Source of the DNA: a virus
Length of the DNA stretch: 41,362 nt
Direction: 5' to 3' (one strand)
Virus genome (UHGV): UHGV-1871327
This document shows, one piece after another, positions 1 to 41,362 of the stretch. Under the pieces are notes generated by a model. It worked only from the letters and a program-made list of their open reading frames with translations. It ran no database searches and had not been told where the DNA came from. Position 1 is the stretch's first letter; each line of letters starts with the position of its first letter. A program made the translations under genes and the position numbers.

Positions 1-15
1 ATTCCTGTTTTGCCT
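1..15. repeat. Copy R1 of the recombination-site-like repeat (attcctgttttgcct); the window starts inside it
   Basis: 15/15 identical to 39648-39662 (R2, same orientation) and to the reverse complement of 40790-40804 (R3). Confidence 0.6.
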
Positions 16-150
16 AATAAGCTCATCCTCGACCGTAGTCTGTTCGCCGTCCTCTGTGGTGTGCGCCACCTGGCCGGAATCCGTCTCAAAATGGTGCTCG
101 TCCCACCCACTTCCATTCGATATTTTAAAAATACTTTTTTTAATGCTCAT
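1..150 (-). CDS. Hypothetical protein, N-terminal part only (reads out of the left window edge across repeat R1)
   Basis: ATG at 150 with RBS GGAGGA (158-163, 7-nt spacer) right after the stop of the upstream collagen-like gene. The translation is Arg-rich, and the alternative +1 frame (..TTVEDELIRQNRN) looks more protein-like, so the frame is uncertain. Confidence 0.25.
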   Translation of the reverse strand, partial: MSIKKSIFKISNGSGWDEHHFETDSGQVAHTTEDGEQTTVEDELIRQNRN

Positions 151-165
151 CGTATCGTCCTCCTA

Positions 166-576
166 TCATGTATCAATCCAAACCGTGCCGCTTGCTACGC
201 CTGTCGGGGCAGATGCCTGTGTGTAGATCTTTGTCCCGTCCGCTCCCTTTGGCCCCGTCGGCCCTGCGGGTCCCCTTGGTCCCTGTGGCCCCGTCGCTCC
301 CGTGTCGCCTTTTTCTCCTTGTGGTCCTTGCGGCCCTTGTGGACCAGTGGGGCCTGTCGCTCCTTTGGCTCCGGTCGCGCCCTTCAGATTTTTAAAGGCA
401 AATGCAAACGTGGGAGCCGCCGTCGTTCCACCCTTTGTCACTGTCACGGACGGGGTGCCTGTGTTTGTATCAACACTGGCGCTGGCGGTAATGCTTGGCG
501 TTGCGCCGGTTGCTCCTCTTGGTCCGGTCGGCCCCTGCGGGCCTACCACGGATCCCAAATCTACCCTGTTTGCCAT
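166..576 (-). CDS. Collagen-like (Gly-X-Y repeat) tail fibre protein
   Basis: Long [15 protein letters not shown]-type collagen triple-helix repeats. N-terminus [16 protein letters not shown] is paralogous to the 581..1834 product. C-terminal ..SGTVWIDT motif. Last gene of the tail operon. Confidence 0.75.
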
Positions 577-580
577 GCTA

Positions 581-1834
581 TCACCCCCAAATTGCGATCA
601 AATGGCCGTTGTCGTCTATCTCAAATGATGGCGTCTGCCCGGCAGGCCCCTGCGGACCAGTTGCGCCTGTATCTCCTTTCGGTCCCTGTGGTCCCGTATC
701 ACCAGTTTCTCCCTTCGGTCCTGTTTCCCCGGTATCGCCCTTCGGACCCTGCGTGCCAGTATCTCCTTTAGGCCCTTGTGCCCCGGTAGCACCACGCGGT
801 ATTGTAAAATTAAATACCGCTGCATTAGAGGTTCCACTATTGCTTACCGCTGCATCACTGCCGGCGGCTCCAGTTGCAACCGTTCCGATTCGGATTGTTG
901 CGGCAGCTCCGGCCGGACCGGTGTCGCCTTTTGGCCCGGTCGCACCAGTAGCTCCAGTGTCACCTTTCTCACCTTTTTCTCCTTGCGGCCCCTGAAGGTC
1001 AGCTACCATCTGGAATCCGGTGATCAGTACGCGGTACCCGGCGGGCAACCCTGATTTTAACGTAATCCCCAGACCGTCAGAATGTTCGGTGAACGCATCG
1101 CCTGACTGTCTGGCGCCATTGACATATAATTGCAGTGCATTGGTGCCAGGATTGAAATTATAGTTCGTCCAGGTAAAATCCGTCTGATTTTCGGTCGTGA
1201 TAAATTCCTTCTGGAATAGGATGTAGCTCTGCGTGCTTCCAGGCGGTCCCTGAATGCCCTGCTCTCCCTGAGGCCCTTGGGGGCCTGTCTCTCCCTGCTC
1301 ACCCTGCGGGCCCTGTGGGCCTGTTGCGCCGCGGCTGGGTTTGCCTGTATCCTGCGACCCCAGAAACCAGTTCCCGTTACTGCCGATCGTAGGCGTGATC
1401 CCGTCATCGCCCGGGTCTCCTTTGGGGCCGGTAGGGCCAGTGGCTCCCGTATCACCTTTCTCGCCCTGCACACCCTGGATCCCCTGTGGGCCAGTAGGCC
1501 CCTGCGGCCCCTGCGGCCCTTGCGGCCCCTGGATACCTGTCGCTCCAGACAGATCACAGATATACTGGTACGCCGTGTCGCCTTTGCAATACAGTTTTCC
1601 GGTATCTGCATCGTTCACATCGCCGGTATCGATCATGACAAACCCACCAATCGCTACCCCGTCCGTGGCATACCCGGCGTTCATGGCTGCTACCGATTCG
1701 TAGATCTTTGCGATTTTAAACGGCTCTCCGGGATCTCCTTTGGGCCCCTGAATGCCCTGGACACCCTGCGGACCCTGCTCTCCGCGAGGACCCTGTGGGC
1801 CTACTACCTTACCTAAGTCTACTGTTGTTGCCAT
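581..1834 (-). CDS. Collagen-like repeat tail fibre protein
   Basis: Several Gly-X-Y blocks separated by globular segments. N-terminus [17 protein letters not shown]-terminus ..[11 protein letters not shown] shares a motif with the upstream 420-aa protein. Confidence 0.8.
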
Positions 1835-1845
1835 ACTGTCCTCCT

Positions 1846-3108
1846 TCAGTCGTCATAAATGGCGATCAGATGCCCATCGCTGTTAATCATCATCTGCGGG
1901 GTTTTTCCATCATCCCCCTTCAGGTCTGTATACTGATAGTTGGATTCATCCTCGCGCTTTACGCCCAGGGATGTTCCCTGCCACCGGTACTGCAGGCTGT
2001 ATCCCCGTGCGCCCATACCCGCAGCGCTGCTACCAGAACCTGTCGTGCCGCCCGTACCTCCGCCAGAAGCTATTTCCTGCCCCAGCGTCTGGACAGGATT
2101 ACCAAATGTGGGAACCACATCGTAGCCGGTTTCGTCCCAGCTTTCTTCCACCTCTGTGATGTAGGCATCCAGGGACACACCGCTGTTTTCCCCAATCACT
2201 GTCACCCGGTCGCCCATCGTCCAACGCTTCCCGTATTCATCGGCCAGAGCGGTCACTTCAAAGCTCTCTTCCGCTACATATTCCGCCAGCTTCGTTTCTC
2301 CCCTGGCCGGAAGCTGCTCCGGGTCCTCGATGTCCCGCGCATCAATCAGGATTTCCCTCCGGGCTTCCCCGGCATAATCATCCCCGACGATCCGCACCTG
2401 CCGATCTGTGCCCTCGCCCTGGCCAGCCACATAAGCACAGTTTTTGGTGTTGCTGTCATTGTAGGTATAGATTTCTTTTTCGATGTTGTCATAACTGCGG
2501 CGGAACACCACCTGCGGGTTAGCATCCTGCGCCAGCGACCGGTCCGTGCCGCCCAGCACCTCAAAGACCTCCTTGCCTGCATCCAGATCCACCCGGATGG
2601 ACAGCCCCAGCATACTGTATTTTGACAGCTCCGACAGGCAATCCAGTAAGCCATCATACCGTGTCTGATAGGACAGCTTCTGGCCGCGTCCCTGGGATGT
2701 CCCACAGGTCAGGTTGGCAAAATTCCGTTTCGGATCCGCGCAGTTCACCGCGTTTTTCTGCACCAGGTCGTACATGATGTTTTCCACATTATCATCGTAG
2801 GCTAAATGCGCCTGCCCTGCAGCGGGTACTGTGATCCGCTGCGACAGCAGCCACAGCAGCGTATATCCTTTAATCGTAACACTGCCGTCGTCTGCAACGT
2901 TGATATACTCAATAATACCGTTCTTCCGGTTGTCCCGGTCCCAGATAATCCGGTTCCCCTGCTGGATATAGGATTCTACCTGATCCAGATAGATCTCAAA
3001 CTGCCCGTAAGTATGCCAGCGGCCTGTAAATATCACAGTTGCTTCATCGGACATTCCCAGAAAATCATAATCCCGGCTGTAAAACCGGACATTCATGTGT
3101 CGATCCAT
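1846..3108 (-). CDS. Phage tail or minor structural protein (possibly Siphovirus Gp37-like)
   Basis: 420 aa, positioned between the distal tail protein and the fibre genes. Gly/Ser-rich linker, then C-terminal ..[13 protein letters not shown]. The family assignment comes from memory of Gp37-like N-termini and is not verified. Confidence 0.55.
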
Positions 3109-3272
3109 ATACTTCCGCTCACCGCCTCACCCGGTTCATCCGTCTGTATGTAGATGTTGCGCCAACCGGTCCCCTGCTGTCTGGCAAACCATTCTTCCCA
3201 TTGCTTCTGAAACTCTGCCACCATATCATTGTATTCCGTCAGATTTTTGGGGCGAATCGCACCGCAAACAGA
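3093..3272 (-). other. -1 frame C-terminal extension ORF (..[37 protein letters not shown])
   Basis: 59-codon open frame overlapping the end of 3239..3706. It is reachable by a -1 slip on C.CCA.AAA (3245-3251). Its C-terminus SGSIWIDT matches the C-terminus of the 166..576 protein (SGTVWIDT). Confidence 0.5.
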
Positions 3273-3706
3273 CTGGTCAAACGCTCATCCGCCACCGTAA
3301 TCGCACCTGCCGGCGTCACAGTAACCCGCGCCAGTGATATTTCCCAGATGCTGCTATCCCGTTGTAGCGTCGGCGGCTGCGGATTGCTGGCCGGTGTGCC
3401 CCGCTTCAGCACTGCCGTAATCGGACCCGTTGCAAGATTAGCCTGCAGCACTACCCGGTCAATGCGGCTGTACTGCGCATCCGGCGTTACCGTCAGGGAT
3501 TTCGCGCTGTCATTGTAATAGTAAAACCCCTTCACAATCGCAAATCCTGTCCCGATCTGTACAGCCCCAGAGCCTCTGGTAACGGCCAACGTCATATTCC
3601 CGGCATCGTCCAGGCTCACGCCAGATTCATACAGGTTGTTAAAATACCGGTTAAACTCCTCCTGCCCGTATAGGGTATCTCCATCATAAAATCCACTGTA
3701 TTCCAT
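3239..3706 (-). CDS. Tail fibre or baseplate protein, main frame (probably extended by a -1 frameshift, see 3093..3272)
   Basis: 155-aa ORF directly downstream of the Dit-like gene. It ends 2 codons after a CCCAAAA slippery heptamer. Confidence 0.55.
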   Translation of the reverse strand: MEYSGFYDGDTLYGQEEFNRYFNNLYESGVSLDDAGNMTLAVTRGSGAVQIGTGFAIVKGFYYYNDSAKSLTVTPDAQYSRIDRVVLQANLATGPITAVLKRGTPASNPQPPTLQRDSSIWEISLARVTVTPAGAITVADERLTSLFAVRFAPKI

Positions 3707-3715
3707 ATGTCCTCC

Positions 3716-4561
3716 TTATACTCCCAGGTATCGCTCCCGGTAATAAACCTCCACGCCTTTGCTCCGCAGCGTTCCGGCACTGTACTCAATCATGTTGTCT
3801 CCCGGCTGCAGCCAAAAGAAGTCAGATGTATTTTTGTCCAGATAATTCCAGGCATCTTCCCGGCCGGATGCTGTAATCACTTCCACGGATTTCTGCTGGA
3901 ATCCGGTATTGATATACAGCGTCTCGTCCGATGTCAGTGCACGATTCACTTTGATGGATTCCCCGGTCGCATGGTTCGTGATCTGCGGTGTGGATGCCGG
4001 CCCCTGGAAATAGATCTCCACCGGGGTCTCTATATGCCCGCTGTTGTAGATATTTTTCTTCAACTCCCCATACTGCCGCATCTTAAACGGCAGGGAGAAT
4101 TTCCATTTCCAGCCGCCGATCAGCGTCATAATCGGTACGGACACCTGGGCAGACTTAAATGAAGGATCCAAACATTTCAGATACAGCAGGCAGGACAGCT
4201 CATCGTGAACATTCGTATTATTCATCTTAAAACTGCTGACTTCGTATTCGATCTCTCGCGTCACGTCCATGTAGGTAACCGTCAGTATTCCTCCCTGATA
4301 CGGGCTGAAAAAACCGATCAGGCGCTGCCGCATCTCCGATATACTATCCCACGGAAGGTAATCAAAATTGACCATGATCTGTCGAGACAGGACATGGCGC
4401 CTTTTCAGCCGCTCGCCGTCGGCATTGGTATTCGTCTCGGTCGTCAGCTCATAATCGCTGGATTCGATCCCGGAATATTCCGTAACGCCGAACAGCGACC
4501 CATCCATCAAGATGGTGTCGCCGTCCCGCTCAAACTGAAATATGATATTTTTCAATGCCAT
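3716..4561 (-). CDS. Distal tail protein (Dit-like phage tail family protein)
   Basis: 281 aa immediately after the tape measure and overlapping its stop. Size and position are typical of siphovirus Dit. Confidence 0.65.
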   Translation of the reverse strand: MALKNIIFQFERDGDTILMDGSLFGVTEYSGIESSDYELTTETNTNADGERLKRRHVLSRQIMVNFDYLPWDSISEMRQRLIGFFSPYQGGILTVTYMDVTREIEYEVSSFKMNNTNVHDELSCLLYLKCLDPSFKSAQVSVPIMTLIGGWKWKFSLPFKMRQYGELKKNIYNSGHIETPVEIYFQGPASTPQITNHATGESIKVNRALTSDETLYINTGFQQKSVEVITASGREDAWNYLDKNTSDFFWLQPGDNMIEYSAGTLRSKGVEVYYRERYLGV

Positions 4562-7500
4562 GCCATCTCCTTTGCCGTTTTCTTCATTTCCCTGGACATC
4601 TCCACCGGCGATTTTACCGGCTGATAGATGTTCACGGTCTGATTGACCTCTCCGGGCTCCGCCGGCGTCTGCTCCGGTATCGGCACTTGCTGGCGATTCA
4701 GGGACATGCTTACCGCCGCGCGCTGCATCACGCCGTCCATGGCAGCCCGCATCTGAGCCAGCGTTGCTTTCCGGGCAGCCGCATCCATGGCGCCGATCAT
4801 TGTCTGCCCCGCTGCTTTGTCCACTTTCGGCTGCATGTCCTCAATGCCTACTACAATACCGCCACCCCAGTTCTGCCCGACCTTTATCGTCTTTTTCGCC
4901 GGGCTGTGTGCCTGCTGGGCTGCGTTAGCTGCGTTGATCGCATTGGTAACGGTAGCCGCCGCCTGCTGGGCAATCTGGTTTGCCCTGGACTGGATGCCGG
5001 CAATCATGCCATTGGCAAAATTCAGCCCGACCTGGTAGGCCCGGTTATACATGTTCGCGGATTCAATGGCCTGGATCGCGCCATTTGCCAGCTCGCGCGC
5101 TGCGCCTACCGCTCCGTTCTGCCCTGACCGGATGCCCTGGGTCATGCCCTGAGATGCATTAATACCTTCCGTTTTTGCAATCGTTTTCAGATTTGAGTTC
5201 TGAAACTCCCTACGGAGCAGGTTAATCATGGTCTGGACGGTTTTCACGGCATTATTGGAGCCGGTTGTCAGTGATCCATTCATCGCCGTCATAGCCCCGT
5301 CCATAGCCACCTGCACAGCTCCGCTCATGTTGGAGTTACTGATTCCCCTCGATACTGCCGTTCCATATGCCGCGGCGTTCGTTTCCGCTGTACCGGCTCC
5401 CTGAGCCAGATATTCATTGGCCGCGTTTGCCGCCTGCTGTGCATTCGTTCCGAAAATTCCGGCCAGATCAGCAGATGTAAAACCCGTTGCGCCTGCCTGA
5501 GCAAACTGTGCGGCTGCCGCCTGCAAATCACCCATGTGGGCAATAAACTGATCCTGTGGTACTCCTACCACCTGCGCTGCCCACGCCAGCGCATTGTACA
5601 GGGTATCAGAGCTATATATCCCGGTCCCGGCTGCATTCGCCATAGTGGTTGCTGCTGTAGCCACCGCGGGGGCGCCATTTGTGAACGCTGTGGCTGTGGC
5701 ATTAATGGTCCCCTGTGCGCTGGCTGTTGCCGTTGCATCATTCTGCACACGCCCATCCCGGACAGCCTGATCCACCTGATCGGTAACGCCGTTTTTTGTG
5801 GCAGTATAGATTGTCGGCGCTCCAACGCCGAAAGTATCAATAATAGAATTCAGGACGCTTCCGGATGTTCCGGCTGCTGCCGCGTACAGCTCCGGATTGG
5901 CCTGCTCCAGCTCCTCCAGCATTGGGGTGATTGCATTCGCCATGGCTGTTCTGGTACTGGACGGAAGATCTGCAAAACCTTCCAGCAGTCCAGCCGCCTG
6001 TGACTTTCCGGCTGCCGAAAGCTGATTATACATATCAGATCCTGCAATAGCAGCAACCATGTTCGGCGCAATCTGCCTGGCTACATCTGCCGCATTCTCT
6101 CCGCCTTCTTCGATCTGGCTCAGAAATTCATCAATCGCTTTCTGAGTTGTGCCCGTGATGGATTCAACACCAGCAAAACCGCCTTCTGCGGCCTTATCCA
6201 TCGTAGCTTTAACCGCATCATAAGCGCTGTTATCTTCCAGTAATTGCTGCCACGCCGCGATCACTTCGTCTGGAGCCATATTGGCCGAATCCTTAAACGC
6301 CGGATATTCTGCTTCCATTTCAGCCATGGCGGGCTGTAAATACCCTGCGACCTTTTCCTTGATGTCGTCCGGAAAGCTGTCCCAAGCGGTTACCAACGAC
6401 TGGATAACCTCGGCTTGTGCATTCGTAATTTGCCCGCCGTTTGTAGCGACTTCTCCGGCAAAGGCGATCAGGTTCTGCACATATTTACTGTTGCCATCGT
6501 CCAGCAACTTGTAAAGCTGGTCATTAATATCAGCAAGCGCCCTTTGATGCCTTTGCTCCTCTTCTTCTGCGGCATAATTGATCTGCCACCTGGCATCCAC
6601 ATCATCATAGCCAGCCCTGTTATATTCATCCATCGTGGCACGCCAAGCTTCATAGTTGCTTTCGTCGTACCCTTGCATGGTCTGGTTATGATATTCTGTT
6701 TCCGCCTCATACTGGGAATACAGACCGTTCATGGTCTGTACAAATTCATCATATCCGCCTGTCAGCTCTTCATATTTCTCGTTGACAGACGTGGTCATTT
6801 CGGTATACCGGTCAATGACGCCCTGCTTCTGTTTTTCGTAGGCGTCTATAATTTCTTCCACATGGGCCTGTGTTTCCGCTGCAGAAATGCCTTCGGCCTC
6901 AGCCTTCTGCTGATACAACGCAATTTCGGTCGCCTGCTGCTCCTCCAAGATGCGAATCTGCTCATTCTTTGACTCTTCGGCAGTCTGCAACCACGTTGCC
7001 TGTTTCTGCTGATATTCCGCCACGGACCCGTCAAACGCTTCTATTTCCGCATCTACGGCAGCTTGTATGGCCTCCTGCTTCTTGATTTCTATTTCAAGCT
7101 GTTGCTGGTAAAGTGTTTGGAGCTGGTCGTAATAATCTTGCAGAGTCTGGATTTCAGATTCCGTATATCCATTCCGTTCCTCAGATTCTCGACGGTATAT
7201 CTCCGAAATCCCGCTTTGCGCGGCATCAATACCGGACGTCATGGCGTCCAGTTCTTCCTGTGTTGCGAAAAGTGTGTCAGCATAATTGCCGTAGATAGAT
7301 TCTGCGTTATTGATGGTCTGCATCATATTGGCGATGTTCTGTCCACCAGTCTCGCAGGCTTCTCCAACACGATCTACAGAATCACTTAATTCTTTTGCTG
7401 CCTTTGCAGCCGGAGAAAACGTGGAGTTCCAAGTTGCAAGCGCAGTGATCACTCCGATTATGGCAGTAGCAAGCAGCATATATGGATTTGCGCTTACTGC

Positions 7501-9147
7501 CTTATTCAGCGCTTCCTGTGCGGCTTTTACCTTTTCCATTACGGTTGTTACGGTCTTATAGGCAAGGAAGGCCGTAACAGCGCCAGTTATCAGAGGGATA
7601 ATTGTCTCAAAATTTTCCCCGATCCAATCCAAAATTTTTACCAGTGCAGGCCCTACAACATCTATGATCTGACCGATCGCTTTTACAAGCGATTCGAAAA
7701 ACCGGATTGCCGCGTCAATGCCTTTTTTCAATCCACCTTTCTGCAGGGATTTCCCAATGTCGTCAAATACCTTTTTCAGAGGCTTCCCGACTTCTTTCGG
7801 TAACAGCTTCGCCAGACCATTCGCCAACGCGCCGACAATCTCACTCGCCGCTGCAAGCAGTTGATCCTTGTTGTCGATCAGCCCCTGCACAAAGGACTGG
7901 ATCACAGTCACTGCCATATCTATTACATCCGGTACCGCTTCCGCAATTCCCGTCAGCAAATTAGCCATAACATCACCGGCCGCCCTGGCAGCTCCGGTAG
8001 CGCCGTTTTCCCGGAAGGCATCCGTAATCTGGTCGATCGCATCCGCCGCCGCAAACGCCGCATCCTTCAGCGGATCCTGGATGGATTCATAGACCGTAAT
8101 CCCAAAGGATTCCGCGGCGCCGCCCACCTGCTCAATGGCAGATTTCAGGTTGTCCTGCATGGTGGTGGCCATCTCTTCCGCGGCACCGTCGCAGTTCATG
8201 TAGGACTGCGTCATTTCCTCCAGCTTGCCGTCTGTTGTATTGAGCAGCGCCAGCATTCCGGACAGGGATTCCTGCCCGTACAGCGTCACCAGGTAATTGT
8301 TCCGCTGCTCATCCGTCAGCCCCTCGGTCGCTTTTTTCAGCACGGAGATCTGTTCGGACAGAGACAGCATCCTTCCCTCGGAATCATAAAAGCTGATCCC
8401 CAGTTCGTCCATGGCTTCCTGCATATCCTGTGTAGGCTTGGACAATCGGGACAGCGCGCCCCGGAGAGTTGTGCCTGCCTGAGAGCCTTTGATGCCATTA
8501 TCGGCCATGATACCGATGGCGGCCGCCGTCTCTTCCAGGGATAACCCTGCTGACCTGGCCAACGGGGCAATATACTTCATGGCCTCGCCGGTATCGGCCA
8601 CTGCGGCATTGGTATCCGCCGCATTTTTCGCCAGTACGTCCGCTACATGCCCCGCCTCAGATGCTTCCAGCCCGAAGCCCCGCAGGGTGGACGCTGCTAT
8701 ATCCGCGCTGGCCGCCAGATCTTCCCCGGAGGATGCGGCCAGATCCAGCATACCGGGCATAGCTGCCATAATTTCCGACACCGAAAAGCCGGCAGATGCC
8801 AGGTTTTCCATGCCTTCTGCGGTCTCGCGTGCCGAAAAAGCGGTTTCCGCGCCCAGGTCTACTGCCTGATCCTTCAGACGCTCCAACTCTTCTGCTGTTG
8901 CGCCGGAAATGGCCTGCACCCGAGACATCTGTGCCTCAAAGTCCATCCCGACTTTGCCGGCAGCAACCGCAATCCCTCCAATCGCGGTTGAAATACCGCC
9001 AACGGCAGCCACGGCCACCTTCGCGCCCTTTCCGGCCAGGGAACTAAGCGATTTCAGCCCTTTTTCCAGTCCGCTGGAATCCAGCGAAGTATCTATTCTT
9101 ATTGTGCCGTCTGCCATATTTACCACCTGCCTTTTATCTGGTGGCAA
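4552..9147 (-). CDS. Tail tape measure protein
   Basis: 1531 aa, Ala/Gly/Gln-rich and coiled-coil. N-terminal region ..MSRVQAISGATAEELERLKDQAVDLGAETAFSARETAEGMENLASAGFSV is a classic TP901-family TMP domain. Sits after the chaperone genes. Confidence 0.95.
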   Translation of the reverse strand: MPPDKRQVVNMADGTIRIDTSLDSSGLEKGLKSLSSLAGKGAKVAVAAVGGISTAIGGIAVAAGKVGMDFEAQMSRVQAISGATAEELERLKDQAVDLGAETAFSARETAEGMENLASAGFSVSEIMAAMPGMLDLAASSGEDLAASADIAASTLRGFGLEASEAGHVADVLAKNAADTNAAVADTGEAMKYIAPLARSAGLSLEETAAAIGIMADNGIKGSQAGTTLRGALSRLSKPTQDMQEAMDELGISFYDSEGRMLSLSEQISVLKKATEGLTDEQRNNYLVTLYGQESLSGMLALLNTTDGKLEEMTQSYMNCDGAAEEMATTMQDNLKSAIEQVGGAAESFGITVYESIQDPLKDAAFAAADAIDQITDAFRENGATGAARAAGDVMANLLTGIAEAVPDVIDMAVTVIQSFVQGLIDNKDQLLAAASEIVGALANGLAKLLPKEVGKPLKKVFDDIGKSLQKGGLKKGIDAAIRFFESLVKAIGQIIDVVGPALVKILDWIGENFETIIPLITGAVTAFLAYKTVTTVMEKVKAAQEALNKAVSANPYMLLATAIIGVITALATWNSTFSPAAKAAKELSDSVDRVGEACETGGQNIANMMQTINNAESIYGNYADTLFATQEELDAMTSGIDAAQSGISEIYRRESEERNGYTESEIQTLQDYYDQLQTLYQQQLEIEIKKQEAIQAAVDAEIEAFDGSVAEYQQKQATWLQTAEESKNEQIRILEEQQATEIALYQQKAEAEGISAAETQAHVEEIIDAYEKQKQGVIDRYTEMTTSVNEKYEELTGGYDEFVQTMNGLYSQYEAETEYHNQTMQGYDESNYEAWRATMDEYNRAGYDDVDARWQINYAAEEEEQRHQRALADINDQLYKLLDDGNSKYVQNLIAFAGEVATNGGQITNAQAEVIQSLVTAWDSFPDDIKEKVAGYLQPAMAEMEAEYPAFKDSANMAPDEVIAAWQQLLEDNSAYDAVKATMDKAAEGGFAGVESITGTTQKAIDEFLSQIEEGGENAADVARQIAPNMVAAIAGSDMYNQLSAAGKSQAAGLLEGFADLPSSTRTAMANAITPMLEELEQANPELYAAAAGTSGSVLNSIIDTFGVGAPTIYTATKNGVTDQVDQAVRDGRVQNDATATASAQGTINATATAFTNGAPAVATAATTMANAAGTGIYSSDTLYNALAWAAQVVGVPQDQFIAHMGDLQAAAAQFAQAGATGFTSADLAGIFGTNAQQAANAANEYLAQGAGTAETNAAAYGTAVSRGISNSNMSGAVQVAMDGAMTAMNGSLTTGSNNAVKTVQTMINLLRREFQNSNLKTIAKTEGINASQGMTQGIRSGQNGAVGAARELANGAIQAIESANMYNRAYQVGLNFANGMIAGIQSRANQIAQQAAATVTNAINAANAAQQAHSPAKKTIKVGQNWGGGIVVGIEDMQPKVDKAAGQTMIGAMDAAARKATLAQMRAAMDGVMQRAAVSMSLNRQQVPIPEQTPAEPGEVNQTVNIYQPVKSPVEMSREMKKTAKEMAWH

Positions 9148-9165
9148 AGTAGGCGCGGGCCCTAC

Positions 9166-9318
9166 TCACTGGTGGGTTTTATGCACTCTTCCCTTTGCCG
9201 GATATTCAATTTCATTCATTTTCCCGCACCGTGGACACTTGATTTCGCCTTTTATGCGCTCCACAAACAGGAGGGTCCGCCCACAGTGCTGACATTTGAT
9301 CTTTACAATGCCGACCAC
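9166..9318 (-). CDS. Small zinc-ribbon protein (about 50 aa, below the ORF-track length cutoff)
   Basis: Translation VVGIVKIKCQHCGRTLLFVERIKGEIKCPRCGKMNEIEYPAKGRVHKTHQ has two CxxC pairs. AGGAG RBS upstream. Start is GTG (9318) or ATT (9309). Fills the gap between the Gp15-like gene and the TMP. Confidence 0.4.
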   Translation of the reverse strand: MVGIVKIKCQHCGRTLLFVERIKGEIKCPRCGKMNEIEYPAKGRVHKTHQ

Positions 9319-9324
9319 TCCTTT

Positions 9325-9921
9325 TTACAGATATGGCGTCGGGTCTTCCCCGTTCCGCAATGCTTCTCTCAGTTTTTCCTGCTTTTCCGTTACCGGCTCC
9401 CGCAGCTTGTAATACCGCTGCAGTGCCTTATACAGCGTCCGCTCCTCTTTTGATAGACGCTTATGGTTTGTGTCCTTTGTCCGGATCTCAATGATCCGGT
9501 TCAGCCGCACATCGGATGGGAGTTCCGCCAGCATCTCCTGAAAATCCCACCAATGCAGGTATTCCACCGCACGGAGGTCTATCCCGTACACCCGCCGGAA
9601 GGCAGCCCAGATTAACCGGCTGTCCACTTCGTAGTCCATCGGCTTATCATTATTGATACCCAGCAACTGATTGCTCGGCTTGTGTTTCCGCTCCTCCTGC
9701 CCACACTGTACGAACCAGTTCAGCTGCAGCATGGCTTCCACTACATTGGCCGGGATACCGCCATACATCAGGATCAGCGCATCCTCCAGCTCACTACCGT
9801 CCGGACGCTCCTCCCGGATGATATGGTCATAGCGTAAAACGGCGCGGAAATCCGTCTGGATCGGATACTCCGCACCGTCGATAATCAGGGATGTGGGTGG
9901 ATTTTCTATGATATAATTCAT
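9325..9921 (-). CDS. Tail assembly protein (Gp15-like, T-like position before the TMP)
   Basis: 198 aa, ATGA overlap with the upstream chaperone gene. Position between chaperone and TMP. Confidence 0.5.
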   Translation of the reverse strand: MNYIIENPPTSLIIDGAEYPIQTDFRAVLRYDHIIREERPDGSELEDALILMYGGIPANVVEAMLQLNWFVQCGQEERKHKPSNQLLGINNDKPMDYEVDSRLIWAAFRRVYGIDLRAVEYLHWWDFQEMLAELPSDVRLNRIIEIRTKDTNHKRLSKEERTLYKALQRYYKLREPVTEKQEKLREALRNGEDPTPYL

Positions 9922-10313
9922 GTCGCGGGCTGCAGAACTGATTCTGCAGCAGTTTTACTTGCTTCCACTCCGGCTTCCGCAAGTTCTACTTCCTGCTGAA
10001 GCATAGTTTCAAGCCTTGCCTTCAACGCTTCAAATTCGTCCAACTGAGCTTTATAATCATCCAAAAGCGCGCAATACAGTCGCATAGCTCTCCGGGCAGA
10101 AACTTTTTCACCGCACAACTGTTCCGCTGCCTCTTTTCCAAACAGAGCTTCCGCTCCAGCCTTTACAACTTCGTATGATTTTACCATCAATACCTTGAAA
10201 TCACCGCCGGCTTCTCTTGTCGCTGCTTTGAATTTCTGAATCAGTTGGTCATAAGCATCATATTGCTCCGGATTCGTAATGTCGAAATCCACTTCCGTGT
10301 CATAAAACTTCAT
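9918..10313 (-). CDS. Tail assembly chaperone (gpG-like)
   Basis: 131-aa acidic helical protein directly after the major tail gene. Confidence 0.55.
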   Translation of the reverse strand: MKFYDTEVDFDITNPEQYDAYDQLIQKFKAATREAGGDFKVLMVKSYEVVKAGAEALFGKEAAEQLCGEKVSARRAMRLYCALLDDYKAQLDEFEALKARLETMLQQEVELAEAGVEASKTAAESVLQPAT

Positions 10314-10330
10314 CCCTGACTACCTCCTTC

Positions 10331-10876
10331 TCACACGCTCGGCGTGGAAAGTGTTTTCGCGTAAGCGAAATTTGCCTTTGCTGCATCCGCTGCAGTAAAC
10401 ACTTTTGTTTCCGTATCAAACCAGCCGTATTCCCAATCACCCTTTGCCAACAGGTTTCCGGATCCTTCGATTTCGCCGTCAGAATCATCAAAGCTGGAAA
10501 CCTCAATGGCCACATTCCGCTTTCTGGCCGGATAACCCTTCGATGCAGATTCCGTGGAATCTTTTTCGCCCAGCAGATCCACATCTACATATTCGGTTTC
10601 AGCATCCCCGCCGACCAATTCCTCTTTGCCGACCTTGATCAGATGCGCGATGGCTTTCTCGCTGTCAATCTGATCAAAGGTAAACGGCGCCGTCCAGGCG
10701 TAGCCGGAAATGGACTGGGATTCCGATACCATGTTGATATACCGTTTCTGCTTCGTGGCCGCCGCCGGGCTGTCGTTCAACTGGGTAAAACCGGTTCCCA
10801 TAAATTCAAATGCATCGCCTACCTTCAGGTATCCGGCGATCTGCGCTCTCTGTCTTACGCTTGCTGTTCCTACCAT
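10331..10876 (-). CDS. Major tail protein
   Basis: 181 aa, positioned after the tail-completion genes and before the chaperone. Composition typical of siphovirus tail tube proteins. Confidence 0.7.
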   Translation of the reverse strand: MVGTASVRQRAQIAGYLKVGDAFEFMGTGFTQLNDSPAAATKQKRYINMVSESQSISGYAWTAPFTFDQIDSEKAIAHLIKVGKEELVGGDAETEYVDVDLLGEKDSTESASKGYPARKRNVAIEVSSFDDSDGEIEGSGNLLAKGDWEYGWFDTETKVFTAADAAKANFAYAKTLSTPSV

Positions 10877-10879
10877 TTT

Positions 10880-11305
10880 TTAAACACTCCTTTTCTGATA
10901 ATAGATAAATTCACACTGTATCCGATACTGCGCCTTATTGCCTGCCTGGTCGTACAGGTAGCCGTCTGTCAGGGCGGTCAGGCTCTTCGCTTCCTGCCCT
11001 TCTTTCAGCTCCGGCAGTATTCCCTTTGCCGTACATTCCTCCAGCCATGCCTGAAAATCATCAAAGAATTCACTGGTGTCCAGGTTGTCCAGGTCGTTAT
11101 AGCAGACCCGGGAGCAGAAAGAAAACTGCTTCCGGCGCAGGGTATCTCCGTTGATATAGCGTTGTACAATCGGCTCTGACGGCGTCACTTCCAGGCTGTA
11201 GGCATCCGCGCCTTCTGGAAGGAAATCCACGAACAGAGCGCGAAAATCCTCCAGGCATGGACATTCTTTTGCAATCCAGTTCCGGATCCTGCTGATAATA
11301 CTCAT
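10880..11305 (-). CDS. Tail terminator or tail completion protein
   Basis: 141 aa in the conserved connector-to-tail gene order. Confidence 0.45.
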   Translation of the reverse strand: MSIISRIRNWIAKECPCLEDFRALFVDFLPEGADAYSLEVTPSEPIVQRYINGDTLRRKQFSFCSRVCYNDLDNLDTSEFFDDFQAWLEECTAKGILPELKEGQEAKSLTALTDGYLYDQAGNKAQYRIQCEFIYYQKRSV

Positions 11306-11646
11306 CCCACTTTACCTCCGCAAAAATTGGCCACCGCCTTTACGATCTGCGGCCCCTTATCTGGCCACATGCGCTGATCCCATCTGGGGCCGCGGAGACC
11401 GTTTCCGCGATGCTCATAATACTGCCGGCGGGCGTAAGGCTGTATGTATTCAATGTAATTCACATGCTCCACCGCTGTATTTTTCAGGACGCCGGTCCGC
11501 ATCGGTACATACGGGTCACACTGGCGCCGTACCTCATGGGTAAAAAACTGCTGCGCCTTCCCGTTCTGGTTCAAATACCGTCGCAGCAAAATCTGATCTG
11601 TCGGATCCATCTGCAGGGTAATCTTTGTGGTCACAGGCATCACCAT
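11302..11646 (-). CDS. Head closure protein or minor capsid protein (HK97 gp10-like position)
   Basis: 114 aa, with 4-nt overlaps to both neighbours in the head-tail joining block. Confidence 0.45.
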   Translation of the reverse strand: MVMPVTTKITLQMDPTDQILLRRYLNQNGKAQQFFTHEVRRQCDPYVPMRTGVLKNTAVEHVNYIEYIQPYARRQYYEHRGNGLRGPRWDQRMWPDKGPQIVKAVANFCGGKVG

Positions 11647-12056
11647 CCTTCCATCCGGATATGAGGTAATCCGCCACGGCGGTTATCGCCCCAGCTTTTA
11701 ACCTGTCCATACTGTGCATGCGCATTTTCCAGATCGGACGGTTTCGTGATCTCCGGGCCTTCGCCCCGGCAAAAATAATCACCGTTCTGGACAGTCCAGA
11801 TGCCGTCCGTATCCTTCAGCCCGGCATATTCCTGCGCCGGCTGGTATGTATTCAGCGCAGGCTGCCCATCTGCCAGAGCTTCCGGTGGGATACGGATTTT
11901 ATAGACGTCGCCGCCGGCCAGACCGCCGGACGCTGCGGATACATTTATGGACGCATACCACGACACGTCCTGGATCACATGCCGGATATATACCGTCTGC
12001 CGTGTTGCCGGATCTATGCGGTGATTATAGATTGTAATATCTGCATTGGTAATCAT
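11640..12056 (-). CDS. Head-tail adaptor or minor capsid protein
   Basis: 138 aa, in the head-tail joining block. Confidence 0.45.
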   Translation of the reverse strand: MITNADITIYNHRIDPATRQTVYIRHVIQDVSWYASINVSAASGGLAGGDVYKIRIPPEALADGQPALNTYQPAQEYAGLKDTDGIWTVQNGDYFCRGEGPEITKPSDLENAHAQYGQVKSWGDNRRGGLPHIRMEGW

Positions 12057-12429
12057 AGTTCCTCATCCTCGCACTGCGGTTTAAAAGCCCTGTTGGCAGC
12101 AGGTAAATCCGGGCAGCTTCATAGGCTTTTCTGGCCGCATAGGCTTCCAACGTTTCCCCATCTGCCCGGTCCGTTACATAGGTCACGCTATAGCCGTCAT
12201 TGTTTTCGGATTTTACGGCTCCTTCAGCAGCTCCATTCCCGGAGTATACTGCCGCATATACATCTACCACGGAACAAACGGCATCCCGGACAGCATCCAG
12301 ATCCGGAAGTTCCTGACGCATAGTCAGATATCGGATGTATGCCTCAGCCTGGCGTTCCTGCTGGTCAAATGTCGCCTGATCCAGCTTTCCCTTGTATTCC
12401 TCTTTGTAATACTTGAAATCTACATACAT
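12025..12429 (-). CDS. Head-tail connector protein (gp6-like)
   Basis: 134 aa starting MYVDFKYYKEEYKGKLDQATFDQQERQAEAYIRYLT, typical of the gp6-like DNA-packaging and connector family. Confidence 0.6.
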   Translation of the reverse strand: MYVDFKYYKEEYKGKLDQATFDQQERQAEAYIRYLTMRQELPDLDAVRDAVCSVVDVYAAVYSGNGAAEGAVKSENNDGYSVTYVTDRADGETLEAYAARKAYEAARIYLLPTGLLNRSARMRNYDYQCRYYNL

Positions 12430-12443
12430 CCTTGCTCCCTCCC

Positions 12444-12788
12444 TTACGCCATGATTCCAGCTGCCTTCAGGTTTGCGATAATTGCATTGATTGCCACTTT
12501 ATTGGCATCCGCCAGGGTTGCCACCTTCTGAACCTCAGCCTGGGCAAATTCTGCGCCGATGGTTCCCGCGTTTTCCGCGGACACCGCTGACACTGCCGCC
12601 GACATCTTCACGCCGCCGACAACCTCTGTTGTCGCTGCCGGAATTGAACCCGATCCGGAATCCGGCCAATTATCGGCCAGTTCCTGGATCAGGTCTGCAA
12701 TCTGGTTTTCGCTTTTATCAGATACATCTTCCCCGGTGATCTTCTTGTATAGATTTTTAATCGCGTCTGAGATCATCATATCAGGCAC
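12444..12788 (-). CDS. Hypothetical head protein (decoration or head-fibre-like)
   Basis: 114 aa, Ala-rich, immediately after the major capsid gene. Confidence 0.4.
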   Translation of the reverse strand: MPDMMISDAIKNLYKKITGEDVSDKSENQIADLIQELADNWPDSGSGSIPAATTEVVGGVKMSAAVSAVSAENAGTIGAEFAQAEVQKVATLADANKVAINAIIANLKAAGIMA

Positions 12789-13749
12789 CTGCTTTCAGGA
12801 TCGCAAACGGGCATCTTTTTGATTCGTCCGTCTGCAGGCTGTTAATCGGGTTCGGGATTTCCCAGCCGAGACGCATTACAGCACGGAGGGCTACCATGTC
12901 ATTCTGCGCCAGGTTGTAGACAATCGCCTGGGTAGACGGGTCCTGGATAACCGCCTGATCCAGCAATTTAAAAGTGATATCCTGGCGAATCGCATACACC
13001 AACTGGCTAAAATCCCCAGAAATCATCAGGGCTTTGCTCTTGTCAAAAGCACCGTTACGCGGGAAGGTCATCGGAGATCCATCCAGGCTGTAGGTGGTGC
13101 CTCCCTGCATATCATTTTTAAAGATCGGATTTCCGGTGGAATCCTTCAGCCCACGCAGCTTCGCGCGCATGGAGATATCCGCCATATGCCCGCTGACGAA
13201 ATATCCGGATTCCTCCACCTTTGCGATCACGCCCGCTTCTCCCATGATGGAATCATACAGGTCATCATCAATCGTTACCGTAGCCGTGGCGGTCGTGGCA
13301 GTCGTTACAATGTCGTCCCTCCAGGTGCTGGGCTTATTGACGCCAAAGAGGATCGCAGCATCAATTACTTTTCCAAACGCTTCCTGCACCCTCGGCCGTA
13401 CCTCGCCCCAGATGTCGTAATCCGCATCATCCAGGACTGCTTCCGGAATCGGAACAATGCAGGCGATTTCCTCAGCGGTGATGATCTTTTTGTCCCACTG
13501 CATCTTTGTGGTCTGTTTCATTCCGGTATCCCCGTTGACAAAATAGGCCAGCGGCAGCATATCCAGGACCGGCATCCGGTACTGTTTGCTGGTCATGTTC
13601 GGCAGTTTCCGTCCCATAGACAATACTGCCGACTGCTCTACTGCCCCCTGGATGATCTCATTACTGTGCTGCTCCTCGATCAGGGTCTCCGCCCCGGATC
13701 TGTCAATGATATCTACTGCAAAAATCTGCAGGCTCAGTTTCAGTTTCAT
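12781..13749 (-). CDS. Major capsid protein (HK97 fold)
   Basis: 322 aa after the scaffold gene. N-terminus MKLKLSLQIFA-VDIID carries a Prp-type cleavage motif (LQxFA). Confidence 0.9.
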   Translation of the reverse strand: MKLKLSLQIFAVDIIDRSGAETLIEEQHSNEIIQGAVEQSAVLSMGRKLPNMTSKQYRMPVLDMLPLAYFVNGDTGMKQTTKMQWDKKIITAEEIACIVPIPEAVLDDADYDIWGEVRPRVQEAFGKVIDAAILFGVNKPSTWRDDIVTTATTATATVTIDDDLYDSIMGEAGVIAKVEESGYFVSGHMADISMRAKLRGLKDSTGNPIFKNDMQGGTTYSLDGSPMTFPRNGAFDKSKALMISGDFSQLVYAIRQDITFKLLDQAVIQDPSTQAIVYNLAQNDMVALRAVMRLGWEIPNPINSLQTDESKRCPFAILKAGA

Positions 13750-13764
13750 ATCGTGCTCCTTTCT

Positions 13765-14334
13765 CTATCTTCTAAATGCGTTTCGGATAGCCTGATTGAC
13801 CGTCTCATTTTCGTTCTCCCCGTGTGTGCCGGATCCGTTGCTGCCTCCCGTTACGCCGGTATCCACCCGGTATCCCCCCGCAGATGTAAACCGCGGGTTT
13901 TCCTTCAAGAATTTATCCACTGCCTTTTCAAAAGTGGTCTTATCGTCTACCATCCGGGACGCCTTAAAGATCACATAATCGTAATCTTCTTGACGGACAT
14001 TCTTTTTAGCCAGCAGTTTCTCCTGCTCATACTGGTCCACTTTTTTCTGCAGTTCTGCCGCCTTGACAGCCGGATCATTCTGCTTCTGTCGGTCTTTGAA
14101 TTCCGCGATTGCCTTATCCGCATCCTCTTTGGATAATCCCTGCTGCTTAAAATAGCCGCGCAGGACAGAATCCTCCGTCACAGACTGCTTTCCGGCCACG
14201 ATCTGGGCCAGTTTCTCATAATCAATCTGCGCCGCTGGCTGTGGATTCGGTGCGGGGTTCGGGTTGGGTTTCGGATCCGGATTGGGGGCCGGATCTTCGG
14301 CAAAAATCTGAAGGTCAATTATTCTTTTTTTCAT
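13765..14334 (-). CDS. Capsid scaffolding protein
   Basis: 189 aa, helical and charged, with a Pro-Asn repeat (PAPNPDPKPNPNPAPNPQP). N-terminus MKKRIIDLQIFA-EDP carries the same LQIFA motif as the capsid protein. Confidence 0.8.
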   Translation of the reverse strand: MKKRIIDLQIFAEDPAPNPDPKPNPNPAPNPQPAAQIDYEKLAQIVAGKQSVTEDSVLRGYFKQQGLSKEDADKAIAEFKDRQKQNDPAVKAAELQKKVDQYEQEKLLAKKNVRQEDYDYVIFKASRMVDDKTTFEKAVDKFLKENPRFTSAGGYRVDTGVTGGSNGSGTHGENENETVNQAIRNAFRR

Positions 14335-14448
14335 GTTCTCTCTCCTATCTCAACAGTTTTTCGGGTGTCTCCCGATCATTTACAGTTTTCCGTGTGTCTC
14401 ACACTACAGTTTTAGCCAGGTGTCTCCTCGTAGTTTTACGCCTTCGGG

Positions 14449-14736
14449 CTATCCAATCCGGACATGATCCGGATATCGCTCCGCAATAGCAGAAATTCCA
14501 ATAAAAAAAGAATCTATCAGCAATTTCCCTTCATCTGACAGATCCTCATAACGGATGATCCCAGTACCATCTGATATATGGTATCCAATTTTGTCCCTAG
14601 TCAGTGCATCCAAGCTGTTTACTAATGTACAAACCAGCGCAGACACCGCCGCACAGACAATATCTTTTCCGGCCGGTGCATAACCGGAATGTCCCAGGAC
14701 TGAAATGCCGTCCTTACGAACGCTGACCACTATCAT
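14449..14736 (-). CDS. prp: Prp-like cysteine protease (ribosomal-processing protease family, DUF464/YsxB-like)
   Basis: MIVVSVRKDGISVLGHSGYAPAGKDIVCAAVSALVCTLVNSL.. matches the Prp His/Cys dyad region (GH.G..G.DIVCAA.SA). The refined start is the internal M of track ORF 14449..14778. Confidence 0.8.
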   Translation of the reverse strand: MIVVSVRKDGISVLGHSGYAPAGKDIVCAAVSALVCTLVNSLDALTRDKIGYHISDGTGIIRYEDLSDEGKLLIDSFFIGISAIAERYPDHVRIG

Positions 14737-14914
14737 TCTGCGGCACCGCCTCTCCCTTTGCTGGAATGGGATCTTCAAAGATCACCTTTGCCACTCCAGC
14801 GTTTACCAATGTCTGCGCCCGCGCTTTCGTTGTCCGGAACAGCTCACCCCGTTCCTTCCGGACCTTCAGCTGTGCATCCTCATAGGTCTTTGTTACCTCA
14901 ACGATTACCGACAT
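14714..14914 (-). CDS. Hypothetical small protein (66 aa)
   Basis: RBS AGGAGG 7 nt before the ATG at 14914. MSVIVEVTKTYEDAQLKVRKERGELF.. Overlaps the prp start by 23 nt. Confidence 0.45.
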   Translation of the reverse strand: MSVIVEVTKTYEDAQLKVRKERGELFRTTKARAQTLVNAGVAKVIFEDPIPAKGEAVPQNDSGQRS

Positions 14915-14978
14915 TCTTCTGCCTCCTTTTCTTAAAAATGAGTATAAAAAACCAGCCCGAAGGCTGGCGTTTTCCGTC

Positions 14979-15329
14979 TTATACAAACGGTGCTATACTT
15001 TTTACATCTTTAAAAAATTCTTTTGCTTTGCTTAAAAAAGAATTATCTAAGAGATATTCAATCCCTTTTGGCGTAATCTGACAATGGTCTAAATTCGACA
15101 GGTGAAGGTGTACACTTCCATCAATATACCTCGACTCTTTCGCGATGATCCCCGTAATATAGCCGTCCTGCAAAAGATTTTTAAAAATATACTCGTAATA
15201 GGTTTCCGGAATGTCGTACAATGCCGCGCGTGAAATCCGTTCGGAATCAATCTCGCCGCCGCTTTTTAGCTGTTGATACAGATAGCTTAAAATCTGATAT
15301 ACAATCACATGATAATCATCTTTCGCCAT
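14979..15329 (-). CDS. YjcQ-family phage protein
   Basis: 116 aa in an AT-rich island. The ..ITPKGIEYLLDNS.. motif is reminiscent of SPbeta/skin YjcQ proteins. Confidence 0.5.
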   Translation of the reverse strand: MAKDDYHVIVYQILSYLYQQLKSGGEIDSERISRAALYDIPETYYEYIFKNLLQDGYITGIIAKESRYIDGSVHLHLSNLDHCQITPKGIEYLLDNSFLSKAKEFFKDVKSIAPFV

Positions 15330-15340
15330 GGGAAAGCCTC

Positions 15341-15568
15341 CTATTTATGCTGTTGCTCTAAAATCTCAATGGATTTAACTTCGCTTTGCGGTATTCCTAC
15401 ATAGCCCTGTTTACAAATAATACTGATACTATTCTCTCCAAAGCCTTCTCCTTCAGCTTCCTCACCGATATCCACAATATCAGAAATATAACCAATAAAT
15501 TCTCGCCCTTCTGTATCAGTAATTTTCACTTTTCCGTCTACATCCTGATAATCCCAAAGATTAATCAT
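15341..15568 (-). CDS. Hypothetical small acidic protein
   Basis: 75 aa, AT-rich, directly downstream of the MuF-like gene with an 8-nt overlap. Confidence 0.4.
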   Translation of the reverse strand: MINLWDYQDVDGKVKITDTEGREFIGYISDIVDIGEEAEGEGFGENSISIICKQGYVGIPQSEVKSIEILEQQHK

Positions 15569-17174
15569 AGTTATCCCCCTTTATCGGAACCAAATGAGTA
15601 CCACGCTTTGAATAGTGTAGTGCAGCTTTATTCGTATCATGGAACTCTCCTTTTGCGTAATACTGTCCTATCACCTTTTCACAAGTAATCAATTCAACCT
15701 GTGTCGGATCACCATTAGCGGATACTCTTATAATACCTGTCCCATGTTTATTATTGATGATTTTCTGAACTTCAGCCTCACTAATTAAAATATTGCTTTG
15801 CGGGTTTCCTCCCCGCTCTTCTCTCGCCTGACGGTATTCCATGTATTTTGGTGTCCCAAAAACATGCTTATCGTACTGTTGCTTACTTAATTTCAAAGAA
15901 TATTCTCCTGATTCTACCTTCTTTGAAATAATACTAGCGGGTAACTGTGGGATTCTTTCCCTTATTGTAGCAGATTTAGCACCTCCTGAAAAGGCTTTTG
16001 CTGGAATCCGCCCGCCGGCCATCCGGCCCAGGCCATCCATATACACCCGCTCCATCTGCTCATTCAGGCCAATTGCTTTGGAGAATCCCTGATACTCATG
16101 CAGCGTATTCAGGTACCGGCTCTGCGCCGCCCGAATCGTATCTGCATCCGCCCGGCCTTCCTTTAACTGCTTGATATTCGCCCGCTGCGCCCGCATGGTA
16201 GTCTCCAACTGACGCTGGCGCTGAGTGGCTGTGTAGCCATCATACTGCTTCCCGTGGTAGGTGCGAATTTCAGCATCCTTCTGGTGTAGCTCTTCCAGAT
16301 ACTCATCCGTATATGTTCTGACGGAAACGCCCGGAATAAATGCATAATAGCTATGCCGGCAGTTGGCGCCACATAATCCGGTCACATCACCCAGTCCGCA
16401 GACGGTTCCCAGATCCCGGTAGTGATAAACCCGTCCCTGCCAGACTGCGTGCGTCGGCCGGGCGCCGGCATGTGCGGTGACTTCGTAGTATTCCGTATTC
16501 AGGTCTTTTGCGATCTTCTCGTTCATCTTTGCGGACAGTTGCTGCACCCCTGTCAGCAGCGCTCTTCTGGCCGCCACAGGTGCCCGCGAATGATGCCCGG
16601 ATGCATAATCTACCGTCTGCAGGCCGGAAGCCGTCATTTCCTTCACGACGCGGCGCAGAACTGTATTATAATCAAACGATCCCGTTATCACATCCAGGGA
16701 CGCCCGGTCCAGGTATTTCTGGTAATATTCCGACAGTGGCGTGAACACTACTTTCCCGCTGCCCATATCTACAGAAAACCCCAGGCTTCCGGTGATATTT
16801 TTAATATCGCCCTGCGTCTGCTGCACCACGGCATTTGTCCACTGCTGCAGGGTGTCGTTTTCTTCATAGGGAATAAAATTGCTGTTGATCTGCTCATATA
16901 GCTCTTTTTTGCGGGTGTAATCTTTTTCAACCACCTGATCATACAGTTCCCAGATTTCCGCATCCGACATGCCAGTGATCCGTTTGATCTCTGATTCAAT
17001 GTACTCTGTGCTTTCGCCCAGCATCTGCATTTTGACCAGTTGATAATCCGCTGTGGACGTGATCTCCCCGGTTTTCCGTATCCGCCGTACCACATCAGTC
17101 ATAATCCGGTCCTGAAGCTCATAAAACAGTTTTTCCAGTTCCAGGGGCAGCCTGGCCAGATCATCCGGCAGCAT
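15561..17174 (-). CDS. Minor head protein (phage head morphogenesis, SPP1 gp7 / Mu F family) with a C-terminal extension
   Basis: 537 aa. ..GLCGANCRHSYYAFIPGVS.. is the MuF signature. About 150 extra C-terminal residues of unknown function. Confidence 0.85.
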   Translation of the reverse strand: MLPDDLARLPLELEKLFYELQDRIMTDVVRRIRKTGEITSTADYQLVKMQMLGESTEYIESEIKRITGMSDAEIWELYDQVVEKDYTRKKELYEQINSNFIPYEENDTLQQWTNAVVQQTQGDIKNITGSLGFSVDMGSGKVVFTPLSEYYQKYLDRASLDVITGSFDYNTVLRRVVKEMTASGLQTVDYASGHHSRAPVAARRALLTGVQQLSAKMNEKIAKDLNTEYYEVTAHAGARPTHAVWQGRVYHYRDLGTVCGLGDVTGLCGANCRHSYYAFIPGVSVRTYTDEYLEELHQKDAEIRTYHGKQYDGYTATQRQRQLETTMRAQRANIKQLKEGRADADTIRAAQSRYLNTLHEYQGFSKAIGLNEQMERVYMDGLGRMAGGRIPAKAFSGGAKSATIRERIPQLPASIISKKVESGEYSLKLSKQQYDKHVFGTPKYMEYRQAREERGGNPQSNILISEAEVQKIINNKHGTGIIRVSANGDPTQVELITCEKVIGQYYAKGEFHDTNKAALHYSKRGTHLVPIKGDNYD

Positions 17175-17177
17175 TGA

Positions 17178-18611
17178 TTACTCCTCCTCGCCATCCGGCG
17201 GCACCTCGTCGGATGTGATATGCTTTGCAGCTTCCTCCGCATCCTCCTGATACCATTTCATCCGGTAATCCAGCAGCGTCATAGCTCCCATCGCCACGTC
17301 CTGGCGGTCCTGCTGCCGCTCAGACTGTTTATCTTCGATGATGCTGTCATCAAAATCAATCGTAATTTCCGTCTCCGGATCCACGGCGTTCCCCAAGGTC
17401 TGCCCCAGCCGCAGGATGATCTGGGCCAGCTCCTTCAGCACATCCTCCAGGATAATCTCATGCTTTTTCAGTGTCCGGAACATATCACTGTTTTCGGAGA
17501 TCACCTGCGTAGCTGTAGTGACATTACCCTGCTCAAATTTATAATGCTTTGGCCCGAATCCCGTCTTTATAGACAAAATATTCAGTCCATCATTCAGGGC
17601 CTTGTTATGCTCATCCGAGCGCAGCTCCATATTGGATTCCACAATGGGCTTATCGCCCCTCAGCGTATCTTCCGGTAGCTTGTAAAATACGACATCGTTC
17701 GGGTCAAAGACCGGATCGCCCAGTTCGTTGACAGCCATCATTTCCGGGGCCACAAAGACCCGTTTTTTCCCCAGGACAAATTCATTCACATAAGAATCAT
17801 AGGTAGTATCAAGCCCCCGCAGCTGGTCTAGGCTGTTGGCAAACAGCGCCACGCCCATCGGATTGTCCTCGGATGTATTGTTGACGATGTTCAGCCGGTC
17901 GATCACAAACTGCCGGTGGGTTGACCCCGTATGGATTTTAGGCTGTAAGGATGCAAAAGGCGGAAGTTCCTTCCACTTATCCACGGATAGCTCTTTTCCA
18001 GCGCCTTCTGTACACTCTACAACATGGTTTTCAATTACATATTCCGGCTGTTCACCTGTCATTTGGATCAGATGCAGCTGGATATTCGCAAACTGCTTAC
18101 CCTTTACAGTTTTAAAAAAAGAAAAGGCGCACTCGGTAATCTCCGAGTTTTCCCAGCTTAACGGAAAAATATTTGCAGCGGAAACAAAATTGATATCTAC
18201 ACTGCCTTCACCGCCGATCAGATGCCCATCCTCCGCAATCCGGATTCCATTCAGGCATGGGATATAGGCTACTGTCCCTGTATAGGCCTTGCGCTCCTGG
18301 TAATCATTTCCGATCACCAAAAAGCGGTTCTTTTTCAAAACCGCCTGCAGGTACGCATCCGACACTGCATCCGCAGCGACAATAGAGACGCGCTCATTCA
18401 GCAGCAAGTCCGCAATATCTTCAGATGTTTTCTTTGCCATCCCCAGGCTGTACCGTTTCACCAGGATATGCTCCCGGCCATTGTAAATCCGGTACGTGTG
18501 AAACCCCTTGACGCTGTTCCGATACCAGTTTTCCCAGGTATTTATCAGCGAATAAAAAGAGCCCGGAACCGTATCATGGCCCAGGTTCTTCAGATATTTT
18601 GTTACATTCAT
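17178..18611 (-). CDS. Portal protein (SPP1 gp6-like)
   Basis: 477 aa, immediately after the terminase with a 4-nt overlap. Acidic C-terminal tail. Confidence 0.9.
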   Translation of the reverse strand: MNVTKYLKNLGHDTVPGSFYSLINTWENWYRNSVKGFHTYRIYNGREHILVKRYSLGMAKKTSEDIADLLLNERVSIVAADAVSDAYLQAVLKKNRFLVIGNDYQERKAYTGTVAYIPCLNGIRIAEDGHLIGGEGSVDINFVSAANIFPLSWENSEITECAFSFFKTVKGKQFANIQLHLIQMTGEQPEYVIENHVVECTEGAGKELSVDKWKELPPFASLQPKIHTGSTHRQFVIDRLNIVNNTSEDNPMGVALFANSLDQLRGLDTTYDSYVNEFVLGKKRVFVAPEMMAVNELGDPVFDPNDVVFYKLPEDTLRGDKPIVESNMELRSDEHNKALNDGLNILSIKTGFGPKHYKFEQGNVTTATQVISENSDMFRTLKKHEIILEDVLKELAQIILRLGQTLGNAVDPETEITIDFDDSIIEDKQSERQQDRQDVAMGAMTLLDYRMKWYQEDAEEAAKHITSDEVPPDGEEE

Positions 18612-20347
18612 TCTTTCTCACCTCGCGCACCTTCCGGCAGGAAGTATTTTAGCTTTGTCCACAACCCCATCACAGCGTACCGGATGGCGTCCATGCAGTG
18701 GTCATCTATCTTTACCGGGACTTCTTTTCCCTTGTCGATGCTGTCTTTATCGTACATATATACTCCAAACTCCCGGATAGCGTTCTCCTGCGCCCGGCTG
18801 ACCATCATGACATCATAGGTCAATATCTTCTGCACCCGGCTGATTCCCAGCGCAACGTCATTCTCTGCATCCTTGATCCGAACAAACGGGCATTTGCGCT
18901 TGATCTCCTCTGCCAGACCTTTGGCAGACGGATCCAGGTACAGATAAATAATCCCATTACCGTAGCGCTTATTGATATCCTCAGCAAACGCCTTAAACTC
19001 CTCCGCATACTCAGAGGGGCTTTTCTGGTGACCAGATTCCCGACCAGAATGGTAATACTCTCCCAGGCCACGCAGCTTTTTCTTTCCAATATCCAGGCCA
19101 AACGCCTGGAAGGTTGTTGCGTTCTGCTGGCCGTAATCCCCGCCGATCCCGATGATATACCGCCCTTTTGGCGGCTCATCCACATGCTCCGATCGAAACA
19201 TGTAATAGATCGTTTCATCGATACCGGTCTGCTCACCCAGCCATACCCAGCGATACTGCTTTAGATCTATCGCCTGCAACTGCTCTGCGGATTCGATCAG
19301 CTTACGGCCAATCCAGGACACCGGAACCTCCCGGTAATCCACATGGACATGCACCGCATCCGGACGCAGCTCCATCTTCCGGCACCAGACATTGACTGGC
19401 GCGTTTGGATTTTTTGGCGGGTTATATAGATAAAGCATCCGGAACCCTTCATCGTTTCCACGGACAAAAGTGGCCTCGATATTGGTCAGCTCCTCCTCGC
19501 CTTCGCCGGAATCAAAAAATTCTGTCAGCTCATCCAGGACAACCAGCTTGATGGGCTTGTCCTCATCAATAATACCTTTGGTATCATCAATGCTGTCTGA
19601 CCCCGAGAAGTAGATCACGTTTCCGGTTCGCCGGCATCGGATCTCCATTGGGGTAATCCCAATGTCGAAATCCGACTTTTTAAGGCCCATCCGGGTAATA
19701 GCCCGGATCATTTCCTTGTACACCGTTTTCCGGATCTTGTTGTGCCGCTTCCGCAGCACTACCACTGCGGCAGGTTCATCCCTGCAGATCGTATCAATTG
19801 CAAGGATAGCGGCAAAACTGGACTTTGTCCCGGCACGGCCGGATGTGACGATCTGATGCTCATGCTCGTCATCATCATACAGCTCCCAGAAGGATGGGAT
19901 GATCAGATCGTGTGGATCCAGATGCTCCTGTTCTTCCGGCACTGGTTCTTTCTGTCGGACTTCAGCTTCCGCTTTCTGCTGCTGAGCCCTCATAAGCTCC
20001 ACCTTTGCCTGCTGTTCCCGAAGGTCCGCATCCGTATGCCCGCTCTGGCCGGCATACTGCGCGACGAAATAGGCGGCCTTGGTATTGCCGCTCATTGCTT
20101 CCCGGATCTGGGCCGCCAGCATGGCACTCTCCAGTGTGCTGTCCAGCCCCAGAGCTTCCAGAAACGGCGTCCACTCCGGGCTGTCAATTTTGGCAGTCAG
20201 AAGCAGGTTCAGTGTACGCCGGAAGTCGGCTCTGGCCCGGCGGACTTCCCCGGATCGCTGACCGCCCTTTGAAGAGATTTCTCGTAGTTCGTTCGTGGTT
20301 CGCTTGTCAAAACCTTTATCTTTTATGTTCTCATAGTTGGCCATCAC
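18608..20347 (-). CDS. terL: Terminase large subunit (PBSX/SPP1-like) with an N-terminal extension of about 140 aa
   Basis: 579 aa. ATPase and nuclease regions from about residue 150 (..VTSGRAGTKSSF.., ..VVLDELTEF..). No separate small-terminase ORF lies between the ArpU-like gene and this one. Confidence 0.9.
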   Translation of the reverse strand: MMANYENIKDKGFDKRTTNELREISSKGGQRSGEVRRARADFRRTLNLLLTAKIDSPEWTPFLEALGLDSTLESAMLAAQIREAMSGNTKAAYFVAQYAGQSGHTDADLREQQAKVELMRAQQQKAEAEVRQKEPVPEEQEHLDPHDLIIPSFWELYDDDEHEHQIVTSGRAGTKSSFAAILAIDTICRDEPAAVVVLRKRHNKIRKTVYKEMIRAITRMGLKKSDFDIGITPMEIRCRRTGNVIYFSGSDSIDDTKGIIDEDKPIKLVVLDELTEFFDSGEGEEELTNIEATFVRGNDEGFRMLYLYNPPKNPNAPVNVWCRKMELRPDAVHVHVDYREVPVSWIGRKLIESAEQLQAIDLKQYRWVWLGEQTGIDETIYYMFRSEHVDEPPKGRYIIGIGGDYGQQNATTFQAFGLDIGKKKLRGLGEYYHSGRESGHQKSPSEYAEEFKAFAEDINKRYGNGIIYLYLDPSAKGLAEEIKRKCPFVRIKDAENDVALGISRVQKILTYDVMMVSRAQENAIREFGVYMYDKDSIDKGKEVPVKIDDHCMDAIRYAVMGLWTKLKYFLPEGARGEKE

Positions 20348-20444
20348 CTCACCTTCCCATCTGGCTCTATATTATCACGTAAAAAGACACCCGGGAGCGG
20401 ATGTCTTTCGAGGGGTGTTATTCTGTTTTCGGCCTCATGGTCAG

Positions 20445-20517
20445 TCGCGACGGCCGGGATCGAACCGGCGACCTCCTGGTTATGAGCCAGGCGAGCTCCC
20501 AACTGCTCCACATCGCT
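20445..20517 (-). tRNA. tRNA-Met (CAT), initiator-like
   Basis: Manual cloverleaf fold of the reverse complement: AGCGATG-TG-GAGC-AGTTGGGA-GCTC-G-CCTGG-CTCATAA-CCAGG-AGGTC-GCCGG-TTCGATC-CCGGC-CGTCGCG-A, 73 nt, no encoded CCA. Mismatch at 1:72 and A11:U24 as in initiator tRNAs. Not checked with a tRNA finder. Confidence 0.55.
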
Positions 20518-20869
20518 ATGCTGCATTCCATGTAAACTACCCCGCTACGCCCTGCGTAAAACTGTTAAGGACTTCCGGAATGCCAGCCGCGTCCTCCGGG
20601 GTACTGCAATCACCGGATAGACCTTCATCTGCTGCGGCTGAAGTTTTTCACGGGATTGGGCTTCTGCAGTGTTGCCTTTAACCACCCGCTTCGGGTAGGA
20701 AAACGTGCTCCCATTTGACACATCGTTGAGAGGTGTGGGAGCTTCTGTTCTGATTTCGGCCGCCGGATGCCGTATACCAGCGGCCTATGAAGTTAGGGAG
20801 GAAAGAAATCAACATGGTCATTTCATACTTCCTTCAGTTTAATTATAACAGTTATTTTGGTTAATTGGG

Positions 20870-21295
20870 TTAATCTTTCAAAAGCTCACTGATTCTTTGT
20901 GTTACCCTCCCCCTGCTGTATCCCAGCGCTTCCGCAATTTCACGATGCGTTTTTCCCTGCAGGAAGCACATCTCAAAAATCTGCCTGTCCGCACTGTCCG
21001 GAATCCCGGCAATATACTCTTCGATCTCCGCGGCCAGGCGGCTGACCTCTTCCTGCCGCGCTCTTTTAATCCGCAGCCGGCGGTCGATCTCATCCGCTTC
21101 CTTCGGCTCGTCCATGTAGACCGGGTAGTGCGTCTCTATGTACGGCCAGTCATGGCTGGATCCGGTGACCTTTCCCATCACCGTCGGGATGTTCTCCGCC
21201 CGCTCCTGCAGACGCTCTATCCCCTGGTCGATCAGCACCAGCTCCTTCTTCAGCGCCCGGTACTGCTTCAGTGTTTTTCTGTCCACCGGCATCAC
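20870..21295 (-). CDS. Late-gene transcriptional activator (ArpU/RinA-like, sigma-70 region-4 HTH)
   Basis: 141 aa. C-terminus ..QIFEMCFLQGKTHREIAEALGYSRGRVTQRISELLK is a sigma region-4-like HTH. Sits directly upstream of the packaging genes. Confidence 0.7.
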   Translation of the reverse strand: MMPVDRKTLKQYRALKKELVLIDQGIERLQERAENIPTVMGKVTGSSHDWPYIETHYPVYMDEPKEADEIDRRLRIKRARQEEVSRLAAEIEEYIAGIPDSADRQIFEMCFLQGKTHREIAEALGYSRGRVTQRISELLKD

Positions 21296-21431
21296 CTCCC
21301 GTCATTTTCCGGTATCTCCGTCCGATCCGCAACGCCGGCACGTCTTGGGCGCTCTCCAGTAACTTCCGCGCCGTGGAATGGTTTGTATTATACTCACAGG
21401 CCATTTCCCGGACGCGCCGATCGTCAATCAT
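21150..21431 (-). CDS. Small HTH (excisionase/MerR-like) protein; extent uncertain
   Basis: MIDDRRVREMACEYNTNHSTARKLLESAQDVPALRIGRRYRKMTG is an Xis-type HTH. The ORF then continues with low-complexity sequence for 146 nt overlapping the ArpU-like gene. Confidence 0.35.
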   Translation of the reverse strand: MIDDRRVREMACEYNTNHSTARKLLESAQDVPALRIGRRYRKMTGGDAGGQKNTEAVPGAEEGAGADRPGDRASAGAGGEHPDGDGKGHRIQP

Positions 21432-21876
21432 GATGTCCTCCTGCCGTGGCCTGCTCTGGCTGGTACGGCTCCGAAAGCGGGCGCCAGGCAAGCACATACT
21501 CATTTCCCGGGCATATGATATCATTGTCCATAATAGTCCCTCTTTCGAAATTTGGGCGATAATACTGAAACTCCCAGTGCAGTGTATCAGGGCTAATCCG
21601 ACCTATCGTTACACATGCGTAATCCTCAAAATTTTCCCAGCTATAGCATTGATGGACTATAACTATTCTTCCAGGCTCCGGAAGTTGCTCCTCCACCGGA
21701 ATCCAGCCGTCATCCATGTTCTTTTTAATAATATTCTCGGCCTCTGACAATCCCTTATATTTTCCACGGGCTTCATCCAGTTCTCTGACATTAATTTCAA
21801 TCTTTAAAATTTCCAGGCATCTATCTTTCTTTTTCTTTATCTCTTCCAGAATCTTCTCTAATTCCTGCATCTTCAT
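21424..21876 (-). CDS. DUF551-like phage protein
   Basis: 150 aa. ..DDGWIPVEEQLPEPGRIVIVHQ.. resembles the DUF551 core. Confidence 0.5.
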   Translation of the reverse strand: MKMQELEKILEEIKKKKDRCLEILKIEINVRELDEARGKYKGLSEAENIIKKNMDDGWIPVEEQLPEPGRIVIVHQCYSWENFEDYACVTIGRISPDTLHWEFQYYRPNFERGTIMDNDIICPGNEYVLAWRPLSEPYQPEQATAGGHHD

Positions 21877-22349
21877 TCTCCTTTCAGCATTTCCGGGTTA
21901 TCGAAGATATTTCCGATCACTTCAAGCCAGTCTTCTGAGTTATCCAGATGTATCCCATATGATCCCTCTCTTTCGATGTAATAGACAGCATTTGATCCAT
22001 ATTTGATAAATCCGGTTATTTTTTTATGGTTGAAATATCCCGAAACAATATCATTCTCCCAGATCCGCTTACCGTTCTTGTCTTTCAGTCCGGTATACTG
22101 GCAGACATTTTCTGGATCAATATCAAAAACCACTGTATTTCTCGGCATATTCCAATCCGAAAAGCCATCCTGCATAATAACGTGTTGTTCATCCTCTGGC
22201 TTTACACTGTCACCAATGAGGCATATCGTCCTTTTGATGTGATATATGTAATACCCCTCTACCCACTCACCATTATCTATCCGCTTGGCACGGAATAATA
22301 TTTCTCGCATGGTCATTCCTCCCATTTCTTCAATCTCTGTCCGCACCAC
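21873..22349 (-). CDS. YopX family protein
   Basis: MREILFRAKRIDNGEWVEGYY.. is the characteristic YopX N-terminus. Confidence 0.75.
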   Translation of the reverse strand: MVRTEIEEMGGMTMREILFRAKRIDNGEWVEGYYIYHIKRTICLIGDSVKPEDEQHVIMQDGFSDWNMPRNTVVFDIDPENVCQYTGLKDKNGKRIWENDIVSGYFNHKKITGFIKYGSNAVYYIEREGSYGIHLDNSEDWLEVIGNIFDNPEMLKGE

Positions 22350-22603
22350 GGGCAGAACATAAACTCAACGTCTTTATCCATATCCGATCCACAAGCACAT
22401 GTAATGCTGTCATGGTCAAAAATACTTTGTTTACACATTTTCGCCGTATCCCGCTCCTTCAGCTCTCGGATCTCCGGCGGCGTCAGGCCGGTATCCTCGT
22501 ACTTTGCAAGTTGAGTTGTACAACGCTCATGACCACATCGTCTCAGATCAACTCTCGGAATTGCTTTTCCTTCATCTATCCATTGTGTTAATCTTTCCAT
22601 CAC
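22313..22603 (-). CDS. Hypothetical protein with C-terminal zinc ribbon
   Basis: 96 aa. ..CACGSDMDKDVEFMFCPWCGQ.. Cys motifs. Confidence 0.45.
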   Translation of the reverse strand: MMERLTQWIDEGKAIPRVDLRRCGHERCTTQLAKYEDTGLTPPEIRELKERDTAKMCKQSIFDHDSITCACGSDMDKDVEFMFCPWCGQRLKKWEE

Positions 22604-22773
22604 CGCACTTCCTCCAGCTTTTCAGCCTCTTCCTCTGTGATCTCTTCCCGGCTACCATCTCCATTATCGACCAGCCATCCCCGCTCCGTTCTTCCGATCA
22701 CGCAGCACATCCGGTAGGCCCGGCGGTCGTGGCGGTGGCGCTTATAGCGTGCTCCGATTTTTAGTGTGCTCAT
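22600..22773 (-). CDS. Hypothetical small protein (57 aa, unannotated)
   Basis: ATG at 22773 with RBS GGGAG. MSTLKIGARYKRHRHDRRAYRMCCVIGRTERGWLVDNGDGSREEITEEEAEKLEEVR. Conflicts with the first 32 nt of track ORF 22742..23014. Confidence 0.3.
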   Translation of the reverse strand: MSTLKIGARYKRHRHDRRAYRMCCVIGRTERGWLVDNGDGSREEITEEEAEKLEEVR

Positions 22774-23014
22774 TTTTTATCTCCCGTATATACTCTCTGT
22801 ATCTCTCTACTTCGTCCGAAATACTGTTCAAGATAGGAATTATTAAGTCCAAATCTTCAATTTTTCCACTCTCGTAGTTCTTAACTCTCTGATCGCTCAA
22901 TTGCTCTACAGGCTCCCATATGTCATTTTCATGTTCCAGACAAGCATCATGAATCATTACTTTCGTGCTATTCATTCCCGCTCTATCCTTTCCGAAATCA
23001 CAGCCGCAGATCAT
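22742..23014 (-). CDS. Hypothetical protein
   Basis: 90-aa ORF in the early-gene string; start uncertain. Confidence 0.35.
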   Translation of the reverse strand: MICGCDFGKDRAGMNSTKVMIHDACLEHENDIWEPVEQLSDQRVKNYESGKIEDLDLIIPILNSISDEVERYREYIREIKNEHTKNRSTL

Positions 23015-23279
23015 TCACATCGATCCCGGTCTCTTCCAGGATCGTATCATGCAGATCCTGGATACTAACATAGCCTCGCTTGTACGAATCCATTAGATCA
23101 TTCATCTTCCAGATCCAGCGGCTCAGTCGGGCATTTCCGAAACCGAACTCATCCCGCAGGGCCATGGCACCCAGCAGCAGGAATGCCTTAAATGACGTGC
23201 TGATCAGCTGATCGGCGTCCCGCCGGTTCTGCACCATTGGTCTGAGCTGTTTATTGTTGTAGTATTTCTGCTGTCTCAT
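22998..23279 (-). CDS. Hypothetical phage protein
   Basis: 93-aa ORF in the early-gene string. Confidence 0.45.
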   Translation of the reverse strand: MRQQKYYNNKQLRPMVQNRRDADQLISTSFKAFLLLGAMALRDEFGFGNARLSRWIWKMNDLMDSYKRGYVSIQDLHDTILEETGIDVNDLRL

Positions 23280-23479
23280 GATTCACCCCTTTTCTGTACT
23301 CTCTCCAGCTCATCCACAACCTGAATCACCATTCCACATACAAAATCTGTCTCCCCATACTGCTTGGACAGCTCCATGGATTCTTTTGCCGCCTTTTCCA
23401 GATCTCCGTCCTGCAGGTGCTTCCGAAAAAATCTCCAAAGATCTGTCAGAAAGCGGTAATACTGCATCGTGTCCATCAT
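23276..23479 (-). CDS. Hypothetical phage protein
   Basis: 67-aa ORF with 4-nt overlaps to its neighbours. Confidence 0.45.
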   Translation of the reverse strand: MMDTMQYYRFLTDLWRFFRKHLQDGDLEKAAKESMELSKQYGETDFVCGMVIQVVDELERVQKRGES

Positions 23480-23871
23480 AGCAACTCCGTAACCCGGATA
23501 TAGATCCCTGGGATCTCGGTCCAGAACTTTTCTGTAATCTCCCGGGCCACTTGGGCATCATCCTGCCAGAAATTTGTCACCGTCATGCAATCCTTAAGCA
23601 TCTTCTGCAGGTTATCTGTATCCGGCCGGCTGATCCGGTATTCACCGTCTTGATGATTTCCCCTGGGGAAGCACCATTTCGTGACTAATTCAAGTGCCCC
23701 CTTCAGTCCCCTCGACGGCTTATATTTTGCCAGATGACTTATAAGTTTCTGCCGTGCCCTCTTTAGTTCCGGCGGCTCATAGAAAACCGGCTTGCCATTC
23801 ACCACCCTCACCTGCTTTTCCTGATGGGTGCAGGTGGGTGGTTCCATTGTCATAAAAAATTCAATTCCCAT
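23476..23871 (-). CDS. rusA: RusA-family Holliday junction resolvase
   Basis: 131 aa. ..RPDTDNLQKMLKDCMTVTNFWQDDAQVAREITEKFW matches the RusA catalytic Asp motif region. Confidence 0.8.
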   Translation of the reverse strand: MGIEFFMTMEPPTCTHQEKQVRVVNGKPVFYEPPELKRARQKLISHLAKYKPSRGLKGALELVTKWCFPRGNHQDGEYRISRPDTDNLQKMLKDCMTVTNFWQDDAQVAREITEKFWTEIPGIYIRVTELL

Positions 23872-23923
23872 TCACTTTACCTCTTTAAAGTTTAAAAGTT
23901 GTTTCTCTTTCTGTTCTGCCTCC

Positions 23924-24174
23924 TGTCACGGGGAGGGGGGAAGGGAGACGGGGCCGGGCAACCTTTAGGCCCGTCCCTCTCCTACCCCCGTGACGACGCG
24001 CAGCGGAGGGGGAAATATTTACCCCTTTAGGGGTAGTGTCTTCCCCTCCACATGGGGAAGGCTGAATTTCAGTGTTTCCCTCCACATGTCCCATAGGAGG
24101 GGAAGGCTTATTTTTAGTCTTTCCCTCCATATTCTCCACGGAGGGGAAGGCTTAACTTTTAGTGTTCCCCTCCT
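23924..24174. repeat. Origin-like region: long imperfect palindrome plus 3-4 iterons (GGAGGGGAAGGCTTA..TTTTAGT..TTCCCTCC) with about 44-bp spacing
   Basis: Palindrome 23924-23995. Iteron units at 24006-24049, 24051-24088, 24097-24129 and 24141-24174, each itself an inverted repeat (GGAGGGAA...TTCCCTCC). Lies at the 3' end of the primase-helicase gene. Confidence 0.5.
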
Positions 24175-26392
24175 TCTGTTTTTCTGCCTTTTTCCGGACA
24201 ATTCCGTTTTCAATCTCATATCCTCCATGCTCCAGGATCCGGTCGCGGGCTGTTCTTTTGGACACTCCCAGGTAATCTGCCACATCGTCCACGGACGGCT
24301 CATCTCCAAAATTACTGCCTTCAAGCGCCGCCTCTACCGCTCGTCTGCGCTCCGCTTTCCGATCCTTCGCGTTCTTTTTATTGCTTTCTGTGCCCTTTTT
24401 CCAAGGCGGGAGCTCCGCATCTGGCTGGATATCCTTCAGGCTTCCCACCTCGTCTACCTTATGGATCGGATAGCTGAACCACAGGTTCACCGGTTCAAAC
24501 TTCGGAAACTCCCGCAGTGTCCCTTCTATCCGCCAGGCTGACAGATTCCTGACGCGGTTCCGGGCCGCTTCCACCTGTCCCTGCAGGGTCTTGAACTGCC
24601 ATCTGTCCAGCTTGTTTTCGCAGTAATTCAGCATCACGTTGCTGTTCAGCAGGTCGTCCTGGGACAGATCCTCCTGCCATTTGAAATGGGCATCCAGGTA
24701 CAGTCTACAGGCTTCACAGACCGCCTTATTTTCCTCTTGTTTCATCAGTGCTTCCGTCGTATCCAGTTCGATCAGATCCAGAAGCGCATCCGGATCCCGG
24801 GCAAACACGCCGGAGCCAGACGCCCGGTCCATGGATTTCTTCGCGCCCTGGCTGCCCTTGCTGTGATGGTGGCAGTAGATCACCGCGCATCCCAGCTCCG
24901 TACAGACCTTATCAAACTGGTTACAGAAATTCGCCATCTGATCCGCGCTGTTCTCGTCGCCGGTGATGACCTTATAGATCGGATCGATCACAATGGCGAT
25001 ATAGTCCTTTTTTGCTGCTCTCCGGATCAGTTTCGGCGCCAGCTTGTCCATAGGCACGGACCGGCCGCGGAGGTTCCAGATATCAATATTCCGCAGGTTC
25101 TCCGGCCGCCATCCCAGAGCTTCATATACATCCCGGAAGCGGTGCAGGCAGCTTGCCCGATCCAGTTCCAGGTTGACATACATCACCCGCCCTTTCGTAC
25201 AGGGCCAGGAGAGCCATTTCCGCCCCTCTGCGATAGCTATACACAATTCAATCTGCAGGAAGGATTTTCCTGCCTTGCTGGGGCCGGCCAGGAGCATCTT
25301 GTGCCCCTGGCGCAGCACACCGTCTATCAGGCAAGGGGACAGCTCCGGCAGATGGTCCCAGACGCTCTCCAAGCCTTCCGGATCCGGCAGATCATCATTG
25401 ACGCTTTCGATCCACTCCTGCCATTCGTTCCAGGATTCTTTTCCGATATTCGTATCCACCAGAAACTGCTTCCTGCCGGATCGTTCCACACCAGGCATCC
25501 GTGACAGTCTGGAGGGGTTCCGGTTCTGCGTATCTACCTTGATACCGTTCTTCTGGCAGACATCGTATAGATAGTCTACCCGTTTCCGGTATTCGGCGTA
25601 ATCCGCTGCATCAATCCGGACGATCGCGTGCAGGCTCTTCCGGCCGGAATGTACCAGCGCCGCAATCGGCAGCTCCAGCTCACGCAGGATGGCGTTCTGC
25701 TTTTCAATTTCCATGCCGTCGGATTCCACCAGGGCATATCGGAAATCTGATACGTTTTCATTCCGGACGCCCTTTCCATCCAGCGGATTGAAGCGGATCC
25801 AGGCGCCGCCTTCCGGGTCATAATCCCCAATTACGGAACCGATATCCCCGCCGCATTTTGACAGCGCTTCGATCAGCTGGCCGGCGGTACGGTCCCAGCT
25901 CCCACGGTCCTGCGGCACATATTTTCCCTTTTCGTTTTTCCAGCTTTTAACTACATATCCGACATTTTCCCCAGGTTCAAACAGAGTTTCCAAATACCGG
26001 ATCAACTGGCCGGCGGGATCCCAGTGCCTGGGCTCCTGCACCTCCTGGCCTTCGATCCAGTTTTTATCTACCACAACCCGGTCGCTGTCCGTTTGGATAG
26101 TGTCATCCCAGTCCAGCTCATGGCCCCGCTCCGGTACCCATCCGGCATCCATAGCCATCTGCACCAGGGTCCCGCCGGTTACGGGGCTGGCATTTCCCCG
26201 GAAGGTGCTCCATTTCCGCTCACACTCTCCTTTGTGGTACCGGTGCGGATCCCGCTGGCTCCAGGCATCCCAGTCCGCGGCCGCATACCCCTCCTGCTTC
26301 AGGGCCATGCCGACGTTTACCCATTCCTGATACTCCAGGCCGGCAGGATCTATATAGTTCAAAATCTCCAGGAGATCCGTTTTTTGTTCCAT
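24152..26392 (-). CDS. DNA primase-polymerase / replicative helicase fusion (prim-pol N-terminus + AAA_25/RepA-like P-loop domain + C-terminal HTH)
   Basis: 746 aa. Walker A LLAGPSKAGKSFL. C-terminal HTH ..VDDVADYLGVSKRTARDRIL. Confidence 0.8.
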   Translation of the reverse strand: MEQKTDLLEILNYIDPAGLEYQEWVNVGMALKQEGYAAADWDAWSQRDPHRYHKGECERKWSTFRGNASPVTGGTLVQMAMDAGWVPERGHELDWDDTIQTDSDRVVVDKNWIEGQEVQEPRHWDPAGQLIRYLETLFEPGENVGYVVKSWKNEKGKYVPQDRGSWDRTAGQLIEALSKCGGDIGSVIGDYDPEGGAWIRFNPLDGKGVRNENVSDFRYALVESDGMEIEKQNAILRELELPIAALVHSGRKSLHAIVRIDAADYAEYRKRVDYLYDVCQKNGIKVDTQNRNPSRLSRMPGVERSGRKQFLVDTNIGKESWNEWQEWIESVNDDLPDPEGLESVWDHLPELSPCLIDGVLRQGHKMLLAGPSKAGKSFLQIELCIAIAEGRKWLSWPCTKGRVMYVNLELDRASCLHRFRDVYEALGWRPENLRNIDIWNLRGRSVPMDKLAPKLIRRAAKKDYIAIVIDPIYKVITGDENSADQMANFCNQFDKVCTELGCAVIYCHHHSKGSQGAKKSMDRASGSGVFARDPDALLDLIELDTTEALMKQEENKAVCEACRLYLDAHFKWQEDLSQDDLLNSNVMLNYCENKLDRWQFKTLQGQVEAARNRVRNLSAWRIEGTLREFPKFEPVNLWFSYPIHKVDEVGSLKDIQPDAELPPWKKGTESNKKNAKDRKAERRRAVEAALEGSNFGDEPSVDDVADYLGVSKRTARDRILEHGGYEIENGIVRKKAEKQKEGNTKS

Positions 26393-26394
26393 AC

Positions 26395-27978
26395 TTATGC
26401 TCCTTTATACTCCTGCGGTACAATATCCGCCGGCACCCGCCATCCATTGGCTGCGATCCGGTCGATCAGCTTCCGGGCTGTATCAAACTGCCAGGTACCC
26501 ACATGCTGGAATCCCCTGCCTTCCAGAAACCGGATTTGTTTCGGGGTTGTCAGCTTTTCCTGGCGGCGCTTTTCCAGGCGCTCCAGCAGCTTGGAAGCCT
26601 TTCCGGCGTTGTCAATCTGGTCCGGAAGGATACCCAGTTTTTCCAGGGTCTGCTTCTGTCGGTCAGACGGCGGTGCCATTTCCCATCCGAACGCCGGCAC
26701 ATACCCCGACAGATCTTCAGCCTGGATAGACATTTCAAACTGCAGCGGATCCACCAGTTTTTTCTTCCGGCGCTTCATCTCTGCCAACTGCTTGGCAAGT
26801 GCTTCTTCCCGCTGGGCCACTACATCTTCAGCAGCCGTTTTTTCTGCTTCTTCGATATCTACAGGGCATCCGGCTTCTTTTTCCAGGTTTTCGGTCATTT
26901 TCTGCGCTACTTCTTCGCTTTCGCAGATCAGGGACGCCGGATGGCATAGTTCATGGCGCTCTGTATGCCACAGGAAATCCAACAGCAGCAAGTGATCCTT
27001 TCCGGCGGCCAGCCGGGTCCCACGTCCCACCATCTGACAGTACAGGCTCCGGATTTTGGTCGGCCGCAGCACCACGATACAGTCCACAGACGGGCAATCC
27101 CAACCCTCCGTCAGCAGCATGCTGTTGCAAAGGACGTTATACCGGCCCGCTTCAAAGTCCTGCAGGATCTCGGCTCGGTCCGGACTCTCCCCGTTGACTT
27201 CGGCTGCCTGGAATCCATGTTCCTGCAGGATGCCGCAGAACTTCTGGCTGGTCTTGACAAGCGGGAGGAATACTACGGTCTTTTTCTCCCGGCAGTATTT
27301 TCCCATTTCTTCCGCAATCCCCTCCAGATACGGATCCAGTGCCGTCCCGATATCTCCGGCCTTGAAATCCCCGGCCTGTACACCCACGCCGCTCATATCG
27401 ATCTTCAGGGGGATGGTCAGGGCTTTAATCGGGGACAGGTATCCTTCCCGGATTGCCTTCGGCAGCGTATACTCATAGGCCAGAGATTCAAAATACTGTC
27501 CCAGGTTCCGCATGTCTCCCCGGTCCGGTGTCGCGGTCACTCCCAGGACATGGGCTGCCGGGAAATGCTCCAGAACCCGTTGGTAGCTGTCGGAAATGCA
27601 GTGATGCGCTTCATCAATGATGATCGTATTGAAATAATCGGCCGGGAACTGACCCAGCCGTTTTTCTCTCATCAGGGTCTGGACTGACCCGACTACAATC
27701 CGGAACCAGCTCCCCTGGCAGGACTGCTCTGCTTTTTCCACTGCACAGCCCAGCCCTGTGGATTTCTGGATTTTATCCGCGGCCTGCTCCAGCAGTTCTC
27801 CGCGGTGTGCCAGGATCAGAACCCGGTCACCTTTCCGGACGCAATCCTCTGTGACCTTGGCAAATACAATGGTTTTGCCGCAGCCAGTAGGAAGGACCAG
27901 CAGCGTTTTCTGTACGCCGCTGTCCCATTGCTCAAAAATGGATTTCCTGGCTTCTTCCTGGTAAGGTCTCAGTTCCAT
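26395..27978 (-). CDS. SF2 DEAD/DEAH-box helicase
   Basis: 527 aa. MELRPYQEEA.. motif I LVLPTGCGKT, motif II IIIDEAHH, helicase C-terminal region (..QMVGRGTR). Confidence 0.85.
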   Translation of the reverse strand: MELRPYQEEARKSIFEQWDSGVQKTLLVLPTGCGKTIVFAKVTEDCVRKGDRVLILAHRGELLEQAADKIQKSTGLGCAVEKAEQSCQGSWFRIVVGSVQTLMREKRLGQFPADYFNTIIIDEAHHCISDSYQRVLEHFPAAHVLGVTATPDRGDMRNLGQYFESLAYEYTLPKAIREGYLSPIKALTIPLKIDMSGVGVQAGDFKAGDIGTALDPYLEGIAEEMGKYCREKKTVVFLPLVKTSQKFCGILQEHGFQAAEVNGESPDRAEILQDFEAGRYNVLCNSMLLTEGWDCPSVDCIVVLRPTKIRSLYCQMVGRGTRLAAGKDHLLLLDFLWHTERHELCHPASLICESEEVAQKMTENLEKEAGCPVDIEEAEKTAAEDVVAQREEALAKQLAEMKRRKKKLVDPLQFEMSIQAEDLSGYVPAFGWEMAPPSDRQKQTLEKLGILPDQIDNAGKASKLLERLEKRRQEKLTTPKQIRFLEGRGFQHVGTWQFDTARKLIDRIAANGWRVPADIVPQEYKGA

Positions 27979-27980
27979 GG

Positions 27981-28424
27981 TCAGAATCTCCCCGGTTCAA
28001 ATTTCTTCGGCTCTTTCGGATACAGTTTATCGATCCGGTTAAACAGCTTCGAAGGATCATTGGATCCCGGTTCCTGTTTCACTCGGCAGCGCCCGGTCAA
28101 TCCGGGAAGCGCCTGCCAGTTCATTCGCAGCGGTTCCCCTTCCTTTTTCAGCCCTACGCTCCGGAACAGTTCCGACAGTTTCCATTCCAGTTTTGAATGG
28201 AGGAGAAAGTTCTCTCGGATCGTTACATCCCGATCCCGGTCATGGATGGTAAAATAGACAGTCGCCATGTTACAGGGAGGGAGTTTTCCTTCCCCTTTCG
28301 ATCTTCCGCGCTCAAATGTTTCAATGGTAAAATCATAGTCCCCGGCCGGAACCGGCTCAAAATTCTTTCCGTCATCTTGAATGGTATCGCCCCAGTCCAG
28401 CTCTCTTCCCAGTTCTTCGCTCAT
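27981..28424 (-). CDS. DUF669-like phage protein
   Basis: 147 aa. MSEELGRELDWGDTIQDDGKNFEPVPAGDYDFTIE.. Typical partner of AAA_24 ATPases. Confidence 0.5.
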   Translation of the reverse strand: MSEELGRELDWGDTIQDDGKNFEPVPAGDYDFTIETFERGRSKGEGKLPPCNMATVYFTIHDRDRDVTIRENFLLHSKLEWKLSELFRSVGLKKEGEPLRMNWQALPGLTGRCRVKQEPGSNDPSKLFNRIDKLYPKEPKKFEPGRF

Positions 28425-28439
28425 CTCATTTATTCCTCC

Positions 28440-29597
28440 TTAAAATGGTATTTCCTGTTTTTCTTTCATTTCCTTGATTGCTGCGTATACCTGATCCCAG
28501 GACGCTACCAGCAAACCATCCACAATGCCGGGATTCACTGTGTCGTATTCCCAGATTGGCGTGCCAGATGGCACATATCCTTTCGCTTCCACCACATTTT
28601 CCAGGTCCCACTGCGACACATGATTGGCAACCATCAGATCCCGGAGGGATTTGGGCACCCGCGGATCAATCTGTATATCAGATGTATCCGGTTCTGGCAG
28701 GTTCATACTCATCTGCTCTCCAGATTCAGCAGGAGCAGGTTCTTTTGGTGCTGGCGCCGCCTGAGGCTTCGGACGCTCCGTGGTACTTTTGTCCGGCACG
28801 GATACAGTCTGCTGTTTTGCCGGCTGTGCCTTTTCCGGTGCAGGTTTTGCGTCCTCTGGCGCAGCTGTTTCCTCGATAACTCCGGAAATAGAGCTGTATT
28901 CAAACGGCAGTTCGTCCGCCAGCCCATACCGGTTTTTGGCGTCCCAGCAACTATGGTGGGTCGTATAAATGACACGCTTTCCGCCCTGCGCCTTATTTTT
29001 CCCGTCTACTTTAATTACATGGGTTTTGTAATTGGCAAACAGTACCATGTCCGCCCATTCCTTTACCATCGGGGATACGTTCTTGCTGAGCTTCATTTCC
29101 CACCGATCATACGCTCCCATCTCATCTGGCTGCTCAAATTTCCGCATTTTTGCATGGGCTGTCAGGACTACGTTGACTTTTTTCTGCTCCACCAGGTCTG
29201 TCAGAAGGTTCAGCAGCCGGCCAAATTCCTCCTGCAAAAAGACATAGCCCTTTCCATATCCGAAATCTTCAATTCCGGACTTCTGGTATTTACCGCAGAC
29301 AACCGCGGAGCAGAGCTGTTCCGCCCAGTCCGCTGTATCAATCACCAGCGTCTTGCATGCGGATGGATTCTGCATGATATACCGCACTTCCTCCAGCAGC
29401 ATGCTCCAACTGGTGGGCGCCGGCAGCCTGGAAATATCCATGTTGTTCGTGCTGCCCTCCGTATCAATGAATACCGGATCCGGAAACTGGCTGGCAAATG
29501 TAGACTTTCCGATACCCTCCGGCCCGTAGATTACAACTTTCTTCGCACAGGGGATCTTCCCTCTGGTTATTTCCATCAAAATACACCCGCCTTCCAT
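28440..29597 (-). CDS. AAA_24 family ATPase (Sak4-like recombination ATPase)
   Basis: Walker A VVIYGPEGIGKSTFA. Pro/Ala-rich linker, then a C-terminal domain. Confidence 0.7.
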   Translation of the reverse strand: MEGGCILMEITRGKIPCAKKVVIYGPEGIGKSTFASQFPDPVFIDTEGSTNNMDISRLPAPTSWSMLLEEVRYIMQNPSACKTLVIDTADWAEQLCSAVVCGKYQKSGIEDFGYGKGYVFLQEEFGRLLNLLTDLVEQKKVNVVLTAHAKMRKFEQPDEMGAYDRWEMKLSKNVSPMVKEWADMVLFANYKTHVIKVDGKNKAQGGKRVIYTTHHSCWDAKNRYGLADELPFEYSSISGVIEETAAPEDAKPAPEKAQPAKQQTVSVPDKSTTERPKPQAAPAPKEPAPAESGEQMSMNLPEPDTSDIQIDPRVPKSLRDLMVANHVSQWDLENVVEAKGYVPSGTPIWEYDTVNPGIVDGLLVASWDQVYAAIKEMKEKQEIPF

Positions 29598-30865
29598 TCT
29601 TTCTTCGGCTCTTCCGGCTTTTCTGCGCCGGCTACATAACCGTCCTCAATGATGATGCTGCATTCATCCCCGGTGCTGACCCGGGTAGCGATTGCCTGAA
29701 GCCCTTCCGCTTCCAGCCACTCTCCAAACTCCTGCAGCGTATCCAGATCCATCTGCTCCAGCTTGTCCAGCAGGACAAAACCGCATTCCGGGTTCAGCTT
29801 CCGGACAATGGCGGTGGAGACTTTCAGACGGTCAGATCCGGACATGTTATCCCATTTCTGTCCTTTGTAAATCAGCTCCCCGTCCCGGACAGACAGCTCC
29901 GGAAGCGGCAGCTCTGCGGAATTAAGCAGCGCCGCCTTCTCATCCCGCACTTTCTCCAGTTGGTCCGTCAGCCCCTGGTATTGTTTCCGGTACTCCCGGG
30001 CGTCATCTTCCGCTTTTTCCTTGTCCAGGTTGGCGCGAACCTTCCGGTTGATTTCTTCGATGTTTGCGATATTATTTTCCAGTTCCGCGGTAGATTCATC
30101 CTGCAGATCTTTTATGTTCAGAGACGCAACCCGTAAGGATTCCCTGGCTTCTTCCAACTGCTTTCTTTTGAGTTTTAACTGATATTCTATGGATTCTATT
30201 TCCTGGGACAGGGATTCTACACTCTGGCGGTATTTGCCTTCCTGTTCCCGTTTCCGCTGGTTTTCCCCATTCCGCGCAAGGATCTCCTGATGCTGCCGGA
30301 TCAGATCAGACGGTGATACCAGATCTTTTGGGGCTTCCGGGAAATACGGCTGTTCCTTCGCATATTTTTCCTTCTGATCCGCGATCCGACCAATCGCCTG
30401 TCGTTCATTATATAGCTCTGTTTCCTGCTGTTTCATGGCAGTCAACTGTTCTCCGACACCAATGATCTGCAGCAGTGTCTTTGCCTTCTCCTTCCCGGAA
30501 CTTTCCATGAACTTCGGAAGGTTTAGGGCCAGCTTTTCCACGAAACTGTCCAGAAGCTGCTGGCCGGCCTTCTGGCCGGATGGGTCAGTGACTTTCAAGG
30601 CACTGTTCTTGCCTTTTCGCTCCACTACCAGACCGTTGTTCATGACAACTTTCAGGTTTGGCGGGATCACAGACCCTTCCCGGGTCGCTTCTGATGGACG
30701 GAAGGTCTCACCGCCCAAGGCCCAGGCAATCGAATCCAGGACAGAAGTCTTCCCCTGGTTATTCTTACCGCCGATAATCGTGAGGCCGTTTGCGGTTGGC
30801 TCCAGCTTCACGGCCCTGATCCGCTTGACGTTCTCAATTTCCAGTCTGTTTATCTTCATTGACAT
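29576..30865 (-). CDS. SbcC/Rad50-like AAA_23 ATPase
   Basis: N-terminus MSMKINRLEIENVKRI..IIGGKNNQGKTSVLDSI (SMC-type Walker A), long coiled coil, C-terminal ..FVLLDKLEQMD (Walker B/D-loop). Confidence 0.7.
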   Translation of the reverse strand: MSMKINRLEIENVKRIRAVKLEPTANGLTIIGGKNNQGKTSVLDSIAWALGGETFRPSEATREGSVIPPNLKVVMNNGLVVERKGKNSALKVTDPSGQKAGQQLLDSFVEKLALNLPKFMESSGKEKAKTLLQIIGVGEQLTAMKQQETELYNERQAIGRIADQKEKYAKEQPYFPEAPKDLVSPSDLIRQHQEILARNGENQRKREQEGKYRQSVESLSQEIESIEYQLKLKRKQLEEARESLRVASLNIKDLQDESTAELENNIANIEEINRKVRANLDKEKAEDDAREYRKQYQGLTDQLEKVRDEKAALLNSAELPLPELSVRDGELIYKGQKWDNMSGSDRLKVSTAIVRKLNPECGFVLLDKLEQMDLDTLQEFGEWLEAEGLQAIATRVSTGDECSIIIEDGYVAGAEKPEEPKKEWKAGVF

Positions 30866-30949
30866 CTTGACTTTCCTCCCATTTCCGCCCTATAATTGGG
30901 CTGTAAGATATTTTTCTTTTGACTCCAGCGGCTGCCACTGCTGGGGTCA

Positions 30950-31192
30950 TTATTTTTTTATAATTAGATATCCAGCCACCCACGCCACACTGAGTCCAAA
31001 CAGCACCATCTTGGCCGGCGTGTATACCTCCGCACAGCAGGTACAGACCATAACGATGGCTGCAGCGGCCGTGACCGTTTTCAGGATCTGCCGGCCCAGT
31101 GCCGGGTGACGCTCCCTAAACATCTGCCGGCGGGTCTTGCGGCGGACATATATTTTCTGGCAGCTCACTTCCTCATCACCTCCCTCAAGCAC
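30950..31192 (-). CDS. Hypothetical small membrane protein
   Basis: 80 aa with a C-terminal hydrophobic stretch. Overlaps 31165..31416 by 28 nt. Confidence 0.3.
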   Translation of the reverse strand: MLEGGDEEVSCQKIYVRRKTRRQMFRERHPALGRQILKTVTAAAAIVMVCTCCAEVYTPAKMVLFGLSVAWVAGYLIIKK

Positions 31193-31416
31193 GATATTCC
31201 TCCGCGCGGGATTGCCCGGTTTTCCATCTCGCGTTCCCGCTGCAGCACTTTTTCCAGCTCCGCCGTATCGTATATGATCGGACTGTTTTTCTTCGCCGGA
31301 TTGGCTTTCCGGGCTACCTTCTGCCCCCTGGTGCGGTAGATCCGCAGCAGAGTGGCCTCCGGTATCCCCATCTCTTTTAATTGTTTCAGCCGCATGATTG
31401 GTTTTGGATATACCAT
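31165..31416 (-). CDS. HTH DNA-binding protein (early regulator)
   Basis: 83 aa. ..MRLKQLKEMGIPEATLLRIYRTRGQKVARK.. HTH-like. Confidence 0.45.
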   Translation of the reverse strand: MVYPKPIMRLKQLKEMGIPEATLLRIYRTRGQKVARKANPAKKNSPIIYDTAELEKVLQREREMENRAIPRGGISCLREVMRK

Positions 31417-31622
31417 CAGATCACCTCCTTTGCTGGCTCATCTTCAAGCAGTTTCTCAATCGGAACGCCGAGGAAATCAGCTACTTTCTGCACTTTGCGG
31501 ATGCCTGGTTCATTTTCGTTCCACTTGGATATGCTTCCATTTGAAAGTTCACACTGCTTTTCCACATATCCTACCGAAACGCCTTTCTCAGAACATACTC
31601 TTTTTACGTTATCGTAAAGCAT
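31416..31622 (-). CDS. cro: Cro-like XRE-family HTH regulator
   Basis: 68 aa. ..KRVCSEKGVSVGYVEKQCELSNGSISKWENE.. XRE HTH. Divergent from the CI-like gene. Confidence 0.75.
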   Translation of the reverse strand: MLYDNVKRVCSEKGVSVGYVEKQCELSNGSISKWNENEPGIRKVQKVADFLGVPIEKLLEDEPAKEVI

Positions 31623-31845
31623 ACTTAACCTCCCTTCTATTAATTGGCACAGAAAATGTTCTACACAAGTATTGACTTTTTACCGAAAATATTCTAATAT
31701 AGAGCTACCACACAATATATAGAACATGTTCATTATCACTTGATTTACAGAAAGTTTTCTGTGCCTATGTCTTTATTATACAGAATACTTTCTATTTGTC
31801 AAGCTGTTTTTGCAGAAAGTTTTCTGTATGATAAGGAGAGGCCTC
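31623..31845. promoter_or_regulatory. Lysogeny switch region with five AGAA-N4-TTCT operator-like sites
   Basis: Sites at 31651-31662, 31721-31732, 31749-31760, 31782-31793 and 31814-31825. The sequence ACAGAAAGTTTTCTGT occurs twice. Confidence 0.5.
31672..31700 (+). promoter_or_regulatory. Sigma-A-type promoter TTGACT-17-TAATAT (rightward)
   Basis: Near-consensus -35 and -10 hexamers with 17-bp spacing, read directly from the sequence. Confidence 0.45.
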
Positions 31846-32226
31846 ATGACTTTATATGAACGTATTGAAACCCTGCGAAAAAGTAAAAATATTTCTCAGG
31901 GAAAGTTAGAAAAGGAACTTGGGTTTTCGAACGGATCAATATCTAAGTGGAAGAACAGTACCCCTACCACAGAGCGTTTACAAAAACTTGCTGATTATTT
32001 TGGAGTTACTGTGGAGTATTTGTTAACCGGAGAAGAAAAAGAACCTGCCGGCTACTATCTGAACGATGAAACCGCACAGGTTGCACAAGAAATATTTGAG
32101 AACAAAGATCTTCGCGTCCTTTTTGATGCCGCAAAAGATGCCAGTCCAGAAGATCTGAAAACCACATATGATATGCTTATGGCTCTGAAAAAGAAGGAGC
32201 GTGGAGATTATGACGAAGGATGTTAA
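31846..32226 (+). CDS. cI: CI-like XRE-family repressor
   Basis: RBS AAGGAGAGG before the ATG at 31846. MTLYERIETLRKSKNISQGKLEKELGFSNGSISKWKN.. HTH plus a C-terminal domain. Confidence 0.75.
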   Translation: MTLYERIETLRKSKNISQGKLEKELGFSNGSISKWKNSTPTTERLQKLADYFGVTVEYLLTGEEKEPAGYYLNDETAQVAQEIFENKDLRVLFDAAKDASPEDLKTTYDMLMALKKKERGDYDEGC

Positions 32227-32587
32227 TGTATTTATTAAAAATTTTCCGAATACAAAAGAAGCTGAAGCGATTACAGAAAACCCGGATGGAACATATACTA
32301 TATTTCTTAATGCTCGAATGTCATACGAACGGCAATTAGAAGCTTATCAGCATGCCCTTGAACATATACAGAATAATGACTTCCAGAAACTGGACGTCCA
32401 ACAGATCGAGGCTATTGCTCACGCCGATCAGACCACGAAAGAGCCGATTGTCACTCAGAAGAAAAAACGTCGCCGTCGTAACCGTTATAGACAGTATGAA
32501 AAACAACGTCGGGCGCTGGCTGCTTTTGGAGTTGATGCCTGGTCTCAGCATGAAGCACACTGGCTCGATCCAGATTGCAGGTTCTGA
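32210..32587 (+). CDS. ImmA/IrrE-like metallopeptidase with a variant HxxEH motif
   Basis: ..TIFLNARMSYERQLEAYQHALEHIQ.. aligns to the ImmA (I/V)F(I/L)N..E(K/R)Q.....HELGH block, but here the motif is H-A-L-E-H. Basic C-terminal tail. Confidence 0.5.
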   Translation: MTKDVNVFIKNFPNTKEAEAITENPDGTYTIFLNARMSYERQLEAYQHALEHIQNNDFQKLDVQQIEAIAHADQTTKEPIVTQKKKRRRRNRYRQYEKQRRALAAFGVDAWSQHEAHWLDPDCRF

Positions 32588-32639
32588 TTAAACCGCCGCT
32601 GGCGTTTTAATAAAAATCATTTTAAAGGGGGATATACCT

Positions 32640-33464
32640 ATGAAAAAGAAAATTGTTATCGCTTTATTGATTGGTTCCACTATTATGTCAATATCCGCAT
32701 GTGGCAAGGGTAATAGTGCTTCAACTTCTCAACAAACAACCGCCTCTATCACGGAAACTCCATCAGTAACCGAAACGCCCGAGATCACTCCCGAAAGCTT
32801 ATCCGACTCTTCTTCAGTTATGAATGATTCAAGTACTCCGGGTAACGTAATACAAGTTGATACATCAGAAGATACGGAAATAAAAGCTCCTACTGTTTTA
32901 GATTATGGATTTGTAGTCATTGAGGGTTACGATTCTTATTACATTGAATATGCCTATGAAATCAAAAACGAAAATAATGTAGATATTGAATTTCCAACAG
33001 TAAAAATAACTGCTAAAGATGACTCAGGGGCTATATTGGCTTCTGAAGAAGATGTTCGGGGTTACATTGCTGCCGGAGATACAATAGCTCAGGCTTCGCA
33101 AATCAGTTGCGATTCAATGCCCGCTTCCATAGAAATTGTAGGTGTTGTCCCTGACGATTATAATGTTGTTTCTAATAGCAGCGGACGTTCATCTGCTGAT
33201 TTTACAATCTCAAATGCATCTTTACAGGGGGATTCTGTGACCGGAGAAATTACAAATAATTCGACTCAAGATTACGACGATGGTTTTGTTGCAACAGCAA
33301 TTTTTAGAGACTCAAACGGAAACATAGTCACAGGTGCAACGGATTATTATACAAACAAAATTTCGGCAGGAGAAACCACTACATTTGAAATTAACTGTAT
33401 GTTTGATCCCTCTGAATATTCGTTTGAAACTATCACTGTTACTGCCTATGGAGAATCCTATTGA
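32640..33464 (+). CDS. Phage-encoded lipoprotein (moron)
   Basis: Signal peptide plus lipobox ..IMSISAC, Ser/Thr-rich linker, AT-rich codon usage. Confidence 0.7.
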   Translation: MKKKIVIALLIGSTIMSISACGKGNSASTSQQTTASITETPSVTETPEITPESLSDSSSVMNDSSTPGNVIQVDTSEDTEIKAPTVLDYGFVVIEGYDSYYIEYAYEIKNENNVDIEFPTVKITAKDDSGAILASEEDVRGYIAAGDTIAQASQISCDSMPASIEIVGVVPDDYNVVSNSSGRSSADFTISNASLQGDSVTGEITNNSTQDYDDGFVATAIFRDSNGNIVTGATDYYTNKISAGETTTFEINCMFDPSEYSFETITVTAYGESY

Positions 33465-34234
33465 TGAAAAAGAATATTATAATTATATTATCAAACATTC
33501 TACTAATATCCAGTTTTAACGCTTGTGCAGATAATAATAGTAGCAGTTCTGGATATACTGATGCAAATTCTGCCGTTATACACGTTTCGGATACACCAAT
33601 GACGGATAACAATTCTAATGAATCTGCTGCTGTTACTCCATATCCTACAAAAATAGAAACTGTTTCAACACCTTCTCCAACAGAAATACCTGTGCCAACC
33701 ACGCCGGAACCATCAAATACACCAATGCCAACAGTTACATCGACTCCGACCCCAGAACCAACACCAACTATTCTGGCATATGGTTCCGGAACACTAAAAG
33801 TAGGAACTGATATTCCTGAAGGAGAATACATAGTTTTCGCAACGGATGGATGGGGAGGATATTTCTCAGTTAATTCTGATGCGAACGGCGACGATATCCT
33901 ATTTAATGGCAATTTTGATTATTGTTCAATTATAACCGTATATAGCGGTGAATATCTCGAGTTATCTAGAGCGCGAGCTTATCCATTTGACCAATGGTGC
34001 TCACAAAATACAATTGATTTATCCCGTGAGGGCGCGATGTACAAAATAGGGATAACACTTTCGGCTGGTGAATATTTGCTTACTTCCACTGATGAATGGG
34101 GCGGATATTATTGTATATATCCAGATAGCCGTCAGCAAGACATTATAGCAAATGATAATTTCGAAAATCAGACTTATGTTAGTGTCTCTGATGGGCAGTA
34201 TTTAGAATTAAGTAGATGCATGATATCACAATAA
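33461..34234 (+). CDS. Phage-encoded lipoprotein with tandem ~60-aa internal repeats (moron)
   Basis: Signal peptide ..LLISSFNAC, Pro/Thr linker, then two repeats (GEY..T.GWGGY....I..N.NF.....V..G.YLELSR). Confidence 0.7.
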   Translation: MMKKNIIIILSNILLISSFNACADNNSSSSGYTDANSAVIHVSDTPMTDNNSNESAAVTPYPTKIETVSTPSPTEIPVPTTPEPSNTPMPTVTSTPTPEPTPTILAYGSGTLKVGTDIPEGEYIVFATDGWGGYFSVNSDANGDDILFNGNFDYCSIITVYSGEYLELSRARAYPFDQWCSQNTIDLSREGAMYKIGITLSAGEYLLTSTDEWGGYYCIYPDSRQQDIIANDNFENQTYVSVSDGQYLELSRCMISQ

Positions 34235-34262
34235 TTTAATACCCGCCCCACGGGGCGGGCCA
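34233..34262 (+). terminator. GC-rich hairpin after the lipoprotein genes (CCCGCCC-CACG-GGGCGGG)
   Basis: 7-bp GC stem directly after the stop codon. No clear U-tract. Confidence 0.3.
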
Positions 34263-34563
34263 CCTTGACAATATAATATTTTGGGAAAATAAAAACCGGC
34301 CCCTGCGCCAACAGGAGCCGATCAATACGCCCCGCCCGCACTGCAGGCATTCCGGTGGACGATTTTACCATACCGCCTCCGGAGACGATACAGCTTCCCA
34401 ACACCAAGGATATTGTATCATCTTCGGGGCAGCCGTGCAAGCGGAAATACCGCTGGCTGTTATTTTTGTACCCTTTTTTAACTGTATTTTATCGCGTTAA
34501 AAAATTATAGTTAAGATTTTAATTGATTTAGTCAACTAAAAATTGAGATAGGAGGATGATACG

Positions 34564-35661
34564 ATGGCAAAGCGAAAATACTCTCCCGATAAAAACGGCA
34601 TCTACAGCACGCTGGTATGGGACGGCACATACACGCCGGACGGCCGGAAGCACCGCAAGCAGCTCCGGAGCAAAAAATCCAGCGCCGATCTGGAAAAACA
34701 GGTTAGGCAGTTTCAGGCGCAGGTGGAGGCCCGGAAGATCGTGCAGGCCACGGATATGACATTTTGCGAGTACGCCGCCATCTGGCTGCAGCTCTGCAAG
34801 CCAAATGCGGAGCTGAACACTCGGAAGATGTACGAAAATGTGATCTATGTGCATTTCCAGAAGATCGCCGGCATCCGGTTAGATTCCATCTCCCGCGTTC
34901 ACCTGCTCCTGTTATTGGGCGATGTCAACCCGCCCGCGGGCGAAAAAATTTACATGACCTTCCGGCAAGTGATCCAGTCCGCGGTCCATGACAAATACAT
35001 ATCGCCGGCGGCTGCCGCTGATATTTTCGCCGGCGTCCAGCGCCCACGATCAAAGCCGACAGAAAGCCGTCCGCTGACAGAGACGGAGCGCAAAGCTGTA
35101 TTTACAGCCGCCTACAAAAAACCAATGGATCAGGCATTTGCATGGATCATATACGGATGCGGCCTGCGCCGGGAAGAAGCTATATCACTGACCGTTTTTG
35201 ATATAGACCTCAAACGCGCAAATTTGTCCGTAAAACGGGCGACAGCGTTTGATGGCAATAATCCTCAAGGCAAAGGCCCAAAGACGGCAAATGGGGCGCG
35301 TATCGTTCCCCTGCCGGGATTTCTGGCTGACTTCCTGCGGCAGTATATAAAATCCCTTTCCGGATCATTACTGTTCCATACCGCTGACGGCCGGCCCATG
35401 ACAAAATCCGCTTATGACCGGATGTGGGGGCGGATTCGGACGGTGCTGGGTGGCGCGCTGGGAGAACCCTGTACTCTGACCGCTCACAATTTCCGGCACA
35501 ACTACTGTACGATGTTGTGCTACCAGATCCCCAGTATATCCATCAAACGGATCGCGCAGCTTCTCGGTGACACGGAGCAGGTCGTCCTTAAGATCTACAA
35601 TCATATTCTGGCCGAGAAAGAGGATGCCGCCGGTGCGGTGGAACGGGCGCTGTCCATCTAA
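34564..35661 (+). CDS. int: Tyrosine integrase (phage integrase family)
   Basis: 365 aa, RBS AGGAGG. Catalytic residues present: ..GCGLRREEAISL.. (Arg), ..HNFRHNYCT.. (His-x-x-Arg), ..VLKIYNHILA.. (Tyr). Confidence 0.9.
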   Translation: MAKRKYSPDKNGIYSTLVWDGTYTPDGRKHRKQLRSKKSSADLEKQVRQFQAQVEARKIVQATDMTFCEYAAIWLQLCKPNAELNTRKMYENVIYVHFQKIAGIRLDSISRVHLLLLLGDVNPPAGEKIYMTFRQVIQSAVHDKYISPAAAADIFAGVQRPRSKPTESRPLTETERKAVFTAAYKKPMDQAFAWIIYGCGLRREEAISLTVFDIDLKRANLSVKRATAFDGNNPQGKGPKTANGARIVPLPGFLADFLRQYIKSLSGSLLFHTADGRPMTKSAYDRMWGRIRTVLGGALGEPCTLTAHNFRHNYCTMLCYQIPSISIKRIAQLLGDTEQVVLKIYNHILAEKEDAAGAVERALSI

Positions 35662-35911
35662 CAAAAATCTAACATCATAGTGCCGATCTAACCAAAATCT
35701 AACATATACAATTCTATACAATTTGATATTTTCGAAAACACAAAAATGGCGGAAACCCTTATAAATACTGGATTTCCGCCATGTTCACGCTATGAAGCAT
35801 CGGGGATTCGAACCCCGGACAACTTGATTAAAAGTCAAATCATCTACAGGCCAAAAACCCGCATAAATACTAGCTTTCTGCGTGTTCGTCTAACATTATA
35901 TCTAACATCAT
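35657..35911. other. attP-like site: tRNA-Lys 3'-half core flanked on both sides by direct TCTAACAT arm-type repeats
   Basis: Six copies of (A/G)TCTAAC(A/C) at 35657-35664, 35667-35675, 35686-35694, 35698-35706, 35888-35896 and 35900-35911. Core at 35793-35841. Also a 10-bp inverted repeat ATGGCGGAAA/TTTCCGCCAT at 35747-35783. Confidence 0.55.
35793..35841 (-). other. tRNA-Lys(TTT) 3' fragment (anticodon stem-loop through acceptor 3' strand). The 5' half is absent.
   Basis: Reverse complement GATTTGA-CTTTTAA-TCAAG-TTGTC-CGGGG-TTCGAAT-CCCCG-ATGCTTC-A. Upstream sequence cannot form an acceptor or D-arm. Confidence 0.55.
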
Positions 35912-35946
35912 GATTTTTTTCAAGTATGAATTGTATATACTTTTTC

Positions 35947-35990
35947 CTAGTTTTTAGCCCCGGACGCAACTGCCCGGGGCATATTTTTTA
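35947..35990 (+). terminator. Stem-loop GCCCCGG-N9-CCGGGGC followed by ATATTTTTTA
   Basis: Hairpin plus T-run on the plus strand, between attP and the endolysin gene's 3' end. Confidence 0.4.
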
Positions 35991-37130
35991 CAGCGCGATC
36001 ATATCTGCCCAGCACTTCGGTCCGATGATACCGTCCACCGGGCCGGCGCCGCCGTTCCGGTCGGTCTGGTACTTAATGACCGCCTCTTTAGTCTGATTGC
36101 CATAAGAGCGATCCAATTCACCGTTGTAATATCCGCGCGCTTTAAGGATCTCCTGCGCCAGCAAAACATCGTTTCCCTGACTGCCGTAACTGATCTGATT
36201 ACATTCAAACATATACGCTACTCCTCCTGTAATTGGTGTATTTGTATTCCCGGTTGATCCGCTTCCGCTTACCGGTTTTCGAATAATCTGTCCAACGTCA
36301 ATTTTATCCGGATTGCTGATGCCGTTATACGCTGCAAGGTCTGTAACAGATACGCCCCACATATCTGCGATCTCTGAGAGGGTATCTCCGGATTTTACAG
36401 TATACTCTGTACTGCTTCCCGGTTTCTTAATGACCTGTCCTATATTGATAACGTCCGGATTTTTGATACCGTTGTATTCCGCCAGTTCCGTCATGTTCAC
36501 GCCCATAGCAGCCGCAATCTCTGACAAAGTATCTCCTGCTTTGACAGTATAGCTGTCCCCTGATACGACAACAGATCCGTTTCCCGATGTGTTGCTGGAA
36601 CCGCCAGCATAAACGCCAGCATCCAAATTTGTAGCTGTGTGATGGCCTTCATACAGCAAAATATCTCCGGGCAGCAGGTAGGCATCGCTGGTTAAGTATT
36701 TGCTGGCTGTCAACACCTGGAAACCGGCATTTTTTAACGCGGCTCGTAAGTTTCCCGTGTAGCAGTCTGCCGATACATTCTGTAACGCCAATATTCCCAT
36801 CAAATAACCGGCAGCCTTAGTATCTCCAGCTACTCCGGAAGAGCAATCCGCTTCACACGGAATCGTGATTTGCGCCGGATCATAGTTGCTGGCCTTCAGG
36901 TGGTTCCAGTATGTACGCCTCTCATTCTGGTCATACCCGATTAAATCATTCTGTGCAGCCCTACGTGCCAGCCATGCCAACTTTTCACCAACTGACCGAT
37001 CCGGATGCCGTAATACGCAGTTCCATGGTCGGTTATACCACGATATGATCTGCCATTCTGTTCCTGTCTGATCTCCTGCTTTTCCACCAGAATATCGTCC
37101 ATTTTCGTCATGTCCGCAATTCGAAATCAT
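35988..37130 (-). CDS. Endolysin: papain-like (NlpC/P60-type) catalytic domain + 2x LysM + PG_binding_1
   Basis: DCSSGVAG (Cys) and ..PGDILLYEGHHTATNL (His) motifs. Two LysM repeats (YTVK[AS]GDTLSEIA..). C-terminus ..LLAQEILKARGYYNGELDRSYGNQTKEAVIKYQ..DGIIGPKCW is a PG-binding domain. Confidence 0.8.
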   Translation of the reverse strand: MISNCGHDENGRYSGGKAGDQTGTEWQIISWYNRPWNCVLRHPDRSVGEKLAWLARRAAQNDLIGYDQNERRTYWNHLKASNYDPAQITIPCEADCSSGVAGDTKAAGYLMGILALQNVSADCYTGNLRAALKNAGFQVLTASKYLTSDAYLLPGDILLYEGHHTATNLDAGVYAGGSSNTSGNGSVVVSGDSYTVKAGDTLSEIAAAMGVNMTELAEYNGIKNPDVINIGQVIKKPGSSTEYTVKSGDTLSEIADMWGVSVTDLAAYNGISNPDKIDVGQIIRKPVSGSGSTGNTNTPITGGVAYMFECNQISYGSQGNDVLLAQEILKARGYYNGELDRSYGNQTKEAVIKYQTDRNGGAGPVDGIIGPKCWADMIAL

Positions 37131-37459
37131 TCTGTTCCCCCCTTCTTGTATTTAGTGCGATCCCAGATTGTTTTTAATTTCTCCCAGCCGCCTGTGCTGA
37201 TGAGATAAACAACAAATGCCGCAATCAGCGCGGCTACAACATAATACCAGGCCACGGCTACGACAAAATACATACACAATAGCAGCATAGCCACAATACA
37301 TAAGATTGCTGATACGACCAGGGCTACTACATTTGTCTGGATAGATTTCAGGCCGGGCAGTTCCTTGATGACCTGAACAATCAGACTTGTCAGGAACGCC
37401 AACACACCCAGCAGAATAAGGGCGCAGGTCGCATACTGCATAATCATTTCAATGTTCAT
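37127..37459 (-). CDS. Holin (3 TM, TcdE/clostridial phage holin-like)
   Basis: 110 aa with three hydrophobic helices and a charged C-terminus. Overlaps the endolysin start. Confidence 0.75.
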   Translation of the reverse strand: MNIEMIMQYATCALILLGVLAFLTSLIVQVIKELPGLKSIQTNVVALVVSAILCIVAMLLLCMYFVVAVAWYYVVAALIAAFVVYLISTGGWEKLKTIWDRTKYKKGGTE

Positions 37460-37595
37460 CCTGTTTCCTCCTTGTGATTTCTTTTATATGCCTCTGTGGC
37501 TTCGTTATGGGTTCTAGGCCACGTTTTTATGTAACAAATGAGGAAATTATTACATAGCATGATATACGTCGGAAATAGCTCGTATTTATGAGCTG

Positions 37596-38129
37596 TCAAT
37601 TCCGGCTTCTCATTAATTCGCTGATCTGGTCTGTTTCGCTCATAGGAATCACTTCCAGACTCCGCATGGCGGGCTGCACCTCGCTATGGACATGCCCGTT
37701 TCCCCCTGCATCCTCATAATCCCCAAACACATGCCAGAACGCATCCGCTTCCATTTCCGACCAGGCATGAAGAGGATTCTTCTGCTCACTGGTATAATAC
37801 CTGTAGGATTGCAGGATTCTCTCGCGGAGCTTGTTTCGTTCCCGGCGCTTGTTCTCTTTCTCCATTTTCTCCAAGCGGTTCTGCAAGCCATGAATCGCAT
37901 CCGTGAACTTTTTCTGAATTTCAATGCTCTGCTGTCTCCATTTCGGATACTGTTCAATCTGATCCAGGCATTTTTCCAGCTTTTCGTCCTTTTCCTTCTC
38001 CCGTTCATGCTGTTCAATCAACGTTTTCTTCCATTTTTTGTAGATACGCCATGCAAACAGGACAGCGATAACGAATACCACCACCGTCCCGATTGTGACA
38101 TCGCCAAACGTTTTTATAAATTCCTCCAA
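37596..38129 (-). CDS. Membrane-anchored coiled-coil protein
   Basis: N-terminal TM (VTIGTVVVFVIAVLFAW), then a Lys/Glu-rich coiled coil. Confidence 0.4.
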   Translation of the reverse strand: MEEFIKTFGDVTIGTVVVFVIAVLFAWRIYKKWKKTLIEQHEREKEKDEKLEKCLDQIEQYPKWRQQSIEIQKKFTDAIHGLQNRLEKMEKENKRRERNKLRERILQSYRYYTSEQKNPLHAWSEMEADAFWHVFGDYEDAGGNGHVHSEVQPAMRSLEVIPMSETDQISELMRSRN

Positions 38130-38214
38130 CGGCCCGCCCCTCCTGTACTCTCTGTATATTTTTCTGTCTTTTCAGGCTCTGCTCGTATTCGCATCTGCAT
38201 CCTGTCACCTCATT

Positions 38215-38937
38215 TTAAACAGCCACAAAATAATGTCCAATCAGGGCCGACGGAGGATAAGACAACGTTACAGTCTGGCCGTACATGGATTCAGGATCTG
38301 CAACACCACCACGCTGGCACAGGTAGACGGTATCGCCCTCTTTGTAATACTTGCCATATACATACTCCATTCCGGACGTAGTCACAGTATCCGGTACAGG
38401 GATCGGGTCCTCCAGCGTACCGGCTTCGCTTCCGGATTCCAGCGCCACCCACAGGGACGGGGCAACGCCGGGCTCCCACCCGGGCTGTGATGTGTGATCC
38501 TGCAGGCATTTATACAATATGCCACTGTAAATTTTTCGATCACCAGTTTTGTACTGGACGCCATTCGGGTCATACTCGCCATACAGGTCTTTGACCGTCA
38601 GCGCCTGCTCGTCCGACAAATATGCAATGGCGGTATCTACGGCCGGCGCCTTCAGCTCCTCTTCTGTGAGCTGCCGCAGTCCAAAAATCACCTGCAGTCG
38701 CTCTCCCGCCGGATTTACTTTAAACAGCGGCGCTGTGGTAACCATGTTGCTGTACGTCTCCAGCAGTTCCTCCGTTTTCTGAGATACCCTCTGGATTGCT
38801 GACAGATTGTCCTTTGTCAGCTTCTCGGCCAACCCCTGCAGGTCTGCATATCCGTCCACATACGTAACCAGCCGGGCCGACGTGTATCCCTCCTCGATCT
38901 CCAGCTTTGACTGGTCTTTTAAAATCAGGTTTTCCAT
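38215..38937 (-). CDS. Protein with CBM5/12 (chitin-binding type 3-like) carbohydrate-binding motif; possible receptor-binding or fibre accessory protein
   Basis: RBS AAGGAG before the ATG at 38937. ..YKTGDRKIYSGILYKCLQDHTSQPGWEPGVAPSLWVAL matches the CBM5/12 Y..G..Y.C.Q.HTS..GWEP...SLW signature. Confidence 0.55.
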   Translation of the reverse strand: MENLILKDQSKLEIEEGYTSARLVTYVDGYADLQGLAEKLTKDNLSAIQRVSQKTEELLETYSNMVTTAPLFKVNPAGERLQVIFGLRQLTEEELKAPAVDTAIAYLSDEQALTVKDLYGEYDPNGVQYKTGDRKIYSGILYKCLQDHTSQPGWEPGVAPSLWVALESGSEAGTLEDPIPVPDTVTTSGMEYVYGKYYKEGDTVYLCQRGGVADPESMYGQTVTLSYPPSALIGHYFVAV

Positions 38938-38979
38938 CCTGTTCTCCTTTCTGCCGCTCCCGGCGGCGTAAATAATAAA

Positions 38980-39339
38980 ATGCACAGCAAAACGCACCCC
39001 GGAGGATGCGCTTTGACATGGATTTTATTCGATTTTGATTCCCAAAACAGGAATTTCAACGAGAAATTTCCCAGCAATTACCATATTGAATATGCACAGA
39101 TCGGTTTGGACTACAGTAGCGCAACCGAAATGCGTGGTAATCAGTATTTTACTGGTACCATTTTAAGCGCGGCTGCAACGTTGGAACACACTGCCGGAAC
39201 GCCGACCAAACAGGTGGATCGCGTAATTGTAGACTGCAATTACGGTCAGAACGGACGCTTGGAAGTATATGCACAGGGTGGCGGATTTGTCTCGGGGCAC
39301 AGTTTAATTATCAATGTGATTGCCATTGTGCATGATTAA
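38980..39339 (+). CDS. Cassette P: open frame beginning at the degenerate site S4 (..DSQNRN-FNEKF..)
   Basis: 119-aa ORF. Contains CAAAACAGGAAT at 39043-39054 encoding QNRN in frame. Converges tail-to-tail with cassette M, with overlapping stops in gaTTAAt. Confidence 0.35.
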   Translation: MHSKTHPGGCALTWILFDFDSQNRNFNEKFPSNYHIEYAQIGLDYSSATEMRGNQYFTGTILSAAATLEHTAGTPTKQVDRVIVDCNYGQNGRLEVYAQGGGFVSGHSLIINVIAIVHD

Positions 39340-39590
39340 TTTTCTGGCCCTGCGATTTTGGTCCATGATTTATCAATTGTACCATTTTTAAACCGAATAA
39401 AATAAATATCACCAGACAGTTCAAATGCAATTTTAACTTGACGCGTCCACCCCTCGGAGCCATATGGCAATGTAAATGCCATCATCAGTCCAGGCCAAGC
39501 CGATGGGGCTCCAGATGTATTGGAACCATAGGGGAAAAATGATGGTCCCCAGCAACTGTACACCAAATTACTGCCCTTCATGGCGTCCAA
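39336..39590 (-). CDS. Cassette M: small fibre-tip-like domain, paralogue of 41066..41305
   Basis: ..FFPYGSNTSGAPSAWPGLMMAFT..KIAFELSGDIYF..KSWTKI. The frame is open upstream through R2 (..FGSG-RQNRN-TDTLINGGQNW..) to a stop just beyond the repeat. Confidence 0.45.
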   Translation of the reverse strand: MDAMKGSNLVYSCWGPSFFPYGSNTSGAPSAWPGLMMAFTLPYGSEGWTRQVKIAFELSGDIYFIRFKNGTIDKSWTKIAGPEN

Positions 39591-39645
39591 GCTAAAATCA
39601 AATGCTTTTCCTCCCCAGTTCTGGCCGCCATTAATTAAAGTATCA

Positions 39646-39662
39646 GTATTCCTGTTTTGCCT
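39646..39662. repeat. Site R2 (GTATTCCTGTTTTGCCT, direct orientation)
   Basis: 17/17 inverted match with 40790-40806. 15/15 direct match with 1-15. Confidence 0.7.
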
Positions 39663-39756
39663 GCCGGAACCGAATCACCCCGCCGCCGATCAGCAGACAC
39701 AGCAAACAGGCCGCCCGTTCCGGCCAGCCAAAAAAGTAATTACAATTATCATTACA

Positions 39757-40746
39757 TTATGCCACCAGCCGCCGGAAGGACGCCTTGACCTCATCCGCTC
39801 GGACCGTCACATAAATCATCGTCGTCTCCGGCTTCGCATGGCCGGCGTATACCTGCAGCTCCTGTAGGGACATTCCCCGGGCAGATGCATCTGTCAGCAG
39901 CGTTCTCCGGAATTTGTGCGGATGGGCGTGGATGCCTGCGGCCCGCCCCAGTTTCCGCAGCATAGCCTGTACTGCTTTGGTACTCAACCGCTCATATGGC
40001 GCCCGCAGGCTGACAAACAGCGCCGGATTATCGTCCCGCCGACCCGCCAGGTATTTGCGTAGGTGGTAGGCTGCCTCTTCCGTCAGGCACACCTCCCGTT
40101 CCTTTTTGCCTTTCTGACCATATACGACCACTTCCCGGCCCACGAAATCCACATCTGACCGGTTGAGGGCCAATACCTCTCCGATACGCCCCGCTGTACT
40201 GTACAGCACTTCCATCAGTGCCAGATCTCGCTCCGTTTGCGCCAGACAGCGCAGGTGCTCCCGTTCTTCCGCCGTGTACGGCTTCCGAATCTTCTGGGGC
40301 ACTTTGACGCGCTTCAATCGGCGGGCCGGGTTGCGGTTGATATAACCCTCATCGTTCAGCCAGCCGAAAAAGCCACTGATATACCGCCGCAGTGTATCCA
40401 GATAGGACAGCGATACGCCCCGCTGCTCCTGGTACATCGCCAGGTAGTAACGCAGGTCATTGGTCGTAATGTCCGGCAGCCGCTTATTGATGGCCTGCAT
40501 CAGCATCCGGATACAACGACCGTATCCTTCCAGCGTCCCCTCGCTGCAATTCTCCAGCCGCTTACTCGCCAGATACATCCGCAGGGCCTTTTCCCAGTGT
40601 CGTTCTGACACCACCAGCTCCGTCCGCTCCTCCTGCAGCGTCAGGCCGTGCGTCTTGATCGCCAGCACATTTTCCAGCTTCCGAAGCTGCTCCGGCGCCA
40701 GATCCTCTTGCATGGCAGCCAGTATTTCCGCTATCAGTTTTTCCAT
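39757..40746 (-). CDS. Tyrosine recombinase (XerC/D- or Rci-like) bracketed by inverted sites R2 and R3
   Basis: 329 aa. N-terminal SAM-like domain. Catalytic ..AGRIGEVLAL.. (Arg), ..HPHKFRRT.. (His-x-x-Arg), ..YAGHAKPETTMIYVTV (His and Tyr). Confidence 0.85.
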   Translation of the reverse strand: MEKLIAEILAAMQEDLAPEQLRKLENVLAIKTHGLTLQEERTELVVSERHWEKALRMYLASKRLENCSEGTLEGYGRCIRMLMQAINKRLPDITTNDLRYYLAMYQEQRGVSLSYLDTLRRYISGFFGWLNDEGYINRNPARRLKRVKVPQKIRKPYTAEEREHLRCLAQTERDLALMEVLYSTAGRIGEVLALNRSDVDFVGREVVVYGQKGKKEREVCLTEEAAYHLRKYLAGRRDDNPALFVSLRAPYERLSTKAVQAMLRKLGRAAGIHAHPHKFRRTLLTDASARGMSLQELQVYAGHAKPETTMIYVTVRADEVKASFRRLVA

Positions 40747-40789
40747 ACCTTCTCACCTCCGGCTCCAGCATAACACCGGAGGCAGTAGT

Positions 40790-40806
40790 AGGCAAAACAG
40801 GAATAC
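40790..40806. repeat. Site R3 (AGGCAAAACAGGAATAC, inverted orientation)
   Basis: Perfect reverse complement of R2. On the plus strand it encodes ..GGSS-RQNRN-TIIVEF.., heading an 80-codon open frame that ends at 41035 (cassette C). Confidence 0.7.
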
Positions 40807-41065
40807 GATCATTGTTGAATTCCACCACTGCAAACCCGGCCAATCCTGGTATATTGTATCTCAACGATCGGGATATGCTTTGATTGCTGCTTATAATATA
40901 CGTAATGATACCACTGACCGAGTCAGCGGCATCCAAAAACGGACAAGTGGAGACTATACAATTATGTTTGCCAGTACGCCCGCCGGCGAACTGGACCTAT
41001 GGTTGGTATGGGCTAAAGTTGGAATGAGTGAATAAATTAGTTTTCACCAGCGCACCAATGGATAA

Positions 41066-41305
41066 TTACTGTGCTGGTGCAATCCGTGTCCAGGCTTTTA
41101 CTACTTCTCCGGTTTCTGACTTCTGGACCATATAATATATCTCGCCATTATATGTAAATGCATATTTTATATGATAATTATCACTACCTTGGTAGACAGT
41201 TGCAGCAATCATAAACCCCGACCAATTAGTGGGGGCTCCTGCAGTGTAGTTTCCATACGGGAAGAATCCATCATAGGCGCCATAAGTTAAATCTGATGGA
41301 TTCAT
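41066..41305 (-). CDS. Cassette D: small fibre-tip-like domain, paralogue of 39336..39590. Its frame stays open upstream to the right window edge.
   Basis: ..FFPYGNYTAGAPTNWSGFMIAAT..IKYAFTYNGEIYY..KAWTRI. The 19 codons upstream of the annotated M are open (VEILNSVDFNQSGRALKIE-M..) and homologous to the region upstream of cassette M. Confidence 0.45.
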   Translation of the reverse strand: MNPSDLTYGAYDGFFPYGNYTAGAPTNWSGFMIAATVYQGSDNYHIKYAFTYNGEIYYMVQKSETGEVVKAWTRIAPAQ

Positions 41306-41362
41306 TTCTATTTTTAACGCTCTACCGGATTGATTAAAATCGACCGAATTTAAAATTTCGAC

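Follow-up and report, generated by a model that had tools for sequence, protein, structure and literature searches.

A phage-encoded Prp-family protease beside L27-like tagged scaffold and capsid genes in gut phage UHGV-1871327, a probable head-maturation system

Introduction

The scaffold and capsid proteins of staphylococcal phage 80alpha are cut between Phe and Ala by the Prp protease of the host, a point that a sequence-only reading of the DNA studied here had brought up and that is indeed published (PMC5744158). Prp is a small cysteine protease with which Firmicutes process the ribosomal protein L27. In L27, the consensus site of this family is (D/N)LQ(F/L)F'A (PMC9405229). The phage genome UHGV-1871327, analysed as a single stretch of 41,362 nucleotides (hereafter, the window), raises a related question: does a Prp-family gene located among the head genes of a phage serve to trim L27-like tags from the scaffold and the capsid of that same phage? 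The phage is temperate and comes from the gut, and its hosts are likely Lachnospiraceae, judged only from its prophage relatives.

Results

Head module and surroundings

The features on which the analysis rests are the following, all of them on the minus strand.

12781..13749, minus: HK97-fold major capsid protein gene, 322 aa, without delta domain (PF05065, E 6e-36; PHROG 10)
13720..13749, minus: capsid tag MKLKLSLQIF, predicted cut F10/A11 (untagged homologues start at the equivalent of A11)
13765..14334, minus: head scaffolding protein gene, 189 aa (PHROG 2303, E 3.6e-31)
14302..14334, minus: scaffold tag MKKRIIDLQIF, predicted cut F11/A12 (match to the L27 motif)
14449..14736, minus: Prp-family cysteine protease gene, 95 aa (PF04327, PHROG 4478 and PDB matches)
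14653..14655, minus: codon of the catalytic Cys28, equivalent to Cys34 of S. aureus Prp (SaPrp) (alignment to 4peo/7kld and 7jvs)
14689..14691, minus: codon of the catalytic His16, equivalent to SaPrp His22 (alignment to 4peo/7kld)
14714..14914, minus: 66-aa ORF upstream of the Prp gene (called as a gene on the ENA metagenome contig L085)
14951..14968, minus: putative terminator-like hairpin followed by a T-run (consensus scan only)

The profile matches of the head genes follow the order PF04466, PF05133, PF06152, PHROG 2303 and PF05065, that is, TerL, an SPP1-type portal, a MuF/gp7-like minor capsid protein, a separate scaffold and a delta-less HK97-fold capsid, whose TIGR01554 alignment begins at model position 114. 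By these matches, the head module is of the SPP1/80alpha type. The protease, scaffold and capsid genes lie where the sequence-only reading had placed them, all three on the minus strand, although that reading counted the protease gene as two genes upstream of the scaffold; it is in fact the immediate neighbour, separated by a gap of 114 nt. Neither the head module nor the other window genes scanned gave a match to an HK97, ClpP or U35-type prohead protease, in line with that reading, and none of them matched an S78, S14 or U9-type prohead protease or any other peptidase.

On its other side, the Prp gene adjoins the 66-aa ORF, which overlaps the Prp start by 23 nt and is probably co-transcribed with it. 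At this ORF AAAGGAGG is followed by ATG, and its product had no match in Pfam, PHROG or NCBIfam. The putative hairpin separates the YjcQ gene from the 66-aa ORF, and may mark the start of a transcription unit comprising Prp, scaffold and capsid. Farther away, the region from 35.9 to 41.4 kb belongs to the phage and not to a host flank, as it carries an endolysin and a second recombinase; a recombinase gene, with no counterpart on record, is located at 39757-40746. The exact sequence of the capsid was met in metagenome contigs only. The window has no terminal repeat, and a megablast search of the head module against GenBank phages gave nothing meaningful.

A Prp-family protease with an intact catalytic dyad

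The open reading frame generated mechanically for the protease has 109 aa and reaches a TTG at 14778. Its translation (ORF 14449-14778) matches PF04327 (Peptidase_Prp) with 75.4 bits, against a cut-off of 27 (E 4e-21), over profile positions 13-89 of 90, and PHROG 4478 ('peptidase') with an E of 9.6e-27. Since the PHROG 4478 alignment begins at residue 15, which is the Met encoded at 14736, the true start is most likely this ATG, giving a protein of 95 aa; a separate gene call on L085 also yields a 95-aa Prp.

Matches to four solved Prp structures (2g0i, 4peo/7kld, 7jvs and 2idl; E 6e-9 to 1.5e-5), which are matches at the sequence level over about 84 residues, allowed the catalytic residues to be located. 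When GHSGYAPAGKDIVCAAVSA of the phage protein is aligned with GHADHGEYGHDIVCAGASA of SaPrp, His16 and Cys28 fall on H22 and C34, and Cys28 aligns with the Cys that is replaced by Ser in the C34S structure 7jvs. The two residues are 12 positions apart in a G-H...D-I-V-C-A context, and G15, H16, C28 and A29 are invariant in our alignment A1, which includes Cp-1 orf13 and SaPrp. The L27-cleaving Prps have a supporting Asp31 and Ser38 and a flexible loop of 11 residues, Gly21-Asp31 (PMC9405229). In the phage protein, G15, D25 and S32 align with SaPrp G21, D31 and S38, and the loop G15-D25 has the same 11 residues. Judged from these matches and alignments, the product of 14449..14736 is a member of the Prp family (MEROPS C108, clan CR) with an intact dyad, in agreement with its earlier assignment as a Prp-family cysteine protease.

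It should be noted that the best score of this protein against the NCBIfam equivalogs of chromosomal Prp (PRK14553) is 43.8 bits, well under their cut-offs of 122-225, and that the gene sits among phage head genes and not in an rplU-prp-rpmA operon. The low equivalog score together with this location therefore indicates a phage paralogue and not a host orthologue.

L27-like tags on scaffold and capsid

The scaffold protein begins MKKRIIDLQIFAEDP and the capsid protein begins MKLKLSLQIFAVDI. The L27-like character that had been noticed in both N-termini was borne out: in a six-frame scan of the window, the tag pattern [LIVMF]Q.[FYW][AGSTD] was found at the N-terminus of real genes only in these two. 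With respect to the L27 consensus, the scaffold reads D-L-Q-I-F-A and the capsid S-L-Q-I-F-A (N instead of S in variants, which read MKLKLNLQIFA), so that Ile at P2 is the departure. The tags measure 11 aa in the scaffold and 10 aa in the capsid, compared with about 9-15 residues in L27-type extensions. A cut at F/A is predicted to take 11 residues off the scaffold, leaving AEDPAP as the new start, and 10 off the capsid, leaving AVDIID (AVDIIDRSG); the mature capsid start that had been proposed thus stands, but the tag is 10 residues long and not 11. The peptides considered as candidate Prp substrates are KRIIDLQIFAEDP and KLKLSLQIFAVDI, with MLNMNLQFFAHKK as an example of host L27.

Only 11 nt (CAGATTTTTGC) are common to the two tags at the DNA level, and their Leu and Ala codons differ; for this reason they do not stem from a DNA duplication. 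In all full-length variants at 90% identity the cores DLQIF/A and LQIF/A are conserved, with the exception of one scaffold with F/S, while the residues around these cores differ.

The motif comprises merely five residues, and a list of open reading frames is by itself no proof of start codons, which could suggest that the resemblance is due to chance or to wrongly chosen starts. However, both ATGs are preceded by a good Shine-Dalgarno sequence (AGGAGAG in the scaffold) and separate gene calls agree with them. Moreover, over 130 related loci show the tag again, non-homologous capsids included, compared with a background of 2% in upstream genes. The survey of related loci rules this explanation out, and we give it a negligible probability.

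Association of Prp with the tags among relatives

Among 143 phage or prophage loci bearing Prp, 135 have at least two tagged ORFs of at least 150 aa just downstream. With a strict definition of the tag, it was present in 250 of 281 first-two-downstream ORFs and in 10 of 468 upstream ORFs. The latter alone were taken as background control, because the later downstream ORFs include true capsids that inserted genes have pushed out of place. Homologues of the capsid in prophages presented both Prp and tag in 53 cases, plus 2 that were missed by the regular expression, and neither of them in 12. These presence and absence counts ignore kinship and the capsids without Prp are the most distant (56-69% identity), so that few independent events may underlie them. 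The untagged capsids, which have no Prp nearby, begin where the mature protein is predicted to start, with MATIDRS or MASIDRS. The exception to the association is the prophage L137, in which both proteins are tagged and no Prp occurs within 6 kb upstream. Taken together, these distributions give strong indirect support to a functional coupling between Prp and the tags.

The same data bear on whether the tags are removed at all. They could be retained as assembly or chaperone-docking signals, the Prp homologue binding them without cutting or having another target. In 80alpha, the N-terminal peptide of the scaffold is needed for assembly while its cleavage is not, and a part in folding or as a chaperone has been proposed for this peptide by the authors (PMC5744158). 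Nevertheless, phage Prps show strict conservation of the catalytic His and Cys and of the supporting residues, and the untagged homologues start exactly at the predicted mature residue, as expected of a tag that is removed. We consequently regard retention of the tags as very unlikely.

Modularity and variation of the cleavage site

The closest capsids (74-77% identity) are accompanied by Prps that are merely 31-49% identical to that of the window; conversely, the closest Prps (53-63%) have neighbouring capsids and scaffolds with no BLASTP similarity to those of the window, and these are still tagged. By these comparisons, Prp and tag stay together across non-homologous capsid and scaffold bodies.

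The site itself varies. Some relatives have E, D or T at P1' and R, H or K at P3, while the window has F/A. The P1' class is tracked by Prp positions 19, 52, 63 and 77: Prps of the W77/W63 or M77 type accompany F/E, F/D and F/T, and the F77/Y19/Y52 type of the window accompanies F/A. The Prp of Acutalibacter phage Fontainebleau is an example of the W77 type. It must be considered that the P1' classes coincide with deep Prp clades and that SaPrp has His at the equivalent of position 19, yet cuts F/A, so these positions are a lead only as candidate specificity determinants. The way in which P1' follows the Prp clade hints at a private specificity in the relatives.

Discussion

We consider it probable, on the sequence evidence gathered here, that the phage Prp trims the tags of its own scaffold and capsid as the head-maturation protease of UHGV-1871327. 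The enzyme, with its His16/Cys28 dyad, would be produced together with the scaffold and the capsid, each of them made with a short N-terminal tag that would copy the pro-peptide of Firmicute L27. L-Q-I-F at P4-P1 would be recognised by the phage Prp and cut between Phe and Ala, leaving a scaffold shorter by 11 residues (AEDPAP...) and a capsid shorter by 10 (AVDIIDRSG...), a step that would take place in the course of procapsid assembly or shortly ahead of it. Because no conventional prohead protease was found among the window genes scanned, Prp would fill that role. With its own protease, the protease-tag pair would be sufficient by itself and could move from host to host and from one capsid gene to an unrelated one. 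What is observed comprises the family membership, the unaltered catalytic residues, the tags, and the way in which the tags occur and are transferred together with Prp; cleavage, its execution by the phage rather than the host enzyme, the exact bond and its timing are what we infer from them. In 80alpha, the cleavage of either capsid or scaffold is dispensable for viability (PMC5744158). As viability there withstands the loss of cleavage of either protein, the cut may, by analogy, not be essential here.

The main competing explanation is that the chromosomal Prp of the host cuts the tags, the phage copy being redundant, a dosage booster, or an auxiliary gene that acts on host L27 precursors to sustain ribosome maturation during infection. 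Firmicutes with a long L27 have a Prp of their own (PMC12324487), and for this reason the host enzyme could cut the tags, as in 80alpha, which depends entirely on it (PMC5744158). The sites of the window, canonical F/A as in L27, likewise count against an assignment to the phage enzyme, and in L137 the tags persist without a nearby Prp. The Ile at P2, where L27 has Phe or Leu, is a further point against trimming by the phage Prp. On the other hand, in those 135 loci Prp lies within the head module and immediately precedes its putative substrates, and the capsid homologues lose tag and Prp jointly; both speak against cleavage by the host enzyme. Furthermore, the E, D or T at P1' and the R, H or K at P3 seen in many relatives never occur in L27, and the structure of SaPrp suggests a small P1' pocket (PMC9405229). 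Species-specific recognition of the cognate L27 is also reported for Prps (PMC9405229), and the Prp of the window, at 44 bits, falls far from the chromosomal equivalogs. Cleavage by the host enzyme is thus unlikely, and trimming by the phage Prp is the reading that we prefer.

An extension of the preferred reading can be advanced only tentatively, and we believe it somewhat less probable than its opposite. Prp and the two tags would form a portable cassette of private specificity, insulated from the species-specific Prp of the host, that could be joined to unrelated capsid and scaffold genes and transferred from one host genus to another. With protease and substrates travelling together, the recognition site would be free to drift from the host L27 site, and the window would represent an ancestral-like, L27-compatible state. 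In a stronger version, the enzyme of the window would also process host pre-L27.

Regarding previous knowledge, full-text literature searches turned up no publication connecting phage-encoded Prp with L27-like tags, and the 2025-2026 preprints of the Dokland laboratory mention host Prp alone. Wall et al. 2015 may mention phage-encoded Prp homologues. Even so, the arrangement does not amount to a new type of system, given what was already known of host Prp in 80alpha, the Cp-1 protease and PHROG 4478. The novelty implied by the sequence-only reading was overstated: the PHROG 4478 family exists, RefSeq phages carry genes labelled 'peptidase', the Cp-1 enzyme is in MEROPS C108, and Prp homologues are carried by 24 phage records of GenBank and by 562 or more contigs of IMG/VR. 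The combination of a phage Prp with tagged scaffold and capsid is common in phages of Clostridia and of lactic acid bacteria, and is little described.

What is gained for the window itself is limited: its genes receive a functional annotation that is well supported, and no new mechanism. In a wider context, the borrowing of a host ribosomal protease by 80alpha is extended to many gut and dairy phages that carry their own protease, and a rule based on sequence only predicts the mature N-termini of capsid and scaffold in Prp-bearing phages. In the phage Prp family, moreover, protease variants occur naturally alongside matching site variants, a set useful for mapping the specificity of Prp, which is being pursued as a narrow-spectrum antibiotic target. 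In addition, database labels such as 'ribosomal protein' or 'hypothetical' can be corrected for phage Prp genes.

Comparison with known systems

The closest known parallel is 80alpha. S. aureus Prp (MEROPS C108, PDB 4PEO/7KLD) belongs to the same family as the phage Prp and has the same His/Cys dyad and 11-residue loop, but the two are only about 30% identical. Both the gp46 scaffold and the gp47 capsid of 80alpha carry an ...NLQxF/A tag, like the pair in the window; their sites, NLQFF'A and NLQHF'A, have Phe or His at P2, where L27 has Phe or Leu and the window Ile. The head module of 80alpha is SPP1-like, as in the window; it has a MuF-type minor capsid protein and lacks a conventional prohead protease. 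The protease of 80alpha is, however, an essential host enzyme encoded between rplU and rpmA, whereas that of the window is phage-encoded, directly upstream of its putative substrates.

A second case is Streptococcus phage Cp-1, whose orf13 protease was reportedly described by Martin, Lopez and Garcia in 1998. Its product is, like that of the window, a phage-encoded Prp-family peptidase, with the G-H and C-A motifs kept, although it scores only 18.5 bits against PF04327, below the cut-off of 27 (75.4 for the Prp of the window). Cp-1 is a phi29-like podophage, unlike the phage studied here. The Cp-1 protease (MEROPS C108) shortens the major head protein at its N-terminus, and maturation requires the enzyme (PMC12445089). 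This cut removes 48 residues and, by our own count on the sequence, falls at ...ARINH/ATVP, a site that is not L27-like, and the Cp-1 scaffold is untagged.

The phage homologues in PHROG 4478 are 32-53% identical to the Prp of the window and are located in the head module. They are carried by Dorea phage DO134P1, Acutalibacter phage Fontainebleau, Lactococcus phages PLgT-1 and TP712, Brochothrix phage BL3, Enterococcus phages phiFL3A/B, Oenococcus phage Krappator and Latilactobacillus phages; phage Prp genes are labelled 'peptidase' (RefSeq phages), 'ribosomal protein' or hypothetical, or are unannotated. In the three of these phages that were inspected, scaffold and capsid are tagged: DO134P1 has MANLQLFA and LGLQVFT, Fontainebleau has NLQLFD on both, and PLgT-1 has NLQLFA and NLQRFA. 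Some thus present F/D or F/T where the window has F/A, and the bodies of their capsids and scaffolds need not be related to those of the window.

Finally, HK97 gp4 (S78), lambda C (S49), the ClpP-like S14 proteases and T4 gp21 (U9) share the role predicted for the phage Prp, N-terminal processing of capsid and scaffold proteins in head maturation, and are likewise encoded between the portal and capsid genes. Those conventional prohead proteases have a Ser/His, herpesvirus-protease-like fold and, within the prohead, they generally excise or break down large delta or scaffold domains, whereas the enzyme of the window is a Cys/His Prp of roughly 95 aa, predicted to remove a tag of about 10 residues.

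Genetic organization of the window

All the genes of the head region are oriented on the minus strand, as follows:

18608-20347 (-), large terminase (PF04466)
17178-18611 (-), SPP1-type portal (PF05133)
15561-17174 (-), MuF-like minor capsid protein 2 with a C-terminal Ntox50 domain (PF06152, PF15542)
15341-15568 (-), 75-aa protein (PHROG 1865)
14979-15329 (-), YjcQ-family protein (PF09639)
14951-14968 (-), terminator-like hairpin between the YjcQ gene and the 66-aa ORF
14714-14914 (-), 66-aa ORF (no hits)
14449-14736 (-), Prp homologue (PF04327, PHROG 4478)
13765-14334 (-), scaffold (PHROG 2303)
12781-13749 (-), capsid (PF05065, TIGR01554)

Elsewhere the window carries genes for head-tail connectors and for the tail, together with a replication module, an endolysin and an integrase; it is a temperate siphophage or prophage. 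Two tyrosine recombinase genes are present in this 41-kb element, at 34564-35661 (+) and 39757-40746 (-) (PHROG 1 integrase; PF00589 with PF13495), and the endolysin (35988-37130; ELLD, LysM and PG_binding_1 domains) lies between them; this gene order suggests a permuted or wrapped phage genome and not a prophage with host flanks. A low-GC island (32000-34300, +; GC 0.40 versus about 0.52) with reversed strand bias has an HTH repressor-like gene (31810-32226) and the integrase as neighbours. Its two ORFs, 32640-33464 and 33461-34234, gave no Pfam match, and the island is a possible moron or defence cargo.

In the head region, the large terminase (579 aa) is extended at its N-terminus by about 130 aa; this part, residues 2-132, matches a separate family of unknown function, phrog_2412 (E 1.1e-33). 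Since no distinct small terminase gene was recognized beside the large one, this extension may be a fused small-terminase-like domain. The Ntox50 "bacterial toxin 50" domain occupies residues 430-530 of the MuF-like protein (E 1.2e-17), an arrangement that resembles the MuF-anchored polymorphic toxins of temperate phages. The YjcQ-family gene is placed inside the head module and is followed by the hairpin and then by the 66-aa ORF and Prp; given the position of this hairpin, Prp, scaffold and capsid may constitute their own transcription unit. The 66-aa ORF, which has a strong Shine-Dalgarno sequence and shares 23 nt with the start of Prp, was likewise called as a gene on an independent contig and had no family match; its product may act as a Prp partner or regulator.

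The phage Prp and the scaffold and capsid tags

The sequence-only reading had proposed a Cys protease of the Prp family (the small enzyme that trims ribosomal protein L27 in Firmicutes) near the scaffold and capsid genes. This was confirmed by matches to PF04327 (75.4 bits; cut-off, 27 bits) and to PHROG 4478 "peptidase" (E 9.6e-27). Because the latter alignment has residue 15 of the mechanical ORF (109 aa) as its first position, and an independent gene call on an ENA contig gives a product of 95 aa, the start was placed at the ATG at 14736. A PDB sequence search retrieved four Prp structures. The conserved His and Cys, proposed beforehand as a check, were found: His16 and Cys28 align on His22 and Cys34 of S. 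aureus Prp (SaPrp), Cys34 being the residue replaced in 7jvs, while G15, D25 and S32 align on G21, D31 and S38. The G..D loop has 11 residues, as in L27-cleaving Prps, and G-H and C-A show no variation in an alignment including SaPrp and orf13 of Streptococcus phage Cp-1. Since the protein reaches at most 44 bits against the NCBIfam chromosomal Prp equivalogs (cut-offs 122-225), it is a phage paralogue in the Prp family rather than a typical host gene picked up by the phage.

The claim that both predicted substrates carry L27-like N-termini also stood. Scaffold (MKKRIIDLQIF'AEDP) and capsid (MKLKLSLQIF'AVDI; the apostrophe marks the predicted cut) start at ATG codons, each with an upstream Shine-Dalgarno sequence, and agree with the L27 consensus MLxx(D/N)LQ(F/L)F'A(S/H)KK (PMC9405229) at P5, P4, P3, P1 and P1', with Ile departing from it at P2. 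A six-frame scan of the window revealed no further real gene with a similar N-terminus. Across variants at 90% identity, taken from other metagenomes, the tag core is fixed and neighbouring residues vary; one capsid variant, MKLKLNLQIFA, is nearer to L27 than the window capsid, and one scaffold variant has F'S.

Association of Prp with the tags

The survey comprised 80 IMG/VR loci found by Prp alignment, from at least 562 contigs encoding a Prp relative, and 80 prophage loci found by capsid, mostly from Lachnospiraceae (Mediterraneibacter, Blautia, Enterocloster and Dorea among them). At least two downstream ORFs of at least 150 aa had an N-terminal L-x-x-F/Y tag in 135 of the 143 loci with a Prp HMM match; the strict tag was present in 250/281 of the first two downstream ORFs versus 10/468 upstream ORFs. 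Capsid homologues were compared where the sequence upstream spanned at least 2.5 kb: 53 combined Prp with a tagged capsid, plus two missed by the regular expression (FQLFE; non-ATG start), and 12 lacked both (Fisher's test, 1.5e-11, uncorrected for phylogeny, the Prp-less capsids being the most divergent). The untagged capsids start with MATIDRSALSG or MASIDRS, which coincides exactly with the start predicted for the window capsid once cut at F'A (A-VDIIDRSGAE).

Capsids closest to that of the window (74-77% identity) accompany Prps only 31-49% identical to its Prp, and the closest Prps (53-63%, among the matches listed) accompany other capsids. BLASTP finds no similarity between the capsid and scaffold of Dorea phage DO134P1 and those of the window, and yet the DO134P1 proteins still start MANLQLFA and ...LGLQVFT. 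As unrelated capsids with a similar Prp are still tagged, the tag follows the protease and not the lineage of the capsid.

Some of the IMG/VR relatives (L038, L040, L041, L046, L054, L078 and others) carry an extra ORF of 400-520 aa (start MLKMVDGTGIIGVDMICPLG...), inserted about 290 nt past Prp and ahead of the tagged scaffold.

The position following the tag Phe is frequently occupied by E, D or T in relatives, and P1' is identical in scaffold and capsid in 92/135 loci. Prps of the F77/Y19/Y52 type, including that of the window, pair with F'A, and those of the W77/W63 and M77 types with F'T, F'D or F'E. The latter tags, found at loci L088-L146 (e.g. L088, L095, L091, L112) and L002, which comprise many related prophages and phage Fontainebleau, usually agree between scaffold and capsid and often have R, H or K at P3 (e.g. 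LRMFE), unlike any L27 site. This tracking of Prp clade by P1' class is suggestive of co-evolving specificity, with phylogeny as a confounder.

Which Prp would cut the tags

On the best-supported reading, the phage Prp would remove both tags, of 11 residues in the scaffold and 10 in the capsid, by cutting between Phe and Ala, and would thereby supply the maturation protease in a head module otherwise without one. Strong comparative evidence supports this interpretation. Three family-wide patterns emerged from the survey: homologues without a tag that start at the predicted mature end, the mobility of the cassette, and non-Ala P1' residues that track Prp clades. The main uncertainty is whether host Prp does the cutting instead: the tags of the window carry canonical sites, and the likely hosts encode a Prp themselves, prp being encoded by all Firmicutes with long L27 (PMC12324487). 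Prps have also been reported to be specific for the L27 of their own species, and the S. aureus peptide is not cut by C. difficile Prp (PMC9405229); such species specificity would be a plausible reason for a phage to bring a matched enzyme.

Comparison with known systems

Our literature search found no paper tying a phage-encoded Prp to L27-like tags, although a prior description is possible, as key primary papers were outside the search. Homologues of the window Prp occur in 24 GenBank phage records, labelled "peptidase", "ribosomal protein" or hypothetical, or unannotated. The processing of the scaffold and capsid of staphylococcal phage 80alpha by host Prp, which the sequence-only reading had invoked, is established; there, cleavage is dispensable and the scaffold tag itself is required (PMC5744158), so that the predicted cut may be non-essential in the present phage too. 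The 80alpha sites are ...NLQFF'ADQS and ...NLQHF'ASNN (PMC9405229). The surveyed locus L137, from an uncultured Lachnospiraceae MAG, is similar: scaffold (..RLQTFA) and capsid (..DLQRFA) are both tagged and a Prp homologue was not found within 6 kb upstream, so that it may depend on host Prp as 80alpha does, or its Prp may be located elsewhere. According to a review of cysteine proteases (PMC12445089), MEROPS C108 also includes the protease of phage Cp-1, which takes 48 residues off the major head protein. Cp-1 orf13 matches PF04327 weakly (18.5 bits), with G-H and C-A kept, and by our own count on the sequence its head-protein site, ...INH'ATV, is not L27-like, unlike the tags of the window.

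Follow-up and report, generated by a model that had tools for sequence, protein, structure and literature searches.

Organization of the locus

The DNA analyzed here is the virus genome UHGV-1871327, a stretch of 41,362 nucleotides that is referred to as the window. Its first letter falls exactly at a copy of a repeated 12-bp core. When the end of the window was joined to its start, a continuous ORF of 148 amino acids with a ribosome-binding site was obtained. This gene consists, in this order, of a 50-aa constant N-terminus (150..1, minus strand), a recombination site and a cassette designated D. Its start codon ATG is located at 150..148 and the sequence GGAGGA at 163..158.

The window is the circularly permuted genome of a temperate siphophage. 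Since it is circular, the expressed copy is D, and the window includes the constant part. In the initial annotation, the constant 5′ part had been placed beyond the window edges and an unseen frame was assumed to follow site R1 beyond the left edge. This frame is cassette D itself, as R1 and D form one junction in the permuted contig. The suggestion that D is the copy fused to a constant region is borne out by the 148-aa ORF across the circular join, in which the constant part reads via R1 into D.

The gene order was determined to be tape measure, Dit, Sipho_Gp37, collagen-like fibres, constant part plus cassette, recombinase, cassettes, CBM protein and holin/lysin. The constant-plus-cassette gene is therefore found between the collagen-like fibre genes and the lysis genes. 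The tail module of two related loci (L121 and L122) is syntenic with that of the window, and the position of the CBM_5_12 gene is kept in L121-L129. The coordinates of all features are given in Table 1.

Table 1. Features of the cassette locus and neighbouring genes in the window.
Feature	Position	Strand	Remark
Constant N-terminal coding segment, 50 aa, MSIKKSIFKISNGSGWDEHHFETDSGQVAHTTEDGEQTTVEDELIRQNRN	1..150	−	Last four codons are site R1
Site R1	1..15 (core 1-12)	−	Junction of constant part and expressed cassette
Two collagen-like tail-fibre genes	166..1834	−	Directly upstream of the constant segment
Separate phage integrase ("first" tyrosine recombinase)	34564..35661	+	Outside the putative shufflon
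CBM_5_12 carbohydrate-binding protein	38215..38937	−	Conserved downstream neighbour; fixed right border of the putative shufflon
Site S4	39038..39054 (core 39043-39054)	+	Outermost site
Cassette P, 94 codons + stop	39055..39339	+	Silent; tail-to-tail with M
Cassette M, 103 codons + stop	39336..39647	−	Silent; paralogue of D
Site R2	39646..39662 (core 39648-39659)	−	Direct relative to R1
Xer-like armless tyrosine recombinase, 329 aa	39757..40746	−	Inside the putatively invertible DNA
Site R3	40790..40806 (core 40793-40804)	+	Inverted relative to R1
Cassette C, 76 codons + stop	40805..41035	+	Silent; tail-to-tail with D
Cassette D, 98 codons + stop	41066..41362	−	D/M-type head; fused to the constant part over the circular join

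Putative recombination sites

The core CAAAACAGGAAT could be identified in four exact copies (Table 1), and a fifth copy with one mismatch is located at 28184-28195. By chance, 0.15 matches would be expected, and none of 100 shuffles reached five. The four positions reported initially were all verified, as was the view that such repeats are very unlikely to arise by chance. The core is asymmetric, i.e. not palindromic.

R2 and R3 bracket the recombinase gene as perfect 17-bp inverted repeats at 94 and 43 bp from its ends, exactly as described before. R1 has 15 nt in common with R2 and R3, whereas S4 shares only the 12-nt core with them. S4 forms a perfect dyad of its own, ATTCC-CAAAACA-GGAAT (39038-39054).

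Translation of every core gives QNRN in the frame of the cassette behind it, which is open up to a stop (about 80-107 codons), in agreement with the initial reading. The cores match at all positions, including the third codon positions, and the flanks diverge abruptly.

Cassettes and predicted head domains

P and M are convergent, with stops that overlap in TTAA (39336-39339), and the ends of C and D are 30 bp apart; these previously reported coordinates proved correct. The identity between D and M is 38%, which fits their earlier description as paralogues, whereas P and C are unrelated to D/M at E ≤ 1e-3. M had been considered silent, and an in-frame TGA does precede it, five codons upstream of the Q codon. 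Neither the 50-aa constant part of the window nor any of the four cassettes gave a usable match in Pfam, PHROGs or a PDB profile search.

The AF2 model of the D/M head domain, based on an alignment of 26 sequences, is a beta-sandwich with a pLDDT of about 90. Among known structures, it is most similar to phage receptor-binding and fibre-tip proteins. A first AlphaFold model from 6 aligned sequences was discarded as too poor (pLDDT 58). The structural comparison proposed initially for the cassettes points to a receptor-binding fold for D and M; P and C match no family.

All longer homologues are tail-fibre proteins that carry the D/M head domain at their very C-terminal end. With their N-terminal regions, two of these proteins match PHROGs annotated as "tail fiber protein and host specificity", and another one matches collagen-like tail-fibre PHROGs. 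The target proposed initially is supported by the gene position, the predicted fold and the homologues, which point to a predicted tail-fibre tip or receptor-binding protein. Most likely, a tail fibre carries the cassette heads as its receptor-binding tips. A swap of the tip probably changes which bacteria the phage can attach to, and the heads would then be determinants of host range.

Recombinase

The catalytic set of the embedded recombinase is complete (R187, K215, H277, R280, H303 and Y312). Its Pfam matches are PF00589 (1.4e-31) and a SAM-like N-domain (PF13495), and the comparison with PDB entry 4a8e gave 7e-30. In NCBIfam, the only models matched were of the Xer, integron-integrase and FimB/E types, all below their cut-offs: XerA with 196.8 bits (cut-off 220), XerC with 128 (335) and XerD with 110 (330). 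A look-up of the exact protein found no record. The promoter and terminator scan of 38000-41362 remained at chance level, with no promoter signal above chance for the recombinase.

Recombination products in related assemblies

All predicted recombination products could be found in related assemblies, with junctions exactly at the core. These products come from related and not from identical phages. The constant N-terminus is joined to M in P0004, where the cassette protein is 100% identical; for this fusion in P0004/L231, the DNA is 99.7% identical. It is joined to P in P0006 and P0009, to C-type cassettes in P0008 and P0010, and to D-like cassettes in P0002 and P0003. The junction of core and D is uninterrupted in the independent contigs L229 and L230, and that of constant part and core in L231. 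Searches of IMG/VR and the metagenome collection for the exact junction of constant part and site in this phage gave no match.

Between L232 and L233, a cassette pair is inverted exactly from site to site, and the recombinase segment of L126 has the opposite orientation to that in the window, L121 and L122. In L229 and L230, the D-C pair (99.5% identical) occupies the other slot, between the recombinase and the CBM gene.

Deletion was observed as well. L127-129, whose flanks share 96-99.6% identity with those of L126 (L129: 99.3-99.6%), precisely lack 1.7 kb comprising the recombinase and one cassette pair. The overlap between the two alignments is the 10-bp core, and hybrid flanks surround the site that is left. 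Furthermore, positions 6109-6676 of L133 correspond to 7816-8384 of L126 at 99.3%, with sites exactly at both bounds. A search of IMG/VR with the 15-mer AGGCAAAACAGGAAT resulted in more than 120 single-copy matches, which were dismissed as chance because none of them encodes a relative of the recombinase or of a cassette.

Related loci and contig ends

More than 300 related loci were found in Clostridia-type phages of the human gut, with 239 matches in the metagenome collection and 86 in IMG/VR. Prophage copies also occur in genomes of Blautia, Lachnotalea, Bilifractor and other Lachnospiraceae; lysogens carrying a relative include Blautia glucerasea MSK.18.94 and Lachnotalea sp. AF33-28. All copies within one genome carry the same core variant, whereas the variants differ between genomes (AAACAGGAA, AAACAGCAA, AAACAGTAA, AAATAGTAA and AAATAGTGA). 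The layout "+- REC +-" is common to 41 loci; in a second design, as many as 14 sites form an array in which every site is directed at the recombinase. Cassettes bounded by sites were found on at least four unrelated fibre N-termini, all of which end in ELN(R/S)(N/K).

Among 80 IMG/VR loci, 29 contig ends are located at most 500 bp from the recombinase gene, compared to about 6 expected. This clustering in relatives fits the earlier suggestion that the window begins where an assembly broke at a heterogeneous site. In a cultured Lachnotalea isolate (L212), a contig of 1214 bp consists of the recombinase segment only and is bounded by 17-bp terminal inverted repeats. Near contig ends, 39 site-like 9-mers were counted compared to 17 expected, the pattern being loose and the count weakly informative. 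Three SPAdes contigs (L240, L273 and L306) have terminal inverted repeats of exactly 55 bp ending at a site. These were not taken as proof of two orientations within one sample, since an inverted repeat of 55 bp or more in the genome would look identical.

In a literature search on shufflons in Lachnospiraceae, Blautia, Ruminococcus and Faecalibacterium, none of the 20 papers listed used the word shufflon. We tentatively suggest that these loci may form a large and apparently undescribed shufflon family, in which a Xer-like recombinase would have been acquired independently of Rin and be found within the invertible DNA in every case, with cassettes that would be portable. Since every long-range inversion would also turn the recombinase gene around with respect to the late operon, switching may regulate itself.

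Proposed mechanism

Very probably, the late tail operon of the temperate siphophage contains a multiple-inversion system (shufflon). This reading, already put forward in the initial annotation, agrees with the in-frame sites heading tail-to-tail cassettes, the site-bracketed Xer-like recombinase and the constant gene reading through a site.

The constant N-terminus would end in a helix whose last four codons, QNRN, are the 12-bp recombination core. Along the gene, the proposed layout is: const, D>, <C, REC>, M>, <P, CBM. Four core copies in alternating orientation would result in three invertible segments. Judged by its linkage to the sites, the embedded recombinase is the putative catalyst, which would act on any two inverted copies by strand exchange inside their identical core. 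Recombination of R1 with R3 would place C behind the constant part, and R1 with S4 would place P there and also flip the recombinase gene. M would be reached by a second inversion after R1 with S4, while R2 with R3 would flip the recombinase gene alone.

The predicted outcome would be 16 DNA configurations and four proteins with a common N-terminus and differing C-terminal heads of about 76-103 aa. If direct copies recombine, the recombinase would be deleted and the locus frozen. The position of strand cleavage inside the core and the frequency of switching are inferred.

Alternative explanations

The 12-mer could also do no more than encode a linker motif (ELxxQNRN) conserved among paralogous cassettes, in a locus that is static today and in which rearrangements are rare events of homologous or illegitimate recombination at short shared sequence. 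The peptide ELN(R/S)(N/K) is encoded by the site throughout the family, and the rearrangements were all observed between different assemblies of 86-99% identity and none within one sample, both of which fit such a mosaic. However, the cores are identical down to the third codon positions with abruptly divergent flanks, and each genome uses one core variant for all its copies, which differs from that of other genomes. In more than 300 loci, the sites are accompanied by a dedicated recombinase, and the forms without it are exact site-to-site deletions only. Contig ends also pile up at the locus, and a repeat of 12-17 bp breaks an assembly with longer k-mers only if the reads disagree, as at the ends of L212 and the start of the window. 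We consider a static locus unlikely.

It is very unlikely that the sites are served in trans by the phage integrase (34564-35661) or by a Xer protein or invertase of the host, with the embedded recombinase otherwise employed, for example in phage dimer resolution. The window does encode this second tyrosine recombinase, invertases that act in trans have been described (Mpi, discussed in PMC6109161), and the best scores of the embedded enzyme are to Xer models. For every Xer equivalog model, however, the score stays below the cut-off. The sites always bracket the embedded gene, whatever the integrase of the phage (serine-type in L121, tyrosine-type in L124), and loss of the gene coincides with a reduced locus of two cassettes. 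Still less probable is a small mobile element with the recombinase as cargo that was inserted beside the tail genes and whose att- or dif-like ends are the repeats. The 17-bp inverted repeats flanking the recombinase segment, the site-bounded segments common to otherwise unrelated phages (L133 and L126) and the loss of the recombinase by site-to-site deletion would be expected of such an element. But there are four sites instead of two, every one of them opens an ORF-length cassette in frame and one lies within the expressed gene. The arrangement is conserved beside the same gene class in hundreds of phages, and inversion products are seen besides the excision products.

Further candidates were rejected. 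A diversity-generating retroelement was ruled out on the missing template/variable-repeat pattern and a serine invertase by the enzyme at the locus, which belongs to PF00589. For a chromosome-dimer Xer/dif system, the scores of the recombinase are too low (below the cut-offs for XerA, XerC and XerD), and four sites in coding frames are found instead of one dif.

Comparison with known inversion systems

A phage shufflon with a tyrosine recombinase, Rin, has been described for prophages of Bifidobacterium breve and B. longum (Mavrich et al., 2018; PMC6109161) and was also found in prophages of Eggerthella lenta (PMC8778435). This kind of system is therefore already known, and the locus described here is a new version of it. 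Both are phage-encoded and part of the tail module. In both, a receptor-binding protein with a constant N-terminus receives dissimilar C-terminal cassettes of about 75-105 aa via an asymmetric in-frame repeat (11 bp in Rin, 12 bp here), which heads every cassette and is rare elsewhere in the genome. The recombinase is an armless Xer-like tyrosine recombinase adjacent to the array in either case. In L232, a close relative whose recombinase is 95% identical to that of the window, the constant part of 171 aa is homologous to the Rin constant part Rc (E 3e-17; both phrog_9994), which belongs to the N-terminal family of lactococcal-1358-like RBPs; the 50-aa constant part of the window itself matches no family.

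In contrast, the recombinase of the window and Rin, for which the bona fide rix-array locus L329 (1578-2468) served as the reference sequence, gave a BLASTP E-value of 0.14, the alignment being limited to 40 aa at the catalytic motif with 25% identity. Outside this motif, no relationship to Rin was detected. No tblastn match of the window recombinase was obtained at 1e-3 in 60 Rin loci. The core is CAAAACAGGAAT here compared to TTCCCTAACCC for rix, and the constant part of the window comprises only 50 aa. Here the recombinase gene is predicted to be invertible and lies between two tail-to-tail cassette pairs, whereas that of Rin is located at the end of the cassette array. Furthermore, its nearest genomic relatives are from Lachnospiraceae and not from Actinobacteria.

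The shufflon of the R64/IncI1 plasmid reportedly comprises the Rci recombinase, sfx sites and pilV. It resembles the locus in its tyrosine recombinase, multiple inversions and asymmetric sites within the coding frame, each conserved in part. As in R64, tail-to-tail cassettes result in two alternative C-termini per invertible segment for one constant N-terminus. The target differs, being the PilV adhesin of the conjugative thin pilus in R64 and a predicted phage tail protein here; Pfam detected no PilV domain in the target of the window, and its fold matches are phage receptor-binding proteins. The rci gene lies outside the invertible segments, whereas the recombinase here lies inside, and the NCBIfam scan gave no significant match to an Rci-type model. 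Rci is described as inversion-only. Relatives of the window locus differ from it in their deletion products.

In phase-variable type I restriction-modification loci (hsdS), for example pneumococcal creX/SpnD39III, a tyrosine recombinase re-assorts specificity domains. The recombinase gene is likewise situated among inverted half-gene cassettes with inversion at short in-frame repeats. The target, however, is the DNA-specificity subunit of a cellular restriction system and not a virion protein as predicted here.

The Gin, Cin, Pin and Min systems (Mu, P1, e14 and p15B) and the Gin shufflon of FR-phi, a phage tail-fibre inversion system (PMC13418256), also swap the receptor-binding C-terminus of a tail fibre by inversion, with several segments in Min and FR-phi. 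These are serine invertases that act with an enhancer and Fis, in contrast to a tyrosine recombinase (PF00589, R-K-H-R-H-Y), and their segment contains a fibre-assembly chaperone gene, whereas the cassettes here are head domains only.

BV01-like Phocaeicola phages are likewise temperate gut phages with a multi-cassette shufflon that overlaps the distal end of a carbohydrate-binding tail-fibre gene, with 10-bp directional motifs and a flanking recombinase, and all configurations were supported at read level (PMC13596623, 2026 preprint). Going by their description, the locus is set apart from them by another host phylum, another motif (TGGGAGAACT in the BV01-like phages) and a recombinase that in those phages flanks the cassettes.

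Significance of the locus

Host range is the main barrier to the use and understanding of gut phages, and most phages of Lachnospiraceae and related Clostridia are uncultured. The signature of a Xer-like recombinase flanked by in-frame cores of 9-12 bp is open to automatic annotation, which would explain many broken phage assemblies and flag receptor-binding genes that are otherwise unrecognisable. The same solution appears to have been reached with a recombinase other than Rin, in some relatives on a homologous receptor-binding protein. For engineering, the cassettes may provide natural libraries of binding heads that can be exchanged at defined fusion points. With four sites and one enzyme of 329 aa, the locus would be a compact test case for how armless tyrosine recombinases favour inversion over deletion.

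Recombination sites and cassettes

The window contains four exact copies (R1, R2, R3 and S4) of the core CAAAACAGGAAT, compared with a mean chance level of 0.15 matches for this 12-mer in dinucleotide-preserving shuffles of the window, in which five were never reached. Every core encodes Q-N-R-N and shares its reading frame with an open cassette. R2 and R3 are perfect 17-bp inverted repeats (39646-39662 and 40790-40806), located 94 bp and 43 bp, respectively, beyond the ends of a 329-codon recombinase gene. R1 has 15 nt in common with R2/R3, and S4 shares the core alone with the other sites. The S4 core and its five preceding bases form the perfect dyad ATTCC-CAAAACA-GGAAT.

Recombination sites, cassettes and associated genes
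Feature	Position	Strand	Description
R1 core	1-12	-	exact match to CAAAACAGGAAT
S4 core	39043-39054	+	exact match to CAAAACAGGAAT
R2 core	39648-39659	-	exact match to CAAAACAGGAAT
R3 core	40793-40804	+	exact match to CAAAACAGGAAT
Cassette P	39055-39339	+	open frame after S4 core
Cassette M	39647-39336	-	open frame after R2 core
Cassette C	40805-41035	+	open frame after R3 core
Cassette D	41362-41066	-	open frame after R1 core across circular join
Recombinase gene	39757-40746	-	329 codons
Integrase gene	34564-35661		separate gene
Core variant	28184-28195	-	CAAAACTGGAAT, one mismatch

The stops of P and M overlap in a common TTAA, whereas the ends of C and D are separated by 30 bp. D and M are 38% identical, and P and C showed no relatedness to D/M at E<=1e-3. 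An in-frame TGA is found in M five codons before the Q codon. The layout along the gene is const / D> <C / REC> / M> <P / CBM, with the constant N-terminal part (const), the embedded tyrosine recombinase (REC) and a CBM_5_12 protein gene (CBM), and the orientation of the four sites alternates (+ - + -). Coordinates, repeats and frames were re-derived and agree with the initial annotation, which had placed a shufflon-like inversion system around a second tyrosine recombinase.

The one-mismatch copy of the core is found between divergent genes, 13 kb away from the shufflon and directly preceding the ORF 28197-29639, and is probably a chance occurrence.

Circular genome and expressed cassette

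The window represents a phage genome in circularly permuted form, and the constant part lies within it. It codes for a complete temperate siphophage, including terminase, portal, capsid, tape measure (1531 aa), Dit, a Sipho_Gp37 baseplate protein, two collagen-like fibre proteins, an endolysin and a separate integrase. A small minus-strand gene (start codon 150..148, GGAGGA seven bases before) exits the left edge through R1. When the window end is joined to its start, this gene continues unbroken into D, resulting in a product of 148 aa (MSIKK...EDELIRQNRN / VEILNSVDF...RIAPAQ*).

The circular join is real, since the independent contigs L229 and L230 contain the CAAAACAGGAAT/GTCGAAATTTTAAATTCGG core-D junction (99.4-99.5% identity across), the constant part reads into the core in L231, and L121/L122 show the contiguous order of fibres, constant part with cassette, recombinase, cassettes, CBM protein and lysis genes found in the window. 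R1 and D therefore form a single junction. D is the cassette that is expressed; the other three (C, M and P) are silent.

The translation-initiation regions of the constant gene (148-167) and the integrase (34547-34566) are identical in 19 of 20 positions in opposite orientation; the common sequence is GATAGGAGGA(C/T)GATACGATG.

Recombination products in related assemblies

In public assemblies, the same 50-aa N-terminus was found joined to each of the four cassette types: M (P0004, with a cassette protein identical to that of the window; L231 DNA is 99.7% identical), P (P0006, P0009, P0007, P0013), C (P0008, P0010, P0011) and D-like (P0002, P0003). The human-gut contigs L232 and L233, whose recombinase is 95% identical to that of the window, are collinear apart from an inverted 0.5-kb cassette pair between two cores, at which the alignment blocks meet. 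L126 has the recombinase and constant genes in antiparallel orientation, in contrast to their parallel orientation in the window and L121-L125.

In L127-129, which stem from three samples, the flanks are 96-99.6% identical to those of L126 (99.3-99.6% for L129), and about 1.7 kb comprising the recombinase and one cassette pair is missing. The alignments of the two flanks have precisely the 10-bp core in common, and the surviving site is a hybrid whose left flank comes from one parental site and whose right flank comes from the other, as would be expected if two direct copies had recombined. The D-C pair of L229/L230 (99.5% identical, 585 nt) occupies the M-P slot of the window, with the recombinase on one side, the CBM gene on the other and its joints at the cores; this state is reachable from that of the window by three inversions. 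A match of 99.3% between L133 (6109-6676) and L126 (7816-8384) runs from site to site in otherwise dissimilar surroundings and represents a module exchange. Fusions, inversion, flip, deletion, relocation and module exchange in relatives thus point to the cores as crossover sites. The observation is genuine, and its earlier interpretation as a shufflon is correct.

Two inverted copies would exchange strands inside their asymmetric core, which is identical in both, and the intervening DNA would be inverted. The S4 dyad suggests a 7-bp overlap, CAAAACA, with a putative cleavage position. Inversion between R1 and R3 would lead to expression of C, and between R1 and S4 to expression of P with the recombinase gene flipped; a further R1xR2-type inversion would then result in expression of M. 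R2xR3 would flip the recombinase alone. Every such inversion would keep the alternating site pattern; with 2 segment orders and 2^3 orientations, 16 configurations and four proteins would thus be expected. Recombination of direct copies would delete the recombinase, as in L127-129. Control of recombinase expression by the orientation of its gene and an effect on host range are what we infer, as is any switching frequency.

Recombinase and comparison with known shufflons

The 329-aa enzyme consists of a SAM-like core-binding domain and a PF00589 catalytic domain (1.4e-31) with a complete catalytic set (R187, K215, H277, R280, H303, Y312); an arm-binding domain was absent in the domain search. 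The top model scores were obtained for XerA, XerC and XerD, yet below every cut-off of these, and the nearest solved structure is the XerC-like protein 4a8e (7e-30). No relative above 42% identity was found in cultured phages. Relatives with 58-70% identity occur in genomes of Blautia glucerasea, Lachnotalea, Bilifractor and other Lachnospiraceae, in addition to 86 in IMG/VR and 239 in a metagenome collection; most of the listed contigs are human-gut assemblies. A single contig of a metagenome-assembled genome from an archaeon (Methanobrevibacter) contains two copies of a relative with 36% identity (L221, L222).

Classical systems use serine invertases (Gin, Cin, Min, FR-phi). Tyrosine-recombinase phage shufflons have already been described, namely Rin of Bifidobacterium prophages, for which there is read-level proof (PMC6109161), its Eggerthella counterpart (PMC8778435) and the multi-cassette shufflon of a fibre gene in BV01-like Phocaeicola phages (PMC13596623). 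The window system works like Rin, and its tail-to-tail geometry resembles that of the R64 shufflon. The core sequence is unlike that of Rin, and the recombinase lies inside the invertible DNA, whereas that of Rin lies beside it. The window recombinase showed no significant similarity to Rin (E 0.14) and no tblastn matches in 60 genuine Rin loci fetched through arrays of the Rin site rix, and therefore orthology to Rin was not found. The Rin constant part is homologous to that of L232 (E 3e-17; both phrog_9994), which carries the recombinase 95% identical to that of the window. A literature search covering part of the journals found no paper describing the Firmicutes-type family. The principle is already known, but the family has many members and stands apart in its enzyme and design.

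Core variants, arrays and contig ends

All copies within a genome share one core variant, which differs from genome to genome (AAACAGGAA, AAACAGCAA, AAACAGTAA, AAATAGTAA, AAATAGTGA, AAATAGCAA, AAATAGGCA), suggesting concerted evolution. The '+- REC +-' pattern was repeated in 41 loci. More distant recombinase relatives (61-64% identical; L173, L297, L168, L310 and others) lie among as many as 14 sites (AAATAGTAA or AAATAGCAA) arrayed at intervals of about 250-310 bp, with all upstream sites '+' and all downstream sites '-'. The number of sites on either side of the recombinase varies from locus to locus, as expected if inversions always include it.

Repeats of 12-17 bp break longer-k-mer assemblies only where reads disagree. 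For 80 IMG/VR loci, 29 contig ends were located within 500 bp of the recombinase gene (about 6 expected). A 1214-bp contig of a cultured Lachnotalea isolate (L212) consists of the recombinase segment alone with 17-bp terminal inverted repeats, and the window starts at the outer edge of a core. These observations fit crossover activity at the cores indirectly. Three SPAdes metagenome contigs with the recombinase (L240, L273, L306) have perfect terminal inverted repeats of exactly 55 bp ending at a site, which could reflect both orientations within the sample or, alternatively, an inverted repeat of 55 bp or more in the genome.

Target protein

The target gene follows the collagen-like fibres and precedes the conserved CBM_5_12 protein and lysis genes. 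An AlphaFold model built from a 26-sequence alignment predicts a small N-terminal beta unit, a helix (residues 40-55) covering the site-encoded residues and a C-terminal beta-sandwich (pLDDT ~90). An exhaustive profile search found the D/M head in just 82 clusters. In every longer protein, this domain is the extreme C-terminus (e.g. residues 745-823 of 824 and 696-776 of 776); two of these proteins have N-terminal parts that match 'tail fiber protein and host specificity' PHROGs, and in a third the N-terminal part matches PHROGs of collagen-like tail fibres. D/M-type cassettes were also found behind the constant part MAQLN...KKYVDD...ELNSN and a 171-aa constant part (L232). In L173, a more distant locus of the array type, a separate constant part of 70 aa terminates in ALNELNSK, and the ending ELN(R/S)(N/K) is common to all these other constant parts. 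The locus is useful as a marker of receptor-binding genes in uncultured gut phages.

A 155-aa protein (3239-3706, minus strand; ...RIDRVVLQ...KRGTPASNPQPP...) resembles by eye an N-terminal receptor-binding-protein domain that serves as constant part in the shuffled genes of L232 and the Bifidobacterium Rin loci. In the window it is a separate, unshuffled gene, and its PHROG matches are phrog_5339 and phrog_9534 (virion structural, head proteins), not phrog_9994. Successive tail proteins on the minus strand (166-3224) have common C-terminal tags, namely ...GHLIAIYDD (3108..1846) and ...GHLIAIWG (1834..581) as well as ...SIWIDT (3224..3093) and ...TVWIDT (576..166), which may be docking or trimerisation tags.

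Further repeats in the window

Beside the primase/helicase gene (26392..24152), a 30-45-bp unit (GGGGAAGGCT.A.TTT.AGT.TTTCCCTCC) occurs three times at 24054-24174, twice in direct and once in inverted orientation; these copies may be replication-origin iterons.
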